NCBI GenBank assembly: GCA_000830175.1
Contig: JQIS01000050.1
Span: forward strand, 4,578-68,577
Source of the DNA: Sulfurovum sp. FS08-3
GTDB lineage: Bacteria > Campylobacterota > Campylobacteria > Campylobacterales > Sulfurovaceae
Direction: 5' to 3'
Length of the DNA stretch: 64,000 nucleotides
A program made the translations under genes and the position numbers. The notes under the pieces are model-generated. The model had not been told where the DNA came from. It ran no database searches and worked only from the letters and a program-made list of their open reading frames with translations. Numbering within the stretch: the first letter of the stretch is position 1; every line of letters begins with the position of its first letter. This document shows, piece after piece, positions 1 to 64,000 of the stretch.

Positions 1-2
1 GG

Positions 3-665
3 CTCTTTTTGACCCCCATGCGTAACTCCATTTTGCTTTTGGATCGATTTATCAAAGATACCACCCACGAGCTCAACACCCCCCTAAGTGCCATACTTGC
101 CAATATTGAACTGATGGATACCTCTGTGATGGTCGAAAAAAACAAAAAAAAGCTACACCGTATCAATATCGCCGCCAAAACCGTCTCGGCTATCTACAAA
201 GACCTCACCTATCTTACACTTGAAAAAGATAGAATGACCAATGAAGATATAGATATTGATGTAGGGCGGTTGATTAATGATAGAGTAGAGTATTTTGATA
301 TTTTGGCACAATCAAAAAATATCACCTTTGAGCTTCAACTAACCCCCACGCACTTTCGCATGGATAAAAAAAAGGCGACACGGGTTGTCGATAATCTCCT
401 CTCCAATGCCATTAAGTACAATCGCCGAAACGGTACGATTACTATCATACTTCAACCCAATAGGCTAGAAATCATAGACAGCGGCATAGGAATAGAGGAG
501 TCCAAAATCCCCTATATTTTTGATCGCTATTTGCGTTTCAATCAAAGCGAAGGGGGGTTTGGGATAGGATTGAGTATTGTCAAAACTATTTTGGATGAGT
601 ACCGTATCGCTATCGAAGTTTACTCGAAGCTAGATTGGGGAACGCAAGTGATTTTGACATGGTAA
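3..665 (+). CDS. sensor histidine kinase, C-terminal portion (5' end outside window)
   Basis: ORF open to the window edge; H-box HELNTPLSAI, N-box LLSNAIKYN, G-boxes IIDSGIGI and GGFGIGLSIV. Confidence 0.85.
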   Translation, partial: LFLTPMRNSILLLDRFIKDTTHELNTPLSAILANIELMDTSVMVEKNKKKLHRINIAAKTVSAIYKDLTYLTLEKDRMTNEDIDIDVGRLINDRVEYFDILAQSKNITFELQLTPTHFRMDKKKATRVVDNLLSNAIKYNRRNGTITIILQPNRLEIIDSGIGIEESKIPYIFDRYLRFNQSEGGFGIGLSIVKTILDEYRIAIEVYSKLDWGTQVILTW

Positions 666-694
666 GTTTATAATTTAAAGGAGAAGAGTCCTAC

Positions 695-1069
695 ATGAAG
701 TCCCTATACCAACGACACTGTTGCTCTATAAAAGTGTGGATAAAAATTCTTTTTGCAGTGATGATATGGGTATCATCTGCCAAGACTCAAGATGCTTTTG
801 AAAAGCACTGCATGGGGTGTCACGCCAAACTACCCGCTTCACTTGAGCGGATTTTTTTTAACTATCTTTTGGTTTACAGTAGTCAAAAAGATACCCAAGA
901 GGCGATTATCTATTATCTCAAATCCCCCGATAAAGATATATCCTTGATGTCGGATCTCTTTTTGGATACTTTTGGGGTCAAAAAAGCGACAAAGCTTGAT
1001 GATAAAACCCTCAAAGAGGCTGTTGATATATACTGGAAACGCTACAACGTAATAGATAAAATAAGATAA
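695..1069 (+). CDS. putative periplasmic monohaem c-type cytochrome-like protein
   Basis: N-terminal hydrophobic segment and a single CMGCH haem-binding motif; start choice uncertain. Confidence 0.45.
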   Translation: MKSLYQRHCCSIKVWIKILFAVMIWVSSAKTQDAFEKHCMGCHAKLPASLERIFFNYLLVYSSQKDTQEAIIYYLKSPDKDISLMSDLFLDTFGVKKATKLDDKTLKEAVDIYWKRYNVIDKIR

Positions 1070-1145
1070 AAAATCTATGATTACACAATCATTTCACAAT
1101 TGTTGGCTATAATTCCATTTACAAAATCAAAAATAAGGAAAAACG

Positions 1146-1466
1146 ATGACAAAAATCGCAAAAACTGCTCTTGTAGCCCTTTTTTCAGTAGCTCTTTTGA
1201 GTTCAACAGCTTCGGCAGATGTAGAAAAAGGTAAAAAACTCTACTCTAAAAAATTAAAAGGTGCATGTGGCTTTTCAGGTGCTAAATTTGCTGCATCACA
1301 CACACAAGATGATTGGGAAGCTTTGAAAGAGGCGGGTAAATTTGGTGATGAAGTGAAAAAACTTTGCCCAAAAGCTGACAAGGGCTACAAAGATGAGTGG
1401 ACAAATGATCTTTACGATTTCGCTTATGAGTATGCTTCAGATTCAGGTAACGTACCTAGCTGCTAA
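1146..1466 (+). CDS. small secreted protein, function unknown
   Basis: AAGGAA upstream of the ATG; signal-peptide-like N-terminus ending SSTASA-DV. Confidence 0.5.
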   Translation: MTKIAKTALVALFSVALLSSTASADVEKGKKLYSKKLKGACGFSGAKFAASHTQDDWEALKEAGKFGDEVKKLCPKADKGYKDEWTNDLYDFAYEYASDSGNVPSC

Positions 1467-1548
1467 TAACCCCCTTAAACGCCTCATAGGGAAATTTCTC
1501 TATGGGGATAAACAATTTTACACATAATTTTTATTTAAAGGATACACA

Positions 1549-1911
1549 ATGAAAAAAATCGCAATCTCTATGCTTATCGCAGGTGCTACAATGTTGATGG
1601 CTGAGGCTCCAGCTGCTTATACTGCTTGTAAAGCATGTCACGGTGAAAAAGGTGAAAAAGCTTTTGCTGCTGCTCCTGATAGAGTACCTGCTAAACTTTC
1701 AAAAGAAGATATCGTAAAGGCTCTTAAAGGGTACAAAGATGGTTCTTACGGCGGTGCTACAAAAGGAATGATGGCAGGTCAAGTTGCTGCATTAACCGAT
1801 GCACAAATCGAAGAACTTGCTACTTATATCTCTGGTGGTAGCGAAACAGCTGCTCCTGCTGAGACAAACGCTACTGAAGCACCTGCTGCAGAAGCTAACG
1901 CTACAAAGTAG
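1549..1911 (+). CDS. cytochrome c553-type monohaem cytochrome c
   Basis: Signal peptide, CKACHG haem motif, Met-rich distal-ligand region GMMAGQV, AAGGA RBS. Confidence 0.8.
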   Translation: MKKIAISMLIAGATMLMAEAPAAYTACKACHGEKGEKAFAAAPDRVPAKLSKEDIVKALKGYKDGSYGGATKGMMAGQVAALTDAQIEELATYISGGSETAAPAETNATEAPAAEANATK

Positions 1912-2093
1912 TGACAACTCCTCTCCTATCGCATCGTGCGGTGGGAAAGACCTCTTTTAAAATCCCCCTACAATTTTTTACTTTTTATTTACTTAATGTT
2001 GAAATGCTTTTTGAGATGTTCATCTTCTTTTAGGGTTATTGGAAGTTGCTTTAAGGTATAATCACGGCACTATTTTAACACAAAGGGTTTGAT

Positions 2094-3842
2094 TTGAGAA
2101 CACACTATTGTGCCCAAATTAATGAGAGTCATATTGGCGAGGTGGTCACTGTAAGCGGTTGGGTTAGTAGCCGTAGAGACCACGGTGGCGTTATTTTTAT
2201 TGATTTACGTGATAAAGATGAAGTGGTGCAACTCGTTTGCGACCCAACTGACAACGAACAAGCACATAAGAAAGCCGAATCGGTACGGGATCAATTTGTG
2301 TTGGTAGCCACAGGCAAAATACGAGCCAGAGGCGAAGGGTTGGAAAATCCCAATCTCAAAACGGGAAAAATTGAGATGGTTGTCGATGAGTTGATAATCG
2401 AAAACAAATCGCTTCCTATGCCTTTTGATCTCAATGATGAGAAGGTCAATGAAGAGATTAAGCTCAAATACCGCTATCTTGAGTTGCGTACTCAAAAATC
2501 CTACAATATCTTCAAGCTTCGTTCAAAAGTGACCATAGCCGCACGCAATTCACTTGATGCTATGGAGTTTTTGGAGGTCGAAACTCCTATTCTTACCAAA
2601 TCAACACCCGAGGGAGCCAGAGATTATCTAGTCCCAAGCCGTGTGCACGGTGGAGAGTTTTACGCGCTTCCTCAATCGCCGCAACTCTTTAAACAACTCC
2701 TTATGGTAGGTGGATTTGACCGCTATTTTCAAATTGCTAAATGTTTTCGTGATGAGGATTTAAGAGCCGATAGACAACCAGAGTTTACACAAATCGATGT
2801 TGAAATGAGCTTTTGCGAGCAAGAAGATGTCATTAATGTGGCTCAAAAACTCATTTACGATATATTTACCCAGTGCGGTTTTGAAGTGCCAACGCACTTT
2901 GATCGCATGACCTATCAAGAAGCTATGGAGAAGTACGGTAGCGATAAGCCCGATATGCGTTACGATTTGGCAATGGTAGATGTGATTGATATTTTTGAGC
3001 GATGCGACAATGAGATATTTTCCAAAATCGCCGCTACGCCCAAAAAAAATCGCATCAAAGCCCTCAAAGTACCCAAAGGCGACACCCTCTTCTCCAAACG
3101 GCAAATGAAAGGTTTTGAAGAGTATGTACGCAAGTTTGGTGCTAGTGGTTTGGGATATTTCCAAATGAAAGAGGATGGACTCAAAGGCCCGCTAACCAAA
3201 TTCTTTAAAGAAGAAGATTTGCATGCCATTATTGAGCGATGCCAACTTGAAGTGGATGATGTAGTCTTTTTTGGTGCGGGTGAGAAAAAACGTGTTCTTG
3301 ATTATATGGGACGTTTTAGAATCTATTTGGCACAACTTATGGAGATTATTCCGCAAGATCAATTTGCCTTCCTTTGGGTTGTTGATTTTCCGATGTTTGA
3401 AGTTGAAGATGGAGAGGTTAAGGCTCTTCATCACCCCTTTACGATGCCAAAATCGTTGGATTATGAAGATATAGAGGATATTGAATCGATTGCGTACGAT
3501 ATTGTCCTCAACGGCGTTGAGCTTGGAGGCGGATCGATTCGTATCCACAAAGAGGATATTCAAGAGGAGATCTTCAAGCTTTTGGGCATTGGCGAAGAGG
3601 CTGCCAAAGAGAAGTTTGGATTCTTGCTTGATGCACTTAAATTTGGTGCGCCTCCACACGGCGGATTTGCTATAGGTTTGGATAGACTCATTATGCTTAT
3701 GTCGGGGGCTAGTAGTATTCGAGAGGTTATTGCTTTCCCAAAAACGCAAAAAGCACAATGTTTGCTCACACAAGCACCCAGCAGTGTCGATAACAATCAA
3801 CTCAAAGAGCTTAGCATTCGAGTCAAAAAAAGTGAAAAATAA
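2094..3842 (+). CDS. aspS: aspartate--tRNA ligase
   Basis: 582 aa; class II aaRS motifs [31 protein letters not shown]; TTG start after AAAGGG. Confidence 0.95.
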
Positions 3843-3852
3843 AGGAGAGAAT

Positions 3853-4437
3853 ATGAAAAAACTGTTTTTAATCATTGGAGCGCCTGGAAGCGGAAAAACC
3901 ACCGATGCGGGGCTTATTGCTGCACGTGATGAGAAGATTACGCACTACTCTACGGGTGATATGTTTCGAGCCGAGGTGGCTAGTGGAAGCAGGCGAGGAG
4001 AACTTATCAATAGCTTTGTAAGCAAAGGAAATCTTGTGCCTATTGATATTGTGATTGAAACTATCGTAGAGGCTATCAAAAAAGCCCCTACTCCTGTGGT
4101 AGTAATCGATGGATACCCACGAAGTACTGAGCAGATGATAGAACTTGATAAATACCTCGAAAACGAAGAGAGTGTGGAGCTTGTGAGTGTCATTGAGGTA
4201 GCCGTTAGTGAAGAGACAGCCAAAAATCGAATTTTGGGAAGAGCCATGGAGTCTGAGGTAGCACGAGACGATGATAGCGTAGAGGTGTTTTACAATAGAA
4301 TGAAAGTCTATACTGAGCCACTTGCTGCTATTCAAGCGTTTTATCAATCCAAAGGACTTCACAAAGTCATTGATGGCGAAGGAAGCATTGAAGAGATTGT
4401 CAATACGATGAATGAGTTTGTGCAGAGCAAGATTTAA
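3853..4437 (+). CDS. adk: adenylate kinase
   Basis: P-loop GAPGSGKTT. ATG at 3853 follows AAAGGAGAG; the longer 3730 ORF start overlaps aspS and is rejected. Confidence 0.9.
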   Translation: MKKLFLIIGAPGSGKTTDAGLIAARDEKITHYSTGDMFRAEVASGSRRGELINSFVSKGNLVPIDIVIETIVEAIKKAPTPVVVIDGYPRSTEQMIELDKYLENEESVELVSVIEVAVSEETAKNRILGRAMESEVARDDDSVEVFYNRMKVYTEPLAAIQAFYQSKGLHKVIDGEGSIEEIVNTMNEFVQSKI

Positions 4438-4563
4438 TGCATCGCAAATTAGGTATTGATGTCGCTATTGTGGAGATTGATTAAACAACATTCTATTTGC
4501 AATTTGCTATAATAAAAATATTTTGTGCCATAGCGTTGCACGATTCAAATAGGAAAAATAGAA

Positions 4564-5133
4564 ATGATTTTAATGATTGACAACTACGACAGCTTTACCT
4601 ACAACATAGTACAATATTGTGCAGAGCTTGGGGCGAACCTCAAAGTGATTCGCAACGACGAGCTTAGCATTGAGGAGATTGGGGCTTTGCATCCCGAAAA
4701 AATCATCATCTCTCCAGGACCCTCTACACCCGATGATGCAGGAGTGACGCTTGAGGTTATTAGGACTTTTGGTGATACGATACCGATTTTTGGGATTTGT
4801 TTGGGGCATCAAAGCATCGCACAAGCCTACGGTGGAGAGGTGGTGAGAGCCAAAAATATGATGCACGGCAAGACTTCACAGATACACATTGATGCACCCA
4901 CTCCTATTTTTGAGACCTTGCCCAGTGAGTTTCGTGCTACTCGTTACCATTCGCTTATTGTCAAGCGTGAGGGTTTGCCCTCTCATATCATTGTCACATC
5001 GCACAGCAAAGATGACAACGAAATCATGTCGCTACATATCAAAGACAAGCCCATTTACGGTGTACAATTTCACCCAGAATCGATCATGAGTCAATACGGG
5101 CATGAGATGTTGGGGAACTTTTTAAAACTCTAA
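4564..5133 (+). CDS. anthranilate/aminodeoxychorismate synthase component II (class I glutamine amidotransferase)
   Basis: MIDNYDSFTYN N-terminus, catalytic GICLGHQ and FHPES motifs. Confidence 0.85.
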   Translation: MILMIDNYDSFTYNIVQYCAELGANLKVIRNDELSIEEIGALHPEKIIISPGPSTPDDAGVTLEVIRTFGDTIPIFGICLGHQSIAQAYGGEVVRAKNMMHGKTSQIHIDAPTPIFETLPSEFRATRYHSLIVKREGLPSHIIVTSHSKDDNEIMSLHIKDKPIYGVQFHPESIMSQYGHEMLGNFLKL

Positions 5134-6225
5134 ATGTCCAAAAGATTATTTTTAGCCGTTGGAATTGTCTATTTTGTCGCTACATTGTATATGGCGATGA
5201 CCATTCCCATCTCTCCTCATGAAGCAGAGAGTCTCTATCTCAAAAAGAGTATCGATACTTTTTTGATGAATCTTTGCTATCCCTATTTGGAGGGATTTAT
5301 CGCTTTTAGGCTACCTTACTATCTCTTTGGTGTACTCAATCTCTTTTTGTTTTGGGAGTTGTCACGATACTACTACAAAACATCCCAAGAGCGATACATT
5401 GCAACGACACTCTTTATTCTTTTGCCTGGCATTGTGACTTCGATGATTTTGGTCAATATTTCAGTCGTGGTTATCGCATGGGTATTGATATTTTTGAATG
5501 CTTATCATAAAAATTGGTCAATTGTGCAGAGTATTGCTTTGATAGTGTTACTATTTGTGCATGATAGTGCTATTGTTTTTTTTATTTCATTGGCAATTTA
5601 TGGCTATTTTAGAGACAAAAAGTATCTATTGGTGGTTGCTTTGTTGCTTGTAATGATGGCACTTTGGATGGGAGAATATTTGGAGATTGGAGGTTTGCCA
5701 CGGGGGCATTTTGCTACCATTTTTGGACTCTACATCGCCATTTTTTCACCTTTTGTTTTTGTCTATTTTTGCTACACGCTCTATCGACTTTATCATGAAA
5801 AAAAACACGACATTGTATGGTATATCGCCTCGATGGGGCTTCTTTTTTCTTTTTTGCTTTCGATTCGACAGCAGGTTATTGTCACAGAGTTTTCGCCTTA
5901 CATATTAATAGGTTCTATCTTTTTGTACCGTGTCTATAGCGAGAGTCTTAAAGTACGCCTCAAAATCTATCAAACAACCTACAAAAAAGTCTTTCTTTTT
6001 ACGCTTACAACACTGCTTTTAGGTACAATGAGCATCTTTTTGCATCGTCCTCTCTTTTGGCTTTTTGAGGATAAAAGCCGACATTTTGCCTATGCTATTT
6101 ATGAGCCTTATTGGTTGGCTCAAGCGTTAAAAGCTCAAAATATTCACTGTTATGATACAAAATTTATCAAAAAAGCTGCTCAGTTACAATATTATGAAAT
6201 TCCCCCATGTGCTTCTCGCAATTAG
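5134..6225 (+). CDS. polytopic integral membrane protein, function unknown
   Basis: Many hydrophobic segments; ATG immediately follows the upstream stop (TAAATG). Confidence 0.6.
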   Translation: MSKRLFLAVGIVYFVATLYMAMTIPISPHEAESLYLKKSIDTFLMNLCYPYLEGFIAFRLPYYLFGVLNLFLFWELSRYYYKTSQERYIATTLFILLPGIVTSMILVNISVVVIAWVLIFLNAYHKNWSIVQSIALIVLLFVHDSAIVFFISLAIYGYFRDKKYLLVVALLLVMMALWMGEYLEIGGLPRGHFATIFGLYIAIFSPFVFVYFCYTLYRLYHEKKHDIVWYIASMGLLFSFLLSIRQQVIVTEFSPYILIGSIFLYRVYSESLKVRLKIYQTTYKKVFLFTLTTLLLGTMSIFLHRPLFWLFEDKSRHFAYAIYEPYWLAQALKAQNIHCYDTKFIKKAAQLQYYEIPPCASRN

Positions 6226-6350
6226 TCTCTTTTTTTGTTTCTAAAATACACAACGAGGGCAATAACCATTATATTATTTATTACTTATAGTAAAGATACA
6301 ACAATCTAATGATAAAGTTATAGCAACAAAAATAAACAAAGGAGAACTCA

Positions 6351-7688
6351 ATGGCTCAAAAGGCGATTCGAGAGTATGACGCAAAGTCTATATTAGCAAA
6401 GCATTGGGATAAATACTTCCCACGCTTTACTTATGCTTATGAGACGGTATTGGTAAAAAATGGACCAGAACTAAGAGAAGCGGCGATAGATCATCCATGG
6501 CTTAGCACAAAAACTTTGGTGGCAAAACCCGATATGCTCTTTGGAAAAAGAGGAAAAAATGGATTGGTACTCTTCAAAGACAAAGCAGTAGGCGATGTGA
6601 CACTTGTCAAAGCTGCCAATTGGATTGATAGCAAAACCAAAGAGAAACAAGAGGTCTATTTTAGCTTTGAGGGTGACACTCCAGTGGGTAATCCATCGGT
6701 TGATTATCTTACGCATTTTATCGTCGAGCCATTTGCACCTCACACACAAGAGGAGGAGTATTATATCTCGGCTACATGCGTAGGTGATGAAGATGTACTC
6801 TATATGTCTGCCGAAGGTGGTATGGAAGTCGAAGAGGGTTGGGATGAGAAAGTTGTCGAAGTAGCCTTTCCTATTACTGCTACCGAAGCAGAGATTGAAG
6901 AGAAAATCAAAGCCAATATCCCCGCCGATGTAGCCCAAAAAGACAAAGCAGCTTTTGCACAGTTTGCGATTGGATTTTTTAAGGCTTATCGAGAGCTAAA
7001 TTTTGCTTATCTTGAAATCAATCCTTTTGTTATGCAAGGTCGAAAAATTGAGCTACTTGATATGGTCGCCAAGCTTGATGATACCGCTGGATTTATGATG
7101 GTTGAGGAGTGGGGTAGTGTGGAGTATCCCACCGCTTTTGGTATGGAAGAGAAATCTCCCGAAGTCCTAGCTATCGAAGATGCCGATGCCAAAACAGGGG
7201 CTTCTTTGAAATTGACACTGCTCAAACCCGATGCTCGAATTTGGACAATGGTAGCGGGTGGTGGTGCATCGGTGGTTTATGCCGATACTATTGCAGATTT
7301 GGCAGGTATTGAGGATTTGGCAAACTATGGCGAGTACAGTGGCGGACCTACTACAGGTGAGACCAAATTCTATGCCGAAACCATTTTGGATCTTATGACT
7401 CGCAAAAAAGATTTGCAAGGAAGAGACAAAATCTTGATTATTGGTGGAGCTATTGCAAACTTTACCGATGTAGCTGCTACTTTTACAGGTATCATTCTAG
7501 CTTTTGAAGAGTATGCCGACAAGATGAAAGAGATAGGTGTTAAGATTTATGTACGAAGAGGTGGACCAAACTACGAAAAGGGTCTAAGAGATATTAAAGC
7601 CGCCGCAGATAGATTGGGTCTATGGATTGATGTTTACGGACCCGAAACGCACGTAACGGATATTGTAAGAATGGCAGTAGAGGCATAA
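6351..7688 (+). CDS. aclB: ATP-citrate lyase, beta (ATP-grasp) subunit
   Basis: MAQKAIREYDAKSILAKHW N-terminus typical of AclB; adjacent to aclA; AAGGAG RBS. Confidence 0.9.
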   Translation: MAQKAIREYDAKSILAKHWDKYFPRFTYAYETVLVKNGPELREAAIDHPWLSTKTLVAKPDMLFGKRGKNGLVLFKDKAVGDVTLVKAANWIDSKTKEKQEVYFSFEGDTPVGNPSVDYLTHFIVEPFAPHTQEEEYYISATCVGDEDVLYMSAEGGMEVEEGWDEKVVEVAFPITATEAEIEEKIKANIPADVAQKDKAAFAQFAIGFFKAYRELNFAYLEINPFVMQGRKIELLDMVAKLDDTAGFMMVEEWGSVEYPTAFGMEEKSPEVLAIEDADAKTGASLKLTLLKPDARIWTMVAGGGASVVYADTIADLAGIEDLANYGEYSGGPTTGETKFYAETILDLMTRKKDLQGRDKILIIGGAIANFTDVAATFTGIILAFEEYADKMKEIGVKIYVRRGGPNYEKGLRDIKAAADRLGLWIDVYGPETHVTDIVRMAVEA

Positions 7689-7697
7689 GGAGAAAAA

Positions 7698-9500
7698 ATG
7701 GCACAATTATTTACAAGAGATACACAAGCAATTTTTTGGAACAATAATACAACAGCAATTCAAAGAATGCTAGATTATGACTATACCATCAAGCGTGATA
7801 AGCCTTCAGTTGCGGCTATCGTAGCACCTACCTCGTCAGGAAAGTTTGAGAAGTTTTTTTACGGTCCCGATGAGATTATGATTCCTACCTTTAAAACAAC
7901 CGCCGAGGCCAAAGAGGCTCAGCCTCAAGCCGATGTATTGTTAAACTTTGCCTCTTTCCGTACAGCGTACGATGTCACTATGGAGGCATTGGAGATAGGC
8001 GGATTTAGCACTATTATGATTACTGCCGAGGGAATACCCGAAAGACTTGCAAGAAAAATGAACGCAACGGCAAGAGCGAGTGGTGTGGTGGTTATTGGAC
8101 CAGCAACGGTTGGGGGTATTGCACCTGGAGCGTTTAAAATAGCAAACGTGGGTGGTACGATTACCAATATTGTCAATTCCAAATTGCATCGAGCGGGTTC
8201 GTGTGGATTGGTCACACGCTCAGGAGGTCTCTTCAATGAGCTAAGCAATATTATCTCTATTAATGCCGACGGTATTGCAGAGGGTGTAGCAATTGGTGGA
8301 GATAGATTTGTAGGATCTGTTTTTATTGATAACCTTTTGAGAATGGAGTCTAACCCACAAGTCAAGTATATGTTGTTGTTGGGCGAAGTAGGTGGTATCG
8401 AAGAGTACAAAGTAATTGATGCTATCAAAGAGGGTAAAATTACCAAGCCTGTTATTGCATGGTGTATTGGTACTATTGCGAAATATTACGACAGCGGTGT
8501 TCAATTTGGTCACGCAGGAGCGAGTGCAAACGCCGAGCGAGAGACGGCAGAAGCCAAAAATAGAGCCATGAGTGAAGCAGGTATTTATGTACCCGAAAGC
8601 TTTAATGATTTGCCAAATAAAATCAAAGAGGTTTATGAGAGCTTAAATCTTGCTCCAATTGCAGAACCCGAAATGAATGTTGTCCCAACCGTAAGAAGAA
8701 GCAAACAATTTATTTGTACCATCTCCGACGATAGAGGCGATGAGGCAACTTACGCAGGATTCCCAATCTCTTCGGTGGCACTTCCAAGTACAGGCAAGGG
8801 TATTGGCGATGTTATTGCACTTTTGTGGTTTAAAAAGCAATATCCAAAATGGGCAACAGACTTTATTGAAACCGTACTCAAAACAGTTGCAGACCACGGT
8901 CCTGCAGTTTCAGGTGCACACAACGCCAAAGTTACAGCACGTGCAGGTAAATCAGTAGTTGAATCGCTTGTGACAGGTCTTTTAACCATTGGTCCACGAT
9001 TTGGTGGAGCTATTGATGGTGCTGCACAGTACTTCAAATATGCCGATGACAACGGATTATCACCCAAAGAGTTTTTGGCGTATATGAAAAACGAAGGGAT
9101 TCCTATTCCTGGTATTGGTCACCGAATCAAATCGCTCAAAAACCCAGATTTGCGTGTCAAAGGACTTATGGAGTATGCTGCAGAGTATTTCCCCTCCACA
9201 CCTTTGTTGGATTATGCACGAACGGTAGAAGCTTTGACTACAAGCAAAAAGGAAAACCTCATTCTTAATGTGGATGGCACAATAGGTATTTTGATGGTGG
9301 ATATGTGGAGAGCTTTGGGGTATGCCGAAGAGGATATTGATGAGTTTATCTCTAGCGGTACGCTCAACGCTTTCTTTATTGTTGGACGAAGCATTGGATT
9401 TATCGGTCATATTCTTGATGAGAAGAGATTGGAGATGCCAATGTATCGACACCCCATGGATGATATTCTTTATGATGTGCAAATGGCACAAGAGATTTAA
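7698..9500 (+). CDS. aclA: ATP-citrate lyase, alpha subunit (CoA-ligase plus citryl-CoA lyase domains)
   Basis: 600 aa; phospho-histidine loop FGHAGASA; citrate-synthase-like C-terminus; 9 nt after aclB. Confidence 0.9.
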   Translation: MAQLFTRDTQAIFWNNNTTAIQRMLDYDYTIKRDKPSVAAIVAPTSSGKFEKFFYGPDEIMIPTFKTTAEAKEAQPQADVLLNFASFRTAYDVTMEALEIGGFSTIMITAEGIPERLARKMNATARASGVVVIGPATVGGIAPGAFKIANVGGTITNIVNSKLHRAGSCGLVTRSGGLFNELSNIISINADGIAEGVAIGGDRFVGSVFIDNLLRMESNPQVKYMLLLGEVGGIEEYKVIDAIKEGKITKPVIAWCIGTIAKYYDSGVQFGHAGASANAERETAEAKNRAMSEAGIYVPESFNDLPNKIKEVYESLNLAPIAEPEMNVVPTVRRSKQFICTISDDRGDEATYAGFPISSVALPSTGKGIGDVIALLWFKKQYPKWATDFIETVLKTVADHGPAVSGAHNAKVTARAGKSVVESLVTGLLTIGPRFGGAIDGAAQYFKYADDNGLSPKEFLAYMKNEGIPIPGIGHRIKSLKNPDLRVKGLMEYAAEYFPSTPLLDYARTVEALTTSKKENLILNVDGTIGILMVDMWRALGYAEEDIDEFISSGTLNAFFIVGRSIGFIGHILDEKRLEMPMYRHPMDDILYDVQMAQEI

Positions 9501-9524
9501 CCACTTTTTAACACTTAACTTTTT

Positions 9525-9556
9525 CAAACCCGTTACGGGTTTGAAATCTTTTCTTA
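9525..9556 (+). terminator. Rho-independent terminator after aclA
   Basis: CAAACCCG-TTA-CGGGTTTG hairpin followed by a T-rich tract. Confidence 0.7.
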
Positions 9557-9637
9557 TTCTTAATCCAAAATTTACTTTTATATAAATATTATAATTTTAA
9601 TGGTATAATCTCTTTGATTAACTATTGGAGAATAATA

Positions 9638-10291
9638 ATGAAACTAAGATATGCATTTAGTATGATAGAGTTGGTATTTGTAATTGTTGTAATGGGTATT
9701 TTAGCCTCTTTGGCGATTCCAAGAATGGATAGAGATTTACGTCAAGAGGCTATGGATAGTATTATGTCTGACATAATGTTGGCTCAAAGAATGGCGGTGA
9801 GTGATTTTCGACACGATGCAGCCGATCCAAAGTGGCAAAAAACTTATTGGAAATGGAGAATAACTGAGTGTAGTAACGATACAATATTTTATATTGTTAC
9901 ATCCAATAAAGATGATCGAACCAATGCAGATAGAAATGAATCAGCCATTGATCCCTACAATCAAAAATATCTTTATGCCCAAACAACAGGCTATTGTTCA
10001 ACAGGCAACGCTCATCCTGATGATTCCGATAGGGTATTGATTACTAAAAAATTTGGTATTAAATCCATTGATAGAAAAGGAGGTTGTAGTAGTGCTCAAC
10101 ATATTGCATTTGATGAGTTTGGAAGACCCCATAATGGTATAGATAGCTATACTAAGCCAAATTTTGCCTATTTAATGAAAGAGGATTGCGAATTGACCTT
10201 TAATTTTGAAAATGGATTGATTGAAGATTCGAGTCCTTTTACTATTACCGTAGAAGCTATTACGGGTCGTACTTTTGTCTCCAAGAGATAG
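9638..10291 (+). CDS. prepilin-type N-terminal cleavage/methylation domain protein (pseudopilin-like)
   Basis: N-terminus MKLRYAFSMIELVFVIVVMGILA; GGAG RBS before the 9638 ATG. Confidence 0.75.
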   Translation: MKLRYAFSMIELVFVIVVMGILASLAIPRMDRDLRQEAMDSIMSDIMLAQRMAVSDFRHDAADPKWQKTYWKWRITECSNDTIFYIVTSNKDDRTNADRNESAIDPYNQKYLYAQTTGYCSTGNAHPDDSDRVLITKKFGIKSIDRKGGCSSAQHIAFDEFGRPHNGIDSYTKPNFAYLMKEDCELTFNFENGLIEDSSPFTITVEAITGRTFVSKR

Positions 10292-10348
10292 TATTTGGAG
10301 GAGATTTTAAAAAAATCGAAATTTTTTTTGTCTTTTTCCCAAAACCCC

Positions 10349-10377
10349 TTGACAAACAAAAACAATTGAGCTATAAT
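10349..10377 (+). promoter_or_regulatory. perfect sigma70-type consensus promoter
   Basis: TTGACA (10349-10354), 17-nt spacer, TATAAT (10372-10377). Confidence 0.5.
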
Positions 10378-10422
10378 TCCCGTCCAACAACAGCAAGACC
10401 GAAAACAAACAACGACTATCAA

Positions 10423-11529
10423 ATGTTCTTTCAAGGTTACCTTGAAGCCTTGACCGATATAGACGGTGACCAACGGGAATTTGGTGTATCTGTGCGAATG
10501 TTTAACTCCTCCAATCAAGACCATATTCTAGATATTGAAAATGAGTTTAGATACAAACAACCTATTGAAATAATAGAGTCAAAAAAATTTAGAAACTTCT
10601 ATAGTGTGGAGTATATTCTTGATGAATTGATTTTTGTGAAGCTTTTTAATGGGGCTAAAGTTCCCAAAAAAAGTGTGGATAGTTTCCGTCGTTATGTTAA
10701 TTTTCACCTTACCGATTATATTGATTTTGCATTTAATGATGCGAAATATACATTAGGGAGAAAAAAGAGATTTGAAATGATAATGGCAAGAAGCAAGGAT
10801 GCCAATCGAATTCTTTTGGTGATGTCGGCAAAAAATAAAAAACTCATCTTTTGTTTTTATAGAAACAAAAAATATTTTTCCGATAAGGAGTTTGAGAAAT
10901 GGTATCAACAAATTATCCAAAAAGAAGAACAAAGAGAGATAGCTTCTGCCAAAGAAGGGGGCATAAGAGAAACGAAAATCAATAATTTTCTCTATAAAGA
11001 ATACAACAAAAATGAGATTTTGGAATCGGCTTATGAAATTTTTTTGTGTTCGCCGATTAAATCAAAATCAATAGAAACAATCTGTGCTAAAGAGGAGTGG
11101 GAACTTGGTGAGCTTATCCCTTTGTATGCCAAAGGCTTGGATGATATTTATGGTGATAGGCTTAAACCTGTAGAAGAGATAGCCAAAGAACGAGTCATCA
11201 TGAGTCTCTTCAAAGTTGGATATAAAGAAGAATACAAATTTGAAGAACGGCTCAAAGATATGCTCGAAGCCGTGAAAATATATAATCGAAAATTCCAAAC
11301 CAAAAAAAGTCTCAAAAACTATCCTTCTAGCAATCAATATGGCTATGCCATCTCACCTGAAATTCACTATTTTTTGCACTCTTTTCAAGAACAAATTAGC
11401 ACACATAAAAGTGACGAAGTAATTGCCATAGAACTGAAAAAAAAATATAACAAAACAACAATGCAAGAGGTGTGGCACGAGATAAATTCTATGTTGAAAC
11501 AGACAAAAATCAATCACAAAGAGGAGTGA
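10423..11529 (+). CDS. hypothetical protein (AT-rich orphan)
   Basis: Long ORF. The track start (TTG 10366) lies inside the promoter spacer, so ATG 10423 is preferred. I recognised no motif. Confidence 0.5.
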   Translation: MFFQGYLEALTDIDGDQREFGVSVRMFNSSNQDHILDIENEFRYKQPIEIIESKKFRNFYSVEYILDELIFVKLFNGAKVPKKSVDSFRRYVNFHLTDYIDFAFNDAKYTLGRKKRFEMIMARSKDANRILLVMSAKNKKLIFCFYRNKKYFSDKEFEKWYQQIIQKEEQREIASAKEGGIRETKINNFLYKEYNKNEILESAYEIFLCSPIKSKSIETICAKEEWELGELIPLYAKGLDDIYGDRLKPVEEIAKERVIMSLFKVGYKEEYKFEERLKDMLEAVKIYNRKFQTKKSLKNYPSSNQYGYAISPEIHYFLHSFQEQISTHKSDEVIAIELKKKYNKTTMQEVWHEINSMLKQTKINHKEE

Positions 11530-11530
11530 A

Positions 11531-11855
11531 GGGGCTGTTTCCCTTGTTCCCATCAAGAGAGAGTGTGAAATAATAAACCCTTCGACTAGGCTCAGGATGA
11601 ATGGATAATGTAAAATCATTCGTGTCCAGCTTGTCGAAGCACTTTTTTAGCAGTTATTTCGCACTCTCGGGAGAGGTGGAATACATATAAAAGCTAAAAC
11701 AACCTACCAAAACCTCTCCACTTCCACCAAATCTTTTATGCCCTCAATCTCTTGGTTCGTATATTTTATATCTTGTTCTTCTCATTTGGATATTTTAGTA
11801 TAGATTGGCTTATATATGCGTTCCACCTCGGGGAGAGGTGAAACGAGAGAAGATT
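11531..11855. repeat. mosaic of dispersed palindromic repeat modules
   Basis: Modules shared with 18363-18660, e.g. CTCGGGAGAGGTGGAATACATA. AAAGCTAAAACAACCTACCAAAACCTCTCCACTTCCACCAAA is the reverse complement of 18580-18622. Confidence 0.75.
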
Positions 11856-12032
11856 GCGTATGCTTTGAGTCTCTATATTCCTCTTTGAGCTATTTTCTAA
11901 CCAAAAACTAACCACTTTTTGGATAAAATATTTATCTTTATTAAATATTTTTTCTTTGCGTAGAGTGCATTGAAAAAATGTCTCAAATGATATATTTTAC
12001 TATAAATTGAATAGAACAACTGGAGCAAAAAC

Positions 12033-14351
12033 ATGGCTGAATATGGAGCAAGTAATATCAAAGTTCTCAAGGGACTTGAAGCGGTACGCAAACGACCAGG
12101 GATGTACATAGGTGATACCTCGGTTAAAGGGCTTCATCATCTCATTTACGAAGTAGTTGATAACTCCATCGATGAGGCAATGGCGGGGTATTGCGATACC
12201 ATCAAAGTCACCCTTACCAAAGAGGGATCGGCAATTATCGAAGATAACGGAAGAGGAATCCCCGTAGCACTTCATCCTACCGAAAAAATATCCGCCGCTA
12301 CGGTTGTACTCACCGTACTCCATGCGGGTGGAAAATTCGACAAAGATACCTATAAAGTTTCGGGCGGTTTGCACGGGGTTGGGGTTTCGGTTGTCAATGC
12401 CCTATCCAAAGATTTGCGATTGGAGATTTGGCGAGAGGGAAGTATCCACCATCAAAACTTTGCCAAAGGTATTCCTCAAGATGTGTTGTCCATTACAGGT
12501 AGTACCAAAAAAACAGGAACCAAAGTAGAGTTTTGGCCCGATGAGACTATCTTTACGGAGGGCGTAGAGTTTCAATACGATATTCTTGCCAAACGCTTCA
12601 AAGAACTAGCCTACCTCAATCCCAAAATTCAAATTCACTTTCATGATATGCGAAGCAACAAAAAAGAGTCCTATCACTTCGAGGGGGGTATTAGTGAGTT
12701 TGTAGCACATCTCAATACCAAAGAGTCTCTCTCGTCGATTCAATTTTTTACAGGTAGTGCCGATGATATGGAGATGGATATTGCTTTGATGTATTGCGAT
12801 AGCGATATTGACAAGGTAGTATCGTTTGTAAACAACATCAAAACGCCCGATGGCGGGACGCACGAAGCGGGTTTTAGAGCAGGACTTACACGCAGTATCT
12901 CGCAATACATCACCAAAAACGCCAACGCCAAAGAGAAAGCTACCAAAATCACAGGCGACGATACCAAAGAGGGGCTAGTTGCCGTCATTTCCGTACGAGT
13001 ACCCGAACCGCAATTTGAAGGACAAACCAAAGGAAAGTTGGGTTCGAGTTATGTACGCCCACTGGTTCAAAAATTTATCTATGAGCAGTTCAACAAATAC
13101 CTCGAAGAGACACCCCTAGAGGCCAAAAACATTATGGCACACGTCCTACTAGCCGCCAAAGGTAGAGATGCAGCCAAAAGAGCCAAAGAGCTTGTCAAAC
13201 GCAAAGACTCCATGAGTATAGGTACTTTGCCAGGGAAATTGGCGGATTGTCAAAGCAAAGACCCCTCATTGAGTGAAATCTATCTCGTCGAGGGCGATTC
13301 GGCGGGGGGTTCTGCTAAACAAGGGCGTGATAGAGTCTTTCAAGCGATTTTGCCCCTCAAAGGTAAAATTCTCAACGTCGAAAAGGCACGATTGGAAAAG
13401 ATTCTCAAATCCGATGAGATCAAAAACATGATTACTGCTTTGGGGTGTGGGATTGGCGATGAGTTTGATGAGGAGAGGCTTCGATACCACAAAATCATTA
13501 TCATGACCGATGCCGATGTCGATGGAAGCCACATTCAAACTCTTTTGATGACCTTTTTCTTCCGTTTCTTGCGTCCTGTTATCGAAAAGGGATACCTCTA
13601 TTTGGCTCAACCGCCTCTCTATCTCTATCGAAAAGGCAAAAATGAGATCTATCTCAAAGACGACAAAGCCCTCAATGATTTGCTCATCGAACAAGGAATT
13701 TCGGCTATAGAGAGTCACACCATGGGAGATAATGACCTTATTCATCTCTTCAAACTCGTCTCCTACTATCAAATCACCCTGGGCGAACTCGACAAACGCT
13801 ACTCTATCCCCGAACTTATTCGCTACATTGTCGAAAACTCCAATGAAATCCACAGTGAAAACTTTATGGAAAAGATGCCCAAAATCAAATCAATGATTGC
13901 CGATTTGGGCTACAATATCCTCAATGAAGTGCAAAGCGATGAGAGAGTCCATCTCTATGTCCAAACCAACGAGGGGCTAGAGGAGTTTGTACTTGAGGCA
14001 CAACTCTTTGAAAATCCCCACTTCAAAGAGGCGATGAAAATCAACCAAAACATCAAAGAGTTGCTCACCGATGAGTTTATGGACAAAGATTTGGTTGGTT
14101 TGCTCGAAGAGGTCAAAACCCAAGCCAACAAAGGGGTCTATATCCAACGCTACAAAGGTCTAGGGGAGATGAATCCCGAACAGCTTTGGGAGACAACCAT
14201 GAATCCTCAAGATAGAGTCTTGCTAAAAATTAACATTGATGATTATGAGAGTGCTAGTGAAACCTTCTCGCTCTTTATGGGTGATGAGGTCGAACCTCGC
14301 CGAAACTATATCGAAACCCACGCCAAAGATGTCAAACATTTGGATGTCTAA
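12033..14351 (+). CDS. gyrB: DNA gyrase subunit B
   Basis: 772 aa; GHKL ATPase N-terminus, TOPRIM EGDSAGGSAKQGRDR, PLKGKILNVE. Confidence 0.97.
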   Translation: MAEYGASNIKVLKGLEAVRKRPGMYIGDTSVKGLHHLIYEVVDNSIDEAMAGYCDTIKVTLTKEGSAIIEDNGRGIPVALHPTEKISAATVVLTVLHAGGKFDKDTYKVSGGLHGVGVSVVNALSKDLRLEIWREGSIHHQNFAKGIPQDVLSITGSTKKTGTKVEFWPDETIFTEGVEFQYDILAKRFKELAYLNPKIQIHFHDMRSNKKESYHFEGGISEFVAHLNTKESLSSIQFFTGSADDMEMDIALMYCDSDIDKVVSFVNNIKTPDGGTHEAGFRAGLTRSISQYITKNANAKEKATKITGDDTKEGLVAVISVRVPEPQFEGQTKGKLGSSYVRPLVQKFIYEQFNKYLEETPLEAKNIMAHVLLAAKGRDAAKRAKELVKRKDSMSIGTLPGKLADCQSKDPSLSEIYLVEGDSAGGSAKQGRDRVFQAILPLKGKILNVEKARLEKILKSDEIKNMITALGCGIGDEFDEERLRYHKIIIMTDADVDGSHIQTLLMTFFFRFLRPVIEKGYLYLAQPPLYLYRKGKNEIYLKDDKALNDLLIEQGISAIESHTMGDNDLIHLFKLVSYYQITLGELDKRYSIPELIRYIVENSNEIHSENFMEKMPKIKSMIADLGYNILNEVQSDERVHLYVQTNEGLEEFVLEAQLFENPHFKEAMKINQNIKELLTDEFMDKDLVGLLEEVKTQANKGVYIQRYKGLGEMNPEQLWETTMNPQDRVLLKINIDDYESASETFSLFMGDEVEPRRNYIETHAKDVKHLDV

Positions 14352-14354
14352 CCG

Positions 14355-15776
14355 ATGCTACTCTCAACCCTCTTAGAGCGTGAGCGTCGCTTTAAACTCG
14401 CTTTACGGGCGGGTATTCCTGCTCTTTTGTTTATCTTTGTAGTGAGCTATATTGTTTTTATCAAAGATACCAATATTACCATATCGATTCGTGATAGCTT
14501 GATTATGGCGGGGATTGTTTTTGCTACTATCTACTTCATCTACTTTATGCTTGAATTGGCGACTCGGGGTACTTTGCTCGACAAAGAGACGGAGGGGTTT
14601 AATCAAAAAGCCTTTTTAAATGTCATCAAGCACCGCAAACCCAAAAGCATCGCACTATTAGCCATTGGCAATATCGATACCATCAACCAAAATTACGGTT
14701 TGGAGAAGGTTACGATGGTACTCCACGATATTATCGCAGCACTTGATATCTATCTCACCCAACACGGCGTAACCAACACCATCATCGGTCGCTATTCGGG
14801 AACGAAATTTTTAATCGCCCTCAATCGTAATACCCAAGAGATTGAAAACATACTAGAAAGCTACATCAAAGAGTATCATGAGATAGCCCAAATTGAGATT
14901 GATTATATCTTTTCGGTGGTAAGTAGCAGTGAAAACTACACCAAAGATATATTTTTTCTCATCGATTCCATCGCCCACAACGTAGATGAGTCGCAAGGAG
15001 GCTCTAAGGTCATTGTCAAAGATGCCAAACATGAACAAGAGCTAGAAGAGTGGGTACAAGAGGCACTCAACAGTCGCTTTTTATCCTTTAGCTTCCGCCC
15101 GTTGCTCAATAGCTCTACGCAAAAGGTTGATATCTATACCATTACGCCCAAAATGATTCTACGCAACACAACAGAGCTTCAGCCTAGAGAGTATCTTCCT
15201 ATTATTAACCGTCTAGGATTGGGGCAGATTTACGATTTGGCACTCTTCAAACAAGTCGTCGATACCGCTTCGCTTATTGATGATGCTATCTCACTAAGCT
15301 TTAATATCTCCCCTTTTTCGTTGCGTGATCGGGGATTTTTGAAAAATGCTTTTGATTATATGGAAAAAGAGCAGGTAAGCCCCTCTCGTCTCATCCTTGA
15401 AATCTACGAAAAAAACACCCATCACAACCTAAGCAGCTACCTCAAAACACTGCAATTCATTCGAGAAAAAGGGGTGCGTATCACCATTGATAACTTTGGG
15501 TCGTCCAACTCTTCGTTTGATTATATTAAATATTTTAAATTTGATACGGTACAGTTTGATAGAGATTTCGTAAGACGCCTAGACAATCCCAAATCGTTGG
15601 CTCTTTTTACATCGCTTATGAAAATGTGCAAAGATCTCAACATCATCACTATCGCCAAATGGGTCGATGAGGAGAAACAAAAAAACAGGCTTATCGAACT
15701 GGGTATTGACTATATGCAAGGCTACGGAATCCACAAACCCATCTCCAAAAGAGAACTCATCATACAACACCACTAA
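14355..15776 (+). CDS. membrane-anchored degenerate-GGDEF / EAL domain protein
   Basis: N-terminal TM segments; GGDEF position reads RYSGTKFL; EAL-type region LILEIYE, DNFGS, YMQGY. Confidence 0.7.
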   Translation: MLLSTLLERERRFKLALRAGIPALLFIFVVSYIVFIKDTNITISIRDSLIMAGIVFATIYFIYFMLELATRGTLLDKETEGFNQKAFLNVIKHRKPKSIALLAIGNIDTINQNYGLEKVTMVLHDIIAALDIYLTQHGVTNTIIGRYSGTKFLIALNRNTQEIENILESYIKEYHEIAQIEIDYIFSVVSSSENYTKDIFFLIDSIAHNVDESQGGSKVIVKDAKHEQELEEWVQEALNSRFLSFSFRPLLNSSTQKVDIYTITPKMILRNTTELQPREYLPIINRLGLGQIYDLALFKQVVDTASLIDDAISLSFNISPFSLRDRGFLKNAFDYMEKEQVSPSRLILEIYEKNTHHNLSSYLKTLQFIREKGVRITIDNFGSSNSSFDYIKYFKFDTVQFDRDFVRRLDNPKSLALFTSLMKMCKDLNIITIAKWVDEEKQKNRLIELGIDYMQGYGIHKPISKRELIIQHH

Positions 15777-15786
15777 GGAGCAAAAA

Positions 15787-16164
15787 ATGAAATACGGTGA
15801 ACAAGAGATTGTTGAATTTACTATCGATGCCCAAGAGAACTATTGGCCAAATGAACACCCCAAAAACTATCGCATCGATATAGAGTTGCCTGAGTTTATG
15901 TGCAAATGCCCCCGTTCGGGCTATCCAGATTTTGCAACCATCAAACTAAGCTACACTCCAAACGAGAGAGTCATTGAACTCAAAGCCCTCAAACTCTATA
16001 TCAACTCATTTATGAATAGAGAAATATCGCACGAAAACTCTGCCAATGAGATATACGATGCTCTCAAAAGAAATCTCCAACCTAGATGGATGAAGATAGT
16101 AGCTGATTTTAATCCACGAGGCAATGTTCATACGATTATTACGATTGATAGTGACAAAGAGTAA
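15787..16164 (+). CDS. queF: NADPH-dependent 7-cyano-7-deazaguanine reductase
   Basis: CPRSGYPDFATI motif and small QueF length; AAGGAG RBS before the 15787 ATG. Confidence 0.85.
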   Translation: MKYGEQEIVEFTIDAQENYWPNEHPKNYRIDIELPEFMCKCPRSGYPDFATIKLSYTPNERVIELKALKLYINSFMNREISHENSANEIYDALKRNLQPRWMKIVADFNPRGNVHTIITIDSDKE

Positions 16165-16551
16165 CTAGAGCAATCTATCCAAAAGAGCTTGTGGAGGCAA
16201 AGCACACGCCGATTTTTTCAAAAATCTATGGCGGTTTTTTGCTACTCTATCATAAAGAAAATCTCTCACAAAACGAGGAACAACCATCAAAAGATAGAGC
16301 AACTGCCACCCATTGCCAATATCTTTGAGCAGTCGCAATACGCCTGTGCTTTTGGAGTAGAGGTTTTGACCATCGATATAATAAAAGGTGTTGGGGTCGG
16401 GAGTAACTATCCCTTTTTGTGCCAATTTCTCTGCGGCAACAGCACTTTGAAGCGGAGCAAAGTATATCACTCGCTTCTTGTCTATAGCAAAGATAAACTC
16501 TACCGACTGCGAACATATCCCACACTCCCCATCAAAAAGTACGATTTTCAT
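16165..16551 (-). CDS. thiol-disulfide oxidoreductase DCC family protein
   Basis: MKIVLFDGECGIC N-terminus. The upstream part of the 16932 ORF overlaps purH and is rejected. Confidence 0.75.
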   Translation of the reverse strand: MKIVLFDGECGICSQSVEFIFAIDKKRVIYFAPLQSAVAAEKLAQKGIVTPDPNTFYYIDGQNLYSKSTGVLRLLKDIGNGWQLLYLLMVVPRFVRDFLYDRVAKNRHRFLKKSACALPPQALLDRLL

Positions 16552-16738
16552 ATTAGCTCCTTTGGTTTTATTTATTGTAAAATATACAGATGCAATGGCA
16601 TTTAAAGGTGCGTAGCTATAGACGGACATACTTTGCATATTGTAGCCTAAATAGAGCCAAAAATATTTTAGGGTGGTGCTTTTTTTGCGGGAGCATTTAT
16701 AGTATAATTTTAAATTCACTACTATATAAAGGCAAAAT

Positions 16739-18271
16739 ATGAGAGCATTACTAAGTGTAAGCGACAAAGAGGGCATTGTAGAGTTTGCTGCCTCTTTGAT
16801 AGAATTGGGATTTGAAATTATCTCTACGGGTGGTACATTCAAAAAACTTACCGATGCAAAAATCAAAGCAATTGAAATCGATGAGATTACGAAATTTCCC
16901 GAGTGTTTTGAGGGGCGTGTCAAGACGCTCAACCCCTATGTGCACGGAGGGATTTTGTACAAAAGAGGCGTTCAAGCCCACACGAAACAAGCCCAAGAAC
17001 TAGGCGTAGAGGCGATTGATTTGGTTTGCGTAAACCTCTATCCTTTCAAAGCTACCATTGAACGCACCGATGATTTTGAAGAGATTATCGAAAACATCGA
17101 CATTGGTGGGCCTACCATGGTACGCAGTGCGGCTAAAAACTTCCAAGATGTTATCATTGTCACTTCACATTTGGATTATCATAGTGTCATTGATGCCCTC
17201 AAAAACCAAGAAGATAGTTTTGAATTTAGACGCAATTTGATGATAAAAGCCTTTGAACACACCGCTGCTTACGATGCCATGATTGCCAATTATATGAACA
17301 AGCGATTTCATGATGGATTTGGGGATTATCAATTTATTACAGGTAAAAAAGCATTCCAAACACGCTACGGTGAAAATCCACACCAAAAAGGTGCATTGTA
17401 TGAATTTGACAATCACTTCACTCGCCACTTCAAACAACTCAAAGGCGAAGCGAGTTTTAACAATATCAACGATGTTAATGGAGCATTAAAAATCGCTTCA
17501 AGCTTTGGCGATGAGAATGCTGTGTGCATTGTCAAGCACGGTAACCCTTGCGGATTTGCCATCAAATCAACGCTAATAGAGAGCTATGAAGAGGCTCTTA
17601 AGTGTGACCCCGTATCGGCTTTTGGTGGTGTAGTGGCTGTTAATGGTGTCGTCACGCAAGAGTTGGCTACCAAAATGAATGAGATTTTTTTGGAAGTTGT
17701 TATTGCTGCCGATTTTGAACCAGAGGCTCTTGAGGTTTTTGATAGTAAAAAACGCATCAAACTCTTTGCACAAGGGGGCAAAAAGCTTGTGATGAGCCAC
17801 GATACGCACGATTTCAAGCACGTCGATGGGGGATTTGTCTATCAAAACAGTGATTGCATTTGCGACAATGAAGTCCACAACGCTCACCAAAAATCGACTC
17901 TCAAAGCCTCACCGCAAGAGAAAAAAGATTTGGAGATTGCATGGAAAGTAGCAGGACTTACCAAATCAAACTGCGTCGTTTATGTCAAAAACAGTGCCAT
18001 GGTAGCGGTGGGAATGGGAATGACAAGCCGAGTTGATGCCGCTCAATGTGCGTTGAAAAAAGCCAAAGCAATGGGGCTTGATGTGAGTGGAAGTGCTATG
18101 GCAAGTGAAGCCTTTTTCCCTTTTAGAGACTCCATCGATGCAGCAGCACAAGCAGGAGTGAAAGCCATTATCGAACCAGGTGGAAGTATCCGTGACGATG
18201 AAGTAATCCAAGCTGCCAACGAACACGGCATTGCACTCTACTTTACAACCGTAAGACACTTTTTGCATTAA
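16739..18271 (+). CDS. purH: bifunctional AICAR formyltransferase / IMP cyclohydrolase
   Basis: 510 aa; [18 protein letters not shown]-terminus, YGENPHQ motif. Confidence 0.95.
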
Positions 18272-18280
18272 TCTACTAAT

Positions 18281-18660
18281 ATTGCGCACTTGCTCAACAA
18301 ATCATCTTTGAGCAAGTCATTGCAAGGTGTGAAGCAATCCACAATGTTTGAGATTGCTTTTCTCGTTCCACCTCTCTCGAGACTATGAAATAACTGCCAA
18401 AAAGTGCTTCACAAACTCTCCCGAGGTGGAATACATACGACAACTTGCATACAAAAATGACATAATCGTGCTATAGTCACCCCATGGGACGAAGCAGATA
18501 CAAAATATATGAACCGACACATCCGCATTGTGTTACTTGTACAGTGTTGCATTGATTACTGATATTTAGAAGAAAAAGGTTTGGTGGAAGTGGGGAAGTT
18601 TTAGTGGGTTGTTTTAGCTTTTGTATGCATTCCACCTCGGGAGAGGTGGAACGAGGAAGG
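18281..18660. repeat. mosaic of dispersed repeat modules at the left edge of the accessory island
   Basis: 18281-18362 matches 32650-32729. 18425-18497 is a reverse-complement partial copy of 25113-25187. TTCCACCTCGGGAGAGGTGGAA palindrome at 18630-18651. Confidence 0.8.
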
Positions 18661-18897
18661 TGGTTTTGAGTTGTGGGATATTAGCATGGAGGGATAAAGT
18701 GACAAAAAGGAGGAAGAGAGTTTTTAGCATAATCATATTCACTTCTCCTTTTTTGCCATCTGTCGATGGATTCATATGTTTATTTGATTTGATGTTGGGT
18801 ATGGGTTACCATCGGGGACGATGGGAACCAGTTAAAGCAGAATTAGTTTTATTATTTTCATGGGCTTCTACTTTTCATCTAAATTATTGAGTGAGAA

Positions 18898-19296
18898 TCA
18901 AACTCTATCATTTAACTCAAGTACTTCTTTTTCCCAAGCTTTATAATCTTGAGTTTCGCTCCAAAGCTCTTTAAGTTCGCTATTGTCACTTAAAATAATT
19001 TTGAGTGCTTTTTTCGCTTTTTCTTTCAAGATTTGTGGTACTTCTTGAGGATGTTGTTTGACCCAATTATTCACATCCTCTGCGTACTCTTCATTTTCAC
19101 CAAAGCTACCTTGTAATCTTGCTAAAACTTCTATAGCAACTAACGCTTCTTCGGCTTGATATGATTCTATATATTCCTCTTGCAAAAGATTATCTATAGT
19201 TTGTTCTACCAAAGAGAGATCATCGCTCGCTTCAAGTTCAAAAACCCAGTCCAGTGCCGTATCGTTATCAAAGTTTCCTGCTCCCCATGTTCCCAT
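18898..19296 (-). CDS. DUF4259-like protein
   Basis: N-terminus MGTWGAGNFDNDTALDW matches my memory of the DUF4259 signature. Confidence 0.6.
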   Translation of the reverse strand: MGTWGAGNFDNDTALDWVFELEASDDLSLVEQTIDNLLQEEYIESYQAEEALVAIEVLARLQGSFGENEEYAEDVNNWVKQHPQEVPQILKEKAKKALKIILSDNSELKELWSETQDYKAWEKEVLELNDRV

Positions 19297-19306
19297 TTCT
19301 CTGCTC

Positions 19307-19891
19307 CTAATCTATTCTTAAATCAAATTCAATATTTGGATTTTCTTTTTGAAGTTGTTTGATATATTTTTTTGATTCTTGTAATTCCTCTTTAGTATTA
19401 AATCCTCTACTCATCAATATCATACATCTCGTTAAACGCTCAAACTTTTGGAAGTCAATATCATGTAAATCATACATCGTCACTTCAAGCTTTTCCAAGT
19501 TTTTTAAAGTTGTAATATTTTTATACTCTTGTTTTTTAAAGTATTTCAAGCATTTTAAAATTCTAATATTGTCTAAATTGTCAAAAATTTCAAGTAATGA
19601 TATCTGCAATTCTCTAGAATATCCTTTGATCCACAAGGTGTCTATATCATTATATTTTTTTAACAACGAATTAACAACCTTATCATTTTCAATAGCAAAG
19701 TTTTCTGTATATGTATCTTGAAAAAAAACATCTATATATTTTTCACCTTTATATCCTATACATTGTGCATACACAAGAGGATCTTTCCAAATTTCAAATA
19801 TAAAATTTTCATTTTCTTCAACCATGTCTATAAAATCATTCTCATAATCTGACAACATTTTTCTTGCTAGTTTTGTCTCTTCACTTAACAT
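19307..19891 (-). CDS. hypothetical protein with a leucine-rich-repeat-like C-terminal half
   Basis: AT-rich ORF 10 nt upstream of the DUF4259 gene; LxxLxL periodicity (NLDNIRILKCLKYF, LKNLEKLEV). Confidence 0.5.
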   Translation of the reverse strand: MLSEETKLARKMLSDYENDFIDMVEENENFIFEIWKDPLVYAQCIGYKGEKYIDVFFQDTYTENFAIENDKVVNSLLKKYNDIDTLWIKGYSRELQISLLEIFDNLDNIRILKCLKYFKKQEYKNITTLKNLEKLEVTMYDLHDIDFQKFERLTRCMILMSRGFNTKEELQESKKYIKQLQKENPNIEFDLRID

Positions 19892-19892
19892 A

Positions 19893-20144
19893 TCAACCCT
19901 TACATTTTTTTCTAATATTATCTTTTAGTTCTTCAAATAACTTCGGTCTTCCACCCATAGGTGTTCGTTTATTAGCATTTGCTTCGCTTTTTGCACCCCC
20001 TAGTGCTTCTAAGATAATCTGCTCAACCACTTCTCTCTCAGACTTATTAAAACCTTTGAGACCAATTCTAAGCAATAAATCGCTAGCTTCATCTGCAATT
20101 TTTCCTGCGTATTTATGTTGTCTCAGTCTTTCTCTCGTTCCCAT
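19893..20144 (-). CDS. small hypothetical protein
   Basis: ORF 1 nt upstream of 19891, but its start codon and first codons lie inside a dispersed repeat. Confidence 0.3.
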   Translation of the reverse strand: MGTRERLRQHKYAGKIADEASDLLLRIGLKGFNKSEREVVEQIILEALGGAKSEANANKRTPMGGRPKLFEELKDNIRKKCKG

Positions 20145-20268
20145 CGTCTCGATGGGAATGCATACTCAAACCCCAATCTACCAAAATCTCTTAATCTCTA
20201 TCAACCCATCCATTCTCTGCTTCGTCCCATGGGGTGATTATGGCGCGATTATGTCATTTTTGTATGCA
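20131..20268 (+). repeat. about 140-bp dispersed element headed by a TTCCCATCG-TCTC-GATGGGAA hairpin (copy 1)
   Basis: Near-identical to 25029-25166; its distal part recurs inverted at 18425-18497. Confidence 0.85.
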
Positions 20269-20280
20269 ACGAGGAAGCCT

Positions 20281-21774
20281 CTAATCGATACTTAAGCCTC
20301 TTGTTGATGGTATGGTTTGGTTTGATTGGCTCTTTTGGGATGCTATTGAGGCATCGACGATATAGGTAAGGTCATTGTATTGGGGTTCAATGCGTAGTTT
20401 GGTATTGAGTTCAATGCCGTTGATTTTGAGCAGATGGGTAAGCTTGTCGTGGCGGCTACACCATCTATGGGCTGCTTGAAGATCTTTTTCTTTTTGATAG
20501 GATGAGATATTCTCTCTCTCCTCTTGGGTGGCTACTACACGCACGATTCGAGTGGTTATATCCATCGTTTGAGGGTTGAATTTGAGCATGATTTTATAAT
20601 CCTCCTCATGGGTATCGAGATAGACCATCTCCCCATTTTCAAGCTTTTGAAGACTCTCGTTTTCATTGACGACTGAGTATCCCATGGCATCAAGAGACTC
20701 TTTGAGTTTATTTAGAGCAATAGCGCGTTCTTGTTTGGCTAGAATAATAGCATTGACCTCATCGGCGATACTTCTAAACTCCTCTTGGGTAATTCTCTCT
20801 TGATTTTGCAACGTAGAGATTTTGCTCCCCACTTCGCTGCCTAGCTCCAATACCGCCAATTTTGCCAAATCCTCTCGATACATTTCGCTCCAAATAGCCA
20901 CCTCTTTGGCTTTGCCGTAATCAAGTTTGATAGACTCTAGCACCATTTTGAGTCTCTCTTCGCTCAATGAGGCAATATCACCAAATCGGCTATACGCAAG
21001 GTCGTATTTTTTGATTTTTTCTTTAAATTCATCAATAGATGCTCGTAGCCTATCAATGGGCGAAACAATCACAATGCTTTGCTCCTCCATCCCCTCTACA
21101 AGTCCCTCTATGCCCTTTTGCATCGCTAGGGCTTTTTGCTCTTTTGTGTAGTCGTCCCATGCAACTTGATACTCACTTACGAGTGAAAATTTCTCTTGCC
21201 ATGAAGCAAACTCTCCTTGAAGCTTTTGTCTTATCGCATCTATCTTGTGTGCTTGAAGCTCCAAAGTTGCATCTTTGGGAGTTTGATTAAACGCATGTGT
21301 GATACGCTCGATTTTATTCTCCATCTCCTCAAACGTTTGGCTCTCTAGTGCTTTTAGGCGATAGATTGTCTCTTTGGCTTGTAGAGAAAAATCCTCAACG
21401 ATTTTTGCATACCTTAGATTGTGTGCGGGGTCTTTGATGAGTTCCATAGTGTAGGCTTCTAGCCCCAATTGTGCCTCTTTTTTGAGCTTTGATACATAAT
21501 CGATTGTGAAATTAAACTGCCCAGTTAGCCTCTCTTGAAGCTTTTCCACCTCGCTGAGCATAAAATCAAACTCTTTTTTGAGCATCTTTTGATTGTGTTC
21601 AAAGACTTTGGTGTCTTGTTGCTTTTGATAGACCCAAATACCCACCGCAGCAACCCCAATCACCCCAATTCCCGACATTACCCCGATATTGATTGCGGCC
21701 GTAGTTGTCATAGTATTGCCCAATACCGTTACGGTTGAAACCTCTACTGCACTCACTGCTATACCTCCATACAT
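20281..21774 (-). CDS. membrane-anchored coiled-coil protein, function unknown
   Basis: 497 aa; Gly/Val-rich N-terminal TM region, long heptad-rich helical region, globular C-terminus. Confidence 0.65.
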   Translation of the reverse strand: MYGGIAVSAVEVSTVTVLGNTMTTTAAINIGVMSGIGVIGVAAVGIWVYQKQQDTKVFEHNQKMLKKEFDFMLSEVEKLQERLTGQFNFTIDYVSKLKKEAQLGLEAYTMELIKDPAHNLRYAKIVEDFSLQAKETIYRLKALESQTFEEMENKIERITHAFNQTPKDATLELQAHKIDAIRQKLQGEFASWQEKFSLVSEYQVAWDDYTKEQKALAMQKGIEGLVEGMEEQSIVIVSPIDRLRASIDEFKEKIKKYDLAYSRFGDIASLSEERLKMVLESIKLDYGKAKEVAIWSEMYREDLAKLAVLELGSEVGSKISTLQNQERITQEEFRSIADEVNAIILAKQERAIALNKLKESLDAMGYSVVNENESLQKLENGEMVYLDTHEEDYKIMLKFNPQTMDITTRIVRVVATQEERENISSYQKEKDLQAAHRWCSRHDKLTHLLKINGIELNTKLRIEPQYNDLTYIVDASIASQKSQSNQTIPSTRGLSID

Positions 21775-21787
21775 TTTTTCAAAGTTT

Positions 21788-21865
21788 TTATCGCTTCTCT
21801 ACCACAATTATACTAAAATTGTCTCTATTGTGAGAGTTATTGACCTTGTCTATGGTGCATTTGAC
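21788..21865 (-). pseudogene. relic of a PP2C phosphatase 3' end
   Basis: Encodes VKCTIDKVNNSHNRDNFSIIVVEKR-stop. 21798-21844 is 47/47 identical to 22562-22608 inside the intact PP2C gene. Confidence 0.8.
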
Positions 21866-21883
21866 TCAAAATTTTAAATACAC

Positions 21884-21913
21884 TTGACATCAAGTCATAT
21901 TTTTGACTACAAT
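21884..21913 (+). promoter_or_regulatory. candidate promoter convergent on the cassette gene
   Basis: TTGACA (21884-21889), 18-nt spacer, TACAAT (21908-21913). Confidence 0.3.
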
Positions 21914-22039
21914 GTTTCTATTAAAACTAAGTGAAGTGAAAATAGGGGAGTTCACGTGCCTCATACCCTTAAATCAATTTGTTTTGGACGAGTTGAATAT
22001 TTAGAGCTTACGGCTGGGGCGGACTGGTATGGCAAAAAT

Positions 22040-22059
22040 GTGGGGCGTTTCCCTCCCAC
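22040..22059 (-). terminator. hairpin terminator after the 133-aa cassette gene
   Basis: On the minus strand GTGGG-N10-CCCAC is followed by ATTTTTG, a few nt after the stop at 22063. Confidence 0.5.
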
Positions 22060-22062
22060 CGC

Positions 22063-22464
22063 TTAGTTTTTTAAATACTCTTCAAAATTACTTTTTTCTT
22101 TTTTATCCAAAAATACCATACTATCTTTGCATTTCACAAGCTGTCTAGTGTTTGGTTTGAATATTGTAGTAAGCTCATTTCTAAAATTATTGATTGAAAT
22201 GCCATAAATCAAATACTCTGCTTCATGCATTGTAATAAAGTTTTTAACCCCATCTTCTTTGTAGTGACAAGAGGCAATTGTATTATCCAAAAGCACTTGA
22301 AAATTGTGTTCTTCTATAAACTTTGCTTGATTTGGATGTTCAATTGATATTTTATTCGATTTCTTTCTTGTTAAGTATAGTTTTTTACTCTTGAACGTAT
22401 TTCTATGAAAATGTAAAACAATTGGATGCAAGTAGCCTAATAATATTCTATTCTTAGAACCCAA
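22063..22464 (-). CDS. hypothetical protein (cargo of the 0.7-kb insert)
   Basis: 133 aa, TTG start; TATAAT element on the minus strand about 45 nt upstream; AT-rich; no motif recognised. Confidence 0.5.
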   Translation of the reverse strand: MGSKNRILLGYLHPIVLHFHRNTFKSKKLYLTRKKSNKISIEHPNQAKFIEEHNFQVLLDNTIASCHYKEDGVKNFITMHEAEYLIYGISINNFRNELTTIFKPNTRQLVKCKDSMVFLDKKEKSNFEEYLKN

Positions 22465-22536
22465 AATATACCTTTTGAAAATTTGACAGCATTATAGCCA
22501 ATAATTTAAAAGTTACATCGCAGGTTTTAAAAGCAT

Positions 22537-23304
22537 TCACAAAAAAGGGTGCAATTTCATTTCTACCACAATTATACTAAAATTGTCTCTATTGTGAGAG
22601 TTATTGACTCTATCTATCAAGCACTCTATTGCATTTGGCTCTCCAAAGCAACTCTCCATTGTTTCCAAACTCATCGCCTCCCATACCCCATCACTGCAAA
22701 TCAAAAAGGTTTCGATGGGTTTCAATGCGATAGTTTTGATTTCAATTTGGGGCATAGTGTTGCTCAAATCGCCCACAATGGCTGAGCTTAAGAGATTTCG
22801 GTGGGGATGGTGATTGATTTTGGTACATTCAAGTAGACCCCTATCGACTAAGTTTTGCACATGGGAGTGGTCACGGCTAAGCTGTTCCAAAAAGACTCCG
22901 CTTAAGCGATAGACTCGGCTATCTCCGCTATTAAATACCGTCGCTCTATCGCCTTGCAACAAAACCCCAGCGATTGTAGAGCCAAAGTTGCGTTTGGTGC
23001 TATCTGTGAATGCTTCGCTATCAAGCCTCTTTTTGGCATTGTGAAGCGTATCAATAATGCTCTCGTGAACGCTTAGTGTTTCGTACTCTTGAAGCAATTG
23101 ACTCAAAACCAACCAACTAGCCTCTTCGCCGTTGTTCTCGCCGCCCATTCCATCGGCTAGGGCAAAGAGGGCTTTGTTGCTCTCAAAGGTTTTGTGCTGT
23201 ATGGGTTGGATTTGCGTTTGAATCAACTCTCTATCGATAAGCAGTGCATCTTCGTTGGAGTCTCTATCGCCTCGATGGCTGAAGTAGGTAGCGACGATAG
23301 GCAT
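22537..23304 (-). CDS. PPM/PP2C-family Ser/Thr protein phosphatase
   Basis: Motifs RGDRDSNEDA, ADGMGG, NSGDSRVY, CSDGVWE, RDNFSII. Confidence 0.85.
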   Translation of the reverse strand: MPIVATYFSHRGDRDSNEDALLIDRELIQTQIQPIQHKTFESNKALFALADGMGGENNGEEASWLVLSQLLQEYETLSVHESIIDTLHNAKKRLDSEAFTDSTKRNFGSTIAGVLLQGDRATVFNSGDSRVYRLSGVFLEQLSRDHSHVQNLVDRGLLECTKINHHPHRNLLSSAIVGDLSNTMPQIEIKTIALKPIETFLICSDGVWEAMSLETMESCFGEPNAIECLIDRVNNSHNRDNFSIIVVEMKLHPFL

Positions 23305-23706
23305 CTAATCCTCAATGACTACTTCAAATTCAAAAGATTGAGACAAAGAGAGTTTGAGTCCGTTTTTAAGGCGTATCTTTTTAAACTTGTTGCCTTGTAC
23401 ATAAGAGCCGTTGGTTGAGTCCAAATCCTCTACCGCCCACTCTCCTTGATGCAAAAAGAAACGAGCGTGTTGGCGTGAAATAGTCTTGAAGGCTTTAAGC
23501 TCCTCTTTGCCTACGCCCTCTCGCCCCAAAATATCGCCATCTTTGAGCGTGATAGAGAGACGGTAATCGCTATTGACAAGCTTTAATACCCTCTCTTTGG
23601 GTTTGTACTCCTCGACACTGCTAATATCGGCTAAGCAATTATCGCATAAATAGGCGGATAGCTCATTTTTGGTTTGACAAGTGGGGCAGATTTTATATCG
23701 TTCCAT
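23305..23706 (-). CDS. zinc-ribbon plus FHA domain protein
   Basis: CPTC..x..CDNC ribbon; FHA core GREG..ISRQHARF..DLDSTNGSYV; ATG 23706 preceded by GGAG. Confidence 0.8.
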   Translation of the reverse strand: MERYKICPTCQTKNELSAYLCDNCLADISSVEEYKPKERVLKLVNSDYRLSITLKDGDILGREGVGKEELKAFKTISRQHARFFLHQGEWAVEDLDSTNGSYVQGNKFKKIRLKNGLKLSLSQSFEFEVVIED

Positions 23707-24283
23707 TGAGTAGCTCCTTGCTATCGGTGATTTTGGGTATGCCCAAAACATAAAGTTGTTGATTTGTATCGACTATCTGAAGTTCTCTTTTGGTAGAGAC
23801 TCTAAACTCTTCGTAGAGCGGTTGCAATGCTTCATTGAGAACATAAAGCGTTTGATTGGCAGAGCCTCGATAGACCTCCTTGCTCTCTTGATTTTGTTCA
23901 AATCTTCCATCAATGAGGGCATCAATGTACTTCAAAATCTCTCCAAAATGCTCTTGCAGATAGGCAAACTCATAACCGCTGTAAACAAGTATATCATTAA
24001 ATCCCTTATCTCGCAACGCTTGAAGCAGAGCCAATAGAGCCTCGGGTTGCTCAAAAGGCTCACCCCCTGAAACGGTGACTCTTTGAGTATCGTATTGACT
24101 CACTTCCTCCACTATCTTGGCAACACTGCTTTTGTTTTTCTCTTTTTGTTGCCATGTATGCACCGAAATACACCCCGCACACCCCAAAGAGCATCCATCA
24201 AACCAAACGCCCACACGCTTGTTTGGACCCAACACATAAAGGGGGTAGTGGATTAAGTTTATATAGATGGTTTGATGTTGCAT
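23693..24283 (-). CDS. NrdG-like radical SAM activating enzyme
   Basis: GCSLGCAGC (CX3CX2C), VSGGEP, DGRF..x..YRGSANQ, collinear with anaerobic RNR activases; AAGGAGA RBS. Confidence 0.75.
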   Translation of the reverse strand: MQHQTIYINLIHYPLYVLGPNKRVGVWFDGCSLGCAGCISVHTWQQKEKNKSSVAKIVEEVSQYDTQRVTVSGGEPFEQPEALLALLQALRDKGFNDILVYSGYEFAYLQEHFGEILKYIDALIDGRFEQNQESKEVYRGSANQTLYVLNEALQPLYEEFRVSTKRELQIVDTNQQLYVLGIPKITDSKELLNGTI

Positions 24284-24343
24284 ACTTATCTCCTTGTGAG
24301 CTACGCTATTTATACTTGAATCGATACGTTACGGGCATATTTA

Positions 24344-24562
24344 TCATATTCGCAAATATTTTGAGATTGAACTCTCCCTTTGTCTCTCTCTATCCCCAAC
24401 GCTCGTTTGATTGAAGTGGCTATATAAAACGCCAAATTGGGCGATACAGCATTGCCTACCATCTTCATTCGCCCAAATAGTTTGAAATCCTGCTTGGTGG
24501 AAGCCTAGGTCTAAGCCACCTGCACCGCCAAAGAGGGAGAGGATATTTAATGGCTTAATCAT
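24344..24562 (-). pseudogene. remnant of a DNA cytosine-5 methyltransferase (N-terminal ~35 codons only)
   Basis: Motif [15 protein letters not shown] and WANE (motif II region), then the similarity is lost; far too short for a C5-MTase. Confidence 0.7.
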
Positions 24563-24792
24563 AAAAACTCACTTTTAATAAAAGTAACATTTGCCTGTTT
24601 TAATTGCTTCCATTCACTCTTTAAACTTCCAGCAGTCAAAACTTCATATACAAATATCCAATATTCATCAATATCATCTTTAAGAGTATTTGCTAGTTTT
24701 TTATACTTTTTGGTAACTTTAGAATGTTTTATAAACTTTTCATCATGTAAATATGCCAATAATAACAAAACAGCATCATGAGAATTTTCTAC
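24559..24792 (-). pseudogene. 3' fragment of an unknown gene truncated at the TIR-element boundary
   Basis: Frame is open from the element edge (stop at 24793-24795) with no plausible start context; its stop overlaps the MTase-remnant ATG (ATGA). Confidence 0.45.
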
Positions 24793-24794
24793 TT

Positions 24795-24915
24795 ACAGGC
24801 TAATCGGTTAGCTCCTCCTGTTACCAATCGTATCCATAAGTGATGTTTTTCTCTATTTACTGGTTCCATGGGTTACATTATAGCATATTTAGGAGGAGCT
24901 AACCGACTAGCCTGT
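24795..24915. mobile_element. 121-bp MITE-like element with 25-nt terminal inverted repeats (copy A)
   Basis: ACAGGCTAATCGGTTAGCTCCTCCT ... AGGAGGAGCTAACCGACTAGCCTGT; near-identical to 46845-46966. Confidence 0.85.
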
Positions 24916-25028
24916 TTACTTAAAATTAGAAACTGCTTTTTACGGCTTTAAAGAGCTGTGTGAAGCTGCGGTTGTCGTTAATGTCTTCGCCCATCATCAA
25001 ATAATAATAATCCAATGAAGCACCGTTG

Positions 25029-25187
25029 TCTCTCGTTCCCATCGTCTCGATGGGAATGCATACTCAAACCCCAATCTACCAAAATCTCTTAATCTCTATC
25101 AACCCATCCATTCTCTGCTTCGTCTCATGGGGTGATTATAGCACGATTGTGTCAATTTTGTATGCAGGTTGTCGTATGCATTCCACC
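25029..25187 (+). repeat. hairpin-headed dispersed element (copy 2), right edge of the island
   Basis: Near-identical to 20131-20268; extended tail TTGTCGTATGCATTCCACC is shared (inverted) with 18425-18445. Confidence 0.85.
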
Positions 25188-25225
25188 TTTAGAGAATCAG
25201 GAACGCTTCTTGCATAGAGGCTTCT

Positions 25226-26449
25226 ATGAAACAGGCAATTAAAATTAAAAACAACCTCTACTATATCGGTGTAAGCGATGCCAATATCCGAACTTTTGAC
25301 ATCATTATGAAGACTGCAAATGGGACTACCTACAATGCCTATTTGCTCAAAACCCACGAGGGGGTCATTATCTTTGATACTGTCAAAGAGGAGTTTGAGG
25401 AGGAGTTTTTTGCCAAAATAGAGTCACTTTGTAGCTACGAAGAGATCAAATACATCATCATGCACCACCTAGAACCCGACCATAGCGGGGCATTGCCAAC
25501 GCTTGCAAGTCGTGCCAAAAGTGCCAAAATCTTTATCTCTCCCATGGCACGTCCGATGCTCAAATCCATCGCCAAACAAGAGGATTTGGAGCTAGAGAAT
25601 GTTTGGACAAACAAAGAGTTGCATTTTGGAGGCAAAACGATACGCTTTTTGAGTACCCCCAATCTCCATTGGCCCGAAACCATGAGTTCGTATTTGGTAG
25701 AAGACAAAATCCTCTTTAGCGGTGATGTCTTTGGGAGTCACTACTACGACCCACGGCTTTTTGATGATTTGGTGGGGGATTTTGATTATGCCTTCAAGTA
25801 CTACTACGACCACATTATGCGTCCTTTTAAGAGCGACGTGCTTAATGCCCTAAGGCTCTACGAAAAAGCCCCTATTGATATTATTTGCAATCTACACGGT
25901 CCTATTATTCGTGAAAATCCCCAAAAGTATATCGACAAATATGCCAAATGGAGCAGTCGTGACGATAGATTGCACGGCAAAAAGATTATCTCAATATTCT
26001 ATGTCACAAGCTACAAAAACACCAAAGATATGGCACACGCTATCTACGATGGAGTCGAATCTCAAACCAATCTTATTGCCAATATTTACGATTTGACAGC
26101 TTTGGATGAGGGCAATATGCTCACTATCCTTGAGGAGTCCACGGGTGTACTTATCGGCTCTCCTACGATTAACGGTGACGTACCCAAACCCGTGTGGGAT
26201 TTGCTAAGCTGTATGATGCTCCTTGAAAAAAAGGGCAAAGTGGGCGGATGTTTTGGGAGCTACGGATGGAGTGGAGAGGCGGTAGATATGATGAATGGGC
26301 GATTGAAACACCTCAAATTTCGAGTGCCTCTAGCCCCCAAAAAGATTAAGCTTATTCCTACCAAAGAGGAGCTTTATGAGTGTTTTGCCTTTGGGGTAGA
26401 GTTTGGCGAGATTGTCAATGGCAAGATGATTGAGATGACAATGGAGTAA
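25226..26449 (+). CDS. FprA-type flavodiiron protein
   Basis: Metallo-beta-lactamase di-iron motif HLEPDHSG plus a C-terminal flavodoxin-like domain (GSPTINGD). Confidence 0.8.
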   Translation: MKQAIKIKNNLYYIGVSDANIRTFDIIMKTANGTTYNAYLLKTHEGVIIFDTVKEEFEEEFFAKIESLCSYEEIKYIIMHHLEPDHSGALPTLASRAKSAKIFISPMARPMLKSIAKQEDLELENVWTNKELHFGGKTIRFLSTPNLHWPETMSSYLVEDKILFSGDVFGSHYYDPRLFDDLVGDFDYAFKYYYDHIMRPFKSDVLNALRLYEKAPIDIICNLHGPIIRENPQKYIDKYAKWSSRDDRLHGKKIISIFYVTSYKNTKDMAHAIYDGVESQTNLIANIYDLTALDEGNMLTILEESTGVLIGSPTINGDVPKPVWDLLSCMMLLEKKGKVGGCFGSYGWSGEAVDMMNGRLKHLKFRVPLAPKKIKLIPTKEELYECFAFGVEFGEIVNGKMIEMTME

Positions 26450-26452
26450 ACC

Positions 26453-26791
26453 GTGCAAGCAAAAATCGCAAACAACACACCTCCAGAGACATTGGAAGCC
26501 AAAGTCACGCTTTTTTTGCAACGTTTTGCCAAAGACGATAGAAGCAAACATCAAATGGCCCCACTTATAGCCAAAGCCTCTTTGATGTCGAATCATCTTT
26601 ATGAGGATTTGGGTTTTGCCAATCGTATCGAGATGGGAAGATTTATGAAAGAGCATTTTCCCACTTTGGCGACTCAAAAACCCTCCGATAAGCTGTGGAA
26701 AAAATATATCTACGACTCTATCGGTGAAATCGCCCCTGCGTGTGCGACGTGTCACGATCAAATCAACTGCTTTGGGTGTTTAAGCTTTTAG
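26453..26791 (+). CDS. short NifQ-domain protein
   Basis: HLYEDLGF..MKEHFP..LWKKYIYD..CATCHDQINCFGC resembles the NifQ C-terminal signature; GTG start. Confidence 0.55.
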   Translation: MQAKIANNTPPETLEAKVTLFLQRFAKDDRSKHQMAPLIAKASLMSNHLYEDLGFANRIEMGRFMKEHFPTLATQKPSDKLWKKYIYDSIGEIAPACATCHDQINCFGCLSF

Positions 26792-27151
26792 CACAATACG
26801 CTTAAGCCAAAGCGGTGTGTTTTCATGCATAAGCTTTTGCAAAGAGCCAATCACCTCTTCGATTGTCTCATTTTCACGCGAGGCTTTGAGCGGATAGACT
26901 CCTGCTAATTTGACCATATTGGAGGCTTTGGGACCAATTTGAGCCACATAGACTATATCGCTATCTTCAAGCGATTGAATTTTGTAGGTGAGTTTATCGA
27001 CTTCATCGTGGTACTCTTGCGATGCATCAACGATTTTGAGCAACTCAAAACGCTCTTCCAATACTTCATAGATATAAAAAGCTTGAGACCAACCAAAGTG
27101 TTCATTGACGTAAACGCCATCTTTGGATGCAAAGGCTACTTTCATTATCAT
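26780..27151 (-). CDS. NifX/NifB-C-terminal family (dinitrogenase FeMo-cofactor-binding fold) protein
   Basis: MKVAFASKDGVYVNEHFGWSQAFYIYEV N-terminus typical of the family. Confidence 0.6.
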   Translation of the reverse strand: MIMKVAFASKDGVYVNEHFGWSQAFYIYEVLEERFELLKIVDASQEYHDEVDKLTYKIQSLEDSDIVYVAQIGPKASNMVKLAGVYPLKASRENETIEEVIGSLQKLMHENTPLWLKRIVLKA

Positions 27152-27160
27152 TCTCCCTTT

Positions 27161-28132
27161 TTAGATAATATAAATCCAAATCTTCTCATCTATGACTTGC
27201 GAGAGGGTATTTTTGATAAGTTCATAGGTCGATGTAGCCCCCAGATTGCACCCTGCACAATTGCCCAAATAGGCGAGTCTTAATTCAATATTGGGATCGT
27301 TTCGATACTCCAATAGCGTAATATCTCCGCCATCTTTGATAAGTATGGGGCGGATATAACGGGTAAGTGCGTCGTTGATAATCTCAAGCTGTTGTGCGGT
27401 GGTTTTGGCTCTAAAGGCTTTGTTTTCTGTTGCTCCAACAGGGGGTGTTTTGTCGGCTCCGCCCATTTGGGATAGTGCCATGGGGTGTCCGCTTTGGGCT
27501 GCTTTGAGCATGGCATCAAATCCCTCTTTGAGCAGGTTTTCATCGGTTCTATCTTTGAGCAATAAAAGTCCCAATCGAAAACAAGCGCTTTGATGATCTT
27601 TGGCTACGGCTTTGCGGTAGTACTCTATGGCTCTATCCGTATCCTCTTCTACACCAATCTTGCTTTGGTACATCAAGGCTAAGTTGTAATTGGCGGACTC
27701 ATTATCGTAAGCGCTTCCTTTTTCAAACCACTCACGGGCTTTGGTGTAATCTTTCTCTACTCCCTCGCCTTTGAGATACATCAAGCCCAAATTGGTCATG
27801 GCTTGGTCATTTTTCATCGTAGCTTCACGACTCCATATCTCAAAAGCTTTGGCGTAATCTTTGGCTCTATAGGCCTTTAACGCTTCTCTGTGTTGCATAA
27901 ATCGTACTCCCTCGTTTGGTTTTGGCAACTCTTTGCCCCGTTCTAATTGTCGTGCGATGTGTTTACGCAGACACTGTGTTGCCATCTCGATAGCCTCATA
28001 GGGGTCTTCGCTGCTCCCTTTGATATCAAAATCGGTATAGATAGCCAAATAGGCATCGCCTATCTCATGCTCTCCTGGATAGACCTCTATGGGGTAATCA
28101 AGACTCATATAGTACTCTACATCTTTGCCCAT
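27161..28132 (-). CDS. fusion protein: HicB-like N-terminus, Sel1-type repeats, NifU/Nfu C-terminal domain
   Basis: KDVEYYMSLDYPIEV parallels the HicB-like protein at 50753. Repeated A..Y.KA/GxxxA..NLG.MY units. C-terminus IRPILIKDGGDITLLEY..GNCAGC. ATG 28132 after AAGGGAG. Confidence 0.6.
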   Translation of the reverse strand: MGKDVEYYMSLDYPIEVYPGEHEIGDAYLAIYTDFDIKGSSEDPYEAIEMATQCLRKHIARQLERGKELPKPNEGVRFMQHREALKAYRAKDYAKAFEIWSREATMKNDQAMTNLGLMYLKGEGVEKDYTKAREWFEKGSAYDNESANYNLALMYQSKIGVEEDTDRAIEYYRKAVAKDHQSACFRLGLLLLKDRTDENLLKEGFDAMLKAAQSGHPMALSQMGGADKTPPVGATENKAFRAKTTAQQLEIINDALTRYIRPILIKDGGDITLLEYRNDPNIELRLAYLGNCAGCNLGATSTYELIKNTLSQVIDEKIWIYII

Positions 28133-28145
28133 TGCGACTCCCTTT

Positions 28146-28523
28146 TTAGTGACATCCGCATTGGCAACTTTGCCCTTCGCCTGGGTCGAGAAGCTCATTG
28201 AAATTGGTAGAATCAAGTTGGGTAAATCTCCCCCAATTGATAAAAATCTCATCAATACTCACATAGCGATGTTGGGCGGTGTAAACGCTTATGGCGTGTT
28301 GCTCAAACGCACGGTAAACACCCTCGCCCATGTGGTAAAAGATAGTCGAATCGACACCCAACGATTTCAAAAATTTAGCGCATTTAGGACCCTCTCCTTG
28401 AGTGGCATTTTCGACGACACTAAAAACACCGCTCGTCTCATCAAGCAGTGCAAAATAGGGAGCTTTTCCGTAGAGATCACAAAGGGTTGTGGCATCTTTG
28501 GTATGCATAGGTATGGCTATCAT
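28146..28523 (-). CDS. NifX/NifB-C-terminal family protein (second copy)
   Basis: MIAIPMH..LYGKAPYFALLD pattern; Cys-rich tail CQCGCH. Confidence 0.5.
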   Translation of the reverse strand: MIAIPMHTKDATTLCDLYGKAPYFALLDETSGVFSVVENATQGEGPKCAKFLKSLGVDSTIFYHMGEGVYRAFEQHAISVYTAQHRYVSIDEIFINWGRFTQLDSTNFNELLDPGEGQSCQCGCH

Positions 28524-28670
28524 TCTCTATCCTTGCGATTGTTTTGAGATACTAATGCAAAAACTATTCCGCTTGATAGAGAAGATACTCCAATCGTAGT
28601 TTGGGATACGAGCTTACTTTTGCAAGTGTTTTTTGGCTAGAATATCCAAATTCAAAAAAGGTTAGTCGAT

Positions 28671-29126
28671 ATGCAACCCAACGAAATCAAACCCGATACC
28701 CAGCTTTGTACCATTATTGGCTACAATGCCCAAAGTGGCACTAGCCGACGCTATTTGAATCGTATCCTAAAAGATAGCACCATCAATGCTACGGCTATTG
28801 CACTCAATATCAAAGAGGAGCATTTTGCCTTTACGATGCAAAATTTGGCACAATCCAAAGTCGATAAGATGATTATTGAGTATGAGTTTGGAGTCGATGC
28901 ACTCAACTATTGCAATGAGGCAAACTCTACCCAATATGTCGATTTTGTGGAGGTTGTGGATGGCAAAATAGTCGGCTTCAATTTGGACGAAGAGCTAAGC
29001 CGCCTTGTAAACACCAAATTCCTAGACCAACGCTCCATTTTGGCACTCAAAATGATGCTAATCGCCCATCGATGGTATAATGTGGATGTTGAGATAGATA
29101 AGATACCTATAATAATAAAGGACTAA
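28671..29126 (+). CDS. hypothetical protein
   Basis: ORF with coding-like composition; no motif recognised. Confidence 0.45.
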   Translation: MQPNEIKPDTQLCTIIGYNAQSGTSRRYLNRILKDSTINATAIALNIKEEHFAFTMQNLAQSKVDKMIIEYEFGVDALNYCNEANSTQYVDFVEVVDGKIVGFNLDEELSRLVNTKFLDQRSILALKMMLIAHRWYNVDVEIDKIPIIIKD

Positions 29127-29127
29127 A

Positions 29128-29583
29128 ATGCAACGAAATATAGAAGATTTAAAAAGAGAGTTTGAAAACTTCAAAATGGGGGATAACTGTGTTGATGGGA
29201 GTTGTGCTACGGATGCACAAGAGGATCTTAGGGATTATCCCGATTATACTCATGCACTCTATGCCAAATTGATGCCTCCTAGTCAAAGTGGGATTTATAT
29301 TTCAAGGTGGGATATCAAAGATATTGCCCTTGAAGCGGGGGATTCGATGGCGATTCATCCACGTAAACGGATGTTTGAATTGCTGATGAAGTACGCCGTG
29401 AGCAAAGAGAATATGACGTTGGTGCTTGATGCTATGGAAAAACATATCAACGAAAAAATCGCTATTTATGAAGAGTTGATGGAGAGTTTTCCAAGCTCCA
29501 AAGAGATATTTGAGCCTCAAATTGCCAAAGCCAAAAAGAGTGTAGCACTTTTCCCCTCAATACTCGATGAGTATTTTGTTTAA
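29128..29583 (+). CDS. hypothetical protein
   Basis: ORF starts 1 nt after the upstream stop; no motif recognised. Confidence 0.45.
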   Translation: MQRNIEDLKREFENFKMGDNCVDGSCATDAQEDLRDYPDYTHALYAKLMPPSQSGIYISRWDIKDIALEAGDSMAIHPRKRMFELLMKYAVSKENMTLVLDAMEKHINEKIAIYEELMESFPSSKEIFEPQIAKAKKSVALFPSILDEYFV

Positions 29584-29688
29584 AGCTCTTGTTGGTGAAG
29601 TTTCAATCGTGGGTTCAACCAATCACCATTAAACTTTTGCTAAAATAGGTTTTTAGATTTTAAAATGTTTGCACACAAAGGATAAACA

Positions 29689-30132
29689 ATGAAAGTATTA
29701 CTAGTAAAAGATGTAAAATCTCTAGGACACGCAGGAGAGATAAAAGAGGTCAAAGATGGCTATGCACAAAACTTTTTGATCAAAAAGGGATTGGCAAAAT
29801 TGGCAACAACCCAAGTAATCGAGCAGTGGAAAGTAGATGAAGCCCAAAAGGCTCAAATGCTCAAAGATGAGATAGAGCAGTTTCAAAACTACAAAAAACA
29901 ACTTGAAAACATAACCGTTGTCATTAGCAAAAAAGCAGCTCCTGTTGGCATTCAAGGGAGTGTGGGCAAAGAGGATATTGTAGAGAAGCTCAAAAGTGCC
30001 TACAATATTGAGATCGATAAAAAATCACTCGAACTCAAAAAAGCAATCAAAACCACGGGTATTCACGATGTCGATGCCAAGCTAGGACACGGCATTCATG
30101 CCAATATTCGTGTTGAAGTAGTAAGTGAGTAG
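29689..30132 (+). CDS. rplI: 50S ribosomal protein L9
   Basis: [31 protein letters not shown]-terminus. Confidence 0.95.
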
Positions 30133-30134
30133 TC

Positions 30135-30665
30135 GTGTTTGAAGCAACTACGATACTAGGCTACAAAGGCAAAAACGCAGCCGTCATTGGCGGAGATGGG
30201 CAAGTAACCTTTGGGAATGCTATCCTCAAAGGCAATGCCAATAAGATTCGCAAACTTTTTGATGGCAAAATTTTGGCAGGATTTGCAGGAAGCACGGCAG
30301 ATGCTTTTACGCTTTTTGATATGTTTGAGGGGATTCTCAATGAAAAAAAGGGCGATTTGTTTCGCTCGGTGATAGAGTTTTCCAAACAGTGGCGAAAAGA
30401 TAAACATTTGCGTAGCCTTGAGGCGATGATGATAGTACTCAACCGTGAGCATATCTTTATCCTTTCGGGTAATGGCGATGTGGTAGAGCCTGAAGATGGA
30501 CAAATAGCCGCTATTGGAAGCGGAGGCAACTACGCTATTGCAGCCGCACGAGCTTTGGCAAAACACGCTACGATGGATGAAACAAGCCTTGTGCAAGAGT
30601 CCTTGATGATAGCGGGTGAGCTGTGTATCTATACCAATCAAAACATTAAAATATTAGAGCTATAA
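30135..30665 (+). CDS. hslV: ATP-dependent protease subunit HslV
   Basis: N-terminal TTILGYKG (catalytic Thr), GGDGQVT, GSGGNYA; GTG start. Confidence 0.93.
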
Positions 30666-30672
30666 GGAAGAG

Positions 30673-32001
30673 TTGTTGGAGAATTTGACACCTAAAGAGA
30701 TTGTAGAGTATCTTGATAAGTATGTTATAGGACAAGAAAAGGCCAAAAAGACCATCGCTGTAGCCTTGCGTAATCGCTACCGCCGCATGAAGTTGTCCCC
30801 TGAAATTCAAAAAGATATTGTACCCAAAAATATTTTGATGATAGGCGATACGGGGGTAGGTAAGACGGAGATTGCTAGACGACTCGCCTCCATGATGAGT
30901 CTGCCTTTTATCAAAGTCGAAGCGAGTAAATACACCGAAGTAGGCTTTGTAGGACGTGATGTGGAGTCGATGGTGAGGGATTTGGCAATGGTTTCGATAG
31001 GAATTGTCAAAGAGGAGATGACCAAAGCCAACCAAGAAAAAATTGAAGCCTATATCGAAAACAAAATCATCGAACAGCTTTTGCCACCTCTACCTTCTGG
31101 GGCTAGTGAGGAGAAAAAGAGTGACTACGAACGAAGCTTTGCCAAGATGCAAGAACGCCTTGCCAAAGGGGAGCTAGACCATCTCAAAATCAATGTAGAG
31201 ATTACCCAAGATGCTTTTGATTTGAGTGATAACTCTATGCCCATGCACATCATTGAGGTACAAGAGTCGATTTCCAAAGTGCTAGGCGGACTCAACAAGC
31301 CCAAAAAAAAGGAAGTAACCGTCAAGGAAGCCAAACCTATTTTGGCTCAAGAGGCGACGCACTATCTGCTTGATGAGGAGAGTATCAAAAAAGAGGCACT
31401 TGAACGTGCACAGATGGGAGGGATTATCTTCATTGATGAGATTGATAAGGTAGCGGTTTCAAGCTCAAATAGCCGACAAGACCCAAGCAAAGAGGGGGTA
31501 CAAAGAGACCTGCTTCCTATCGTAGAGGGATCGAATGTCCATACCAAATTGGGAGTACTCAAAACCGACCATATTTTGTTTATCGCCGCTGGAGCTTTTC
31601 ATCTCTCCAAACCCAGTGATCTTATCCCCGAACTTCAAGGGCGTTTTCCGTTGCGTGTCGAGCTTGATTGCCTCGATGAGGAGACGCTCTATCGCATCTT
31701 GACCGAACCCAAAAACTCTATCGTACAACAATACAAACTTTTGATGGGCGTTGAGGGCGTGGCGTTGCTTTTCAAAGAAGAGGCACTAAGAGCCGTAGCC
31801 AAATACGCTTTTATGGCCAATGAGAAGAGCGAAGATATTGGAGCAAGAAGATTGCATACGATTATGGAAAAGGTACTTGAAGAGATTAGCTTCGACGCCG
31901 ATAGACACCACGGCGAAGCTATCGAGATCGATGAAGCACTCGTAAGCCAACAAATTGGCGAAATCGTCAAAGACGAGGATGCTACACGCTACATTTTGTA
32001 A
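30673..32001 (+). CDS. hslU: ATP-dependent protease ATPase subunit HslU
   Basis: LTPKEIVEYLDKYVIGQ, Walker A GDTGVGKTEIARRLA, IIFIDEIDK; TTG start. Confidence 0.95.
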   Translation: MLENLTPKEIVEYLDKYVIGQEKAKKTIAVALRNRYRRMKLSPEIQKDIVPKNILMIGDTGVGKTEIARRLASMMSLPFIKVEASKYTEVGFVGRDVESMVRDLAMVSIGIVKEEMTKANQEKIEAYIENKIIEQLLPPLPSGASEEKKSDYERSFAKMQERLAKGELDHLKINVEITQDAFDLSDNSMPMHIIEVQESISKVLGGLNKPKKKEVTVKEAKPILAQEATHYLLDEESIKKEALERAQMGGIIFIDEIDKVAVSSSNSRQDPSKEGVQRDLLPIVEGSNVHTKLGVLKTDHILFIAAGAFHLSKPSDLIPELQGRFPLRVELDCLDEETLYRILTEPKNSIVQQYKLLMGVEGVALLFKEEALRAVAKYAFMANEKSEDIGARRLHTIMEKVLEEISFDADRHHGEAIEIDEALVSQQIGEIVKDEDATRYIL

Positions 32002-32054
32002 ATAAGCCACCTCGTCATTTTGTGCTTCACTCGTTCCAAAGCTCCTTGCTTTTA

Positions 32055-32180
32055 CCTCGTTCCCATCGTCTCGATGGGAACGCGTACGAGAGCTATATAA
32101 GCCAACTAACGTTGGATTGTAAGTGAAATTATACTCAAACATTGGTAGGCATTCCCACGCAGGAGCGATGGGAACGAGGG
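32055..32180. repeat. about 125-bp MITE-like element with CCTCGTTCCCATCG terminal inverted repeats
   Basis: Left end CCTCGTTCCCATCGTCTCGATGGGAA, right end CGATGGGAACGAGGG. Confidence 0.7.
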
Positions 32181-32285
32181 AAATAAAATGACTTATAAAT
32201 ATGATAACGAAAAGCAAACAATTTACTTTCAAAAAGATTGTGTTTTAATTAAAATAGGAGATGTGTATGAAAAAGTATTTTTATA

Positions 32286-32346
32286 ACAGGCTAATCGGTT
32301 AGCTCCTCCTGTTACCAATCGTATCCATAAGTGATGTTTTTCCCTG
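32286..32346. mobile_element. left half of the 121-bp TIR element (copy B, truncated)
   Basis: Identical to the first ~56 nt of copies A and C, then diverges. Confidence 0.8.
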
Positions 32347-32643
32347 TATAACTTTTATTTGACAGATTTATATCTTGTATGTCTTTTTAGGTTGGGTTAG
32401 AATTGCTGCACTTGGGTATTTTTGGCAAAAAGAGTGGTTGAATAGAGAATAAAAAGTGACACGATAGGAAGAAAAATTTTCATGAGGTGGTAACCTTGGA
32501 AAGTTTTATGTAAAGTGATATTGTAACACCAATCGAGTAAATAGGGACTTAAGCTAAATGGGGCTTCTTGTTAATATAGTTTGAAAATATCAAAGAAGAT
32601 TTCAAATCTAAAGCTTAGTATCAAAAACTATACTATATAATAT

Positions 32644-32752
32644 CTGATGTTACGCACTTTGCCCAACAAATCATCTTTGAACGAGTCATTGCGAGACACG
32701 AAGCAATCCACAACATTTGAGATTGCTTCACCCCAAAGGGTTCGCAATGACC
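32644..32752. repeat. dispersed repeat (GTCATTGC...GAAGCAATC family)
   Basis: 32650-32729 matches 18281-18358. CTGATGTTACGCAC is also the head of the 40.8/45.7-kb elements. Confidence 0.75.
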
Positions 32753-32824
32753 TCTTTTGATGCGGTAATTTTTTAGGCACATAAGCTCAGATAACATTTA
32801 GACAATTAGCACAAAGGAGTTCTT

Positions 32825-33382
32825 ATTAAAACTTTATATCTTGTACGCCATGCAAAGTCAAGCTGGAAAGATGCAAAGCTAAGTGATTTTGAACGTGGAC
32901 TATCACGTCAAGGCAAAAAAGATTTGCAAAGCATGAGTTCCTATATCGCTCTATCCAAAGTAGAATCCAACCTAGTACTCTCAAGTTGTGCCTTAAGAGC
33001 TCAACTAAGCATTGATGCAATTGTCAATAAGTTGGAGTACAGTGGCAAGATACACTACATCAACGAACTCTACAGAGAAAAACCCAAAACACTGCTCAAT
33101 GTCATAGCGTTGCAAGATGACCAATACGACAAGATGATGGTTATGGGACACAATCCCGAACTCACCGAATTGGCCAATATTTTTTTAAAAGAGAATATCA
33201 ACAAACTACCAACATTGGGCTTGATTGAGATTAAGTTTGATACGGATAAATGGGAAGATGTCATAGAGGCACAAGGGAAACTAGGGCTTTTGCTCTACCC
33301 CAATCAGTTTAAATACCATATGCCCAAAAAAATCCGAGAACACTATGCTAAGGAAAATTTGAATTTGGATTTGGATGAGTAG
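32825..33382 (+). CDS. SixA/histidine-phosphatase family protein (paralog of 59031), possible ATT start
   Basis: Catalytic-motif codons LYLVRHAKSSWKD lie upstream of the first canonical start (TTG 32924). AAGGAG lies 5 nt before ATT 32825; in-frame stop at 32807. Confidence 0.5.
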   Translation: MKTLYLVRHAKSSWKDAKLSDFERGLSRQGKKDLQSMSSYIALSKVESNLVLSSCALRAQLSIDAIVNKLEYSGKIHYINELYREKPKTLLNVIALQDDQYDKMMVMGHNPELTELANIFLKENINKLPTLGLIEIKFDTDKWEDVIEAQGKLGLLLYPNQFKYHMPKKIREHYAKENLNLDLDE

Positions 33383-33434
33383 TCTTTTGAGTCTGCTATG
33401 TTAGACCCCAAATACAATTGGGAGTCTATGTATC

Positions 33435-33824
33435 CTAAAGGTCTCTCAACTCTTTAGAGATAGCTTGAGAGGTTTTTTCCATAATCATCTTAGCCAAAGC
33501 CACATTACCATCATCTCTAAAGATAGCAAATACGTTGATTTTTGTGAAGTTATCACCCGATTGGTCTCCTGCACTGTTGATCAAAAAGACGTGACCATCC
33601 ATCGTTTTGGTTTCGATAAACGAAGCATCCGAAAACCCAACGTCGAGTGATGATTCCGACATCATTCTAAAAGCATCGTTGAAAATACTTGCTGAATAGG
33701 CAATATCAACACCTGTATTTTCATTATCCATATAGAGCGTCTCACCTGCGAAGTTAAGTACCGCCGAACCTAAATAACCACTAACCGTTCGTAATTTTTT
33801 CATTGAAATTTCAAAATCTATCAT
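33435..33824 (-). CDS. hypothetical protein
   Basis: 129-aa ORF 10 nt downstream of the PAS gene; weak roadblock/LC7-like impression only. Confidence 0.45.
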   Translation of the reverse strand: MIDFEISMKKLRTVSGYLGSAVLNFAGETLYMDNENTGVDIAYSASIFNDAFRMMSESSLDVGFSDASFIETKTMDGHVFLINSAGDQSGDNFTKINVFAIFRDDGNVALAKMIMEKTSQAISKELRDL

Positions 33825-33834
33825 TGTTTAATCC

Positions 33835-34350
33835 TTACCCTTGAATTCTTGACATAACATCATTAAATGTATTGAGATTTCCACCTTGCGATACTAAGAA
33901 ATCTTCTAAAACTTTTTGTGAAGCCTCCATGCCACCACTTGCCTCTGCATCTATCATGTTTTTATAGAGTGGTTCAATCATCGCTCTTGCTGTTGCATTC
34001 ATTCTTTTGCGTGTTGAGGTATAGTTTCTAAACGACCCATCGGGATTGGTTGCTACTCTTACTTGTGCAAATACCCAATAAAATGAACCATCTTTGCAAA
34101 GATTTTTGACAAACACATTGGTATCGATTCCGCCTTTGAGATGATCCCATAAGAGCTTAAAAACACTTTTGGGCATATCGGGATGGCGAATGATGAAGTG
34201 GGGCTTATCTATCAATTCACTTTGCGTATAACCTGCTATATTGAAAAAAATTGGGTTTGCATAGGTAATATCACCCGCCTCATTGCCTTTTGAGACGATA
34301 ATATCAATATCTCTCACCTCTTTTTCTACATCTGTAGGTGCAACTCCCAT
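33835..34350 (-). CDS. Aer/CetB-type PAS domain protein
   Basis: ITYANPIFFNIAGYTQSELIDKPHFIIRHPDMP signature of FAD-type PAS sensors. Confidence 0.75.
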   Translation of the reverse strand: MGVAPTDVEKEVRDIDIIVSKGNEAGDITYANPIFFNIAGYTQSELIDKPHFIIRHPDMPKSVFKLLWDHLKGGIDTNVFVKNLCKDGSFYWVFAQVRVATNPDGSFRNYTSTRKRMNATARAMIEPLYKNMIDAEASGGMEASQKVLEDFLVSQGGNLNTFNDVMSRIQG

Positions 34351-34476
34351 CTATAACTCCTTTTTATATATTATGCTTTGCGTTATTATTCTACATAATT
34401 TTACTTAAAGTATCGTTAGGAAACTAAGAGCTTTTTTGCTATAATCCAAAAATTATCTCAATTGTATAGGAAAAAG

Positions 34477-36495
34477 ATGCAAAACAAACCCAATTTTATC
34501 AATACGCTCACCGAGGCAATGAACCACGTTGCACAGGCAAAAGATAACAAAGAGATTAATCAACTCATAGAGAAGCTTTTGATGGATTTTACCGACTCCG
34601 AACGGGCTACATTATTGATTTTTGATAAAGAACGGATGCTCTTATTCAACGACAATGGGGAAAAAACGCAAAAATTTTCTGTCGTTGGTTCAGATATTGG
34701 ATTGGCGGGATACACGCTCAACACCAAAAAAAGTGCCATTTTCAACCACGTCACAAGCGAGAAATACTACGAAGCATCTATCGACAATCCAAGCAATATG
34801 CGTATCAAAGGACAAATCATTGTTCCGCTCATTCAAGAGGAGAAAATCTATGGATTGGCACGAGTTTCACGCTCCATTCTCTTCAATCGAAACTATACCA
34901 AAACCCAACTTGATATGATTAAATCCATCGAAGGATTTCTTATCAAAATCATCAACATTATGCAAGGGGGCAACAAAGCACAAAGCATGGATGTCAATAA
35001 ACAAGAGGTTGAAGAGAAGATTACCCAAGCCAAAAAAAGCAGCATCAACGACAGCGAAGAGATCAACTCCACCATGCTCTTTCTCTCCAATACCGTCCAC
35101 GATATTCGCACCCCTGCCAACTCTCTCTATGGATTTTTGGATTTGATGGAGGAGCAGATTAAAGATGAGCGACTCCTAGGCTTCATCGCCAATGCCAAAG
35201 AGTCGGCACAATTTATCAATACCCTCACCGATTCGATTTTGGAGCGTATCAAATATGAAAAAGAGTCCTCCACCTCTGAGCCAACCGTTATCAATACGAT
35301 TAAGTTTTTTTCAAACGTAGCCAATATCTTTACGGCTAATATGTTCAAAAAAGAGATTCACTACCTCATCTACATCGATCCCCTTATCCCCAAAGAGATT
35401 GAAATCGAAGAGCTTAAAATCAAACGAGTACTCATCAATCTCATAGGAAACGCTTACAAATTTACACCCAAAGATAAAGTCATTGAGTTTAGGATAGAGT
35501 ACAATGCACTCCAAAAATCACTAACCTTTAGCGTCAAAGATACAGGTATTGGTATCGCCAAAGAGAACCAAGAGAAGATATTTGAAGCCTTTGAACAAGC
35601 CCAAGCCGATACCTCTATCCACTTTGGTGGCACAGGTTTGGGATTGGCAATCTCGGCTAAATACGTCCAAGATTTGGGCGGAAAACTCAAACTTGAAAGC
35701 GAGATAGACAAAGGAAGCAACTTCTATTTTGCCATTCCTATCCGCATCATTGATGAGTCTCCCGCACACCTCTCTTTTGAAGATCCAACCAAATTTATTA
35801 CCATCTTGACCGATCGCCCCGCTTGTATTGATGCCAACAATATGCGAAAATATCTTCAAGATCTCTCTATCGCCGATGAAAACATAGCCATATCCCAAAG
35901 CATTACGCCAAAGACAACCCATCTTTTTTGTTTTGAACACAAACTAAGCGAAGAGATTGTCAAAGAGTGCAAAGAGAGAAACATTAAGCTTGTTGCCATA
36001 GAAGAACAGCTCTTTTCGATTACCAAAAATCCTAAATACAAAAATCTTAAAGTTATTTCCGAAAACTCCTACTACGGAGATGTACTCTATTCGGCGGTCT
36101 CTTCACAACGCAAACCCCGTATCTTTATCGCCGATGACAACAAAATCAACGTCATGCTACTCAAAACCATCCTTGAGAGCGAGTATTGTACTATTGAATA
36201 CGCCCTTGATGGTCAAGATGCTCTCAATACTCTTATTAAGGGACTCAAAACAAGCAGACCCTTTGATGCGGTTTTCATCGATAAACATATGCCCTCTCTT
36301 TCAGGGATTGAGGTGATTGAGCAATACAAAGAGCAAGAAGCCAAATACAAACAGATTCGCCCTCTCAAAGTCATCTCCATTACAGGCGACCCCTCGATTA
36401 GCAACGAAGAGAAGAGACTCTATGATTTGATTGTAAGCAAACCCTTTAGTAAAAGCGAAATTCGTGAGGCATTTACCAAATCGGTGACTCAATAA
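34477..36495 (+). CDS. hybrid sensor histidine kinase (GAF-like, HisKA, HATPase, receiver)
   Basis: H-box TVHDIRTPANSL, NLIGNAYKFT, DTGIGI, GGTGLGLAIS; C-terminal receiver IFIADDN..FIDKHMP. Confidence 0.85.
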   Translation: MQNKPNFINTLTEAMNHVAQAKDNKEINQLIEKLLMDFTDSERATLLIFDKERMLLFNDNGEKTQKFSVVGSDIGLAGYTLNTKKSAIFNHVTSEKYYEASIDNPSNMRIKGQIIVPLIQEEKIYGLARVSRSILFNRNYTKTQLDMIKSIEGFLIKIINIMQGGNKAQSMDVNKQEVEEKITQAKKSSINDSEEINSTMLFLSNTVHDIRTPANSLYGFLDLMEEQIKDERLLGFIANAKESAQFINTLTDSILERIKYEKESSTSEPTVINTIKFFSNVANIFTANMFKKEIHYLIYIDPLIPKEIEIEELKIKRVLINLIGNAYKFTPKDKVIEFRIEYNALQKSLTFSVKDTGIGIAKENQEKIFEAFEQAQADTSIHFGGTGLGLAISAKYVQDLGGKLKLESEIDKGSNFYFAIPIRIIDESPAHLSFEDPTKFITILTDRPACIDANNMRKYLQDLSIADENIAISQSITPKTTHLFCFEHKLSEEIVKECKERNIKLVAIEEQLFSITKNPKYKNLKVISENSYYGDVLYSAVSSQRKPRIFIADDNKINVMLLKTILESEYCTIEYALDGQDALNTLIKGLKTSRPFDAVFIDKHMPSLSGIEVIEQYKEQEAKYKQIRPLKVISITGDPSISNEEKRLYDLIVSKPFSKSEIREAFTKSVTQ

Positions 36496-36500
36496 TTTGA

Positions 36501-36551
36501 GATTGCTTCACTTCGTTGGCAATGAGAGTCATTGCAAAGCACGAAGCAATC
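36501..36551. terminator. long imperfect hairpin between convergent genes (member of the GAAGCAATC repeat family)
   Basis: GATTGCTTC...GGCAATGA / TCATTGC...GAAGCAATC, between the stops at 36495 (+) and 36555 (-). Confidence 0.5.
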
Positions 36552-36554
36552 TAT

Positions 36555-37928
36555 CTAGTTTGTAAATCTAAAGCCTACAAGCGTGATGTCATCTCGACGC
36601 ATCTCTTCGCCTTGGTAGCGATTGATTTCGCTCAGGATAAGGCGTTTTTGTTTTTGCATGGGTTGATGATGGATAGAGAACAAAAACTTTTTGAAGCGTT
36701 TGTTGCCGTACAAAAATCGTTGTGTGCCTCCGATTTGATCGGTGATACCATCGGAGTAGAGATAAAAACTCTGATCTTTTAGGCTTAGGGTGTGATTGGT
36801 GTATTCATAATCTATCCTAGAACGCTTATAGCCTAAGCTTTGTTTGTTGCTTTTGATAGTTACCACCTCTCCATCTTCAATATAGACCAAATCAATCTTA
36901 GCCCCTGCAAATGTGAGATATTCTCTAGTACTATCAATATAACACAATCCCATATCCAAACCATCATCGCTAAGAGCATTGTGGTGGTTTTGATTGAGCT
37001 GTGAACGTATTTCGCTGTTGAGTTCACGCAGTATCATGGCGGGATTGTCACTTATAACGCTATGGCTTAAACGCCTAAAACTACTACCTACAAGCATCGT
37101 GATAAAACCTCCCGATACCCCATGCCCCGTACAATCGGCTACTCCTATAAGTATGCCTTTGTCGCTTTTGCCATAGAGATAGAGGTCACCGCTTACAATA
37201 TCTTTGGGTTGCCAAATCACAAAACTCTCCCCAAACTCCTTGCTGAACGCCTCCCATGGAGCTAAAAAGGATTTTTGAATATTGGTAGCGTAACGGATAG
37301 AAGATTGCAATTGGGTATTGGAGTGTGAAAGCTTCTCGTGATTTTCATGCAAAAGCGTATAGGCTTCTCGCACAATTTTCGCAAAGAAAAAAGCAATCAA
37401 AATCACCACAACATTGACCGCACTAAAACGCATAAACTCAATCGTTGAAAGCGTAACGCCTACAGTTGTGTAGATATAGGGCATCACAATGGCGTAAAAG
37501 ATAAACAAAAACTTCATTCCCTCCTTGTAGCCTTTGAGCGAAAAAGTGACAAAAGGGAGCGTAAAAGACCATAAAATCGAAAACGATTGGGCTTTGGCGA
37601 CAAAAATAGTGGCAATAGCTGCAAAAATAATGGTCAAAACCGCAAAGGTGGAGGCGACATCAATGGTGTGTTTGATACGCAATCTATACCAAATATAAAC
37701 GATAGGTAGCGTAAAAATCCCCTCGGCAATGCCTAAAGTATAGTTGCCAATCACAAATAGATGAACAAGAAAAAAGACAAAAAAGACACTTCCTGCCAAA
37801 TAGAGAATGATATTGGTCATCAAAACTTGCTGATAGAGATAGCTATTTTTGTCTATAGGCATATTGGATAAAAAAATAGTCCTAAAAGTTTTGGGTTTCA
37901 TCGTGTCCCTTATTTGGGTTGTAATCAT
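36555..37928 (-). CDS. membrane-bound SpoIIE/PP2C-family phosphatase
   Basis: Multiple N-terminal TM segments; VSGDLY, ADCTGHGVSGG, YSDGITDQ motifs. Confidence 0.8.
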   Translation of the reverse strand: MITTQIRDTMKPKTFRTIFLSNMPIDKNSYLYQQVLMTNIILYLAGSVFFVFFLVHLFVIGNYTLGIAEGIFTLPIVYIWYRLRIKHTIDVASTFAVLTIIFAAIATIFVAKAQSFSILWSFTLPFVTFSLKGYKEGMKFLFIFYAIVMPYIYTTVGVTLSTIEFMRFSAVNVVVILIAFFFAKIVREAYTLLHENHEKLSHSNTQLQSSIRYATNIQKSFLAPWEAFSKEFGESFVIWQPKDIVSGDLYLYGKSDKGILIGVADCTGHGVSGGFITMLVGSSFRRLSHSVISDNPAMILRELNSEIRSQLNQNHHNALSDDGLDMGLCYIDSTREYLTFAGAKIDLVYIEDGEVVTIKSNKQSLGYKRSRIDYEYTNHTLSLKDQSFYLYSDGITDQIGGTQRFLYGNKRFKKFLFSIHHQPMQKQKRLILSEINRYQGEEMRRDDITLVGFRFTN

Positions 37929-37996
37929 GCAAAGTAGTATTTAATTTTATTTATTATACTATATACTTCATAAAAGTTCTAAAAAGGAGGTTGGGT

Positions 37997-38356
37997 ATGA
38001 AAAAGTTTTTTGCTCTTATGGTGTTGGTGGTTTTGGGATTGACACAAGAGGTGATTGCAAATGAAGTCTATTACGCCAAAATCGGCTACAACGACAAAAT
38101 CAACTCGTACGGTGAGCGTTTAGGCAGTGTAGCGGATATTTTACGACAAGATAGAGCCAACTATCATAAGTTTTTCGTGCGTGATAGAGAGGATTCGGGC
38201 GATAGATTTTTTGCCTATCCTGATAATCGAGAAAGAATGGCTTCGATGCTACGCAACGGATACATCTCTCCCGCTACTCGTGATGCGATAATGTATGGCA
38301 ATCCTGTGGTGCGTGTGACCATTTATGATTATCGAATCGAAGTAGAACTCTACTAA
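37997..38356 (+). CDS. secreted hypothetical protein
   Basis: AGGAGG RBS, signal-peptide-like MKKFFALMVLVVLGL. Confidence 0.55.
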   Translation: MKKFFALMVLVVLGLTQEVIANEVYYAKIGYNDKINSYGERLGSVADILRQDRANYHKFFVRDREDSGDRFFAYPDNRERMASMLRNGYISPATRDAIMYGNPVVRVTIYDYRIEVELY

Positions 38357-39081
38357 TGCGTTACTTCATCCTCTTTGTGACGCTCTCCCTTTTTGCTTTG
38401 GGTGAGTGCGATGATAATGCCGATAAATTGGCGGCTTCTTACCCGCAAGTAAGCCACTGCCACAACAATCGCATCGTTTTTACCGATGGCACAACGATGC
38501 TCTACGATGATGGGAAACGCAAAAGCTTTGAGGAGTTGCTTGATAATGCCGATATTGAGGATATGTTTTCCATGCACTATCCACGAGGCAAAAGCTCCTA
38601 CGCTCCTCCTGCCAAAGATTTTGACCCTGGGCGTATTAGAAATGAAGCCTTTATGAAGAAGATTTACGGCTCAACCTCTTATCAAACCCAAGCAAAGCTT
38701 ACAACCATTCCTTTTGTGCATGGCAAACGCATCCAAATTACCACTACCAACGGGGTGGATAAAAAACTCCAAGCCGTGGGTCGTGAACTTGAAATGCTTC
38801 CGCAAAAATATCACAAATATTTCGCACAAATAGGCGGAACCTACTATTGGCGACCTATTGCAGGAACCAATCGACTCAGTTCACACTCTTTTGGTATTGC
38901 TATTGATATTAATGTCAAATACTCTGCCTATTGGCTATGGAGCAAAGGGGCTTATCGCTACCAAAATCAAATCCCTCCTGCTATCGTCGAGATATTTGAA
39001 AAACACGGCTTTATTTGGGGTGGCAAATGGTATCACTACGATACCATGCACTTCGAGTATCGCCCTGAGCTTTTACGTTAA
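38356..39081 (+). CDS. M15-family (VanY-like) D-alanyl-D-alanine carboxypeptidase
   Basis: SSHSFGIAIDIN and WGGKWYHYDTMHFEY motifs; TAATG overlap with the upstream gene. Confidence 0.75.
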   Translation: MRYFILFVTLSLFALGECDDNADKLAASYPQVSHCHNNRIVFTDGTTMLYDDGKRKSFEELLDNADIEDMFSMHYPRGKSSYAPPAKDFDPGRIRNEAFMKKIYGSTSYQTQAKLTTIPFVHGKRIQITTTNGVDKKLQAVGRELEMLPQKYHKYFAQIGGTYYWRPIAGTNRLSSHSFGIAIDINVKYSAYWLWSKGAYRYQNQIPPAIVEIFEKHGFIWGGKWYHYDTMHFEYRPELLR

Positions 39082-39084
39082 TCC

Positions 39085-40683
39085 CTAGATAGAGGGGACT
39101 TCGATGCGTTTTAAAATCTCTTCACTTGATAACGCACTTAAAAGCCTCTCCTCAAAGCACTCAAAACTCTCGTGAAGCTCTTTGTTGTCACGATAGTACT
39201 CCATGAGTTTTTTGACAACAAATTTTGCTTCACTAAGGGGTAGGGATTTGATAAGTACTCTTGCCTCTTTTGCCTCTTTGGTGGCTTTTCCGCCTAGATA
39301 AATATGTACACCATCGACTCTATTGCCCTTGCTATCTTTGGTTTTGCATCCCTCGAAGCCAATATCGGCAACGCCATGAATCCCGCATCCTTTGGGACAA
39401 GCCGACCAATACATGCGTACTTTTCCCGACTCGATGGGTACCTCTTTTGCCAAAAAATGAGCCAGTTCAATAGCATCGGGCTTATTGGGAATAACGCCAA
39501 AAGCACAAGTAGCCGTTCCTGCACAGGCAATTTGATGATTGAAGTAGATGTTTTGATAGGTGGCGTAGTGATGAAAAAGAGGGGAGTTTTGCACCCTTTG
39601 CGCCTCTTCTTTGTTGGTGATAATGTAGAGACTTTGCTCAACTGAGAGTCGTATCTCGCCCCCTACACTTTGAGCCAATTCACCTACGGCTTTTAAATCA
39701 CTTCCTTTGAATACGCCACTAGGAATGCTAAGATGCACGGCTTTTGTATCTTCATCCAAATCAAAAATTCCACTATCATTAAGTGCGTACTCATCCGCGA
39801 CCAAAAGCTCCCCGCTTGTTGCATACTCCTCTTTGGAATAGGTTTTAATCGCTTCAACAAAGCTCTCCATTCCGACTGCTTCGAGCAAAAAATGCAATCG
39901 GTTTTTGTTTCGATTGTCTCTAAAACCATACTCTTTGAAGAGATTGATAATGGCATGAAAGGTTGGTACTACTTGTTCTTGCTTCACAAAAAGTCCACTA
40001 TCACGAGCTTGAATGCCTACACGACCACCCAAATAGAGGTTGAAGCCCACCTCGTCGCCCTTTTTTGCCAATACAAAAGCACAATCATGTCCATAGATAT
40101 TGCAATCATTGATACGATTTCCCAAAATAGCCGTATTAAACTTGCGAGGCAAAGTGCCTATCCACTCCTCTTGCTTTAAAAAGATACTTTGCAAAGCATC
40201 AATAAGGGGTTTGGTTTGTATGATGGAACTTTTGCCCAATCCATCAAATGAGCTTGTGACGATATTGCGAAAGTTATCGACACCTGTTTGAAAAGTGCTA
40301 ATCCCTACCGCATCAAGCTCTCTTAAAACCGTGGGCAAATCTTTGAATTGCAAAAACCTAAACTCTAGCTGTTGGCGGGTGGTAATATCGATATAATCCT
40401 CCCCGTATTGTTGTGAAACGATGCCTAGTTGGATGGCTTGAGCGGGACTAAGTTGCCCTGCGGGTATGCGAATACGCAACATAAAACGTCCATCTTCTTT
40501 GGCAAAGAGTCCAAAACATTTGAGAAAATAATCGCTATCTTCTTGGCTAAGATTCTCCAATCCGTTTTGGCAGATGGTTTGGAGCTGATTGTAAACACTA
40601 AGGGGTGTTTTGAGTGCTTTAATGGCTTCGATTTTATTGTGCTTGGCGTTGCGTGCCTCTTTTGCTTGTTGTAATATTTGCAT
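39085..40683 (-). CDS. nirA: ferredoxin--nitrite reductase (sirohaem/4Fe-4S)
   Basis: Cluster/sirohaem cysteines CAGTATCAFG and CPKGCG; two nitrite/sulfite-reductase half domains; nitrate-assimilation context. Confidence 0.85.
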   Translation of the reverse strand: MQILQQAKEARNAKHNKIEAIKALKTPLSVYNQLQTICQNGLENLSQEDSDYFLKCFGLFAKEDGRFMLRIRIPAGQLSPAQAIQLGIVSQQYGEDYIDITTRQQLEFRFLQFKDLPTVLRELDAVGISTFQTGVDNFRNIVTSSFDGLGKSSIIQTKPLIDALQSIFLKQEEWIGTLPRKFNTAILGNRINDCNIYGHDCAFVLAKKGDEVGFNLYLGGRVGIQARDSGLFVKQEQVVPTFHAIINLFKEYGFRDNRNKNRLHFLLEAVGMESFVEAIKTYSKEEYATSGELLVADEYALNDSGIFDLDEDTKAVHLSIPSGVFKGSDLKAVGELAQSVGGEIRLSVEQSLYIITNKEEAQRVQNSPLFHHYATYQNIYFNHQIACAGTATCAFGVIPNKPDAIELAHFLAKEVPIESGKVRMYWSACPKGCGIHGVADIGFEGCKTKDSKGNRVDGVHIYLGGKATKEAKEARVLIKSLPLSEAKFVVKKLMEYYRDNKELHESFECFEERLLSALSSEEILKRIEVPSI

Positions 40684-40728
40684 CTATTTTTCCTTTCGTG
40701 TGGGGTGGGTATAATCCACCAAAATATT

Positions 40729-40865
40729 AACTGACCTTACGCACCTGCATTCCATTTCGGAGGTGGGACTTCAGTCCACTTATTGGCTTGGATAGTAAGA
40801 GAACCAAATCTTAGCTTTTGTGGGACTAAAGTCCCACTTCCGATAAAAGTGCGTAACATCAGTTA
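40729..40865 (-). repeat. about 140-bp twin-hairpin intercistronic element (copy 1)
   Basis: Reverse complement aligns along its length with 45656-45796. Hairpins at 40763-40779 (one C short) and 40820-40837 (GTGGGAC-TAAA-GTCCCAC). Confidence 0.85.
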
Positions 40866-42113
40866 TCCATTAAACAGTGTGTGAAACTTCACCACATCTC
40901 CAAAGACCAAAATAGCGGGAGGCTCTATATCTTTGGCACAATGTTCGAGATTGGCTAGTGAAGAGGTTACCACTTTTTGGTTGGGGCGTGAGGCGTTGGA
41001 GACAATGGCACAGAGTTTGTTGGGAGCTACTCCCAAAGCTATCGACGCTTTTACAATCTCTTTGAGCCTACTCAACCCCATAAGCACCACTACCGTATGA
41101 TTGGGTTTATGTAGCAGTTCTATCCAATCGAGATTGAGTGAGTTGCCTTTGAGGTGAGCCGATACCACACTAAAACCTGTAGCGTATCCACGAGCCGTCA
41201 CGGGAATACCTGCACTTGCACAACCGCTAATAGAGGAGCTTATTCCTGCAATCACTTCGGTTTCAATATTGGCATGAATGAGATCGCTTAGCTCCTCTGC
41301 TCCTCTTCCAAATACAAACGGATCACCGCTTTTGAGTCGTGCGACACTTTTGCCTTGATGGGCGTAGTGGAGAATAAGGGCGTTTATCTCCTCTTGGCTT
41401 TTGCTATGAAACCCTTTTTGTTTGCCTACGGATAGTTTAAGTGTCTCCTTGGGTACAATCGCCATAATCTCATCGGATATAAGATGGTCATAAAGCACCA
41501 CATCAACACTTTGAATAATCTTATAAGCCCTAATCGTGAGCAGTTCGACATCGCCCAATCCACACCCCACCAAAAAGACTTTGGATTGTTGTCTCAAAAG
41601 CTCTTTTTGGGTTTGAGGCACATCAATGATACCCCTATCACGCTCTTTTTGTTTGGATTGGAGATAAGCGGCAATATCTTTGGGGATAAGCTTTTGGCAC
41701 TCATCTCTAAAAAACTTCGCTGCTGTTGGAGAGGCTCCATTGGAAGAGACGGCGATTTGCAAAGGGAGATTGGGAGTGAGTGCCATGAAATAAAAATCGC
41801 ACAAGCTAGGCTTATCGACAACATTGAGCAAAATAGGATACTTCTTTTTGTATTTCACAAGCTTTTTGGCTACTTTTGGATCACCCGTAGCATCAATGAT
41901 AATGTGAAAATCGCCAATATCTTTGAGCTTAAAGGATTTGCGGAGGATTTTGTTGGTGGTGAAAAAAATCTCATCGTTGAACGTTTTGGCAATAATCGTA
42001 AAATCCATTTCATTATGACTTAGCACTTGAGCCTTTTGCAAAGCCACTTTGCCACCCCCAATAAGGAGAATTTTTTGGTTTTTGAGCAGTATGGGCAAGG
42101 TAGCGTTTTTCAT
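40863..42113 (-). CDS. cysG: sirohaem synthase (precorrin-2 dehydrogenase/ferrochelatase plus uroporphyrinogen-III C-methyltransferase)
   Basis: N-terminal LLIGGGKVA Rossmann; C-terminal VFLVGCGLGD and GDPFVFGRG SUMT motifs. Confidence 0.85.
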   Translation of the reverse strand: MKNATLPILLKNQKILLIGGGKVALQKAQVLSHNEMDFTIIAKTFNDEIFFTTNKILRKSFKLKDIGDFHIIIDATGDPKVAKKLVKYKKKYPILLNVVDKPSLCDFYFMALTPNLPLQIAVSSNGASPTAAKFFRDECQKLIPKDIAAYLQSKQKERDRGIIDVPQTQKELLRQQSKVFLVGCGLGDVELLTIRAYKIIQSVDVVLYDHLISDEIMAIVPKETLKLSVGKQKGFHSKSQEEINALILHYAHQGKSVARLKSGDPFVFGRGAEELSDLIHANIETEVIAGISSSISGCASAGIPVTARGYATGFSVVSAHLKGNSLNLDWIELLHKPNHTVVVLMGLSRLKEIVKASIALGVAPNKLCAIVSNASRPNQKVVTSSLANLEHCAKDIEPPAILVFGDVVKFHTLFNG

Positions 42114-44089
42114 AGTTTGTTCACCTTTACAGCGGAGTGGTTGTAGTCGGGCTGAAGCGACTCTTTGTCTAAAATATCATTGGTTAGATAGTTAATCTCA
42201 CGGTTGCTAATGGGAATAAAGAGCGTTTTTTCTCGAATGGTAGGGGTAATGAGAGCTTTGGTTTGCACCTTGCCTCTACGGGAAATCACCTCAATGCTAT
42301 CACCCTCGTTTATCCCTAACTCCTTAGCATCATGGGGGTGTATCTCGCAAAAATTGAGTGCTTTGTATTTGAGCAAGGTGGTGGGGAGATTGGTTTTTGT
42401 ACCACTATGCCACTGATCACGTGTACGCCCCGTGAGCAAAACAAAAGGGTACTCCAAATTGGGTTTTTCGCTTAAGAGATGGTTTTGGACAAAATGCAAC
42501 ACCCCTTTTTGATTGGGAGTTAAAAAATCCCTAATCTCTTCACCCCAAACAAAGGGCTTCTTGACCAACTCTTCGTAGGAAGTTTTATAGATATCCATGT
42601 AGCCATTAAGACGTGTCATGGCTTTATACTCATCAAATATTGCTTGTGGAGTATCAAAATTAAACTGCTCTTTGTATCCCAATGCTTGTGCAAGAAGTTG
42701 AAAGATTTGCCAATCGCTTTTGCAATCGATAGAGGTTCGAGTGAGTCTCTCTTGTTTGGTAATGGTTCTATCAAGATTGGTTTGTGTTCCCTCCTTTTCG
42801 CCCCACGGAGCCGCTGGGAGACGAATATGGGCAAAAGCGGCACTTTCACTATTTTCGTAGGCGTTGATTTCGACAACAAGGGCTATTTTTCGTAGCGACG
42901 CTTCGTTTTTGTGGCGATTGGGCAGATGGTAGATGGGGTCAGTATGGCAAATAATCAACACATCCAAATTGGCGTGAAGCATTTGAGTGGCGGTGAGTCC
43001 AACTTGAGGGTTGATGTTGTCGGTTTTCCAAAACTGGCTTACTTTGGCGATACTCGCCTCATCAAATCCCAAATGTACTGCCAACATAGTTGAAAGTCCG
43101 CCCACCTCTCGTCCTCCCATGGCATTGGGTTGTCCTGTGAGCGAAAGAGGACCATTGCCCTCTTTGAAGATTTTGCCCGTAAGCAGATGGGTATTGATAA
43201 GAGCCAAATTTTTATCGACTCCTTGAGAAGATTGATTAAGCCCCATTGTCCATGCTGTAATGATATTGGGACTGTTTTTGTAGAGTTGCCAAAAGGCTTC
43301 AAAGATTGGCATACTTAAGCCCGTACGTTTGAGCATCTTTGTGGTGGGAATACGTTTGAATTTATTGACAAAACTCTCAAAGTTTTCGAGTTTTGTATGC
43401 ACAAAATCCTCATCGTAGAGCTTTTCATCGATAATGCGTTTGGAGAGGAGATTAAAAAAATCAATATCGCTTCCTGCTTTGATAGGCAAATAGAGATCGG
43501 CAATTTTTGCCGTATCGGTAAAGCGTGGGTCAATAACAACAACTTTGAGTCCCTCTTTTTTGGCTTTTTTGATTTGATTGTGAAAAACCACATGGGCTTC
43601 GGCGGTGTTGGCTCCTGCCAAAATCAACAAATTGCTTTTAAATATATCCTCCATACGCACAGGCACAAAATCGGCTCCCAAAGATTTTTTGTACGCTACG
43701 ACCGCACTTGCCATGCAGGTACGACTGTTGGTATCGATACTATTAGTACCCAAAAAGCCCTTAGCAAGTTTGTTGGCGATGTAGTAATCTTCGGTGAGCA
43801 TTTGCCCCGATAGATAGAAGCCTATCTTCTCTTTGGGAGTAGCTTTGATGGTGTTGGCAATAGTAGCAATAGCCTCCTCCCATGTGCTAACGCCAAAGGG
43901 TTGCTCAATACTCTTACGCATATGAGGGCGAAGCAGACGAGTCGGGGTTTGGATGCTTACAAGTTCACTAATTCCCTTGGAGCAGAGTTTCCCCTCGTTG
44001 GTAGGGTAAGCTACATCTCCTATGAGTTTATGAGGCTCATACTCTAGCCCACACCCTACGCCGCAATATCCACAGACTGATTTTATCAT
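42110..44089 (-). CDS. nasA: assimilatory nitrate reductase catalytic subunit (molybdopterin oxidoreductase)
   Basis: N-terminal CGYCGVGCG..C 4Fe-4S motif, 659 aa, 4-nt overlap with cysG. Confidence 0.85.
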   Translation of the reverse strand: MIKSVCGYCGVGCGLEYEPHKLIGDVAYPTNEGKLCSKGISELVSIQTPTRLLRPHMRKSIEQPFGVSTWEEAIATIANTIKATPKEKIGFYLSGQMLTEDYYIANKLAKGFLGTNSIDTNSRTCMASAVVAYKKSLGADFVPVRMEDIFKSNLLILAGANTAEAHVVFHNQIKKAKKEGLKVVVIDPRFTDTAKIADLYLPIKAGSDIDFFNLLSKRIIDEKLYDEDFVHTKLENFESFVNKFKRIPTTKMLKRTGLSMPIFEAFWQLYKNSPNIITAWTMGLNQSSQGVDKNLALINTHLLTGKIFKEGNGPLSLTGQPNAMGGREVGGLSTMLAVHLGFDEASIAKVSQFWKTDNINPQVGLTATQMLHANLDVLIICHTDPIYHLPNRHKNEASLRKIALVVEINAYENSESAAFAHIRLPAAPWGEKEGTQTNLDRTITKQERLTRTSIDCKSDWQIFQLLAQALGYKEQFNFDTPQAIFDEYKAMTRLNGYMDIYKTSYEELVKKPFVWGEEIRDFLTPNQKGVLHFVQNHLLSEKPNLEYPFVLLTGRTRDQWHSGTKTNLPTTLLKYKALNFCEIHPHDAKELGINEGDSIEVISRRGKVQTKALITPTIREKTLFIPISNREINYLTNDILDKESLQPDYNHSAVKVNKL

Positions 44090-44253
44090 CTTTACTAATC
44101 CTCGCTATGATAGATATGAAATTGTACACTGAAGTTAATGTAATTTTAAGCTATATATTGATTAAAAAATAGGCAATAGTGCGATTAAATAGTAATATAA
44201 AGTGTGATACAATTCCATCAACAACAAAATTAATGTAAAGTTAAGGAGATAAG

Positions 44254-45633
44254 ATGTTAAAAAAGGTTTTAAAAATTGGTTTTGGACTCTCATTGGTCAC
44301 TTCGGCGTTGCTATCCGCTCCCGAAAAAACAAAACTCAAAATTGGATTTATTGCACTCACCGATTGCGCACCTTTGGTTATTGCCAAAGAAAAAGGGTTT
44401 TTCAAAGCAGAGGGACTTGATGTTGATGTTGCCAAAGAGGGTGGCGGTTGGCCAGGGATTCAGCAAAAAGTCATTAATGGAGAGTATGACTTCTCACACG
44501 CTCTTGCAGGTATGCCCATCGCCGCTACGCTAGGCATCAACGGCGAAGCTCATTTGGTTGCACTGCTTTCACTTGATTTTAACGGTAATGCCATTACCTA
44601 CGGAAACACCATCATCAAAGAGATGGAGAAGTATGGATTGGATAAAACGCAAAGACCCGTAAGTGCCGATAGCCTCAAAAAATACATTGATGCCAAACAC
44701 GCCAAAGAGGGAGAGAAATACCAACCGCTTAATTTTGGTATGGTACACCCTGTAAGTACGCACAACTACGAGCTTCGTTATTGGATGGGGGCAAGTGGCA
44801 TTAAGCCCGATTCCGATTGTACTATCAAACCCTTCCCACCTCCAACCATGCCTTCCAACCTCATTGCGGGTAATATTGAGGGATATTGTGTAGGTGAGCC
44901 ATGGAACAGTAGAATTGTGCTTAAGGGCAAGGGCTCGGCTTTGGTTACCAACTACGATATTTGGAACAACAACCCCGAAAAAGTACTTCAAGCACGAGCC
45001 GATTTTGTAGAGAAATATCCCGAAACGACCAAAGCTGTCATGAGAGCGGTACTTAAAGCTCAAATGTGGTTGGATGCTTCGTGGGAAAATCGAGAAGAGG
45101 CGATTGGGTATCTAGCCAAAAACAACTACGTCAAAGCACCCAAAGATGTATTGCGAAAATCAATGAGCGGAACCTTTCTCTATACCAAAGGAGTCAATAG
45201 TTCCAACCCAATGTTTAATGTCTTTGCTAACTACTACGCCGCCTATCCATTTTACAGTCACGGAATGTGGTTTATAACGCAAATGTATCGATGGGGACAA
45301 ATTGATAAGCCCGTCAATATGAAAGAGGTGATTGAAAAGGTCTATCGACCCGATTTGTTTGAGACGGTAGCCAAAGAGGTAGGATACACATTACCACCCA
45401 GTGCATGGAAAAAAGATGGAGTAGATGAGTACAATAAATTTATCGACGGCAAAGTATTTGACCCTAACAAAGCCGTAGAGTATATTTACGATTTCAACGT
45501 CACCACCCCGCTTGTCACCAAAGAGGCATTGCTCAAAGAGAACAATTGGAGCGTAGAGACCAAGCAACCCACCTATGTATGCCCTTATGGACCCGCAGGA
45601 TGTGCCGACCCTAAGTATGTAACAAAAAAATAG
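44254..45633 (+). CDS. nrtA: nitrate ABC transporter substrate-binding protein (NrtA family)
   Basis: Signal peptide; [24 protein letters not shown] signature; AAGGAGA RBS. Confidence 0.8.
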
Positions 45634-45655
45634 GCACAAAGTAGCGATATATTCG

Positions 45656-45796
45656 TAACTAATGTTACGCACTTTTATCGGAAGTGGGACTTTAGTCCCA
45701 CAAAAAGCCAAGATTTGGTTGTCGTTATTATCGAAGCCAATAGGTGGGACTAAAGTCCCACTTCCAAAATACCATTGCATCTGCATAAGGTCAGTT
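45656..45796 (+). repeat. about 140-bp twin-hairpin intercistronic element (copy 2)
   Basis: GTGGGAC-TTTA-GTCCCAC at 45684-45701 and GTGGGAC-TAAA-GTCCCAC at 45744-45761; inverted relative to copy 1. Confidence 0.85.
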
Positions 45797-45816
45797 CGCA
45801 ACAAAGAGGAGAGATA

Positions 45817-46632
45817 ATGAACAGTGAATGGATCAAAAAAATTCTATTGCCTATGTTGGTTTTTATTGCTATTGTAGGGGGTTGGCATCAGATTGCCGCA
45901 CACATCAATGAGTTTCCTACCCCTAGCGATACCTACACCGCAGCTTTTGGTGGTATCAACAGTGAGGGCGATGAGGTGAAAGGGGTATTAGCCGATCCTT
46001 TTTATATCGAAAATCAAGACGACAAAGGGATTTTTTGGCAAATATTGGCTTCGCTTAAGCGGGTTTTTATGGGATTTATTTTGGCTATTGTGATAGGTGT
46101 GCCTTTGGGATTGTTCATTGGTATGAGTCGTTTGGCTCAATACGCCTTTGATCCTTTTATTCAAATCTTCAAACCTGTTTCGCCTCTAGCATGGCTACCG
46201 CTGTTGCTCTTTATCTTTCAAGATATTGACCTTACGGCTATTTCGACCATCTTTATCACGTCGATTTGGCCCATCATCATCAATACGGCTTTGGGGGTGC
46301 GTAGCGTAAACAGTGACTATATGAATGTTGCCAAAGTGCTTCAATTTTCGCCTTTTGAAAAGGTGACCAAGATTATTTTGCCCGTTGCGATTCCTTTTAT
46401 TTTCACAGGCATGAGACTCTCACTGGGGATTGCATGGCTTGTGATTGTGGCAGCTGAGATGCTTACAGGGGGCATTGGAATAGGATTTTGGATTTGGGAT
46501 GCCTACAACAATCTCAACTATCACCATATCATTATAGGCATTATGATTGTAGGAGTCATAGGATTTATTTTGGATGTTATTATGGGCAAAATTGCTGATT
46601 TTTTTGACTATCGAACCAAAGGGAGAGCATAA
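45817..46632 (+). CDS. nrtB: nitrate ABC transporter permease (NrtB family)
   Basis: Polytopic; ATG 45817 after GAGGAGA. The 45775 start lies inside the repeat element. Confidence 0.8.
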   Translation: MNSEWIKKILLPMLVFIAIVGGWHQIAAHINEFPTPSDTYTAAFGGINSEGDEVKGVLADPFYIENQDDKGIFWQILASLKRVFMGFILAIVIGVPLGLFIGMSRLAQYAFDPFIQIFKPVSPLAWLPLLLFIFQDIDLTAISTIFITSIWPIIINTALGVRSVNSDYMNVAKVLQFSPFEKVTKIILPVAIPFIFTGMRLSLGIAWLVIVAAEMLTGGIGIGFWIWDAYNNLNYHHIIIGIMIVGVIGFILDVIMGKIADFFDYRTKGRA

Positions 46633-46634
46633 TT

Positions 46635-46853
46635 ATGGGCGAAAAAAAGTTTTTATACTTAGAAAATATTGAAAAGCGATTTCCAATAACAGGTAAAGAG
46701 GATTATGTAGCTGTCACGAATGTGCATTTGGAAATTAAAGAGAATGAGATTGTCTCCATTATTGGACATAGTGGATGCGGTAAATCAACATTGCTCAACA
46801 TGATAGCAGGACTCGATAGACAAACAAGCGGTAATATTCTCTTAACAGGCTAA
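46635..46853 (+). pseudogene. nitrate ABC transporter ATP-binding protein, 5' fragment only (truncated after Walker A)
   Basis: IIGHSGCGKSTLLNMIAGL then ...NILLTG-stop. The stop lies 2 codons inside the TIR element; no Q-loop, signature or Walker B follows. Confidence 0.85.
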
Positions 46854-46966
46854 TCGGTTAGCTCCTCCTGTTACCAATCGTATCCATAAGTGATGTTTTT
46901 CTCTAATTTACTGGTTCCATGGGTTACATTATAGCATATTTAGGAGGAGCTAACCGACTAGCCTGT
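46845..46966. mobile_element. 122-bp MITE-like TIR element (copy C)
   Basis: Same TIRs and interior as 24795-24915, with one extra A. Confidence 0.85.
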
Positions 46967-48301
46967 AAAGAAAATTTTGATGAAGTTGAAAAATTATTTG
47001 ATAAGTATCAAACCATTCAAGGCAGACTCAATTTTATATCTCAAAAGGTAGGCATTAAGCCATATATTCGGGAAATTAAGATAACTAATTTTAAATTGCT
47101 TCAAAATTTCACTATTGAATTTAATGAGAAAATCAATATTATAATCGGTGAGAACTCTAGCGGAAAGACTTCACTACTACAAGCTATTACACTAGCCTTG
47201 CTTGATAAAAATGTAGCCATTCAAACAGGCAAAAACCCTTACAGTCAATACATCACAAAAGATACCGATGTTTCAACAATTACACTCACAATGGATGAGT
47301 TTGAAAAAAAGATAGTGCTACATGAAGCATCTAGGAGTGTAGAAAATAATTTCTTATCACCGTTTGTATTGGCTTACAGTTCGAGTATCTTTACCAAGTA
47401 TGGTGAGGTTGAATCGTTGGTAGAGAAACTACTTGCCCAAAAAGTATATGAAGATTTTACAAAATCAATTTTTACCGATTATATTGATACACTCTATAAT
47501 CCAAAAGCTATTCTAAATGTCCTAAAAGATAAGAAAAGTAAACGAGCCAAAGAAGTAGAAAAAATTTTTGTTGGTACAATTAATAGCTTTTTATCGACTT
47601 TGGATGATTTTAGTTTAGAAATAGGAGATAAGAGTGGTAATTATTGCTTTAGAGACAAAAAGAAAAAAGAGTTTACGCTCAAAAATTTAAGCGAAGGGTA
47701 TCGCAATAGTATCCTACTCATTGGTGACATACTCATCAAAGTACTAGGTGTCGGAAAGAAACCCGATACAATCGAGGGTGTTATCCTCATAGATGAATTT
47801 GACAGACACCTCCACCCCAAATGGCAAAGCAACTTAGTAACCAAGCTCACAACTATTTTTCCATATATTCAATTTATCTTGACGACGCATAATCCGATGT
47901 CGGTATTGGGGAGAGAAGCCAACGAGATTACTATCATCAAAGAAGAAGATAAAGAACTCAAAGCTATCAAAAAGAGCGGTACAAAAAATATTGATGCAGG
48001 TACGGTGCTTGTTAAATACTTTGGTGTAAATTTGGTGAGTAATGTAATGCATGACAATCTCAAACGCTTTACGCAATTGAAATTAAAAAATCAAGAATTA
48101 TCCGAAGAGGAAACAAAGGAGTTTGCAAAATTAGAAGAAGATTTAAGCGAGACAGTGGCTACTAACTTTATATACAACAATGGATATTTTAAATTTTTGA
48201 AGTTTGCAAAAACACATCAAGATATTGATTTTGATGAACTCGATGAATTAAGCGAAGAGGAGTTGGATAGATTATTAAGTGATTTTGAGGAATCACTATG
48301 A
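46919..48301 (+). CDS. ptuA: AAA15/21-type ATPase, Septu PtuA-like
   Basis: Walker A GENSSGKTSLLQAI, signature-like LSEGYRN, Walker B VILIDEFDRHLHP. The only in-frame start (ATG 46919) lies inside the TIR element. Confidence 0.7.
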   Translation: MGYIIAYLGGANRLACKENFDEVEKLFDKYQTIQGRLNFISQKVGIKPYIREIKITNFKLLQNFTIEFNEKINIIIGENSSGKTSLLQAITLALLDKNVAIQTGKNPYSQYITKDTDVSTITLTMDEFEKKIVLHEASRSVENNFLSPFVLAYSSSIFTKYGEVESLVEKLLAQKVYEDFTKSIFTDYIDTLYNPKAILNVLKDKKSKRAKEVEKIFVGTINSFLSTLDDFSLEIGDKSGNYCFRDKKKKEFTLKNLSEGYRNSILLIGDILIKVLGVGKKPDTIEGVILIDEFDRHLHPKWQSNLVTKLTTIFPYIQFILTTHNPMSVLGREANEITIIKEEDKELKAIKKSGTKNIDAGTVLVKYFGVNLVSNVMHDNLKRFTQLKLKNQELSEEETKEFAKLEEDLSETVATNFIYNNGYFKFLKFAKTHQDIDFDELDELSEEELDRLLSDFEESL

Positions 48302-49047
48302 TTAATATGCGACCTATCTATTTGGATGCTTCTTTCCAAAAAGCATTGCAAAAATTTCACAAGAAGCTTCCTCAGGAGTGTTACGAGACAACCGATTGTG
48401 AGTGGTCATTGTTTAAAAAAGCTTTTTTGAAGTTTTCAAAATACAAATGTCCTATTTGTGAAGACAGGGTAAGAAGATATGACGATATCGACCATTTTAG
48501 ACCAAAAGAAGAGGCGTTGTACCCTTTTTTGAAGTGTTGCTATCAAAATTATATAGTTATGTGTAGCGAATGCAATAGGTTTTATAAAAAAAGTAACTTC
48601 CCATTATTGAACCCTACTCAAAAAGCTACAAGTGTCGTAGAACTCAAAAACGAAAAACCTCTACTCGTCAATCCAATGCATGATGACATATTTGAACTGT
48701 TTCAATTAGAATTTATAGTATCAAATAAAAATAATAAAAAGATGCTAGTAGTTGCTCCAAAAGATGGCATTGATGACGAAAGCAGACAAAAAGCCCAAGC
48801 CACAATAGAGCTTTATGGTATTGGGAATTGTGATGATAATGATAAAATTGATGATTGTAGAATTGATTTACTAGAGAATCATTATGACCAATTTATCGAA
48901 TTAGCAAAAAGAGCAAAAAAATATTTTGAAGACAAAACAGAGCGAAATAGAGTTTTACTAGGCAAAAAAATAAAGGAAAAACCAAGTTTGGAAAAATACG
49001 GTTTTGTAGAGTTCATCAAAAAAGGTCAATTTAAAATTGCAATTTGA
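48298..49047 (+). CDS. ptuB: HNH nuclease, Septu PtuB-like
   Basis: CPICE..x..IDHFRPK..x..N..x..CSECNRFYK HNH pattern; ATGA overlap with ptuA. Confidence 0.7.
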   Translation: MINMRPIYLDASFQKALQKFHKKLPQECYETTDCEWSLFKKAFLKFSKYKCPICEDRVRRYDDIDHFRPKEEALYPFLKCCYQNYIVMCSECNRFYKKSNFPLLNPTQKATSVVELKNEKPLLVNPMHDDIFELFQLEFIVSNKNNKKMLVVAPKDGIDDESRQKAQATIELYGIGNCDDNDKIDDCRIDLLENHYDQFIELAKRAKKYFEDKTERNRVLLGKKIKEKPSLEKYGFVEFIKKGQFKIAI

Positions 49048-49080
49048 TAAAAAAGTGCGATAGGATTAAAACAAATAAAA

Positions 49081-49119
49081 GCCCCCAAAATAAAAGAGGA
49101 GGAGGGGGATTTTGGGGGC
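49081..49119 (-). terminator. terminator after the superoxide reductase gene (possibly bidirectional)
   Basis: GCCCCCAAAAT-N17-ATTTTGGGGGC, followed on the minus strand by TTTTATTTG. Confidence 0.7.
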
Positions 49120-49125
49120 GGGGGA

Positions 49126-49515
49126 TTAGTTTACGGTTACTTCTACGGGGTCTGATTCCCAAATACCGTGTTTGGTGCAGTAGCTGTGGGCTACAAGGTT
49201 CATCTTTTTGCCTGTTGCCAATACGTGGAATGTTACTTTGGCATGACCTTTGTGTTCGTCACCGCCTAGCATACCTGCCATGAAGTCGGCTTTTGCGACA
49301 AGTGTCTCACCGTTAAAAAGTGAAATACTTGCAATGTAGTGGTTCATATCATCGGGGTGTGTGTATTCTTTTCCGTTTTGTACGGTGACTTCAAACATCT
49401 CACCACCATTTACAGACTCTACAGTGTGAATAAATGGAGAGTGTCTATCAATATAATCTTTTTTGGCTTCTCTCTCTACGGTGTCGATATCGACATACTT
49501 ATTGATCTTTGGCAT
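49126..49515 (-). CDS. superoxide reductase (neelaredoxin-type desulfoferrodoxin Fe domain)
   Basis: Ligand pattern THPDDMNH ... SYCTKHG, 129 aa. Confidence 0.75.
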   Translation of the reverse strand: MPKINKYVDIDTVEREAKKDYIDRHSPFIHTVESVNGGEMFEVTVQNGKEYTHPDDMNHYIASISLFNGETLVAKADFMAGMLGGDEHKGHAKVTFHVLATGKKMNLVAHSYCTKHGIWESDPVEVTVN

Positions 49516-49615
49516 TGTGTTCTCCTTAAGTTGTGTGTTTATATTCTATCAAAGCGATAGTTACAATCAAATTATAGCAAAAATTTTTTTAATTAGGATA
49601 AAATAACTCTTATTT

Positions 49616-49999
49616 TTACAATATTTTTGGATTGAGAGGGGTGTTGCGTCTAATGGTATGAAGCTGGGGTTCATGCTCAATCATATTTTCTATAAGGTCA
49701 TAATCGTTGAACATCGAGTGGTTTTCAAAGATATAGTAGCCAATGGTGAGCTTTTTTGTGAATTTGATGGCGTATTTCTCTTCAAGCGAAGCAATATCGA
49801 CCTTTGTATCGTCGTTAAATTTCACAATCAAACCCAAATTTTCTTCATGGGAACGGTAGCGGGTATTGGGAACGGCGATTTTTTTGACTACACCCTCTTG
49901 TTTGGTGAGTTTGAGCGTGAACGTTGTGTTGTCTTCTTTGATTTTGTGGGCGTTAAGCAAGAGTGAACAAGCAAACAAAAGAGCGAAAAATTTAAACAT
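49616..49999 (-). CDS. secreted hypothetical protein
   Basis: Signal peptide MFKFFALLFACSLLLNA. Confidence 0.5.
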   Translation of the reverse strand: MFKFFALLFACSLLLNAHKIKEDNTTFTLKLTKQEGVVKKIAVPNTRYRSHEENLGLIVKFNDDTKVDIASLEEKYAIKFTKKLTIGYYIFENHSMFNDYDLIENMIEHEPQLHTIRRNTPLNPKIL

Positions 50000-50209
50000 G
50001 GGCGACTTCCTAACAATTTAATGGCTCAAATTATAGCCACTTTTTCCCCAATTCAAGCGATATTTTGGGGAAAATTAGGCTTTTGGTGGGGTTTGTTTCT
50101 AGCCTTTTGAAGTTTTTTGCGTCATTTTAAACGCAAGTGAAGCAAACTTAAGCTTTATAAAATTTACTGTTTTGGGTATAATTCATCAAATCAAACAGAG
50201 GAGATTTAT

Positions 50210-50443
50210 ATGCAAACGATAGAGTTAAATGTGGATGATAGATTTTACAATGATATTGTAAAAAGTGGCATAGATTTGCAACATGAACTCAAAAAAATGC
50301 TAAAAAGAGCCATTTATAAAAAAGAACACACAATAGCGGATGAAATCAAGCAAGGTTTGAGCCAAATCGAACATTTCAAACAAGGCAAAATAGAGCTTCA
50401 AGATGCAAATAATTTTCTTGGTGAATTAAAAAGTGCACATTAA
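50210..50443 (+). CDS. putative antitoxin
   Basis: 77-aa ORF with GAGGAG RBS; overlaps the RelE/ParE-like toxin gene by 11 nt. Confidence 0.5.
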   Translation: MQTIELNVDDRFYNDIVKSGIDLQHELKKMLKRAIYKKEHTIADEIKQGLSQIEHFKQGKIELQDANNFLGELKSAH

Positions 50444-50756
50444 AACCACCTCAATATTCACTAAAAGTTTCAAAAAACTTTTCAAAAAAGACAAAAATCT
50501 TCTCAAAGAGTATGAAAACCTTTTAAATGACTTGGTTGCAAATCCAAATTTGGGAACGCATATATCAAATGGTATCTATAAAATCAGACTTCAAAACAAA
50601 TCAAACAACAAAGGAAAAAGTGCTGGTTATAGAGTAATTAGCTACACAAAATTGGAAGATACGATTTTGCTTGTGCATATTTACTCGAAAAGTGATAGCG
50701 AAAATATCAAAGAAGAGATTATTTTTGATATTGTAAATGAGTTTTTAAACTCTTGA
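50433..50756 (+). CDS. RelE/ParE-superfamily toxin
   Basis: KGKSAGYRVISY....ILLVHIYSKSDSENI pattern typical of the family; GTG start. Confidence 0.7.
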   Translation: MHIKTTSIFTKSFKKLFKKDKNLLKEYENLLNDLVANPNLGTHISNGIYKIRLQNKSNNKGKSAGYRVISYTKLEDTILLVHIYSKSDSENIKEEIIFDIVNEFLNS

Positions 50757-51133
50757 TGAAAATAAAAATGATAAAAGATTTAGAATACTATACGGCATTG
50801 GATTACGATATAGCCGTGAGAGCTTTGGATGAAAGCGAGGGGGGTGGATTTTTGGCTTATTATGTTGATATGCCCTTTCTAATGGGTGATGGAGAGACAA
50901 AAGAGGAGGCTATCAAAGATGTCAAAAGTGCCTTTGAAGTGTATGTTGCATCAGCTCTCAAACACAACGATAGGATAGTAGAACCCAAACATCAAACGAT
51001 GGCCAAGAGACTCAATATCACTCTTCCAAATTATTTATTGGAAAAAATTGATGCTTACACCAAAAACCACAATATCACACGAAGTGCATTTATCCAACAA
51101 GCCTCAAAACAACTCTTGCAAATGCAATCTTAA
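50753..51133 (+). CDS. HicB-family antitoxin with a C-terminal ribbon-helix-helix
   Basis: DLEYYTALDYDIAV..GGFLAYYVDMP HicB fold pattern; RLNITLPNYLLEKID RHH; 4-nt overlap with the toxin gene. Confidence 0.65.
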   Translation: MMKIKMIKDLEYYTALDYDIAVRALDESEGGGFLAYYVDMPFLMGDGETKEEAIKDVKSAFEVYVASALKHNDRIVEPKHQTMAKRLNITLPNYLLEKIDAYTKNHNITRSAFIQQASKQLLQMQS

Positions 51134-51269
51134 AAGTTTGATAAAAAAATTTGATGATACTATGGATAACTATTATAAATTATCTATAGACGAAAGCCAA
51201 TAAGATTATTAAACTAGCAACAGCTTTTGAGATTTGTGGGTGGGTGTATCCTGCAAATTTTAAAACTTT

Positions 51270-52058
51270 TTATAGATGGTGTGGAGTTGGTTTAGGGCTA
51301 TCTTTATGAACATACCGCCCCAAAACGTAGTCGTTTTTGAAAAATCGCTCGATAAAGGGGTGTTGGGTGGCGAGTACCTCCTTTAGAGTTCCTTGTGCTA
51401 CGACCTTTTTGTCTGCCAAAATCGAAAATCTATCGATGATGGAAAAGATAGAGTCAAGGTCATGGGTGATAATCACAATGGTAATATCAAGCAAATTGCG
51501 TAACTCTACAATCAATTTATCAAAATCTCTAGCCCCAATGGGATCAAGCCCAGAGGTTGGTTCATCCAAAAAGAGCAGTTTGGGATCCATTGCCAAAGCT
51601 CTTGCAAGGGCGACACGCTTGATCATCCCTCCGCTAAGCTGTGCGGGATAGAGAGAGGCTACATCGGGAGAGAGTCCTACCATATTGAGTTTGGTTGCTA
51701 CGATTTGATTGATGAGTTTTTGAGGGGTTTGGGTGTATTCAGAGATAGCAATAGCGATATTTTGAGCCACATTGAGCGAGGAGTACAACGCTCCAAATTG
51801 AAAGAGTATCCCCCATTTTTGACGCAATGCTTGAGCCTCTTGATAGGTGATGGTGTTGAGATTGTAGCCTAGTACCTCTATCTCACCGCTTGTGGGTTGA
51901 AGCAACATAATCATCTCTTGAATAAGTAGCGTTTTACCCGCACCGCTCTCTCCGAGTATCCCGTAAATTTCTCCCGCTTCGATGGTTAGATTGATACCAT
52001 CATGTATCACTTTTTCTCCAAAACTTGTGACGATATTTCGCATTGATACTACGCTCAT
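51270..52058 (-). CDS. ABC transporter ATP-binding protein (MlaF-like)
   Basis: Walker A GESGAGKT, LSGGM, Walker B LLFLDEPTSGLD. Confidence 0.85.
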   Translation of the reverse strand: MSVVSMRNIVTSFGEKVIHDGINLTIEAGEIYGILGESGAGKTLLIQEMIMLLQPTSGEIEVLGYNLNTITYQEAQALRQKWGILFQFGALYSSLNVAQNIAIAISEYTQTPQKLINQIVATKLNMVGLSPDVASLYPAQLSGGMIKRVALARALAMDPKLLFLDEPTSGLDPIGARDFDKLIVELRNLLDITIVIITHDLDSIFSIIDRFSILADKKVVAQGTLKEVLATQHPFIERFFKNDYVLGRYVHKDSPKPTPHHL

Positions 52059-53164
52059 ATCCCCAGTCCTGTAAAAAATATCGAAAAGAGTGCATCGCAG
52101 ACAATCACAAAAAAGATGGAATTAACCACGCTTTTGGTGGTGTAGTATCCTATGCTTTGGGTATTGGATGAGACTTGAAATCCTCTATAGGTGCTAATAA
52201 TGGCAATAATAACCGCAAAAAAGGGAGCTTTGAGGATGCCTATGAGATAGTGTGTGGGCGAAAGTGCACTTTGGAGTCGGTGAATGAACTGCTCAAAAGA
52301 GATACCCAGTTCCAAATTGGCTACCACCATACCTCCAAAAATCCCCACAATATCAGCAAAAAAGATAAGCAAAGGCATAGCGACAATCAGAGCAAATATG
52401 CGAGGAAGTACCAAAAAGTAGTAGGGGTCAAATCCCATGGTTTTCATCGCATTAATCTCTTGTGTAATCTTCATCGCTCCAATTTGAGCCGTATAGGATG
52501 AGCCGCTTCGTCCAGCTATAACAATGGCGGTAATCATGGGGGCTAGTTCTCGTGTGATAGAGATTCCAATCATATCGACGATAAAAATATCGGCTCCAAA
52601 TTTCGCCAACTGCACCGCACTTTGATAAGCAATCACAAGCCCTACCAAAAAAGCCGTAAGGGCCACAATAGGCAAGGCGTTGATGCCTGAGATGTGAATG
52701 TAGTAGCTTATCTCTTTGAAGCGTATTTTGCTAGGCGATAGGAGGGATTGCCCAAAAGCCATAGTTGTTTGCCCCAAAAACTCCAATAGCTCTTTGCCCC
52801 CCTCTAGGCTTTTGAGTGTGGCTTTGCCGATACGATGGAAGATATTGGGGGTTTTGATAGTAATGGTAGAGTTTTTGCTGTGGAGTTCAAGCAGTTTGTA
52901 CATTCGCTTTTGTTTGTCGTTGTAGCCAATAATCTCTACGGTGTGTTTTTGTTGAAAGGTGTGGTAGTATTGACGAAAGAGTATCACACCTGCACTATCA
53001 AAGCTCTCGATACCGCTCACATCCCACACGATAGAGCGATTGTTTATCTTTTTGAGTAGCTCACTTAGCTCTTTGTCTATGGCTTTGAGATGGTAGATGT
53101 TCCAATGGTTGATGGAATGTAGCGTAATAGAGCGGTCGTTTTGGGTAATGGATAGATAGGTCAT
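52055..53164 (-). CDS. MlaE-family ABC permease with an N-terminal STAS-like extension
   Basis: Polytopic C-terminal 250 aa; 4-nt overlap with the ATPase gene. Confidence 0.75.
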   Translation of the reverse strand: MTYLSITQNDRSITLHSINHWNIYHLKAIDKELSELLKKINNRSIVWDVSGIESFDSAGVILFRQYYHTFQQKHTVEIIGYNDKQKRMYKLLELHSKNSTITIKTPNIFHRIGKATLKSLEGGKELLEFLGQTTMAFGQSLLSPSKIRFKEISYYIHISGINALPIVALTAFLVGLVIAYQSAVQLAKFGADIFIVDMIGISITRELAPMITAIVIAGRSGSSYTAQIGAMKITQEINAMKTMGFDPYYFLVLPRIFALIVAMPLLIFFADIVGIFGGMVVANLELGISFEQFIHRLQSALSPTHYLIGILKAPFFAVIIAIISTYRGFQVSSNTQSIGYYTTKSVVNSIFFVIVCDALFSIFFTGLGI

Positions 53165-53188
53165 GAGTTGCCTCTCTCTAATTTGTTG

Positions 53189-53566
53189 TTAAATATACTC
53201 AATATCTCTCATAGGGTAGTGTTTTTTATTATTTGTCCAAAGCTTCATGCTGTTTATTTTGGCTGATGCGGCAATCATATAATCTTCTAGTGAGATTTTA
53301 TTGAAAGCTTTACTGTATTGATTGGTATAGAGTCCTGCTTGTATGCCTGTTTGTTTGCATATGTCTATATTTGTTAAACGATTAAAAAAATCCTCTATAG
53401 TCTTATATTCTTTTTTGAATGCACCTGCGTATATCTCGGCTACTACAATAGGGTTGTAGTAAAATGTTGTGTTGTTGTTATAGAGATTTAAAAAAGCATC
53501 AACAAAGTATCCATCTTTTTTAAGTAGATTGATAATTATATCGGTATCAAGCATGACTCTATTCAT
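53189..53566 (-). CDS. PIN-domain toxin (VapC-like)
   Basis: MLDTDIIINLLK N-terminus with the conserved acidic residue; 125 aa. Confidence 0.7.
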   Translation of the reverse strand: MNRVMLDTDIIINLLKKDGYFVDAFLNLYNNNTTFYYNPIVVAEIYAGAFKKEYKTIEDFFNRLTNIDICKQTGIQAGLYTNQYSKAFNKISLEDYMIAASAKINSMKLWTNNKKHYPMRDIEYI

Positions 53567-53804
53567 TTATTATCCTGCTGTTGGCTCTTAGGTTATCAAC
53601 GTATTGGATACTATCTCTATTTTCAAAACTCTTTAGAGGCTTCATGTTGTCAAAAAAAGCATTCATATCCTCTTTTTTATCACGTTTCAATTCATTATTT
53701 ATCGCTTTTTGGACAAATTCGGATACACTTATATTTAAAGATTTGGATATATCTTCTATTTTTGAAAAAATATCATTATCAATAGCTATATGTCTTTGAT
53801 ACAT
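53559..53804 (-). CDS. VapB-like antitoxin
   Basis: Small ORF overlapping vapC by 8 nt; ATG 53804 preferred over TTG 53843. Confidence 0.55.
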   Translation of the reverse strand: MYQRHIAIDNDIFSKIEDISKSLNISVSEFVQKAINNELKRDKKEDMNAFFDNMKPLKSFENRDSIQYVDNLRANSRIINE

Positions 53805-53842
53805 TTGTAATCCTTTTAAGTTCTTAAAATACAATTTAAACA

Positions 53843-53999
53843 ATTATATCCAAATTTCCATTATCGGTTTTGTATTGTTTATCTTTTTGAGTAGCTCACT
53901 TAGCTCTTTGTCTATGGCTTTGAGATGGTAGATGTTCCAATGGTTGATGGAGTGTAGAGTAATAGAGCGGTCGTTTTGGGTAATGGATAGATAGGTCAT
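53843..53999 (-). repeat. junction duplication: 32-bp copy of the acpS 3' end/downstream fused to a 126-bp copy of the mlaE 5' end
   Basis: 53843-53874 equals 55393-55424. 53874-53999 equals 53039-53164 with 2 mismatches. Confidence 0.9.
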
Positions 54000-54412
54000 T
54001 GTTGGATGTATTCTTGAATTTGTTGAACAAAAATGCCAAAATCATCAATCAAATCTAAAAAATCATAGAGTTTTTTCATATCAATAGCGATGTATTCATG
54101 GATTAAGATGTTTTTTGGTCCTATAATTTGTATCAATTTATCATGTAGAGATTGATTGATGTAATGTGATTGTTTTAATAAAACAATACACTCTCCATAG
54201 CTTTTTGGATTGCCTAAATTGTATCGATTGACAAGATGACATGAGATGTCGATAATAATTTGAATACTCTCAAAGAGTCCGTATCGCAAAGACCACTCAT
54301 TAAACTTATCATTTTCTAGGTCTTGAAATGTAATAGTAGATTTATACTCTTTGAGTTTTGCAATGTTGTTTTCAAGTACTTCCAAGCGTTCAAGCATAAT
54401 TTCTCTCTCCAA
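53996..54412 (-). CDS. HepT-like (DUF86) toxin
   Basis: KNILIHEY (Rx4HxY-type motif with K for R), 138 aa, overlaps the nucleotidyltransferase gene. Confidence 0.65.
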   Translation of the reverse strand: MEREIMLERLEVLENNIAKLKEYKSTITFQDLENDKFNEWSLRYGLFESIQIIIDISCHLVNRYNLGNPKSYGECIVLLKQSHYINQSLHDKLIQIIGPKNILIHEYIAIDMKKLYDFLDLIDDFGIFVQQIQEYIQQ

Positions 54413-54812
54413 AGAATCCAGACTCTATACGACGTTTGAGACTTTCATTGCTTTGTTGTATCAATGGATAGGTATCAAAGTAGTAGAGCATCGAGTTGGT
54501 TTTGAAGTCTATATAAGCATTTTCATCTACAATTGTTATAGGTATATGGTTGGTTGTAATATTATAAGCCAAGAGCGGATGCGTTTTGTAAAGGTGATTG
54601 AGAGTATTGATTTCAATCTTTTTATGCAATTGCATTTCCAAATAAGTCGTATATCCACCCATTTCAAGCACCGAAGAGGGAGTTTTAAAATGAATGGCTA
54701 TATCAATATCACTCATAGGAGTCGCTTTTGCCTGTGCATAGGAGCCATAAAGCAACACAAAATCAATAGTGGATAACTTATCACTAAAATATGCCTCAAT
54801 AGTATCTATCAT
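54390..54812 (-). CDS. MNT-type nucleotidyltransferase antitoxin
   Basis: LLYGSYAQAKATPMSDIDIAI (GSx10-ish SDxD) motif. Confidence 0.7.
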   Translation of the reverse strand: MIDTIEAYFSDKLSTIDFVLLYGSYAQAKATPMSDIDIAIHFKTPSSVLEMGGYTTYLEMQLHKKIEINTLNHLYKTHPLLAYNITTNHIPITIVDENAYIDFKTNSMLYYFDTYPLIQQSNESLKRRIESGFFGERNYA

Positions 54813-54876
54813 CTTTTTCTCCTTTGGAAATTATAGCATATTAGTTTTGTACAATCACCACTAAAACATCCTCTCT

Positions 54877-55152
54877 TTATTCCCACAAATTTTGATTAAA
54901 AATACCAAGTATGATAATTTTTTGCTTTTTGTTATCAATTTCAAATGGGATAGTGTATCCTTTATATATAAGTTCTCGTACGTTTTTATCTATAGCATTT
55001 TCTTTTTTTCTGTAAGCATAAGGATTGTTTGGGATGTTTTCTATTTTATCTATCACTTCATCAAAAAATTTCAATGCTCGTAGGGGGCTATCTTTGGCGA
55101 TGAATTGAACAATAACATCAAATTCTAAATCAAATCTAACAGATTGTTCCAA
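54877..55152 (-). CDS. ParE/RelE-family toxin
   Basis: 91 aa; ..YRKKE...RELIYKGYTIPFEI....IIILGIF pattern. Confidence 0.6.
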   Translation of the reverse strand: MEQSVRFDLEFDVIVQFIAKDSPLRALKFFDEVIDKIENIPNNPYAYRKKENAIDKNVRELIYKGYTIPFEIDNKKQKIIILGIFNQNLWE

Positions 55153-55154
55153 AG

Positions 55155-55364
55155 TTAAAGTCTCGATACTAAATCCTCTCGAATTTTGTCAAGTCCCGTA
55201 CCAAAAGGTAGAGTTTGCATTTTGCCGTCTCTATACTCCTCGACTCTTTTATTGACCTCTTCATCCAGTGATTTTTTTATCACCACAGCATCGTTGGGTA
55301 AACTTTTCATCAGTTTATCGAACTGCTCTAAATACTGATCTTTTATACATATTTGCATGGTCAT
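55155..55364 (-). CDS. putative antitoxin
   Basis: 69-aa ORF 2 nt upstream of the ParE-like gene. Confidence 0.5.
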   Translation of the reverse strand: MTMQICIKDQYLEQFDKLMKSLPNDAVVIKKSLDEEVNKRVEEYRDGKMQTLPFGTGLDKIREDLVSRL

Positions 55365-55410
55365 GTGATTGTGCCTTTTGAATTGATTTTATATTATATC
55401 CAAATTTCCA

Positions 55411-55770
55411 TTATCGGTTTTGTACAATCACCACCACGGCAATAGCAAATCCGCCATCGTGGCTAATGGAGAGCGATGAGGTTTGGATAGAGTGGAGCAA
55501 TTGGGCTTTTGGGCTTAATCGAAAGTGCGGGGCATTTTTGGCATCTTTGTAGATTTCAATGTCGTGAAAAGCCAACTCACTCCCAATCCCACACCCCAAA
55601 GCTTTGGCAATAGCCTCTTTAGCAGCCCAATACCCAGCAAGAGAAGCGGGTTTTTGCGAAAGCATGGCTATTTCGCTATCATTTAAAAAACGTTGGGTAT
55701 AGCGTGTACCAAATCTCTCCAAAGCTCTCTGGATACGCTCAATAGCGACTATATCGGTGCCTATTTTCAT
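55411..55770 (-). CDS. acpS: holo-[acyl-carrier-protein] synthase
   Basis: MKIGTDIVAIERI N-terminus, AAKEAIAKALG motif, 119 aa. Confidence 0.9.
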   Translation of the reverse strand: MKIGTDIVAIERIQRALERFGTRYTQRFLNDSEIAMLSQKPASLAGYWAAKEAIAKALGCGIGSELAFHDIEIYKDAKNAPHFRLSPKAQLLHSIQTSSLSISHDGGFAIAVVVIVQNR

Positions 55771-55779
55771 TTTTGCTCT

Positions 55780-56436
55780 TTAGGGCTTATCAATCATATA
55801 CCCCATTCCTCGGATGTTGAGTATCAAATGCTCTTTGAGCATCTTTTTGAGGCGGTTGATTTCGGCTCTTATGGTGGCGTTATCGACGATTTGTGCCTCC
55901 CAAACGTAGATGCGAAATTGCTCAAAATCGACGACTCGTCCACGATTACGAGCCAAAAGATCAATAATTTGGTGTTGGCGTTTGGTGAGGGTTTGAGGCT
56001 CATCGTTGAAAAGCAAGGTGGAGTGTTCTTGATCGTAGCTGTAGTTTGTGGAGAGTCTTAGGTGTACTCTTGGGGTATCTTTGGGGATAATAATCCTATC
56101 AATACGCAAAAGCAACTCTTTGAGATGAAAAGGCTTTTTGAGATAGTCGTAGCAACCCAATGTGTAAGCCCGTGAAATATCCTCTATATCGACCAATGCA
56201 CTAATATAAATCGTGGGTGTATAGACTTTGAGTCCATGAACCATCTCAAGCAAAGAGAGTCCATCGATTTGGGGTACGTTGATATCCAAAATAAGCAAAT
56301 CGTAACGACTCTCTTTGAGGGCTTCAAACGCCTCCAAACCGTTTACAAAACTCTCCACTTTGTGTCCTTGAGCGATAAGAAAGTCGCTAATGGAGTCATT
56401 GAGCATCAGTTCATCTTCGAGTAGGAGTATCTTCAT
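55780..56436 (-). CDS. OmpR/PhoB-family response regulator
   Basis: Receiver MKILLLEDE..LLILDINVP plus a winged-helix C-terminus. Confidence 0.88.
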   Translation of the reverse strand: MKILLLEDELMLNDSISDFLIAQGHKVESFVNGLEAFEALKESRYDLLILDINVPQIDGLSLLEMVHGLKVYTPTIYISALVDIEDISRAYTLGCYDYLKKPFHLKELLLRIDRIIIPKDTPRVHLRLSTNYSYDQEHSTLLFNDEPQTLTKRQHQIIDLLARNRGRVVDFEQFRIYVWEAQIVDNATIRAEINRLKKMLKEHLILNIRGMGYMIDKP

Positions 56437-56520
56437 CTATCACGGCTTTGCACAAGAGTCTCTTTTTGGGTTGATTATACTCAAAATAGTGCAGGGTGTC
56501 AATACGGTTATGGGCATGGA

Positions 56521-57954
56521 TTAGTCCCCCATCATCTTAAAACGATACCCAAAAGCAGTCATCTCTTGCGTTGTGTCGATGGTGATAGCCACATCCTCCT
56601 CATCGCAGATACTTTTAACCAATCTTAAACCAATCCCAAATCCCTCTTGAGTCTTCTCCTCACGATAAAAAGCATCAAAAATGCGTCGCTTATCTTTTAT
56701 CTCTTTGGAACAACTCGCAATGAGCAGTTCAATGTGACTCCCCACAATCTTAAGAGTGATATAGATAGGATTTTTGGGCAAGGTGTATTTGATAGCGTTG
56801 GTGAGGGTATTATCGACAATGCGTTGCAATTTGGTTTTGTTGAAATAGATAAAAAACTTCTCCTCTTTGGAGTAGGAGTATTCAAACTCCAAAGCGTTCA
56901 TGGTGGCGACTAAGGAGAAAAAATCGATACGAGAACTCACAAATTGCTCCAAATCAATCACCTTTTTGGGGTACTCAATTTGATTTTTTTTGACCAAATA
57001 GCTCAAATCGTCGTAGATACTAAAGATATTTTTGGTTGCCGCTTCGATTTTGGAAAGCTCTTTGGATTTCTCTCCTTGCATCTCAAGTATCTCTATGCTT
57101 GTGAGAATCACACTCAAAGGAGTATTAGTCTCATGGACGGTATAGCGTAAAAACTCCTTTTGGTTGTTGAGGATTTTTTCTGAGAACTCTTTTTCCTCTT
57201 GGAGTTTGGCAATCTTTTGGCGAACTTTGTCTTCTAGGCTAAGATTGAGTTGCGTAAGAGAGTTTTTTTGCCAATCAATAATATCAATCATCGCATTGGC
57301 ATGACCTACCATCAATTTAAAATCATCAAAAAAGATAGCGTGGGGGTTGATACGCTGTTTTTTGTGAGCCGATTGATTAAAAAAATCCAAAAATATCTCA
57401 ATATCACGCCGCAACAAAGAGCTAAAGATATTGTAAAATCCCAACACAATAGCAAAGAGAATAAAGGCAAGCGTGGCGATGTTTACCATGCTTTGGATAA
57501 TAATGGATTTGAGCTTGTAGCGGTTTTGCTCTTGGAGTTTGAGTATGGATGAAATATCTTTGATGATACGGATACGATCGCCCCTGTCGATGAGTTCATA
57601 CATCAAGGTGTTGCCCTTGCGTTGATAGCTTTGGGAGTTGGCTTTGGGGGTTTTGTCGATTGTGATGGTAATAGAGTTTTGTGCAAAAAGATTTTTGATT
57701 TTTTGCGTATCCTTGCAACGTAGATGTTTGATGACGTTATTGACTTGCGTGGCAATGGCACTCACCTCTTGAATGTGTTGATTTTCGACGGTATCTATCT
57801 TCTCTTGAAGTGTTTTTTGGTACTCGTAATACTTTTCTTTGATTAATAACGTAGCGAAAATAATAGTAAAAGCAAAGATAATAAGCATAGTAATAATGTT
57901 TGCTTTTTTAATCGTAATGGAACGGGGTTGTTTAAAAAGGTGAAAGATTTTCAT
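56521..57954 (-). CDS. sensor histidine kinase
   Basis: Two TM segments; H-box VHETNTPLSVI, NTLTNAIKYT, GFGIGLRLV. Confidence 0.85.
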   Translation of the reverse strand: MKIFHLFKQPRSITIKKANIITMLIIFAFTIIFATLLIKEKYYEYQKTLQEKIDTVENQHIQEVSAIATQVNNVIKHLRCKDTQKIKNLFAQNSITITIDKTPKANSQSYQRKGNTLMYELIDRGDRIRIIKDISSILKLQEQNRYKLKSIIIQSMVNIATLAFILFAIVLGFYNIFSSLLRRDIEIFLDFFNQSAHKKQRINPHAIFFDDFKLMVGHANAMIDIIDWQKNSLTQLNLSLEDKVRQKIAKLQEEKEFSEKILNNQKEFLRYTVHETNTPLSVILTSIEILEMQGEKSKELSKIEAATKNIFSIYDDLSYLVKKNQIEYPKKVIDLEQFVSSRIDFFSLVATMNALEFEYSYSKEEKFFIYFNKTKLQRIVDNTLTNAIKYTLPKNPIYITLKIVGSHIELLIASCSKEIKDKRRIFDAFYREEKTQEGFGIGLRLVKSICDEEDVAITIDTTQEMTAFGYRFKMMGD

Positions 57955-58043
57955 GAGTAGGATTATAGCACAATCATAAGTTTGAGAGTAGCATAAAGAG
58001 GTTATAATATCTTACATTTTATTACAATTTAGGACTTCAAAGA

Positions 58044-58982
58044 ATGTTTGAAACGTTTTTAACCAAACTCCAAAGCGATGAAAAGTTTATTACCGTCGAG
58101 ATTACTCCCCCGCACGGTGCTTCTATCGGTCAAATCATTGAAAATATTGACAAACTTCAACTAGCACACAAGATTGATGGTTTTAGCCTCACCGATAACC
58201 CTCTTGCCAAACTTAAGATGTCGGGAGTACTTAGTGCTATCAAAGTGCAACACTATTTCCAAAAGCCTGTCATTGCGACGATGAGTATGCGAGATACCAA
58301 CAAACTCTCGATGCAATCCACCTTGCTAGGGGCTAACGATTTTGATTTGCGTTGCATTTTGGCTCTCACAGGAGACCCTGCTAAACTAAGCGACCAACCC
58401 GAGGTCAAAGGGGTAGTAGAGCGTGATTCGACGCTGCTTTTGAGTATCATTTATCATCTCAACAAAGGAGTCGATTACTCCAATCAATCCCTCAATCCGC
58501 CACCCAAACCCATCTACCCCTTTGCCGTCTCCAACTCCTACTCCAAGGATAAGACACGACTTGAAAAACGCATACTCAAAAAGCTCAATTACGGTGCTAG
58601 AGCGATTTTGACGCAACCTATCTACGACCTTGATAATGCCAAAGAGCTACTTGAAATATTTGAAAGTGCCAAAAACCAAAGCATTCGCCAATCGGCAAAA
58701 GAGGCGCAACTCATTATGGGACAATTCCCCGTCGTGAGAGCAAGAACCGCCAATTTTATCTCCGATAAAGTCCCTGGTATCCATGTACCCAAAGCCATAG
58801 TCGATGAGATGAATCTAGCAGCAATGGACGGCGAAGCCAAAGAACAAGAGGTAGGATTTGCCCTCTCAAAAGCAATTTTTGATAATATCATGAAACTTCA
58901 CGGCAAAGTACACCTTATGACACACAATCGCTTCGATTTATGCTCTGATTTGATAGGAAAAAATTTTAGTATTAAAACGTAA
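58044..58982 (+). CDS. methylenetetrahydrofolate reductase-like protein
   Basis: FITVEITPP..., LTGDP, TQPIYD pattern of MetF-type TIM barrels. Confidence 0.6.
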   Translation: MFETFLTKLQSDEKFITVEITPPHGASIGQIIENIDKLQLAHKIDGFSLTDNPLAKLKMSGVLSAIKVQHYFQKPVIATMSMRDTNKLSMQSTLLGANDFDLRCILALTGDPAKLSDQPEVKGVVERDSTLLLSIIYHLNKGVDYSNQSLNPPPKPIYPFAVSNSYSKDKTRLEKRILKKLNYGARAILTQPIYDLDNAKELLEIFESAKNQSIRQSAKEAQLIMGQFPVVRARTANFISDKVPGIHVPKAIVDEMNLAAMDGEAKEQEVGFALSKAIFDNIMKLHGKVHLMTHNRFDLCSDLIGKNFSIKT

Positions 58983-59030
58983 CCAAACTGTTTTATAATG
59001 TGTTGATAAAATTTTTTGAGGTGTTGAGAT

Positions 59031-59549
59031 ATGAAAAAACTTTACATTATTCGTCATGCTAAATCGAGTTGGAAGGATCTTGCTCTTAGTGATTTTGATC
59101 GTCCGCTCAATAGGCGTGGGAAAAGTAATGCACTGTTTATGGGAGAGCTTTTGGCTCAAAAAGGCATCAAGCCCGATATTATCGTCTCTTCACCTGCCAA
59201 AAGAGCTTTTGAAACCTCAAACACTATCGCCAAAGCATTGGACTACTCTATCCAAAGAATTGTCTATAAGATGGAGATTTATGAAGCCTCTGTGAGTGCA
59301 TTGTTTGATATTATCGCTTCGGTGGACAATCAAGACCAATCGCTCTTTTTAATCGGACACAATCCCTCGCTTAACCTACTGCTTGAACGATTAGTGCCTA
59401 GTAACACCATCGAAAACATTGTAACGGCGGGTATTGTCGAGCTTGAACTTAATATCTCAAAATGGAGAGATATTTCGCCTCGCACCACCCGTCTAGTCTC
59501 TTTTGAGTATCCCAAAAAACATTTGGAGATCTATACGCAAGTGGCTTAG
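59031..59549 (+). CDS. sixA: SixA-type phosphohistidine phosphatase
   Basis: LYIIRHAKSSW (RHG-type motif) and LIGHNPS. Confidence 0.75.
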   Translation: MKKLYIIRHAKSSWKDLALSDFDRPLNRRGKSNALFMGELLAQKGIKPDIIVSSPAKRAFETSNTIAKALDYSIQRIVYKMEIYEASVSALFDIIASVDNQDQSLFLIGHNPSLNLLLERLVPSNTIENIVTAGIVELELNISKWRDISPRTTRLVSFEYPKKHLEIYTQVA

Positions 59550-60307
59550 ACTCCTTGCGTGGTGTCAAAGACTCGGATATGGAGTCTATCGCTGTATCGA
59601 AATCCATGATCAATACAAAACTCAAAAACCGCCTTGTCGTTTTGCTCCAATACCTCACGATTTTCGCCAATAGGCATGATGTAAATCTCTCTATCGGTGT
59701 AGCTACTTGTAATCTCTTGGATTTCGTCCATGGCGCTACCTTGAATCAATGCTTTGTCGATAGTAAATTTAAAAAAACTCTCATGCGATGAAGCGATAAT
59801 ATTGGCAATGGCTTCGAGTTTGATACGTTTGTGTTTGGGCTCGTCGCTATTGGAGAGCTTGATAGAGAGTGCAAAGATGCACTGGCGGTACTTTGGGTAT
59901 TTGTCAAAGTCTATCATAATAGTAGCGTTGGTTTCAAACGTGACCGCAATGCCCCTATCCACCAAAAACGAAACAATGCGATAGAAGTTGATATTTTGAT
60001 AATAGAGCAACGGCTCACCGCCTGTAATGACCACGTGAGGATCATACCCAATAGCCCCAAATTGCAACGCAAGATGGTCGATAGTGGATTGTGCATTATC
60101 AACCTTTTGCCATTGGTGCATAAAGCCACGATCAACCGCAAAATAGGTATCGCACCCGAGTTTATTCTCTCCATTGACTCGATACTTTGCACCAAAACCT
60201 GCACACGAGAGGTTACAAGCCCCTGTACGAATGAAATAAGAGGGTACTCCTGCGTATTTGCCTTCTCCTTGAATAGAGAAAAACTCTTCAACGATATAAA
60301 ACATCAT
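59546..60307 (-). CDS. queE: 7-carboxy-7-deazaguanine synthase
   Basis: [29 protein letters not shown]..., C-terminal [14 protein letters not shown]; unusual Cys spacing (see findings). Confidence 0.8.
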
Positions 60308-61281
60308 CCCCCCGTTTGATAAAAAGCTCGTGAAGAGGATTGCGTCGTATCGCTACTTTGGCTCTCACTCCATCGATTCTCTTTAGGTTTATCTTTTAAA
60401 ATGGTAGCCAACACCGCTGCCGCTCCCTCAATATCCCCGCTTTTGACGTATTGTGCTATACTTAATGCCTCATCAAAGTAGAGGCAAGGGATCAAAAATC
60501 CTTCAGCACTGAGTCGAATACGGTTGCAACTTTCGCAAAAGTCATGCTTGTGGGGATCAATAAGTCCAAATCGTGTACCATCATTGAGACGATAGGCAAA
60601 GGATGGAGAACTACCGCTTCGCCCTATTTTGTGGATTTCGTATTTGCTTTTGATAACTTCCAAAATTTCACGCCCGTGCATTCCTTTTATTTGGCTTGAA
60701 GCGTGGTCGTTTTCCATGTATTCAATAAAACGTGCCTCGACTCCTTTGTCACGAGAGTACTCCAAAATATCAATAATTTCATGGTCGTTTATGCCTTTGA
60801 GGGGTACCATATTGATTTTGATTGCCAATCCTACCTCCAAAGCCCTATCAATGCCTTTAAGCACCGCATCCAAGACATCTTTTTGGGCGATACGGTGAGC
60901 GGTTTGGGGATTGAGCGAATCGAGTGAGATATTGATGCGTTTAAGCCCCGCCTCTTTGAGCTGCAAAGCGCATTGTGGGAGCAAAAATCCATTGGTCGTC
61001 AAGGCTAAATCGACGCTGTTGTTGTAGTTGTAAATCATGGCGATAAATTTATCCAAATCCTCACGAAGCAACGGTTCGCCGCCTGTGATGCGTATCTTCT
61101 TGATGCCACCATCAATGGCTACTTTGATAAACAAAAAAAGCTCTTCAAAGCTCAACAAATTCTCTTTTGGAACCCATGAAAAGGGCTTTTGGGGCATACA
61201 GTATTGACAACGAAAATTGCATCGTTCCGTCACAGAGACCCTTAGGTAGTCCACCACACGTCCGTGTCCATCTATTAACAT
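60304..61281 (-). CDS. moaA: GTP 3',8-cyclase
   Basis: CNFRCQYC radical SAM motif, C-terminal [13 protein letters not shown] second-cluster motif. Confidence 0.92.
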
Positions 61282-61423
61282 TTACTTATCCATTTAGGTT
61301 TTTTCATAGAGTATCCAAAAGTATATAAAGGGTAGATAATGCTAGGCTTTTTTCCCTATTCTCATTGAGGAGGATGGGAGCCAAGTGAGCTTGATGCCGT
61401 TGCATTTTAAAATAACTGGAGTT

Positions 61424-62098
61424 CTATTGCTTTTTGATGAGCGTCAATCCTACACTGCCCCATGCCGTTATGCCGCCACGATACCATTTGATTTTGTGGG
61501 GCGGATAACCCACCTCCAAAAGCGTCTCAATGGCTCTAGGAGAGTGGGTACACCATGAACCGTTGCAAAAAAGGAGTATCTCTTTGGCGTTGGCAAAATC
61601 AAATGTACCCTCTTTGATAACAACACCCAATGTTTGATAGGCTCTATGGTACTCCTCTTTGAAATCTTCATCTATTGTAAGCTCATCAAAGGGGATATTG
61701 ATAGCACTAGGAATGGTAGAGTGGTTGAACCAATTGGCAGGGCGTGAATCGACCAAAAGATAGTTTTGAGGTGCTTTAGAGGATTTGTGTAAGATAAACT
61801 CCAACACTTCCAACTCTCCATAGGTTTCAATCTCTTTGTGAAGCTTAAGAGGTTGTATCACCCCTTGTGTGGTCACAAAGCTCTTTTTGCACGATTGAGA
61901 AAGGGTATCATGAGCAAAATCTCCTCCCCATAGGCTCTCTTCGTTCATGGCTAGATTGAGGCATTTTGGATCAATTTCACGCTCGATTGTGACGGTTTGA
62001 TTGCCCTCTTTTACTTTGACTCCCACTAAAGGAAGTTTGGTAGTATCTACGCCAAAAAGCGATGAGACAAAGAGCAACGCAATGAGAGCTTTGGGCAT
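61424..62098 (-). CDS. periplasmic rhodanese-domain protein
   Basis: ATG 62098 gives the signal peptide MPKALIALLFVSSLFG. Active-site-loop-like FCNGSWCTHS. The longer 62368 ORF overlaps nifU. Confidence 0.65.
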   Translation of the reverse strand: MPKALIALLFVSSLFGVDTTKLPLVGVKVKEGNQTVTIEREIDPKCLNLAMNEESLWGGDFAHDTLSQSCKKSFVTTQGVIQPLKLHKEIETYGELEVLEFILHKSSKAPQNYLLVDSRPANWFNHSTIPSAINIPFDELTIDEDFKEEYHRAYQTLGVVIKEGTFDFANAKEILLFCNGSWCTHSPRAIETLLEVGYPPHKIKWYRGGITAWGSVGLTLIKKQ

Positions 62099-62126
62099 AC
62101 TGTAATCCTTTGTTGGTGTTGGGAAA

Positions 62127-63107
62127 CTATACAGGCAACACTCGAATATTCTCATCAAGTTTTTGTTTGAGTGTATTTTCGATAGCATAAAGCGTTCCTG
62201 TAGAACCCGTAGCACAACTTGAACACGCTCCAAGGTAGCGAATGTAGATATCGAAATAAGGCATATTCTCTTTGATGTCGATAATCTCCATATCGCCTCC
62301 ATCCATGACAAGCATAGGGCGAATGTATTCATCAATAATGCCATCAACGGCTTTGATGCGTTGTACAATTGTCATCTTGTCAAAAGTAGCCTTGCCCATA
62401 AGTGAAGCGTTAGCGGCATCTTCGAGTCGCTCATGATCCATTTTGTCACGCGTTTGAGCCAAAATATCTACCAAATAGACGCTTCGTTCTTCATGTCCGC
62501 CTGGACGTACGCAGGATTTGCAATAGCTTCCTGCTTTGGTTGTCTTAACCAATGTTTCGATATCGCTTATATTGTGTTCACGAATGGCATCAACAATCTC
62601 TTTGCGTGTCATTCTAGCGCATTCACATACAATATCTTGATTTTCAAGTTCGCTTCGCTCTACACCCTTGTATTGTGCTGCTGCTTCCAAAATAACATCG
62701 TACGCCATAACCGAACAGTGCATCTTTTGGGGTGGAACAGCGGGAGTATCGGGGTCATCTCTCAAAAACGCCTCCACTTCGGTATTGGTAATATGAATCG
62801 CATCATCGACTCTTCGTCCAATACAAAGCTCCGCCATAGCATCGCTTGAAGCAATCGCCGTACCGCAACCAAAGCTTTTGAATTTGCTACCTATTATCGT
62901 ATCGGTTTTGGGATCAACAAGCCAAAAGAGACGTACTGCATCCCCGCAACTCTCCGCTCCAAAATCGGCTACGATGAGTTTTGCACCTTGTGCATCGGCA
63001 TCGGCTTGTGTAAACTCACCCAAAGCTTTGGGGTTGTTCATTCTCTCTTGTACTTTTTTACTGTATTGTTCCCAAACATTTCCAGTTACCAAATCATTTC
63101 GTGCCAT
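62127..63107 (-). CDS. nifU: Fe-S cluster assembly scaffold NifU (three-domain type)
   Basis: N-terminal ESCGD..GCG scaffold cysteines, central CxC..C..C ferredoxin-like region, C-terminal Nfu domain GACSSC. Confidence 0.9.
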   Translation of the reverse strand: MARNDLVTGNVWEQYSKKVQERMNNPKALGEFTQADADAQGAKLIVADFGAESCGDAVRLFWLVDPKTDTIIGSKFKSFGCGTAIASSDAMAELCIGRRVDDAIHITNTEVEAFLRDDPDTPAVPPQKMHCSVMAYDVILEAAAQYKGVERSELENQDIVCECARMTRKEIVDAIREHNISDIETLVKTTKAGSYCKSCVRPGGHEERSVYLVDILAQTRDKMDHERLEDAANASLMGKATFDKMTIVQRIKAVDGIIDEYIRPMLVMDGGDMEIIDIKENMPYFDIYIRYLGACSSCATGSTGTLYAIENTLKQKLDENIRVLPV

Positions 63108-63176
63108 AATTTTCTCCTAAAATTTAGTGTTAAGTGTTAAGCTTTTTTGTAAGCCACTTAGCATACTTAGTATTTC

Positions 63177-64000
63177 TTAGTGCAAATGCACTGAGAACGC
63201 CTCTTGTTTTGCGTAAGTCATCGAGATACCTCGTAGTCGCTCAACGGTAGCTTTGACCTTCTCAAGCACATAATCAATTTGCTCTTTGGTGGTAAATTTA
63301 CTCAAAGCAAACATAACGGTTGCATTGGCTATCTCCGTTTTTTCTCCCAAAGCCTCCACAACGGCACTTGATTCCAAATCTTCACTGCTGCAACTTGAAC
63401 CTGTCGAGAGATAGATAGTGTTCATATTCATATCCCACAACATCGCTTCACCCTCAATACCTCTAAAGCTCATTGCCACAAGGTTTTTAAGTCTATGCTC
63501 TTTGGGTACATAGCTTTTGGTATCGGGGATTTTAAGCAACTCCTCTTCAAGATAATCTCTCAAAGCCCGTGTGGTATGGTCAAAGAAAGAGAGGTTGATA
63601 TTGGCTATCTCCATTGCCGTTGCCATTGCAGCTACGCCGTTGTTGTAGAGACTTCCTGCACGTTTACCGCCCATGACATTTTTGGCTCCGTGAATCAAAG
63701 GAGTATAAGGTACTCCTGCTTTGACGAAAATACCACCTACGCCTTTGGGACCGTGGAATTTATGAGCCGACCATGTGAAGTAATCCACGCCCAAATCCTG
63801 CACATCAACAGCCATTTTACCAATGGCTTGAGCGCCGTCACTGTGAAAATAGACACCGTGTTTTTTGGCTATTGCTGATATGGCTTTGATATCTTGAATC
63901 GCTCCTGTCTCATTGGAGGCTATCAAAACAGAAATGAGAGCGGTTTTATCGGTAATAGCAGCTTCTAGTTCGTCGAGCTTGACCAAACCTTTGGAATCAG
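63177..64000 (-). CDS. nifS: cysteine desulfurase NifS (5' end outside window)
   Basis: PLP-lysine motif SAHKFHGPKG, active-site loop STGSSCSS; frame open to the window edge. Confidence 0.9.
   Translation of the reverse strand, partial: DSKGLVKLDELEAAITDKTALISVLIASNETGAIQDIKAISAIAKKHGVYFHSDGAQAIGKMAVDVQDLGVDYFTWSAHKFHGPKGVGGIFVKAGVPYTPLIHGAKNVMGGKRAGSLYNNGVAAMATAMEIANINLSFFDHTTRALRDYLEEELLKIPDTKSYVPKEHRLKNLVAMSFRGIEGEAMLWDMNMNTIYLSTGSSCSSEDLESSAVVEALGEKTEIANATVMFALSKFTTKEQIDYVLEKVKATVERLRGISMTYAKQEAFSVHLH

Follow-up and report, generated by a model that had tools for sequence, protein, structure and literature searches.

The window, i.e. the whole 64-kb stretch of DNA that was analysed, carries four genes on the minus strand in the order rSAM (24283–23693), Zn-ribbon-FHA (23706–23305), PP2C (23304–22537) and, beyond a 708-bp cassette, 49x (21774–20281). 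All four are present at these coordinates in the open reading frame (ORF) list of the window. The tight coupling described in the original prediction was recovered, as the rSAM and FHA genes overlap by 14 nt (23706 versus 23693), and the FHA stop at 23305 adjoins the PP2C ATG at 23304 with a 0-nt gap. No frameshifts or premature stops occur across the ~3.3 kb of coding sequence of the four genes. Comparison with L022, the closest relative of the window copy (92–93% nucleotide identity), gave dN/dS values of 0.17 for rSAM, 0.18 for FHA, 0.33 for PP2C and 0.27 for 49x, which are averages over the whole divergence of the two loci and blind to recent relaxation of selection. Judged by these ratios, the four intact genes show purifying selection.

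Homologue alignment placed the start of the FHA protein at MERYK (23706), giving a predicted phospho-threonine reader of 133 aa. The CPTC..CDNC zinc ribbon and FHA core recognised earlier were borne out in nine orthologues, none of which deviates at the four Zn-ribbon Cys or at the pThr-binding positions G61-R62, S77-R78-x-H80 and N99. Likewise, the DGMGG, GDSR, SDG and DN motifs that had identified the next product as a PPM/PP2C Ser/Thr phosphatase (255 aa) are all present, and it matches PF13672 (E=7e-11), PF00481 (E=1e-7) and the Stp1-type model (131 bits). Its last 7 codons (MKLHPFL*) are cassette sequence and replace an ancestral ..VVEKR* end.

The cassette (21854–22561, minus strand) includes a 133-aa orphan ORF (22464–22063, TTG start) and a G+C-rich hairpin region, and had no match in Pfam, PADLOC, PHROG, plasmid or phage searches. 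Two copies of a 56-nt direct repeat, 95% identical, border it. Copy 1 (22562–22617) lies inside the PP2C 3' end and contains a promoter-like CTCACA-16-TATAAT on the minus strand; copy 2 (21798–21853) marks the ancestral PP2C/49x junction, carries a second promoter-like site and is the PP2C 3'-end relic (..NFSIIVVEKR*) already noticed in the original prediction. This relic was matched by a PP2C HMM built in this analysis (E=2e-9) and ends identically to the intact PP2C of L022. In L022, PP2C and 49x are separated by 31 nt with no cassette between them, in agreement with the proposal that 49x was formerly the fourth cistron, and the cassette is likewise not present in L023. The window copy has evidently acquired the cassette from a foreign source at the PP2C/49x junction, and the 56-nt duplication left the displaced 49x gene with a promoter-like site to itself.

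The 49x ORF is real, though its predicted length of 497 aa is probably not: the start is most likely GTG at 21756, giving 491 aa. A GGAGG motif is found 6 nt 5' of this codon, all homologues begin with MS.., and an identical database protein, P0001, has 491 aa. Thus, the relic stop would lie 31 nt, not 13 nt as stated before, from the real start. The expected layout of a Gly-rich transmembrane (TM) N-terminus, long helix and globular C-terminus agrees with TM prediction and with a confident AF2 model (pLDDT 86.5), which place the TM segment at residues 24–50, a helical bundle at 54–363 and a conserved alpha/beta domain at 371–486. No Pfam, PADLOC or PDB match was obtained for the 49x family, the C-terminal domain of which is unique. 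Its members are TM-anchored in Campylobacterota and soluble elsewhere; since distant members lack the TM segment, a role of 49x as simply a membrane effector is not supported. One distant relative (L026) is in an unrelated gene context.

The radical-SAM gene

The rSAM gene (23693–24283, minus strand) encodes an NrdG/PflA-like minimal radical-SAM enzyme of 196 aa. It has all of the motifs read earlier as those of an NrdG-type activase, GCSLGCAGC (CX3CX2C), VSGGEP (GGEP) and YRGSANQ (RGSxNQ), and a family-specific C-terminal extension (LQI..D...GIP). Residues C31, C35, C38, G73, G74, P76, S141, N143 and Q144 are invariant across 30 family members. The protein matches Pfam Fer4_12 (E=4e-30), and its top NCBIfam match is NrdG TIGR02491 (99.9 bits).

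These motifs and matches are what would be seen if the gene were the ordinary housekeeping nrdG of the genome, displaced from nrdD, as the original prediction had allowed. That explanation was rejected and is effectively refuted. For every NrdG equivalog the score falls short of the curated cutoff (99.9 versus 126.1, 72.5 versus 199 and 46.1 versus 151.7 bits), the C-terminal extension is specific to this family, and in 12 loci the rSAM gene is always beside FHA and/or AAA+ genes and never beside nrdD. Nor is NrdD encoded by any of the window's ten largest ORFs. The RVxG[FWY] glycyl-radical motif is absent from every partner protein. In 49x the best candidate Gly is G365, which is replaced by Asp in 12 of 110 family members.

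A larger module in related loci

Genes of the rSAM, FHA, PP2C and 49x types recur jointly in at least 12 independent loci, as anticipated for a conserved block, and 49x homologues adjoin rSAM, FHA, AAA+ and Ser/Thr kinase (STK) genes in 10 of the 11 loci with enough flank. The relatives further encode a Hanks Ser/Thr kinase and a ClpB-D2-like AAA+ ATPase, operonic with rSAM-FHA-49x in the order STK-AAA-rSAM-FHA-(PP2C)-49x or circular permutations of it; PP2C is often, not always, included. Hence, the module is not self-contained as had been suggested. Similarly, the reported lack of a kinase is true of the 64-kb window, where neither STK nor AAA+ was matched with ORF fragments of 25 aa included, and untrue of the system as a whole.

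Examples of the module were found in Campylobacterota and on Aristaeella (Clostridia) and Rhizobium plasmids; rSAM-anchored look-ups revealed the same partners at 35–53% identity in L008, L009, L010, L027 (Rhizobium plasmid) and L028 (Aristaeella plasmid). The AAA and rSAM genes overlap by 4–34 nt, including in every non-Sulfurovum lineage, and rSAM and FHA by 14 nt. The kinase is C-terminally membrane-anchored, with catalytic and binding residues conserved as in rSAM and FHA, and is fused to a Hhe/PDC-S37-like DUF4011 helicase-nuclease in L010 and L027. The AAA+ protein combines a degenerate N-terminal AAA-like half with an active ClpB-D2-like half.

Adjacent kinase and AAA+ genes are missing from the Sulfurovum-type loci L001, L024 and the window. 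L022 has no kinase; its intact AAA+ gene lies 2.4 kb upstream, with an inserted HpaII-type R-M system between AAA+ and rSAM. Because the operons of relatives have a kinase and AAA+, and L022 still has AAA+, the absence of the kinase from the window is read as a lineage-specific loss or displacement and not as a design feature. The window probably holds a truncated version, without the kinase and AAA+ genes, of an STK/AAA+/rSAM/FHA/(PP2C)/49x module that is mobile and spread over several phyla.

Given that the window, L001 and L024 lack both genes and L022 lacks the kinase, the PP2C-containing four-gene variant might instead be a stable form. It would be a stand-alone module of Sulfurovum-type genomes, as first proposed, that reads phosphate marks set by a phage kinase or an unlinked host kinase and reset by PP2C. 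This seems unlikely. The four ORFs are intact with dN/dS of 0.17–0.33, and the four-gene block is the unit common to the window and L022, the flanks of which differ. The core also occurs without adjacent STK/AAA+ in L001/L013, where the 4.6 kb upstream were inspected, as does rSAM-FHA-PP2C in L024, where a vWA gene is at the place of 49x; these loci are only ~71–73% identical to the window in nucleotide sequence. However, only inserted cassettes separate the upstream AAA+ gene from the block in L022 and L016, the AAA+/rSAM overlap holds in all other lineages, and the averaged dN/dS would not register a recent relaxation of selection.

Island context and distribution

Upstream of rSAM lies a C5 DNA methyltransferase relic (24310–24562, minus strand), in which an internal deletion has joined motif I to a C-terminal motif; it is the counterpart of the HpaII-type R-M system in L022. 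The decayed defence-type island described earlier further includes the remains of a Drt4-type defence reverse transcriptase, reduced to its C-terminal ~70 aa (24559–24768, minus strand; PADLOC Drt4, E=9e-16, profile positions 436–504 of 506). A structured ~140-nt dispersed repeat flanks the entire island, with copy A (20131–20272, plus strand) adjoining the 49x stop codon and copy B (25029–25170, plus strand) 96% identical to it.

The two relics directly beside the block, the missing STK and AAA+, the rewritten PP2C C-terminus and the flanking repeats, which suggest repeat-mediated rearrangement, would also suit a non-functional remnant decaying in an eroding defence island. We hold this to be doubtful, as the coding sequence is undisrupted, dN/dS is <0.35 in all four genes, and the duplication provides the displaced 49x gene with a promoter-like site.

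Elsewhere the neighbours are GmrSD, RhuM, a TA pair and an AAA_15/21 gene (L001), Zeta toxin and integrase (L004), ParE, EMARD_N and PDDEXK_9 (L006), and HEPN, Lit-like Peptidase_U49 and SNase (L010). From this gene content, the setting of the module is defence islands throughout, in several phyla. Mobility is indicated by the window and L022 having the operon alone in common. Chromosomal sites differ, and some copies are on plasmids; viral contigs yielded no member of the family.

In the T6SS threonine-phosphorylation pathway, PpkA-PppA-Fha1 and ClpV provide a Hanks kinase, a PP2C, an FHA reader and a ClpB-family AAA+ ATPase at the membrane. The module has the same four kinds of component, and its kinase and 49x are membrane proteins. 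It could therefore be a housekeeping-type membrane or stress signalling device, i.e. a Thr-phosphorylation switch over an envelope or redox process like that pathway or the Arn-type FHA regulators, in which the oxygen-sensitive rSAM enzyme would be a redox sensor in microaerophiles. Such a non-immune role is quite improbable, given the consistently defence-related neighbours, the varied chromosomal sites and plasmid copies, the fusion of the kinase to a defence-type helicase-nuclease and a sporadic distribution (1 locus by pattern scan of 185,579 species genomes). Moreover, no module locus has T6SS genes. Further differences from that pathway are the single active ring module of the AAA+ protein and the addition of rSAM and 49x.

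Comparison with known systems and proposed function

NrdG/PflA activases share with rSAM the minimal ~200-aa fold and the N-terminal CX3CX2C, GGEP and RGSxNQ motifs, and provide its top HMM and PDB-sequence matches, but rSAM has no glycyl-radical enzyme partner and its gene belongs to a kinase/FHA/AAA+ operon. Matches to prokaryotic viperin (pVip) models are weak and at the domain level only (NF038283, 24.7 bits against a cutoff of 180). Non-viperin rSAM enzymes can defend, as in Ophion (bioRxiv 10.1101/2025.09.30.679545), the rSAM+PHP+PRTase composition of which is unlike that of the module. Of the kinase-based defences (Stk2, PD-T4-6, MADS mad6, KKP), mad6 and PD-T4-6 models are matched by the kinases of relatives, with domain-level similarity only. 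The AAA+ protein matches the ClpB-like ATPases Dodola DolB and PDC-M37B in the ATPase core only; like the Hhe/PDC-S37 part, it is absent from the window.

Operonic kinase/phosphatase/FHA push-pull logic is known from TerY-P-type triads, Deinococcus DRA0331-0334 and the ArnA/ArnB FHA-vWA pair (bioRxiv 10.64898/2026.01.23.701218; PMC7472852; PMC7159879). These vWA-STK-FHA-PP2C operons lack an rSAM enzyme and a ClpB-like ATPase, and a vWA gene is absent from the window. In L024 the vWA protein bears a signal peptide and is possibly unrelated.

None of the known defence systems combines the kinase/AAA+/rSAM/FHA/49x parts, in keeping with the earlier remark that no named system matches, and no published account of the combination came to light. 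The larger module with kinase and ClpB-like ATPase is apparently undescribed so far.

Guilt by association points to a conflict or anti-phage role, and we would guess at a conflict system that is gated by Thr phosphorylation and uses protein-directed radical chemistry. When triggered, most likely by infection or some other invader, the kinase would write, and PP2C erase, a Thr-phosphate on a system component. The Zn-ribbon-FHA protein, the gene of which is translationally coupled to rSAM, would read this mark and guide rSAM to a target protein, with the AAA+ unfoldase and 49x as partner or scaffold. The output might pass through the Gly-zipper TM segment of 49x or, in other lineages, the kinase-fused Hhe-like helicase-nuclease. 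The four genes remaining in the window may represent a sub-module that relies on phosphorylation in trans, or an early stage of decay.

Operon organisation and encoded proteins

The minus strand of the window between positions 24283 and 20281 holds five ORFs. The first encodes a 196-aa radical-SAM (rSAM) protein (24283..23693; Pfam Fer4_12, E=4e-30, and Radical_SAM), and is followed by genes for a 133-aa Zn-ribbon-FHA protein (23706..23305; Pfam FHA, E=1e-12), a 255-aa PP2C phosphatase (23304..22537; Pfam PP2C_2, E=7e-11, and PP2C, E=1e-7), a 133-aa orphan product with a TTG start (22464..22063), and a 497-aa protein (21774..20281), here called 49x, that has no match in Pfam, NCBIfam, PADLOC or PHROG. 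The FHA gene, homologues of which begin MERYK, shares 14 nt with the rSAM gene, and the PP2C start directly follows the FHA stop. All motifs quoted in the original prediction were found in these ORFs, and its description of the sequence was confirmed as a whole. The true start of 49x is probably the GTG at 21756, which would give a 491-aa product, because a GGAGG motif precedes it by 6 nt and every homologue starts MS.

The rSAM protein scores 105.2 bits against PF13353 (Fer4_12; cutoff 22) and thus belongs to the activase-type radical-SAM subgroup. Its CX3CX2C cluster and SAM-binding GGEP motifs are invariant across 30 relatives, and the nearest NCBIfam models are NrdG, then PflA and QueE. 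That the gene is simply the housekeeping nrdG was rejected, because the scores of 99.9, 72.5 and 46.1 bits fall below the NrdG equivalog cutoffs of TIGR02491 (126.1), NF008335 (199) and TIGR02826 (151.7), and neither the window nor any of 12 related loci has an nrdD beside it. NrdG is paired, in the genome or in function, with the class III RNR NrdD; no such pairing was seen at these loci, nor an NrdD among the ten largest window ORFs. Likewise, no glycyl-radical partner with an invariant RVxG[FWY] loop was found among the aligned partner proteins. A viperin-like enzyme was also rejected, since the likeness is limited to the generic rSAM core; the score against NF038283 is 24.7 bits (cutoff 180), and the PADLOC pVip match (E=4e-8) is of the same generic kind. 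An outgroup rSAM gene (locus L011) adjoins a lanthipeptide dehydratase gene, and RiPP-type maturation of the Thr-rich N-terminus of 49x was considered. It was rejected, as no supporting feature was seen and the L011 protein covers only 67% of the query.

The FHA domain (PF00498, 48.5 bits; cutoff 20.7) retains the pThr-binding residues G61-R62, S77-R78-x-H80 and N99, which are invariant in the alignment. The phosphatase is a PP2C/PPM enzyme (PF13672, 42.5 bits, cutoff 24; PF00481, 32.4 bits, cutoff 20.3) with the metal-binding Asp motifs DGMGG, GDSR, SDG and DN. In NCBIfam it is close to the Stp1 type but no Stp1 equivalog, with 131 bits against a cutoff of 230.

Related loci and the larger module

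Gene neighbourhoods in other genomes and metagenomes were checked using Pfam tables and our own HMMs built from the loci (L numbers). Most of these loci add a gene for a Hanks-type Ser/Thr kinase (STK), for a ClpB-like AAA+ ATPase (AAA), or both. The order is STK-AAA-rSAM-FHA-49x at L004, AAA-rSAM-FHA-49x at L014 and, followed by a gene for a 588-aa product, on the contig of a 49x homologue (P0135), and 49x-STK-AAA-rSAM-FHA at L012. STK-AAA-rSAM-FHA is present at L009, STK-AAA-rSAM at L008, where the contig ends, FHA-49x-STK at L019 and PP2C-49x-STK at L020. Other loci contain further genes: L022 has AAA, an HpaII-type R-M system and rSAM-FHA-PP2C-49x; L016 has AAA, a ParE TA, DUF1848 and EMARD_N genes, rSAM-FHA-PP2C, a PDDEXK_9 ATPase gene and 49x; and L001 has GmrSD and RhuM genes, rSAM-FHA-PP2C, a TA, an AAA_15/21 gene, a gene for a 308-aa product and 49x. 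The order at L024 is rSAM-FHA-PP2C-vWA. At this one Sulfurovum-type locus, the 49x position is occupied by a vWA gene (1970-3718), the 582-aa product of which has a signal peptide and may or may not be part of the module.

Annotated plasmids carry the module into further phyla. A plasmid of Aristaeella lactis WTE2008 (Clostridia; JYE50_RS15400-15440) has genes for a DUF4011 helicase, STK, a 430-aa protein, a double-Zn-ribbon FHA protein, rSAM, AAA, PP2C, DUF6273 and a second STK, in that order. Rhizobium leguminosarum pRLgr12_2 (L027; LZK78_RS27340-27355) and the metagenomic locus L010 have AAA and rSAM genes followed by genes for a 2,086-aa and a ~450-aa protein. The 2,086-aa protein is a fusion of a kinase, a DUF4011/AAA_11/12 helicase and an MTES_1575 nuclease; the fusion genes (L010 7059-13310; L027 8653-14913) lie after AAA and rSAM and before the gene for a relative of 49x that lacks a transmembrane (TM) segment. 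In PADLOC, this ~2,085-aa kinase-helicase-nuclease matches PDC-S37 (2e-145) and Hhe (7e-66).

The AAA+ protein of ~600 aa consists of a degenerate N-terminal AAA-like half and an active ClpB-D2-type half with a D2-small domain, and the end of its gene runs 4-34 nt into the rSAM gene. The module kinases retain the catalytic Lys and the H(R/L)D...N, DFG and APE/SPE motifs, and most have C-terminal TM segments. No match to STK or AAA+ was obtained with our HMMs in the 64-kb window, even among ORF fragments of 25 aa. Housekeeping genes make up the ten largest ORFs of the window (AspRS, ATP-citrate lyase, GyrB, a hybrid histidine kinase, a molybdopterin oxidoreductase, sulfite reductase, MoaA and others), and neither a Hanks kinase nor NrdD is among them. 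The original prediction held in that the block is conserved, unnamed and tied to defence islands, whereas its proposal of a self-contained operon did not, as relatives add STK and AAA+ genes. The window operon is a truncated derivative of a larger module and hence not self-contained, and the system from which it derives is apparently a conflict or signalling module of a kind not yet described.

On Paenibacillus and Paenarthrobacter plasmids, genes for distant relatives of the rSAM protein (~29-37% identity) sit with those for IetA-like AAA ATPases, DUF1257 and DUF2997; the gene for another such relative lies in an island of Geminocystis that also encodes an anti-phage dCTP deaminase and a dGTPase. 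The plasmid-borne set differs from the kinase/FHA module, and suggests that the AAA+/rSAM pairing predates the kinase/FHA layer. The recurring order is IetA-like AAA ATPase, DUF1257, DUF2997, a hypothetical protein in some cases, and NrdG-like rSAM (L029 5685-8552; L031 4564-8257).

State of the window copy and its island

The closest relative found (L022/L023) shares 91.6% nucleotide identity with the window over rSAM-FHA-PP2C and 93.5% over the 49x gene. In the window, a 708-bp insert is flanked by a 56-nt direct repeat (22562-22617 and 21798-21853; 95% identical). L022/L023 lack the insert, and their one 56-nt copy aligns to both window copies. The PP2C of L022 ends SIIVVEKR, in the same reading as the relic that lies upstream of 49x in the window, where the PP2C now terminates VVEMKLHPFL. 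It had been proposed that this relic is the former PP2C end and that a cassette was later inserted before 49x; the single repeat copy and the PP2C end of L022 bear this out. Both 56-nt copies hold a promoter-like CTCACA-16-TATAAT on the coding strand, which is a consensus match only; the duplication would provide the cassette ORF and the displaced 49x gene each with its own promoter-like copy. No homologue of the 133-aa product of the cassette ORF (22063-22464, minus strand) was found in Pfam, PADLOC, NCBIfam, PHROGs, plasmids or phages, and a G+C-rich hairpin-like stretch after this ORF folds no better than shuffled sequences.

Two relics lie upstream of the rSAM gene, both on the minus strand. 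One is a C5-MTase (24310-24562), in which motif I is joined almost directly to the C-terminal motif. It is the counterpart of the R-M insert of L022, where fragmented C5-MTase ORFs surround an intact RE_HpaII gene in the same position (4813-7075), the R-M system being inserted between the AAA and rSAM genes. The other, a 69-aa ORF (24559-24768), matches the C-terminal end of the Drt4-type reverse transcriptase profile (PADLOC, E=9e-16; positions 436-504 of 506). It is what remains of a lost DRT system and breaks off beside a ~140-nt structured repeat.

Direct copies of this repeat (20131-20272 and 25029-25170; 96% identical) bracket the whole island, and a partial inverted copy is at 18420-18498. 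In relatives it lies 2.35 kb downstream of the operon (L022 12669-12826; L023 5679-5833; L015 3086-3240). It opens with a perfect 8-bp hairpin (CCCATCG-TCT-CGATGGG) and, on either strand, folds better than any of 200 shuffled versions (z about -3). A search of Rfam with window positions 18-27 kb, including the repeat, gave no match. Candidate identities for the repeat are a MITE/REP-like element, an sRNA and a recombination site. Since the window and L022 have no common sequence outside the operon and these repeats, the operon block is evidently at different chromosomal sites in close relatives.

Between the window and L022, dN/dS (Nei-Gojobori) is 0.17 for rSAM, 0.18 for FHA, 0.33 for PP2C and 0.27 for 49x, with dS of 0.14-0.44. 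These ratios indicate purifying selection over most of the divergence, and would be compatible with a recent relaxation since the loss of AAA+.

The AAA|rSAM and PP2C|49x junctions repeatedly hold unrelated cassettes (L001 4405-8001; L006 6157-8001; L016 1310-5077; L022 4683-7078; window 21854-22561), which include TA pairs, an AAA_15/21 ATPase, a PDDEXK_9 ATPase, the HpaII R-M system, DUF1848/EMARD_N and the orphan ORF. Two cassettes are flanked by junction duplications, of 56 nt in the window and 26 nt in L006. Judged by these arrangements, the operon behaves as a putative insertion hotspot, and homology-facilitated illegitimate recombination is one possible mechanism.

Downstream of the island, a region of 30% G+C (18898-20144, minus strand) has three small genes, one for a DUF4259 protein (E=7e-31), one for a 194-aa product that matches LRR faintly and one for an 83-aa orphan; all three could be immunity-like or accessory. 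A second low-G+C island (46919-49047, plus strand; 32-34% G+C) includes a gene for a 460-aa AAA_15/AAA_21 (AbiEii/OLD-type) ATPase, the stop of which is overlapped by a gene for a 249-aa protein with no Pfam matches; the two may form a separate defence system.

The 49x family and the proposed mechanism

A search of 5.8 billion clustered proteins gave just nine close homologues of 49x, each of which comes from Campylobacterota or a metagenome. A profile search of 1.84 billion representatives gave 232 clusters at E<=1e-3 and 149 at E<=1e-10, mostly of 440-560 aa with the C-terminal ~220 residues in common. The true genomic frequency of the module is probably underestimated here, because a repeated search with a wide alignment returned the same nine close homologues and a pattern scan of genome contigs gave one locus. 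Searches for 49x in PHROGs, viral contigs and plasmids gave no match, and no common Pfam family was hit by the 91 members tested.

Hydropathy indicates a single Gly-rich TM segment in 49x (residues 24-50; GxGxxGxxxxG), and since Lys/Arg-rich sequence follows it, most of the protein should be cytoplasmic. AlphaFold2, with a 110-sequence alignment, predicted helices at 54-363 followed by an alpha/beta domain at 371-486 (pLDDT 86.5, pTM 0.79). Foldseek of the model against PDB and BFVD gave nothing better than E=0.1, and a sequence profile search of PDB only coiled-coil-type noise. The most conserved residues are D431 (109/110), Y366 (108/110), C439 (107/110), Y393 (105/110), W438 (104/110), R461 and E463 (103/110 each), and R409 and L361 (102/110 each).

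The order of elements in the C-terminal domain is alpha-beta-beta-beta-alpha-beta, and a first, low-confidence model gave weak matches to MspJI (E~0.3). A PD-(D/E)xK nuclease was nevertheless rejected, since the acidic catalytic motif is not conserved and the confident model has no MspJI match. A glycyl-radical protein with its site at G365, in the LGY motif, is argued against by the presence of Asp there in 12 of the 110 members; Foldseek revealed no likeness to PFL or GrcA. The TM-less proteins of 430, 437 and 452 aa in the Aristaeella, Rhizobium and L010 loci are distant members of the family (HMM E=1.5e-5 and 8e-15), those of L010 and L027 being 40% identical to each other, and the [LM]GY and [WF]C motifs are kept even in these relatives. 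Hence 49x is a core component and more than a membrane effector.

None of the PADLOC v2.0 systems was matched. The 49x, FHA, distant rSAM and 49x-like proteins had no match there, and PP2C, STK and AAA+ had domain-level matches only. STK/PP2C/FHA push-pull modules are the closest in working (PMC7159879; bioRxiv 10.64898/2026.01.23.701218; PMC7472852). The module differs in adding a ClpB-like ATPase, as the T6SS threonine-phosphorylation pathway does, and in its activase-type rSAM and 49x family, which have no precedent in those systems. That T6SS pathway is linked to TssA-M, Hcp and VgrG, whereas the module loci examined have no T6SS core gene; hence membership was rejected and the pathway stays an analogy. 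Membership of the vWA ternary/TerY-P systems was likewise rejected. Operons of that type combine a vWA component and either MoxR or a kinase, whereas the window has no vWA gene, and an adjacent one is present at L024 alone, where the product is predicted to be secreted. Ophion is a non-viperin rSAM defence, and its composition of rSAM, PHP and PRTase is unlike that of the module (bioRxiv 10.1101/2025.09.30.679545). No description of the rSAM/FHA/PP2C/49x/STK/AAA+ combination was found in the full-text literature, coverage of which was partial, so an earlier description is possible.

The AAA+/rSAM/FHA core is conserved and its genes are translationally coupled. Judged by conserved motifs, the kinase, phosphatase, rSAM enzyme and pThr reader all appear competent for catalysis or binding, and membrane anchors are present in the module kinase and in the 49x of Campylobacterota. 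The module recurs in defence islands and on plasmids, and the kinase is also found fused to a defence-type helicase-nuclease. In the proposed mechanism, the kinase and PP2C would set a Thr-phosphate mark, to be read by the Zn-ribbon-FHA protein, which may target the rSAM enzyme, as the two are co-translated. The rSAM target would most probably be a loop of a protein and not a small molecule, given the minimal, open-barrel activase type; small substrates are possible for rSAM enzymes of this size, as in QueE. The AAA+ protein and 49x may serve as partner, substrate or scaffold, and the output could be membrane damage through the TM segment of 49x or nucleic-acid attack through the helicase-nuclease.

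A bolder reading, which we consider improbable, is that the module represents a new immune or conflict class, with radical chemistry that is directed at proteins and gated by Thr phosphorylation. As an adaptor, the Zn-ribbon-FHA protein would bring the NrdG-like activase to a phosphorylated partner, on which the activase would generate a protein radical or pass one on, or else alter the 49x domain that contains the near-invariant Cys439. This step would turn on the membrane effector or the helicase-nuclease effector. If true, it would be the first activase-type radical-SAM chemistry outside metabolism.

The weight of the module as a finding is tempered, as its function is read from sequence and the copy in the window is incomplete. 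The 232 clusters at 50% identity make 49x a sizeable protein family with neither a Pfam model nor a structural relative. Natural variants, comprising a full six-gene form, kinase-less or AAA+-less forms, TM-anchored and soluble 49x, and helicase-nuclease fusions, are available to dissect the essential parts, and the Sulfurovum loci, with defence cassettes inserting at operon-internal junctions, are a useful case for the growth of defence islands. Should the module prove to be a working conflict system, it would add unexplored chemistry to bacterial immunity or signalling, namely an activase-type rSAM enzyme coupled both to Ser/Thr phospho-signalling of the eukaryote-like kind and to a ClpB-like unfoldase.

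Follow-up and report, generated by a model that had tools for sequence, protein, structure and literature searches.

Three Toxin–Antitoxin Pairs Stacked between acpS and mlaE in Sulfurovum sp. FS08-3 Are Probably Joined Alleles of a Single Chromosomal Slot

Organization of the acpS–mlaE Locus

The window analysed here, to which all coordinates refer, is the whole stretch of 64,000 nucleotides taken from contig JQIS01000050.1 of the Sulfurovum sp. FS08-3 genome (GCA_000830175.1). Between acpS and mlaE, it carries three complete type II toxin–antitoxin (TA) pairs (units A, B and C) and, according to the ORF list, every gene at this locus lies on the minus strand. The upstream anchor of this slot is acpS (55411..55770, minus strand; stop codon at 55411-55413), an intact gene for a holo-ACP synthase of 119 aa (PF01648, 1.9e-19, profile positions 2-110 of 111), which has orthologues in 40 of 41 related genomes. 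Unit A (54877..55364, minus strand) is composed of an antitoxin of 69 aa (from 55364 to 55155, PF09720-like) and a ParE toxin of 91 aa (from 55152 to 54877, PF05016), while unit B (53996..54812, minus strand) combines an MNT antitoxin of 140 aa (from 54812 to 54390, PF18765/PF01909), in which the GSX10DXD motif is kept, with a HepT toxin of 138 aa (from 54412 to 53996, PF01934). Unit C (53189..53804, minus strand) is a VapBC pair, with a VapB of 81 aa of the RHH type (from 53804 to 53559) and a VapC of 125 aa with a PIN domain (from 53566 to 53189, PF01850). Finally, the downstream anchor (52055..53188, minus strand) is made of a leader (53165-53188) with the ribosome-binding site (RBS) AGAGAGAGG and of an intact mlaE (from 53164 to 52055, 369 aa) with STAS and MlaE permease domains.

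Judged by domains and gene order, the three pairs are predicted type II TA modules: in each of them, small genes are paired, abut or overlap, and match the corresponding family domains. The initial annotation had described three TA pairs stacked between acpS and mlaE, which both the ORFs and the Pfam matches bear out. The HEPN motif of HepT reads KNILIH, where a relative with 65% identity has RNILIH, and the activity of a protein with KX4H instead of RX4H, in which the lysine replaces the catalytic arginine, is in doubt. All three units are equipped with a TATAAT box and an RBS of their own, and the boxes likely act as promoter elements; in a sigma-70 consensus scan, the TATAAT boxes 3' of the acpS-end copies were not flagged, for want of a -35 match.

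Flank-Derived Repeats and Joints

Pieces of both anchor genes recur within the interval. The native end of acpS (55393..55424), used as the reference copy, comprises the final 11 coding nt of the gene, its stop codon and 18 nt finishing in GGATATAAT, which likely is a -10 box. A second copy (53843..53874), identical over 32/32 nt, forms the remnant of the left flank of unit C. Unit B is also preceded by a remnant of the acpS end (54839..54861), equivalent to the final 7 codons of the gene, in which positions 54844-54861 equal 55417-55434 over 18/18 nt, the extended match across 54839-54861 amounting to 21/23. This scrap has an alternative stop (..VVIVQN-TAA), followed by TGCTATAAT and then by the RBS of MNT; in G004, one of two related genomes discussed below, acpS has a TGA at the codon where the scrap has its TAA. 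Both acpS-end repeats, of 32 bp and 18 bp, had been placed at two cassette borders by the initial annotation and proved exact, while a third, longer repeat had been omitted. This one, mlaE' (53874..53999, minus strand), is the remnant of the right flank of unit B and a 126-bp copy of the 5' end of mlaE (53039-53164), i.e., of its initial 42 codons, with 124/126 identical positions (2 mismatches). The ATG of mlaE' overlaps the stop codon of HepT (ATGA) and, together with 9 read-through codons, mlaE' makes up a 51-aa ORF (53844-53999) that is an annotated gene in all public assemblies. One base of the scrap is common to G004 and to the other related genome, G005, and absent from the resident mlaE. 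A BLAST extension of the mlaE' homology by 26 nt into the 3' end of HepT was rejected: comparison with a HepT relative assigns this stretch to the native C-terminus of HepT, and the extension is taken as chance or microhomology.

Two joints result from this arrangement, both with a microhomology of at most 1 nt. At J2 (base 53874), mlaE' abuts the 32-bp copy of the acpS end, with 1 nt of microhomology. At J1 (54861/54862), the left side of which reads from 54862 to 54876, the stop codon of ParE is followed by AGAGAGG and then by 9 nt, ATGTTTTAG on the gene strand. AGAGAGG matches the RBS stretch of mlaE, TAAAGAGAGG, and would be a remnant of that RBS. The breakpoints of the joints differ on the acpS side (55424 vs 55434) as well as on the mlaE side (+126 vs the RBS region). 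In the whole 2.54-Mb genome, the 32-mer, the 23-mer and the 18-mer are restricted to this locus and each repeat exists in exactly two copies, so that they cannot be attributed to fortuitous similarity between AT-rich sequences. Moreover, a repeat scan returned no hairpin-type inverted repeats at 53843-53874, 54839-54876 or 55393-55424.

Slot Occupancy in Related Genomes

The contents of the acpS–mlaE interval differ among the genome studied here (G000), G004 and G005, which makes it a variable TA slot. In G005-type genomes, VapBC is the sole occupant (acpS–32 bp–VapBC–mlaE) and the slot is collinear with the window from 53874 to 52963 at 97% identity, while G004-type genomes have the order acpS–32 bp–ParE-type antitoxin–debris–mlaE, the antitoxin of unit A being 97% identical to its G004 counterpart, with an identical left boundary. 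The 32-bp acpS end, next to which these relatives have either VapB or the antitoxin, is identical in G005 and conserved at 31/32 positions in G004. Both genomes have the acpS end once and the mlaE start once, and each slot is occupied by one cassette rather than empty; the longest k-mer common to the acpS-end and mlaE-start borders is of 7 nt in the G004 and G005 slots, which equals the shuffled expectation. Units A and C have exactly the same left boundary, directly after GGATATAAT, which may be a sign that this point is preferred for insertion. Between G000 and G005, VapBC is 97–99% identical in 100-nt windows, vs 82–99% for the flanking genes, which suggests that the unit was recently shared between these two genomes.

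For unit B, exact-protein look-ups with HepT and MNT did not recover an acpS–MNT–HepT–mlaE haplotype, yielding either nothing or full-stack contigs only, and scans of genome and metagenome contigs returned only distant MNT relatives (37–65% identity) in other contexts. Since a single MNT–HepT haplotype was not found, the origin of unit B as a slot allele is deduced solely from its flank scraps. The assemblies that contain the stack are all nearly identical, with no series of intermediates seen among them.

Origin of the Stack

In our opinion, the best explanation, to which we assign a probability of roughly 0.7, is that three slot haplotypes were joined when alleles of a single locus recombined in an additive, duplicative manner. 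The acpS–mlaE gap would be a polymorphic TA slot, in which each related lineage carries one module between the same two conserved flanks, and the stack would correspond to the head-to-tail fusion of an acpS–ParDE-like–mlaE, an acpS–MNT/HepT–mlaE and an acpS–VapBC–mlaE haplotype, each unit retaining flank scrap from its own haplotype. Hence, unit B would have kept the final 18–23 nt of acpS in front, where the stop codon differs, and the initial 126 nt of mlaE behind, while unit C would have kept the final 14 nt of acpS and 18 nt of the post-stop promoter region, followed by the intact mlaE. As single cassettes are not bracketed in the relatives, each repeat is best read as a flank kept from its own acpS–X–mlaE haplotype, and the different stop codon of the scrap in front of unit B is what would be expected of a flank coming from a different allele. 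The repeats would thus be the scars of two recombination events between homologous loci, each combining one crossover in the shared flank with one illegitimate or unequal join, namely of the ParE end plus the mlaE RBS remnant to acpS -24 (J1) and of mlaE +126 to acpS -14 (J2). What looks like an insertion with long target duplication would arise here because the incoming DNA carries another version of this very locus; the hybrid mlaE–acpS joint and the single-cassette relatives therefore point to a “duplication” that is in fact the flank carried by an allelic donor.

The route would be the uptake of DNA from a relative bearing another slot allele, and the genome encodes ComEC and DprA. A clean allelic replacement would delete the resident TA pair and leave the recombinant to be killed by the persisting, stable toxin, so that the survivors would be those recombinants that retain the old cassette and gain the new one, hence an accretion of cassettes. 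Consequently, the killing of cells losing the resident TA pair probably favours additive outcomes. Both acpS and mlaE are intact after stacking. If this accretion reading is true, the acpS–mlaE locus preserves two successive rounds of the process.

A clearly less probable scenario, albeit the most serious of the alternatives, is that duplication came first: the slot, from acpS -14 to mlaE +126, would have undergone a tandem duplication within a single lineage, through slippage or unequal crossing-over, and the cargo of one copy would have been swapped later, through ordinary homologous replacement with DNA from relatives. J2 is indeed a textbook tandem-duplication joint, linking the 3' border of a unit to its 5' border with a 1-nt microhomology, and the duplicated flanks are near-identical (32/32 and 124/126). 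However, J1 calls for another such event, independent of the first and with other breakpoints, and the scrap of acpS before unit B, in which both the stop codon and the promoter region differ, thus came with a foreign flank rather than from a local copy. Similarly, mlaE' shares with G004 and G005 a base that the resident mlaE lacks. In practice, this scenario is distinct from joined alleles by the order of the steps only.

We consider as improbable a dedicated insertion process that would operate without allelic homology, delivering promoter-to-stop addiction modules at gene borders with the duplication of tens to hundreds of bases of target. The same scar surrounds TA or defence cargo at many loci of this genome (see below), and the literature has no established mechanism for long target duplication (PMC2853133). 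Yet, the “duplicated target” spans both flanking genes here and has allele-specific differences, as a donor locus would bring, whereas a staggered cut at a single target point would not yield pieces of both genes. Nor was any candidate enzyme found.

Even less credible, with only a slim chance of being right, is the view that the acpS 3' end behaves as a reusable att-like site, at which a recombinase acting in trans would have inserted TA cassettes serially, as in an integron. This was the interpretation favoured by the initial annotation. At face value, copies of the acpS end at two cassette borders, which overlap by 13 nt (55412-55424), the co-orientation of all cassettes and the shared left boundary of units A and C speak in its favour. 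Moreover, the recommended genome search for trans-acting recombinases did find six tyrosine recombinases (PF00589), 0/6 being on the contig of the window. The integron-like reading is thus borne out in part, since the array is indeed devoid of a recombinase in cis and of hairpins at its borders. However, there is no IntI anywhere in the genome (best score of 53.8 bits for the integron integrase profile TIGR02249 over the whole genome, vs a cut-off of 265) and each cassette apparently has its own promoter, unlike integron cassettes. The attachment site itself is unsupported because site-specific insertion should leave both attL and attR, while the second copy of the acpS end is absent from the single-cassette relatives. 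Besides, the crossover position is not the same in every copy (55424 vs 55434), cassette boundaries differ on both sides, and the copies differ in their start, one of them being joined to a 126-nt piece of mlaE. The search for the repeat core at other cassette-like loci, another suggested check, returned no other locus for any of the 32-, 23- and 18-nt repeats. Judging from its structure, J2, in which codon 42 of mlaE is fused to the acpS end, is a tandem-duplication or unequal-exchange joint across the slot, not an att crossover.

Finally, it is barely conceivable that three coexisting single-cassette strains were mis-stitched into one contig: the genome is a 68-contig draft and short-read unitigs do end at repeats of 32 and 126 bp (in Logan, the breaks fall exactly at the repeats), but J1 and J2 are unique sequences with an overlap of at most 1 nt, which an assembler could not invent, no single-cassette contig of this species occurs among the contigs searched, and the full stack with both joints is also found in metagenome contigs and MAGs from several separately assembled samples, which excludes a chimera peculiar to the present assembly. 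Samples containing this species are JGI 3300000236 and 3300000232, SRR8203764, ERR14841023 and SRR29904084.

Comparison with Known Systems

Joined slot alleles have features in common with several systems. In the minimal mobile elements that Saunders and Snyder reportedly described in Neisseria in 2002, differing whole-gene cassettes are said to lie between two conserved genes without mobility genes, and their exchange is thought to proceed via transformation and homologous recombination in the flanks. The acpS–mlaE slot is similar in that different cassettes sit between the same conserved genes in G000, G004 and G005. However, one cassette replaces another in minimal mobile elements, whereas the stack holds three alternatives in tandem with hybrid joints. 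Integron and superintegron arrays also consist of tandem, co-oriented small cassettes, TA pairs included, with short repeats at their borders. In contrast, the stack has no IntI, no attI/attC hairpins and one apparent promoter per cassette, while its repeats are the ends of host genes and the single cassettes of the relatives are unbracketed.

The closest known pattern is insertion with long target duplication (Nobusato et al. 2000, Gene 259:99; Furuta, Abe & Kobayashi 2010, PMC2853133), which was reported for restriction–modification (RM) systems of bacteria that are, for the most part, naturally competent, epsilon-proteobacteria among them, and in which the repeats of the RM units frequently span start or stop codons (PMC2853133). 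Both cases involve a small addiction-type cargo without transposase or integrase, direct repeats of the local target longer than 30 bp (here 32 bp at 100% and 126 bp at 98%), repeats extending across a start or stop codon, and host genes that stay whole. Likewise, the repeats are unique in the genome and single in the relatives (G004 and G005, with one cassette each), fall outside dispersed families, and are not linked to any mobility gene. The third repeat of the acpS–mlaE locus is only 18–23 bp long, vs the >30-bp criterion. Furthermore, unlike in the RM cases, the cargo is made of TA genes, three units are stacked, and one joint is a hybrid between the downstream gene (5' end) and the upstream gene (3' end). 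In the literature, we found no report of this pattern for TA modules, and the review PMC3874152 mentions it for RM systems only.

The retention of old and new alleles when replacement is lethal is also shared with addiction-module resistance and merodiploidy (Handa et al. 2001, as cited in PMC3874152; Johnston et al. 2013, PMC3784515). Chromosomal RM systems resist allelic replacement, according to the account of Handa 2001 in PMC3874152, and transformation with a lethal cassette leads to merodiploids with both copies, via unequal interchromatid exchange (PMC3784515). Such cases are laboratory events that involve RM or essential genes and duplications of at least 100 kb between IS copies, whereas the acpS–mlaE stack is natural, with 0.8–1.5 kb per unit and illegitimate joints.

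The movement of chromosomal TA and small defence modules without transposases or integrases is poorly understood, and the mechanism of insertion with long target duplication has been an open question since 2000. In this context, the acpS–mlaE locus is unusually informative: sister species hold the single-cassette states, while the stack holds allele-specific scraps of both flanks, and the duplication can therefore be traced to inter-allele recombination, with neither an att site nor a staggered cut as its source. The locus also raises the question of whether it is addiction as such that makes these modules accrete in tandem, as defence or TA islands. As a tentative generalization, which we hold as possible only, addiction may turn allelic replacement into accretion in competent bacteria, and the scar around integrase-free TA, RM or defence cassettes may be its general footprint.

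Similar Duplications Elsewhere in the Genome

The window contains a second example of this scar, at the PP2C gene, to which the initial annotation had already drawn a parallel. There, the 3' end of the gene is duplicated (21798..22617, minus strand) as two copies of 56 bp with 95% identity (21798-21853 vs 22562-22617), which bracket a 133-aa ORF (22063-22464) without Pfam match. The distal copy adjoins the downstream gene and retains the apparent original ...IIVVEKR* end. Beyond the window, the parallel extends further, as a genome-wide scan uncovered about 14 other two-copy local duplications (37–357 bp) bracketing TA or defence cargo; in at least five of them, the repeat derives from the 3' part of a neighbouring gene. 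Their cargo includes VapBC, a GNAT-type pair, BrnT, MazEF with AIPR, RhuM (twice), a Schlafen/AlbA_2 protein, AAA_21 ATPases and a YhcG nuclease. Several repeat pairs around TA cargo that are part of multi-copy dispersed elements were left out of this list (C12, C17, C23, C53, C54 and C62:339755). On contig C62, five 31-bp repeats were considered as a second cassette array and rejected, as they correspond to a CRISPR array with repeated spacers. At four other duplication loci, the flanks are on different contigs of the fragmented G004 and G005 drafts. In G004, the RhuM locus is permuted, not empty, and the PP2C locus has both copies of the repeat, with a partly deleted cargo.

Organization of the acpS–mlaE interval

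All genes of 52055–55770 lie on the minus strand, from acpS (55770–55411, PF01648), the first in transcription order, to mlaE (53164–52055, STAS and MlaE permease), the last. Between the two, ORFs and family matches bear out the three complete toxin–antitoxin (TA) pairs reported in the initial annotation: unit A, a PF09720-like antitoxin (55364–55155) with ParE (55152–54877, PF05016); unit B, MNT (54812–54390, PF18765/PF01909) with HepT (54412–53996, PF01934); and unit C, the RHH protein VapB (53804–53559) with the PIN protein VapC (53566–53189). A 51-aa ORF at 53999–53844 is made of 42 mlaE codons followed by 9 read-through codons. The HEPN motif of HepT (about 54100–54125, residues ~99–104) reads KNILIH, while a 65%-identical relative (stretch L051) has the canonical RNILIH; as a lysine thus takes the place of the catalytic arginine, the toxin may be weakened.

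This stack is real, since the same gene order and both of its joint sequences (J1 and J2, see below) are found in NCBI assembly GCA_974333055.1, in two contigs of JGI metagenome 3300000236 and in one contig of JGI metagenome 3300000232. J1 is also present in a Logan unitig from 8 samples and in a near-identical unitig from ERR14841023 that differs at 4 of 1441 bp; the ends of both coincide exactly with the 32-bp and 126-bp repeats described next. A further Logan contig stops 16 nt past acpS.

Repeats and joints

The copies of the acpS 3' end at the cassette borders are exact, as first claimed: in a repeat scan, 53843–53874 equals 55393–55424 (32/32) and 54844–54861 equals 55417–55434 (18/18), the latter with an extended match of 21/23 over 54839–54861. 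A search of the whole 2.54-Mb genome confined the 32-mer, the 23-mer and the 18-mer to the acpS–mlaE locus; because they occur nowhere else, the repeats are not the chance similarities in AT-rich DNA that had been envisaged as an alternative. A third repeat, absent from the initial annotation, lies at 53874–53999: it matches codons 1–42 of mlaE (53039–53164) at 124 of 126 positions and is joined directly to the 32-bp acpS-end copy with one base in common (53874).

The borders were compared by alignment in gene orientation. The native acpS end reads ...GTACAAAACCGATAA TGGAAATTTGGATATAAT, and units A and C part right after TATAAT. At the start of unit B stands GTGGTGATTGTACAAAAC-TAA-TATGCTATAAT, in which the final seven codons of acpS run into another stop codon (the acpS of the sister-species genome G004 has TGA at the codon where this scrap has TAA); a different extended -10-like box comes next. 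On the other side, the HepT stop of unit B and the start codon of the mlaE scrap overlap (ATGA), unit C retains a 24-nt mlaE leader including the ribosome-binding site (RBS), and the ParE stop of unit A is followed by AGAGAGG, which matches TAAAGAGAGG of the mlaE leader, and by 9 nt of no assignable origin. Only two joints in the stack are novel: J1 leads from the unit A end, with its mlaE RBS remnant, to acpS -24, and J2 from mlaE +126 to acpS -14. They differ in position in both flanking genes and have a microhomology of at most 1 nt, while the boundaries differ among the three units, save for the left one common to A and C. At J2 the two outer borders of the interval meet, the right one running into the left one; read from the alignment, this joint bears the signature of tandem duplication or unequal exchange across the whole interval, the copies differing in cargo.

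The interval in sister species

Across 40 related genomes, acpS is kept beside mlaE in two sister species only. In the G005 type (several MAGs and metagenome contigs), acpS is followed by the identical 32 bp, VapBC and mlaE, with no other interval content, and the interval is collinear with 53874–52963 of the window at 97%. In the G004 type, the 32 bp after acpS differ at one position (31/32); next come the antitoxin of unit A, at 97% identity and with a changed C-terminus, ~130 bp of debris, the mlaE leader and mlaE. Judging from its sequence, the G004 antitoxin is an orphan remaining after toxin loss, with a newly gained C-terminus. The debris in place of ParE (L005/L066) holds the GC-rich hairpins TTCGGCTTTAGCCGAA and CTCGGCTAAAGCCGAG together with the end of an ORF. 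Since each sister species holds one module there, the acpS–mlaE interval is a variable slot that normally carries a single module. Its contents differ among G004, G005 and our source genome (G000), and neither single cassette is flanked by a repeat.

Between G000 and G005, VapBC (53189–53843) is 97–99% identical in 100-nt windows, against 82–99% for the flanking housekeeping genes acpS, mlaE and mlaF, which suggests that this unit was shared recently and that the cassette is younger than its surroundings. Protein look-ups and scans of genome and metagenome contigs turned up no example of the predicted single haplotype acpS-MNT-HepT-mlaE. Directly upstream of acpS, G005-type stretches (L039–L045, L047) carry a DarT/Macro (DarTG-like) pair where G000 has a HisKA/response-regulator pair; in this clade, then, TA modules land on either side of acpS.

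Origin of the stack

The acpS 3' end had initially been read as a reusable attachment site building an integron-like array, a reading that finds only partial support. A hot slot with accretion is indeed observed, but the repeats are recombination scars rather than att sites. An att core is expected on both sides of a single cassette, and comparing acpS-end with mlaE-start borders in G005 and G004 revealed no such repeat, the longest common k-mer (7 nt) equalling the shuffled expectation. Copies of a core are also expected to end at one position, while these ends differ, and a core might recur at other cassette-like loci, yet a genome-wide search found it at none. The repeat scan detected no hairpin repeats at the cassette borders. 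As for recombinases acting in trans, the genome (100% estimated completeness) does encode six tyrosine recombinases, none of them on this contig, but no integron integrase, the best model score genome-wide being 53.8 bits for a cut-off of 265.

Most likely, the cassettes accreted by additive recombination between alleles of one locus. Each unit would be an allele of the acpS–mlaE locus, added without replacing the resident through one homologous crossover in the shared flank plus a second join that was illegitimate or unequal. DNA would be taken up by transformation and, provided that the toxins are active, loss of the resident TA pair would be the lethal, selective step, so that addition would win over replacement. 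This preference is proposed because chromosomal addiction modules withstand replacement by an allele, at least as PMC3874152 relates it from Handa et al. 2001, and because Streptococcus pneumoniae transformed with a lethal cassette yields merodiploids with both copies via unequal interchromatid exchange (PMC3784515). The ComEC and DprA genes encoded in the genome and the VapBC identity pattern are hints in support of such a mechanism.

Insertion with long target duplication is known for restriction–modification (RM) units; most cases come from naturally competent bacteria, among them epsilon-proteobacteria, and the repeats often span start or stop codons (PMC2853133). The present structure works like these insertions and like the minimal mobile element slot of Neisseria, and displays the testable features of both. 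In contrast to them, its cargo consists of type II TA pairs, it stacks three alleles and it keeps a hybrid joint, which shows that the duplicated "target" arrived with the donor. Our literature search found no published description of such a structure for TA modules. The locus is chiefly of value as a readable natural record of the way in which addiction cassettes build up without an integrase.

Similar duplications in the window and genome

The second case initially put forward, a gene-end duplication around cargo at the PP2C gene, holds: the copies (56 bp, 95%) bracket a 133-aa ORF without a Pfam match, and the distal copy, beside the downstream gene, keeps the apparent original gene end. 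G004 has both copies, with the cargo partly deleted. Furthermore, a 138-bp direct repeat (20131–20268 and 25029–25166; 96%) that the genome has only twice encloses an NrdG-like/FHA/PP2C/membrane-protein module in its entirety; insertion with long target duplication may also be how this 4.9-kb block came in.

Comparing the genome to itself yielded many direct repeats 0.2–6 kb apart. Once a CRISPR array and multi-copy dispersed elements were removed, ~14 two-copy local duplications (37–357 bp) remained, at least five of which repeat the 3' portion of a neighbouring gene; the cargo was chosen for annotation, making this a tally and not a formal enrichment test. TA or defence cargo comprises RHH+PIN (VapBC; C59:383003-384824, 99 bp), a small ORF with a GNAT protein (C59:355724-357707, 154 bp), UPF0175 with BrnT (C37:2793-4153, 114 bp), MazEF with an AIPR protein (C6:6682-9312, 71 bp), RhuM-family genes (C57:5476-7708, 128 bp; C59:152373-153656, 67 bp), a Schlafen/AlbA_2 protein (C59:40556-42347, 136 bp), AAA_21/AAA_15 ATPases (C62:101097-104608; C30:6329-8675), DUF559 with a YhcG nuclease (C46:40798-44990) and HigA-like with BrnA-like genes (C62:234398-239465). 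A further duplication of this kind lies at C51:31013-33203.

At the RhuM locus, G004 (L057, contig C166) has the same pieces as G000:C59:151000-155000 in permuted order: the RhuM gene comes first, then two repeat copies separated by ~950 bp of other DNA, and last the segment preceding RhuM in G000. This gives the impression that units with a 38–67-bp repeat at their borders were shuffled or stacked here as well. Short dispersed repeats on C12, C17, C23, C53, C54 and at C62:339755 form families of 5 to 33 copies, some with a palindromic core; they are MITE/REP-like elements, and such families also flank TA pairs (Phd+PIN on C23, a YafQ-like pair on C12). The CRISPR array (G000:C62:142400-148600, repeat ATAATAACAACGTCCTTATAGGATTTGAAAC), several spacers of which are present in duplicate, adjoins a block of large unannotated ORFs.
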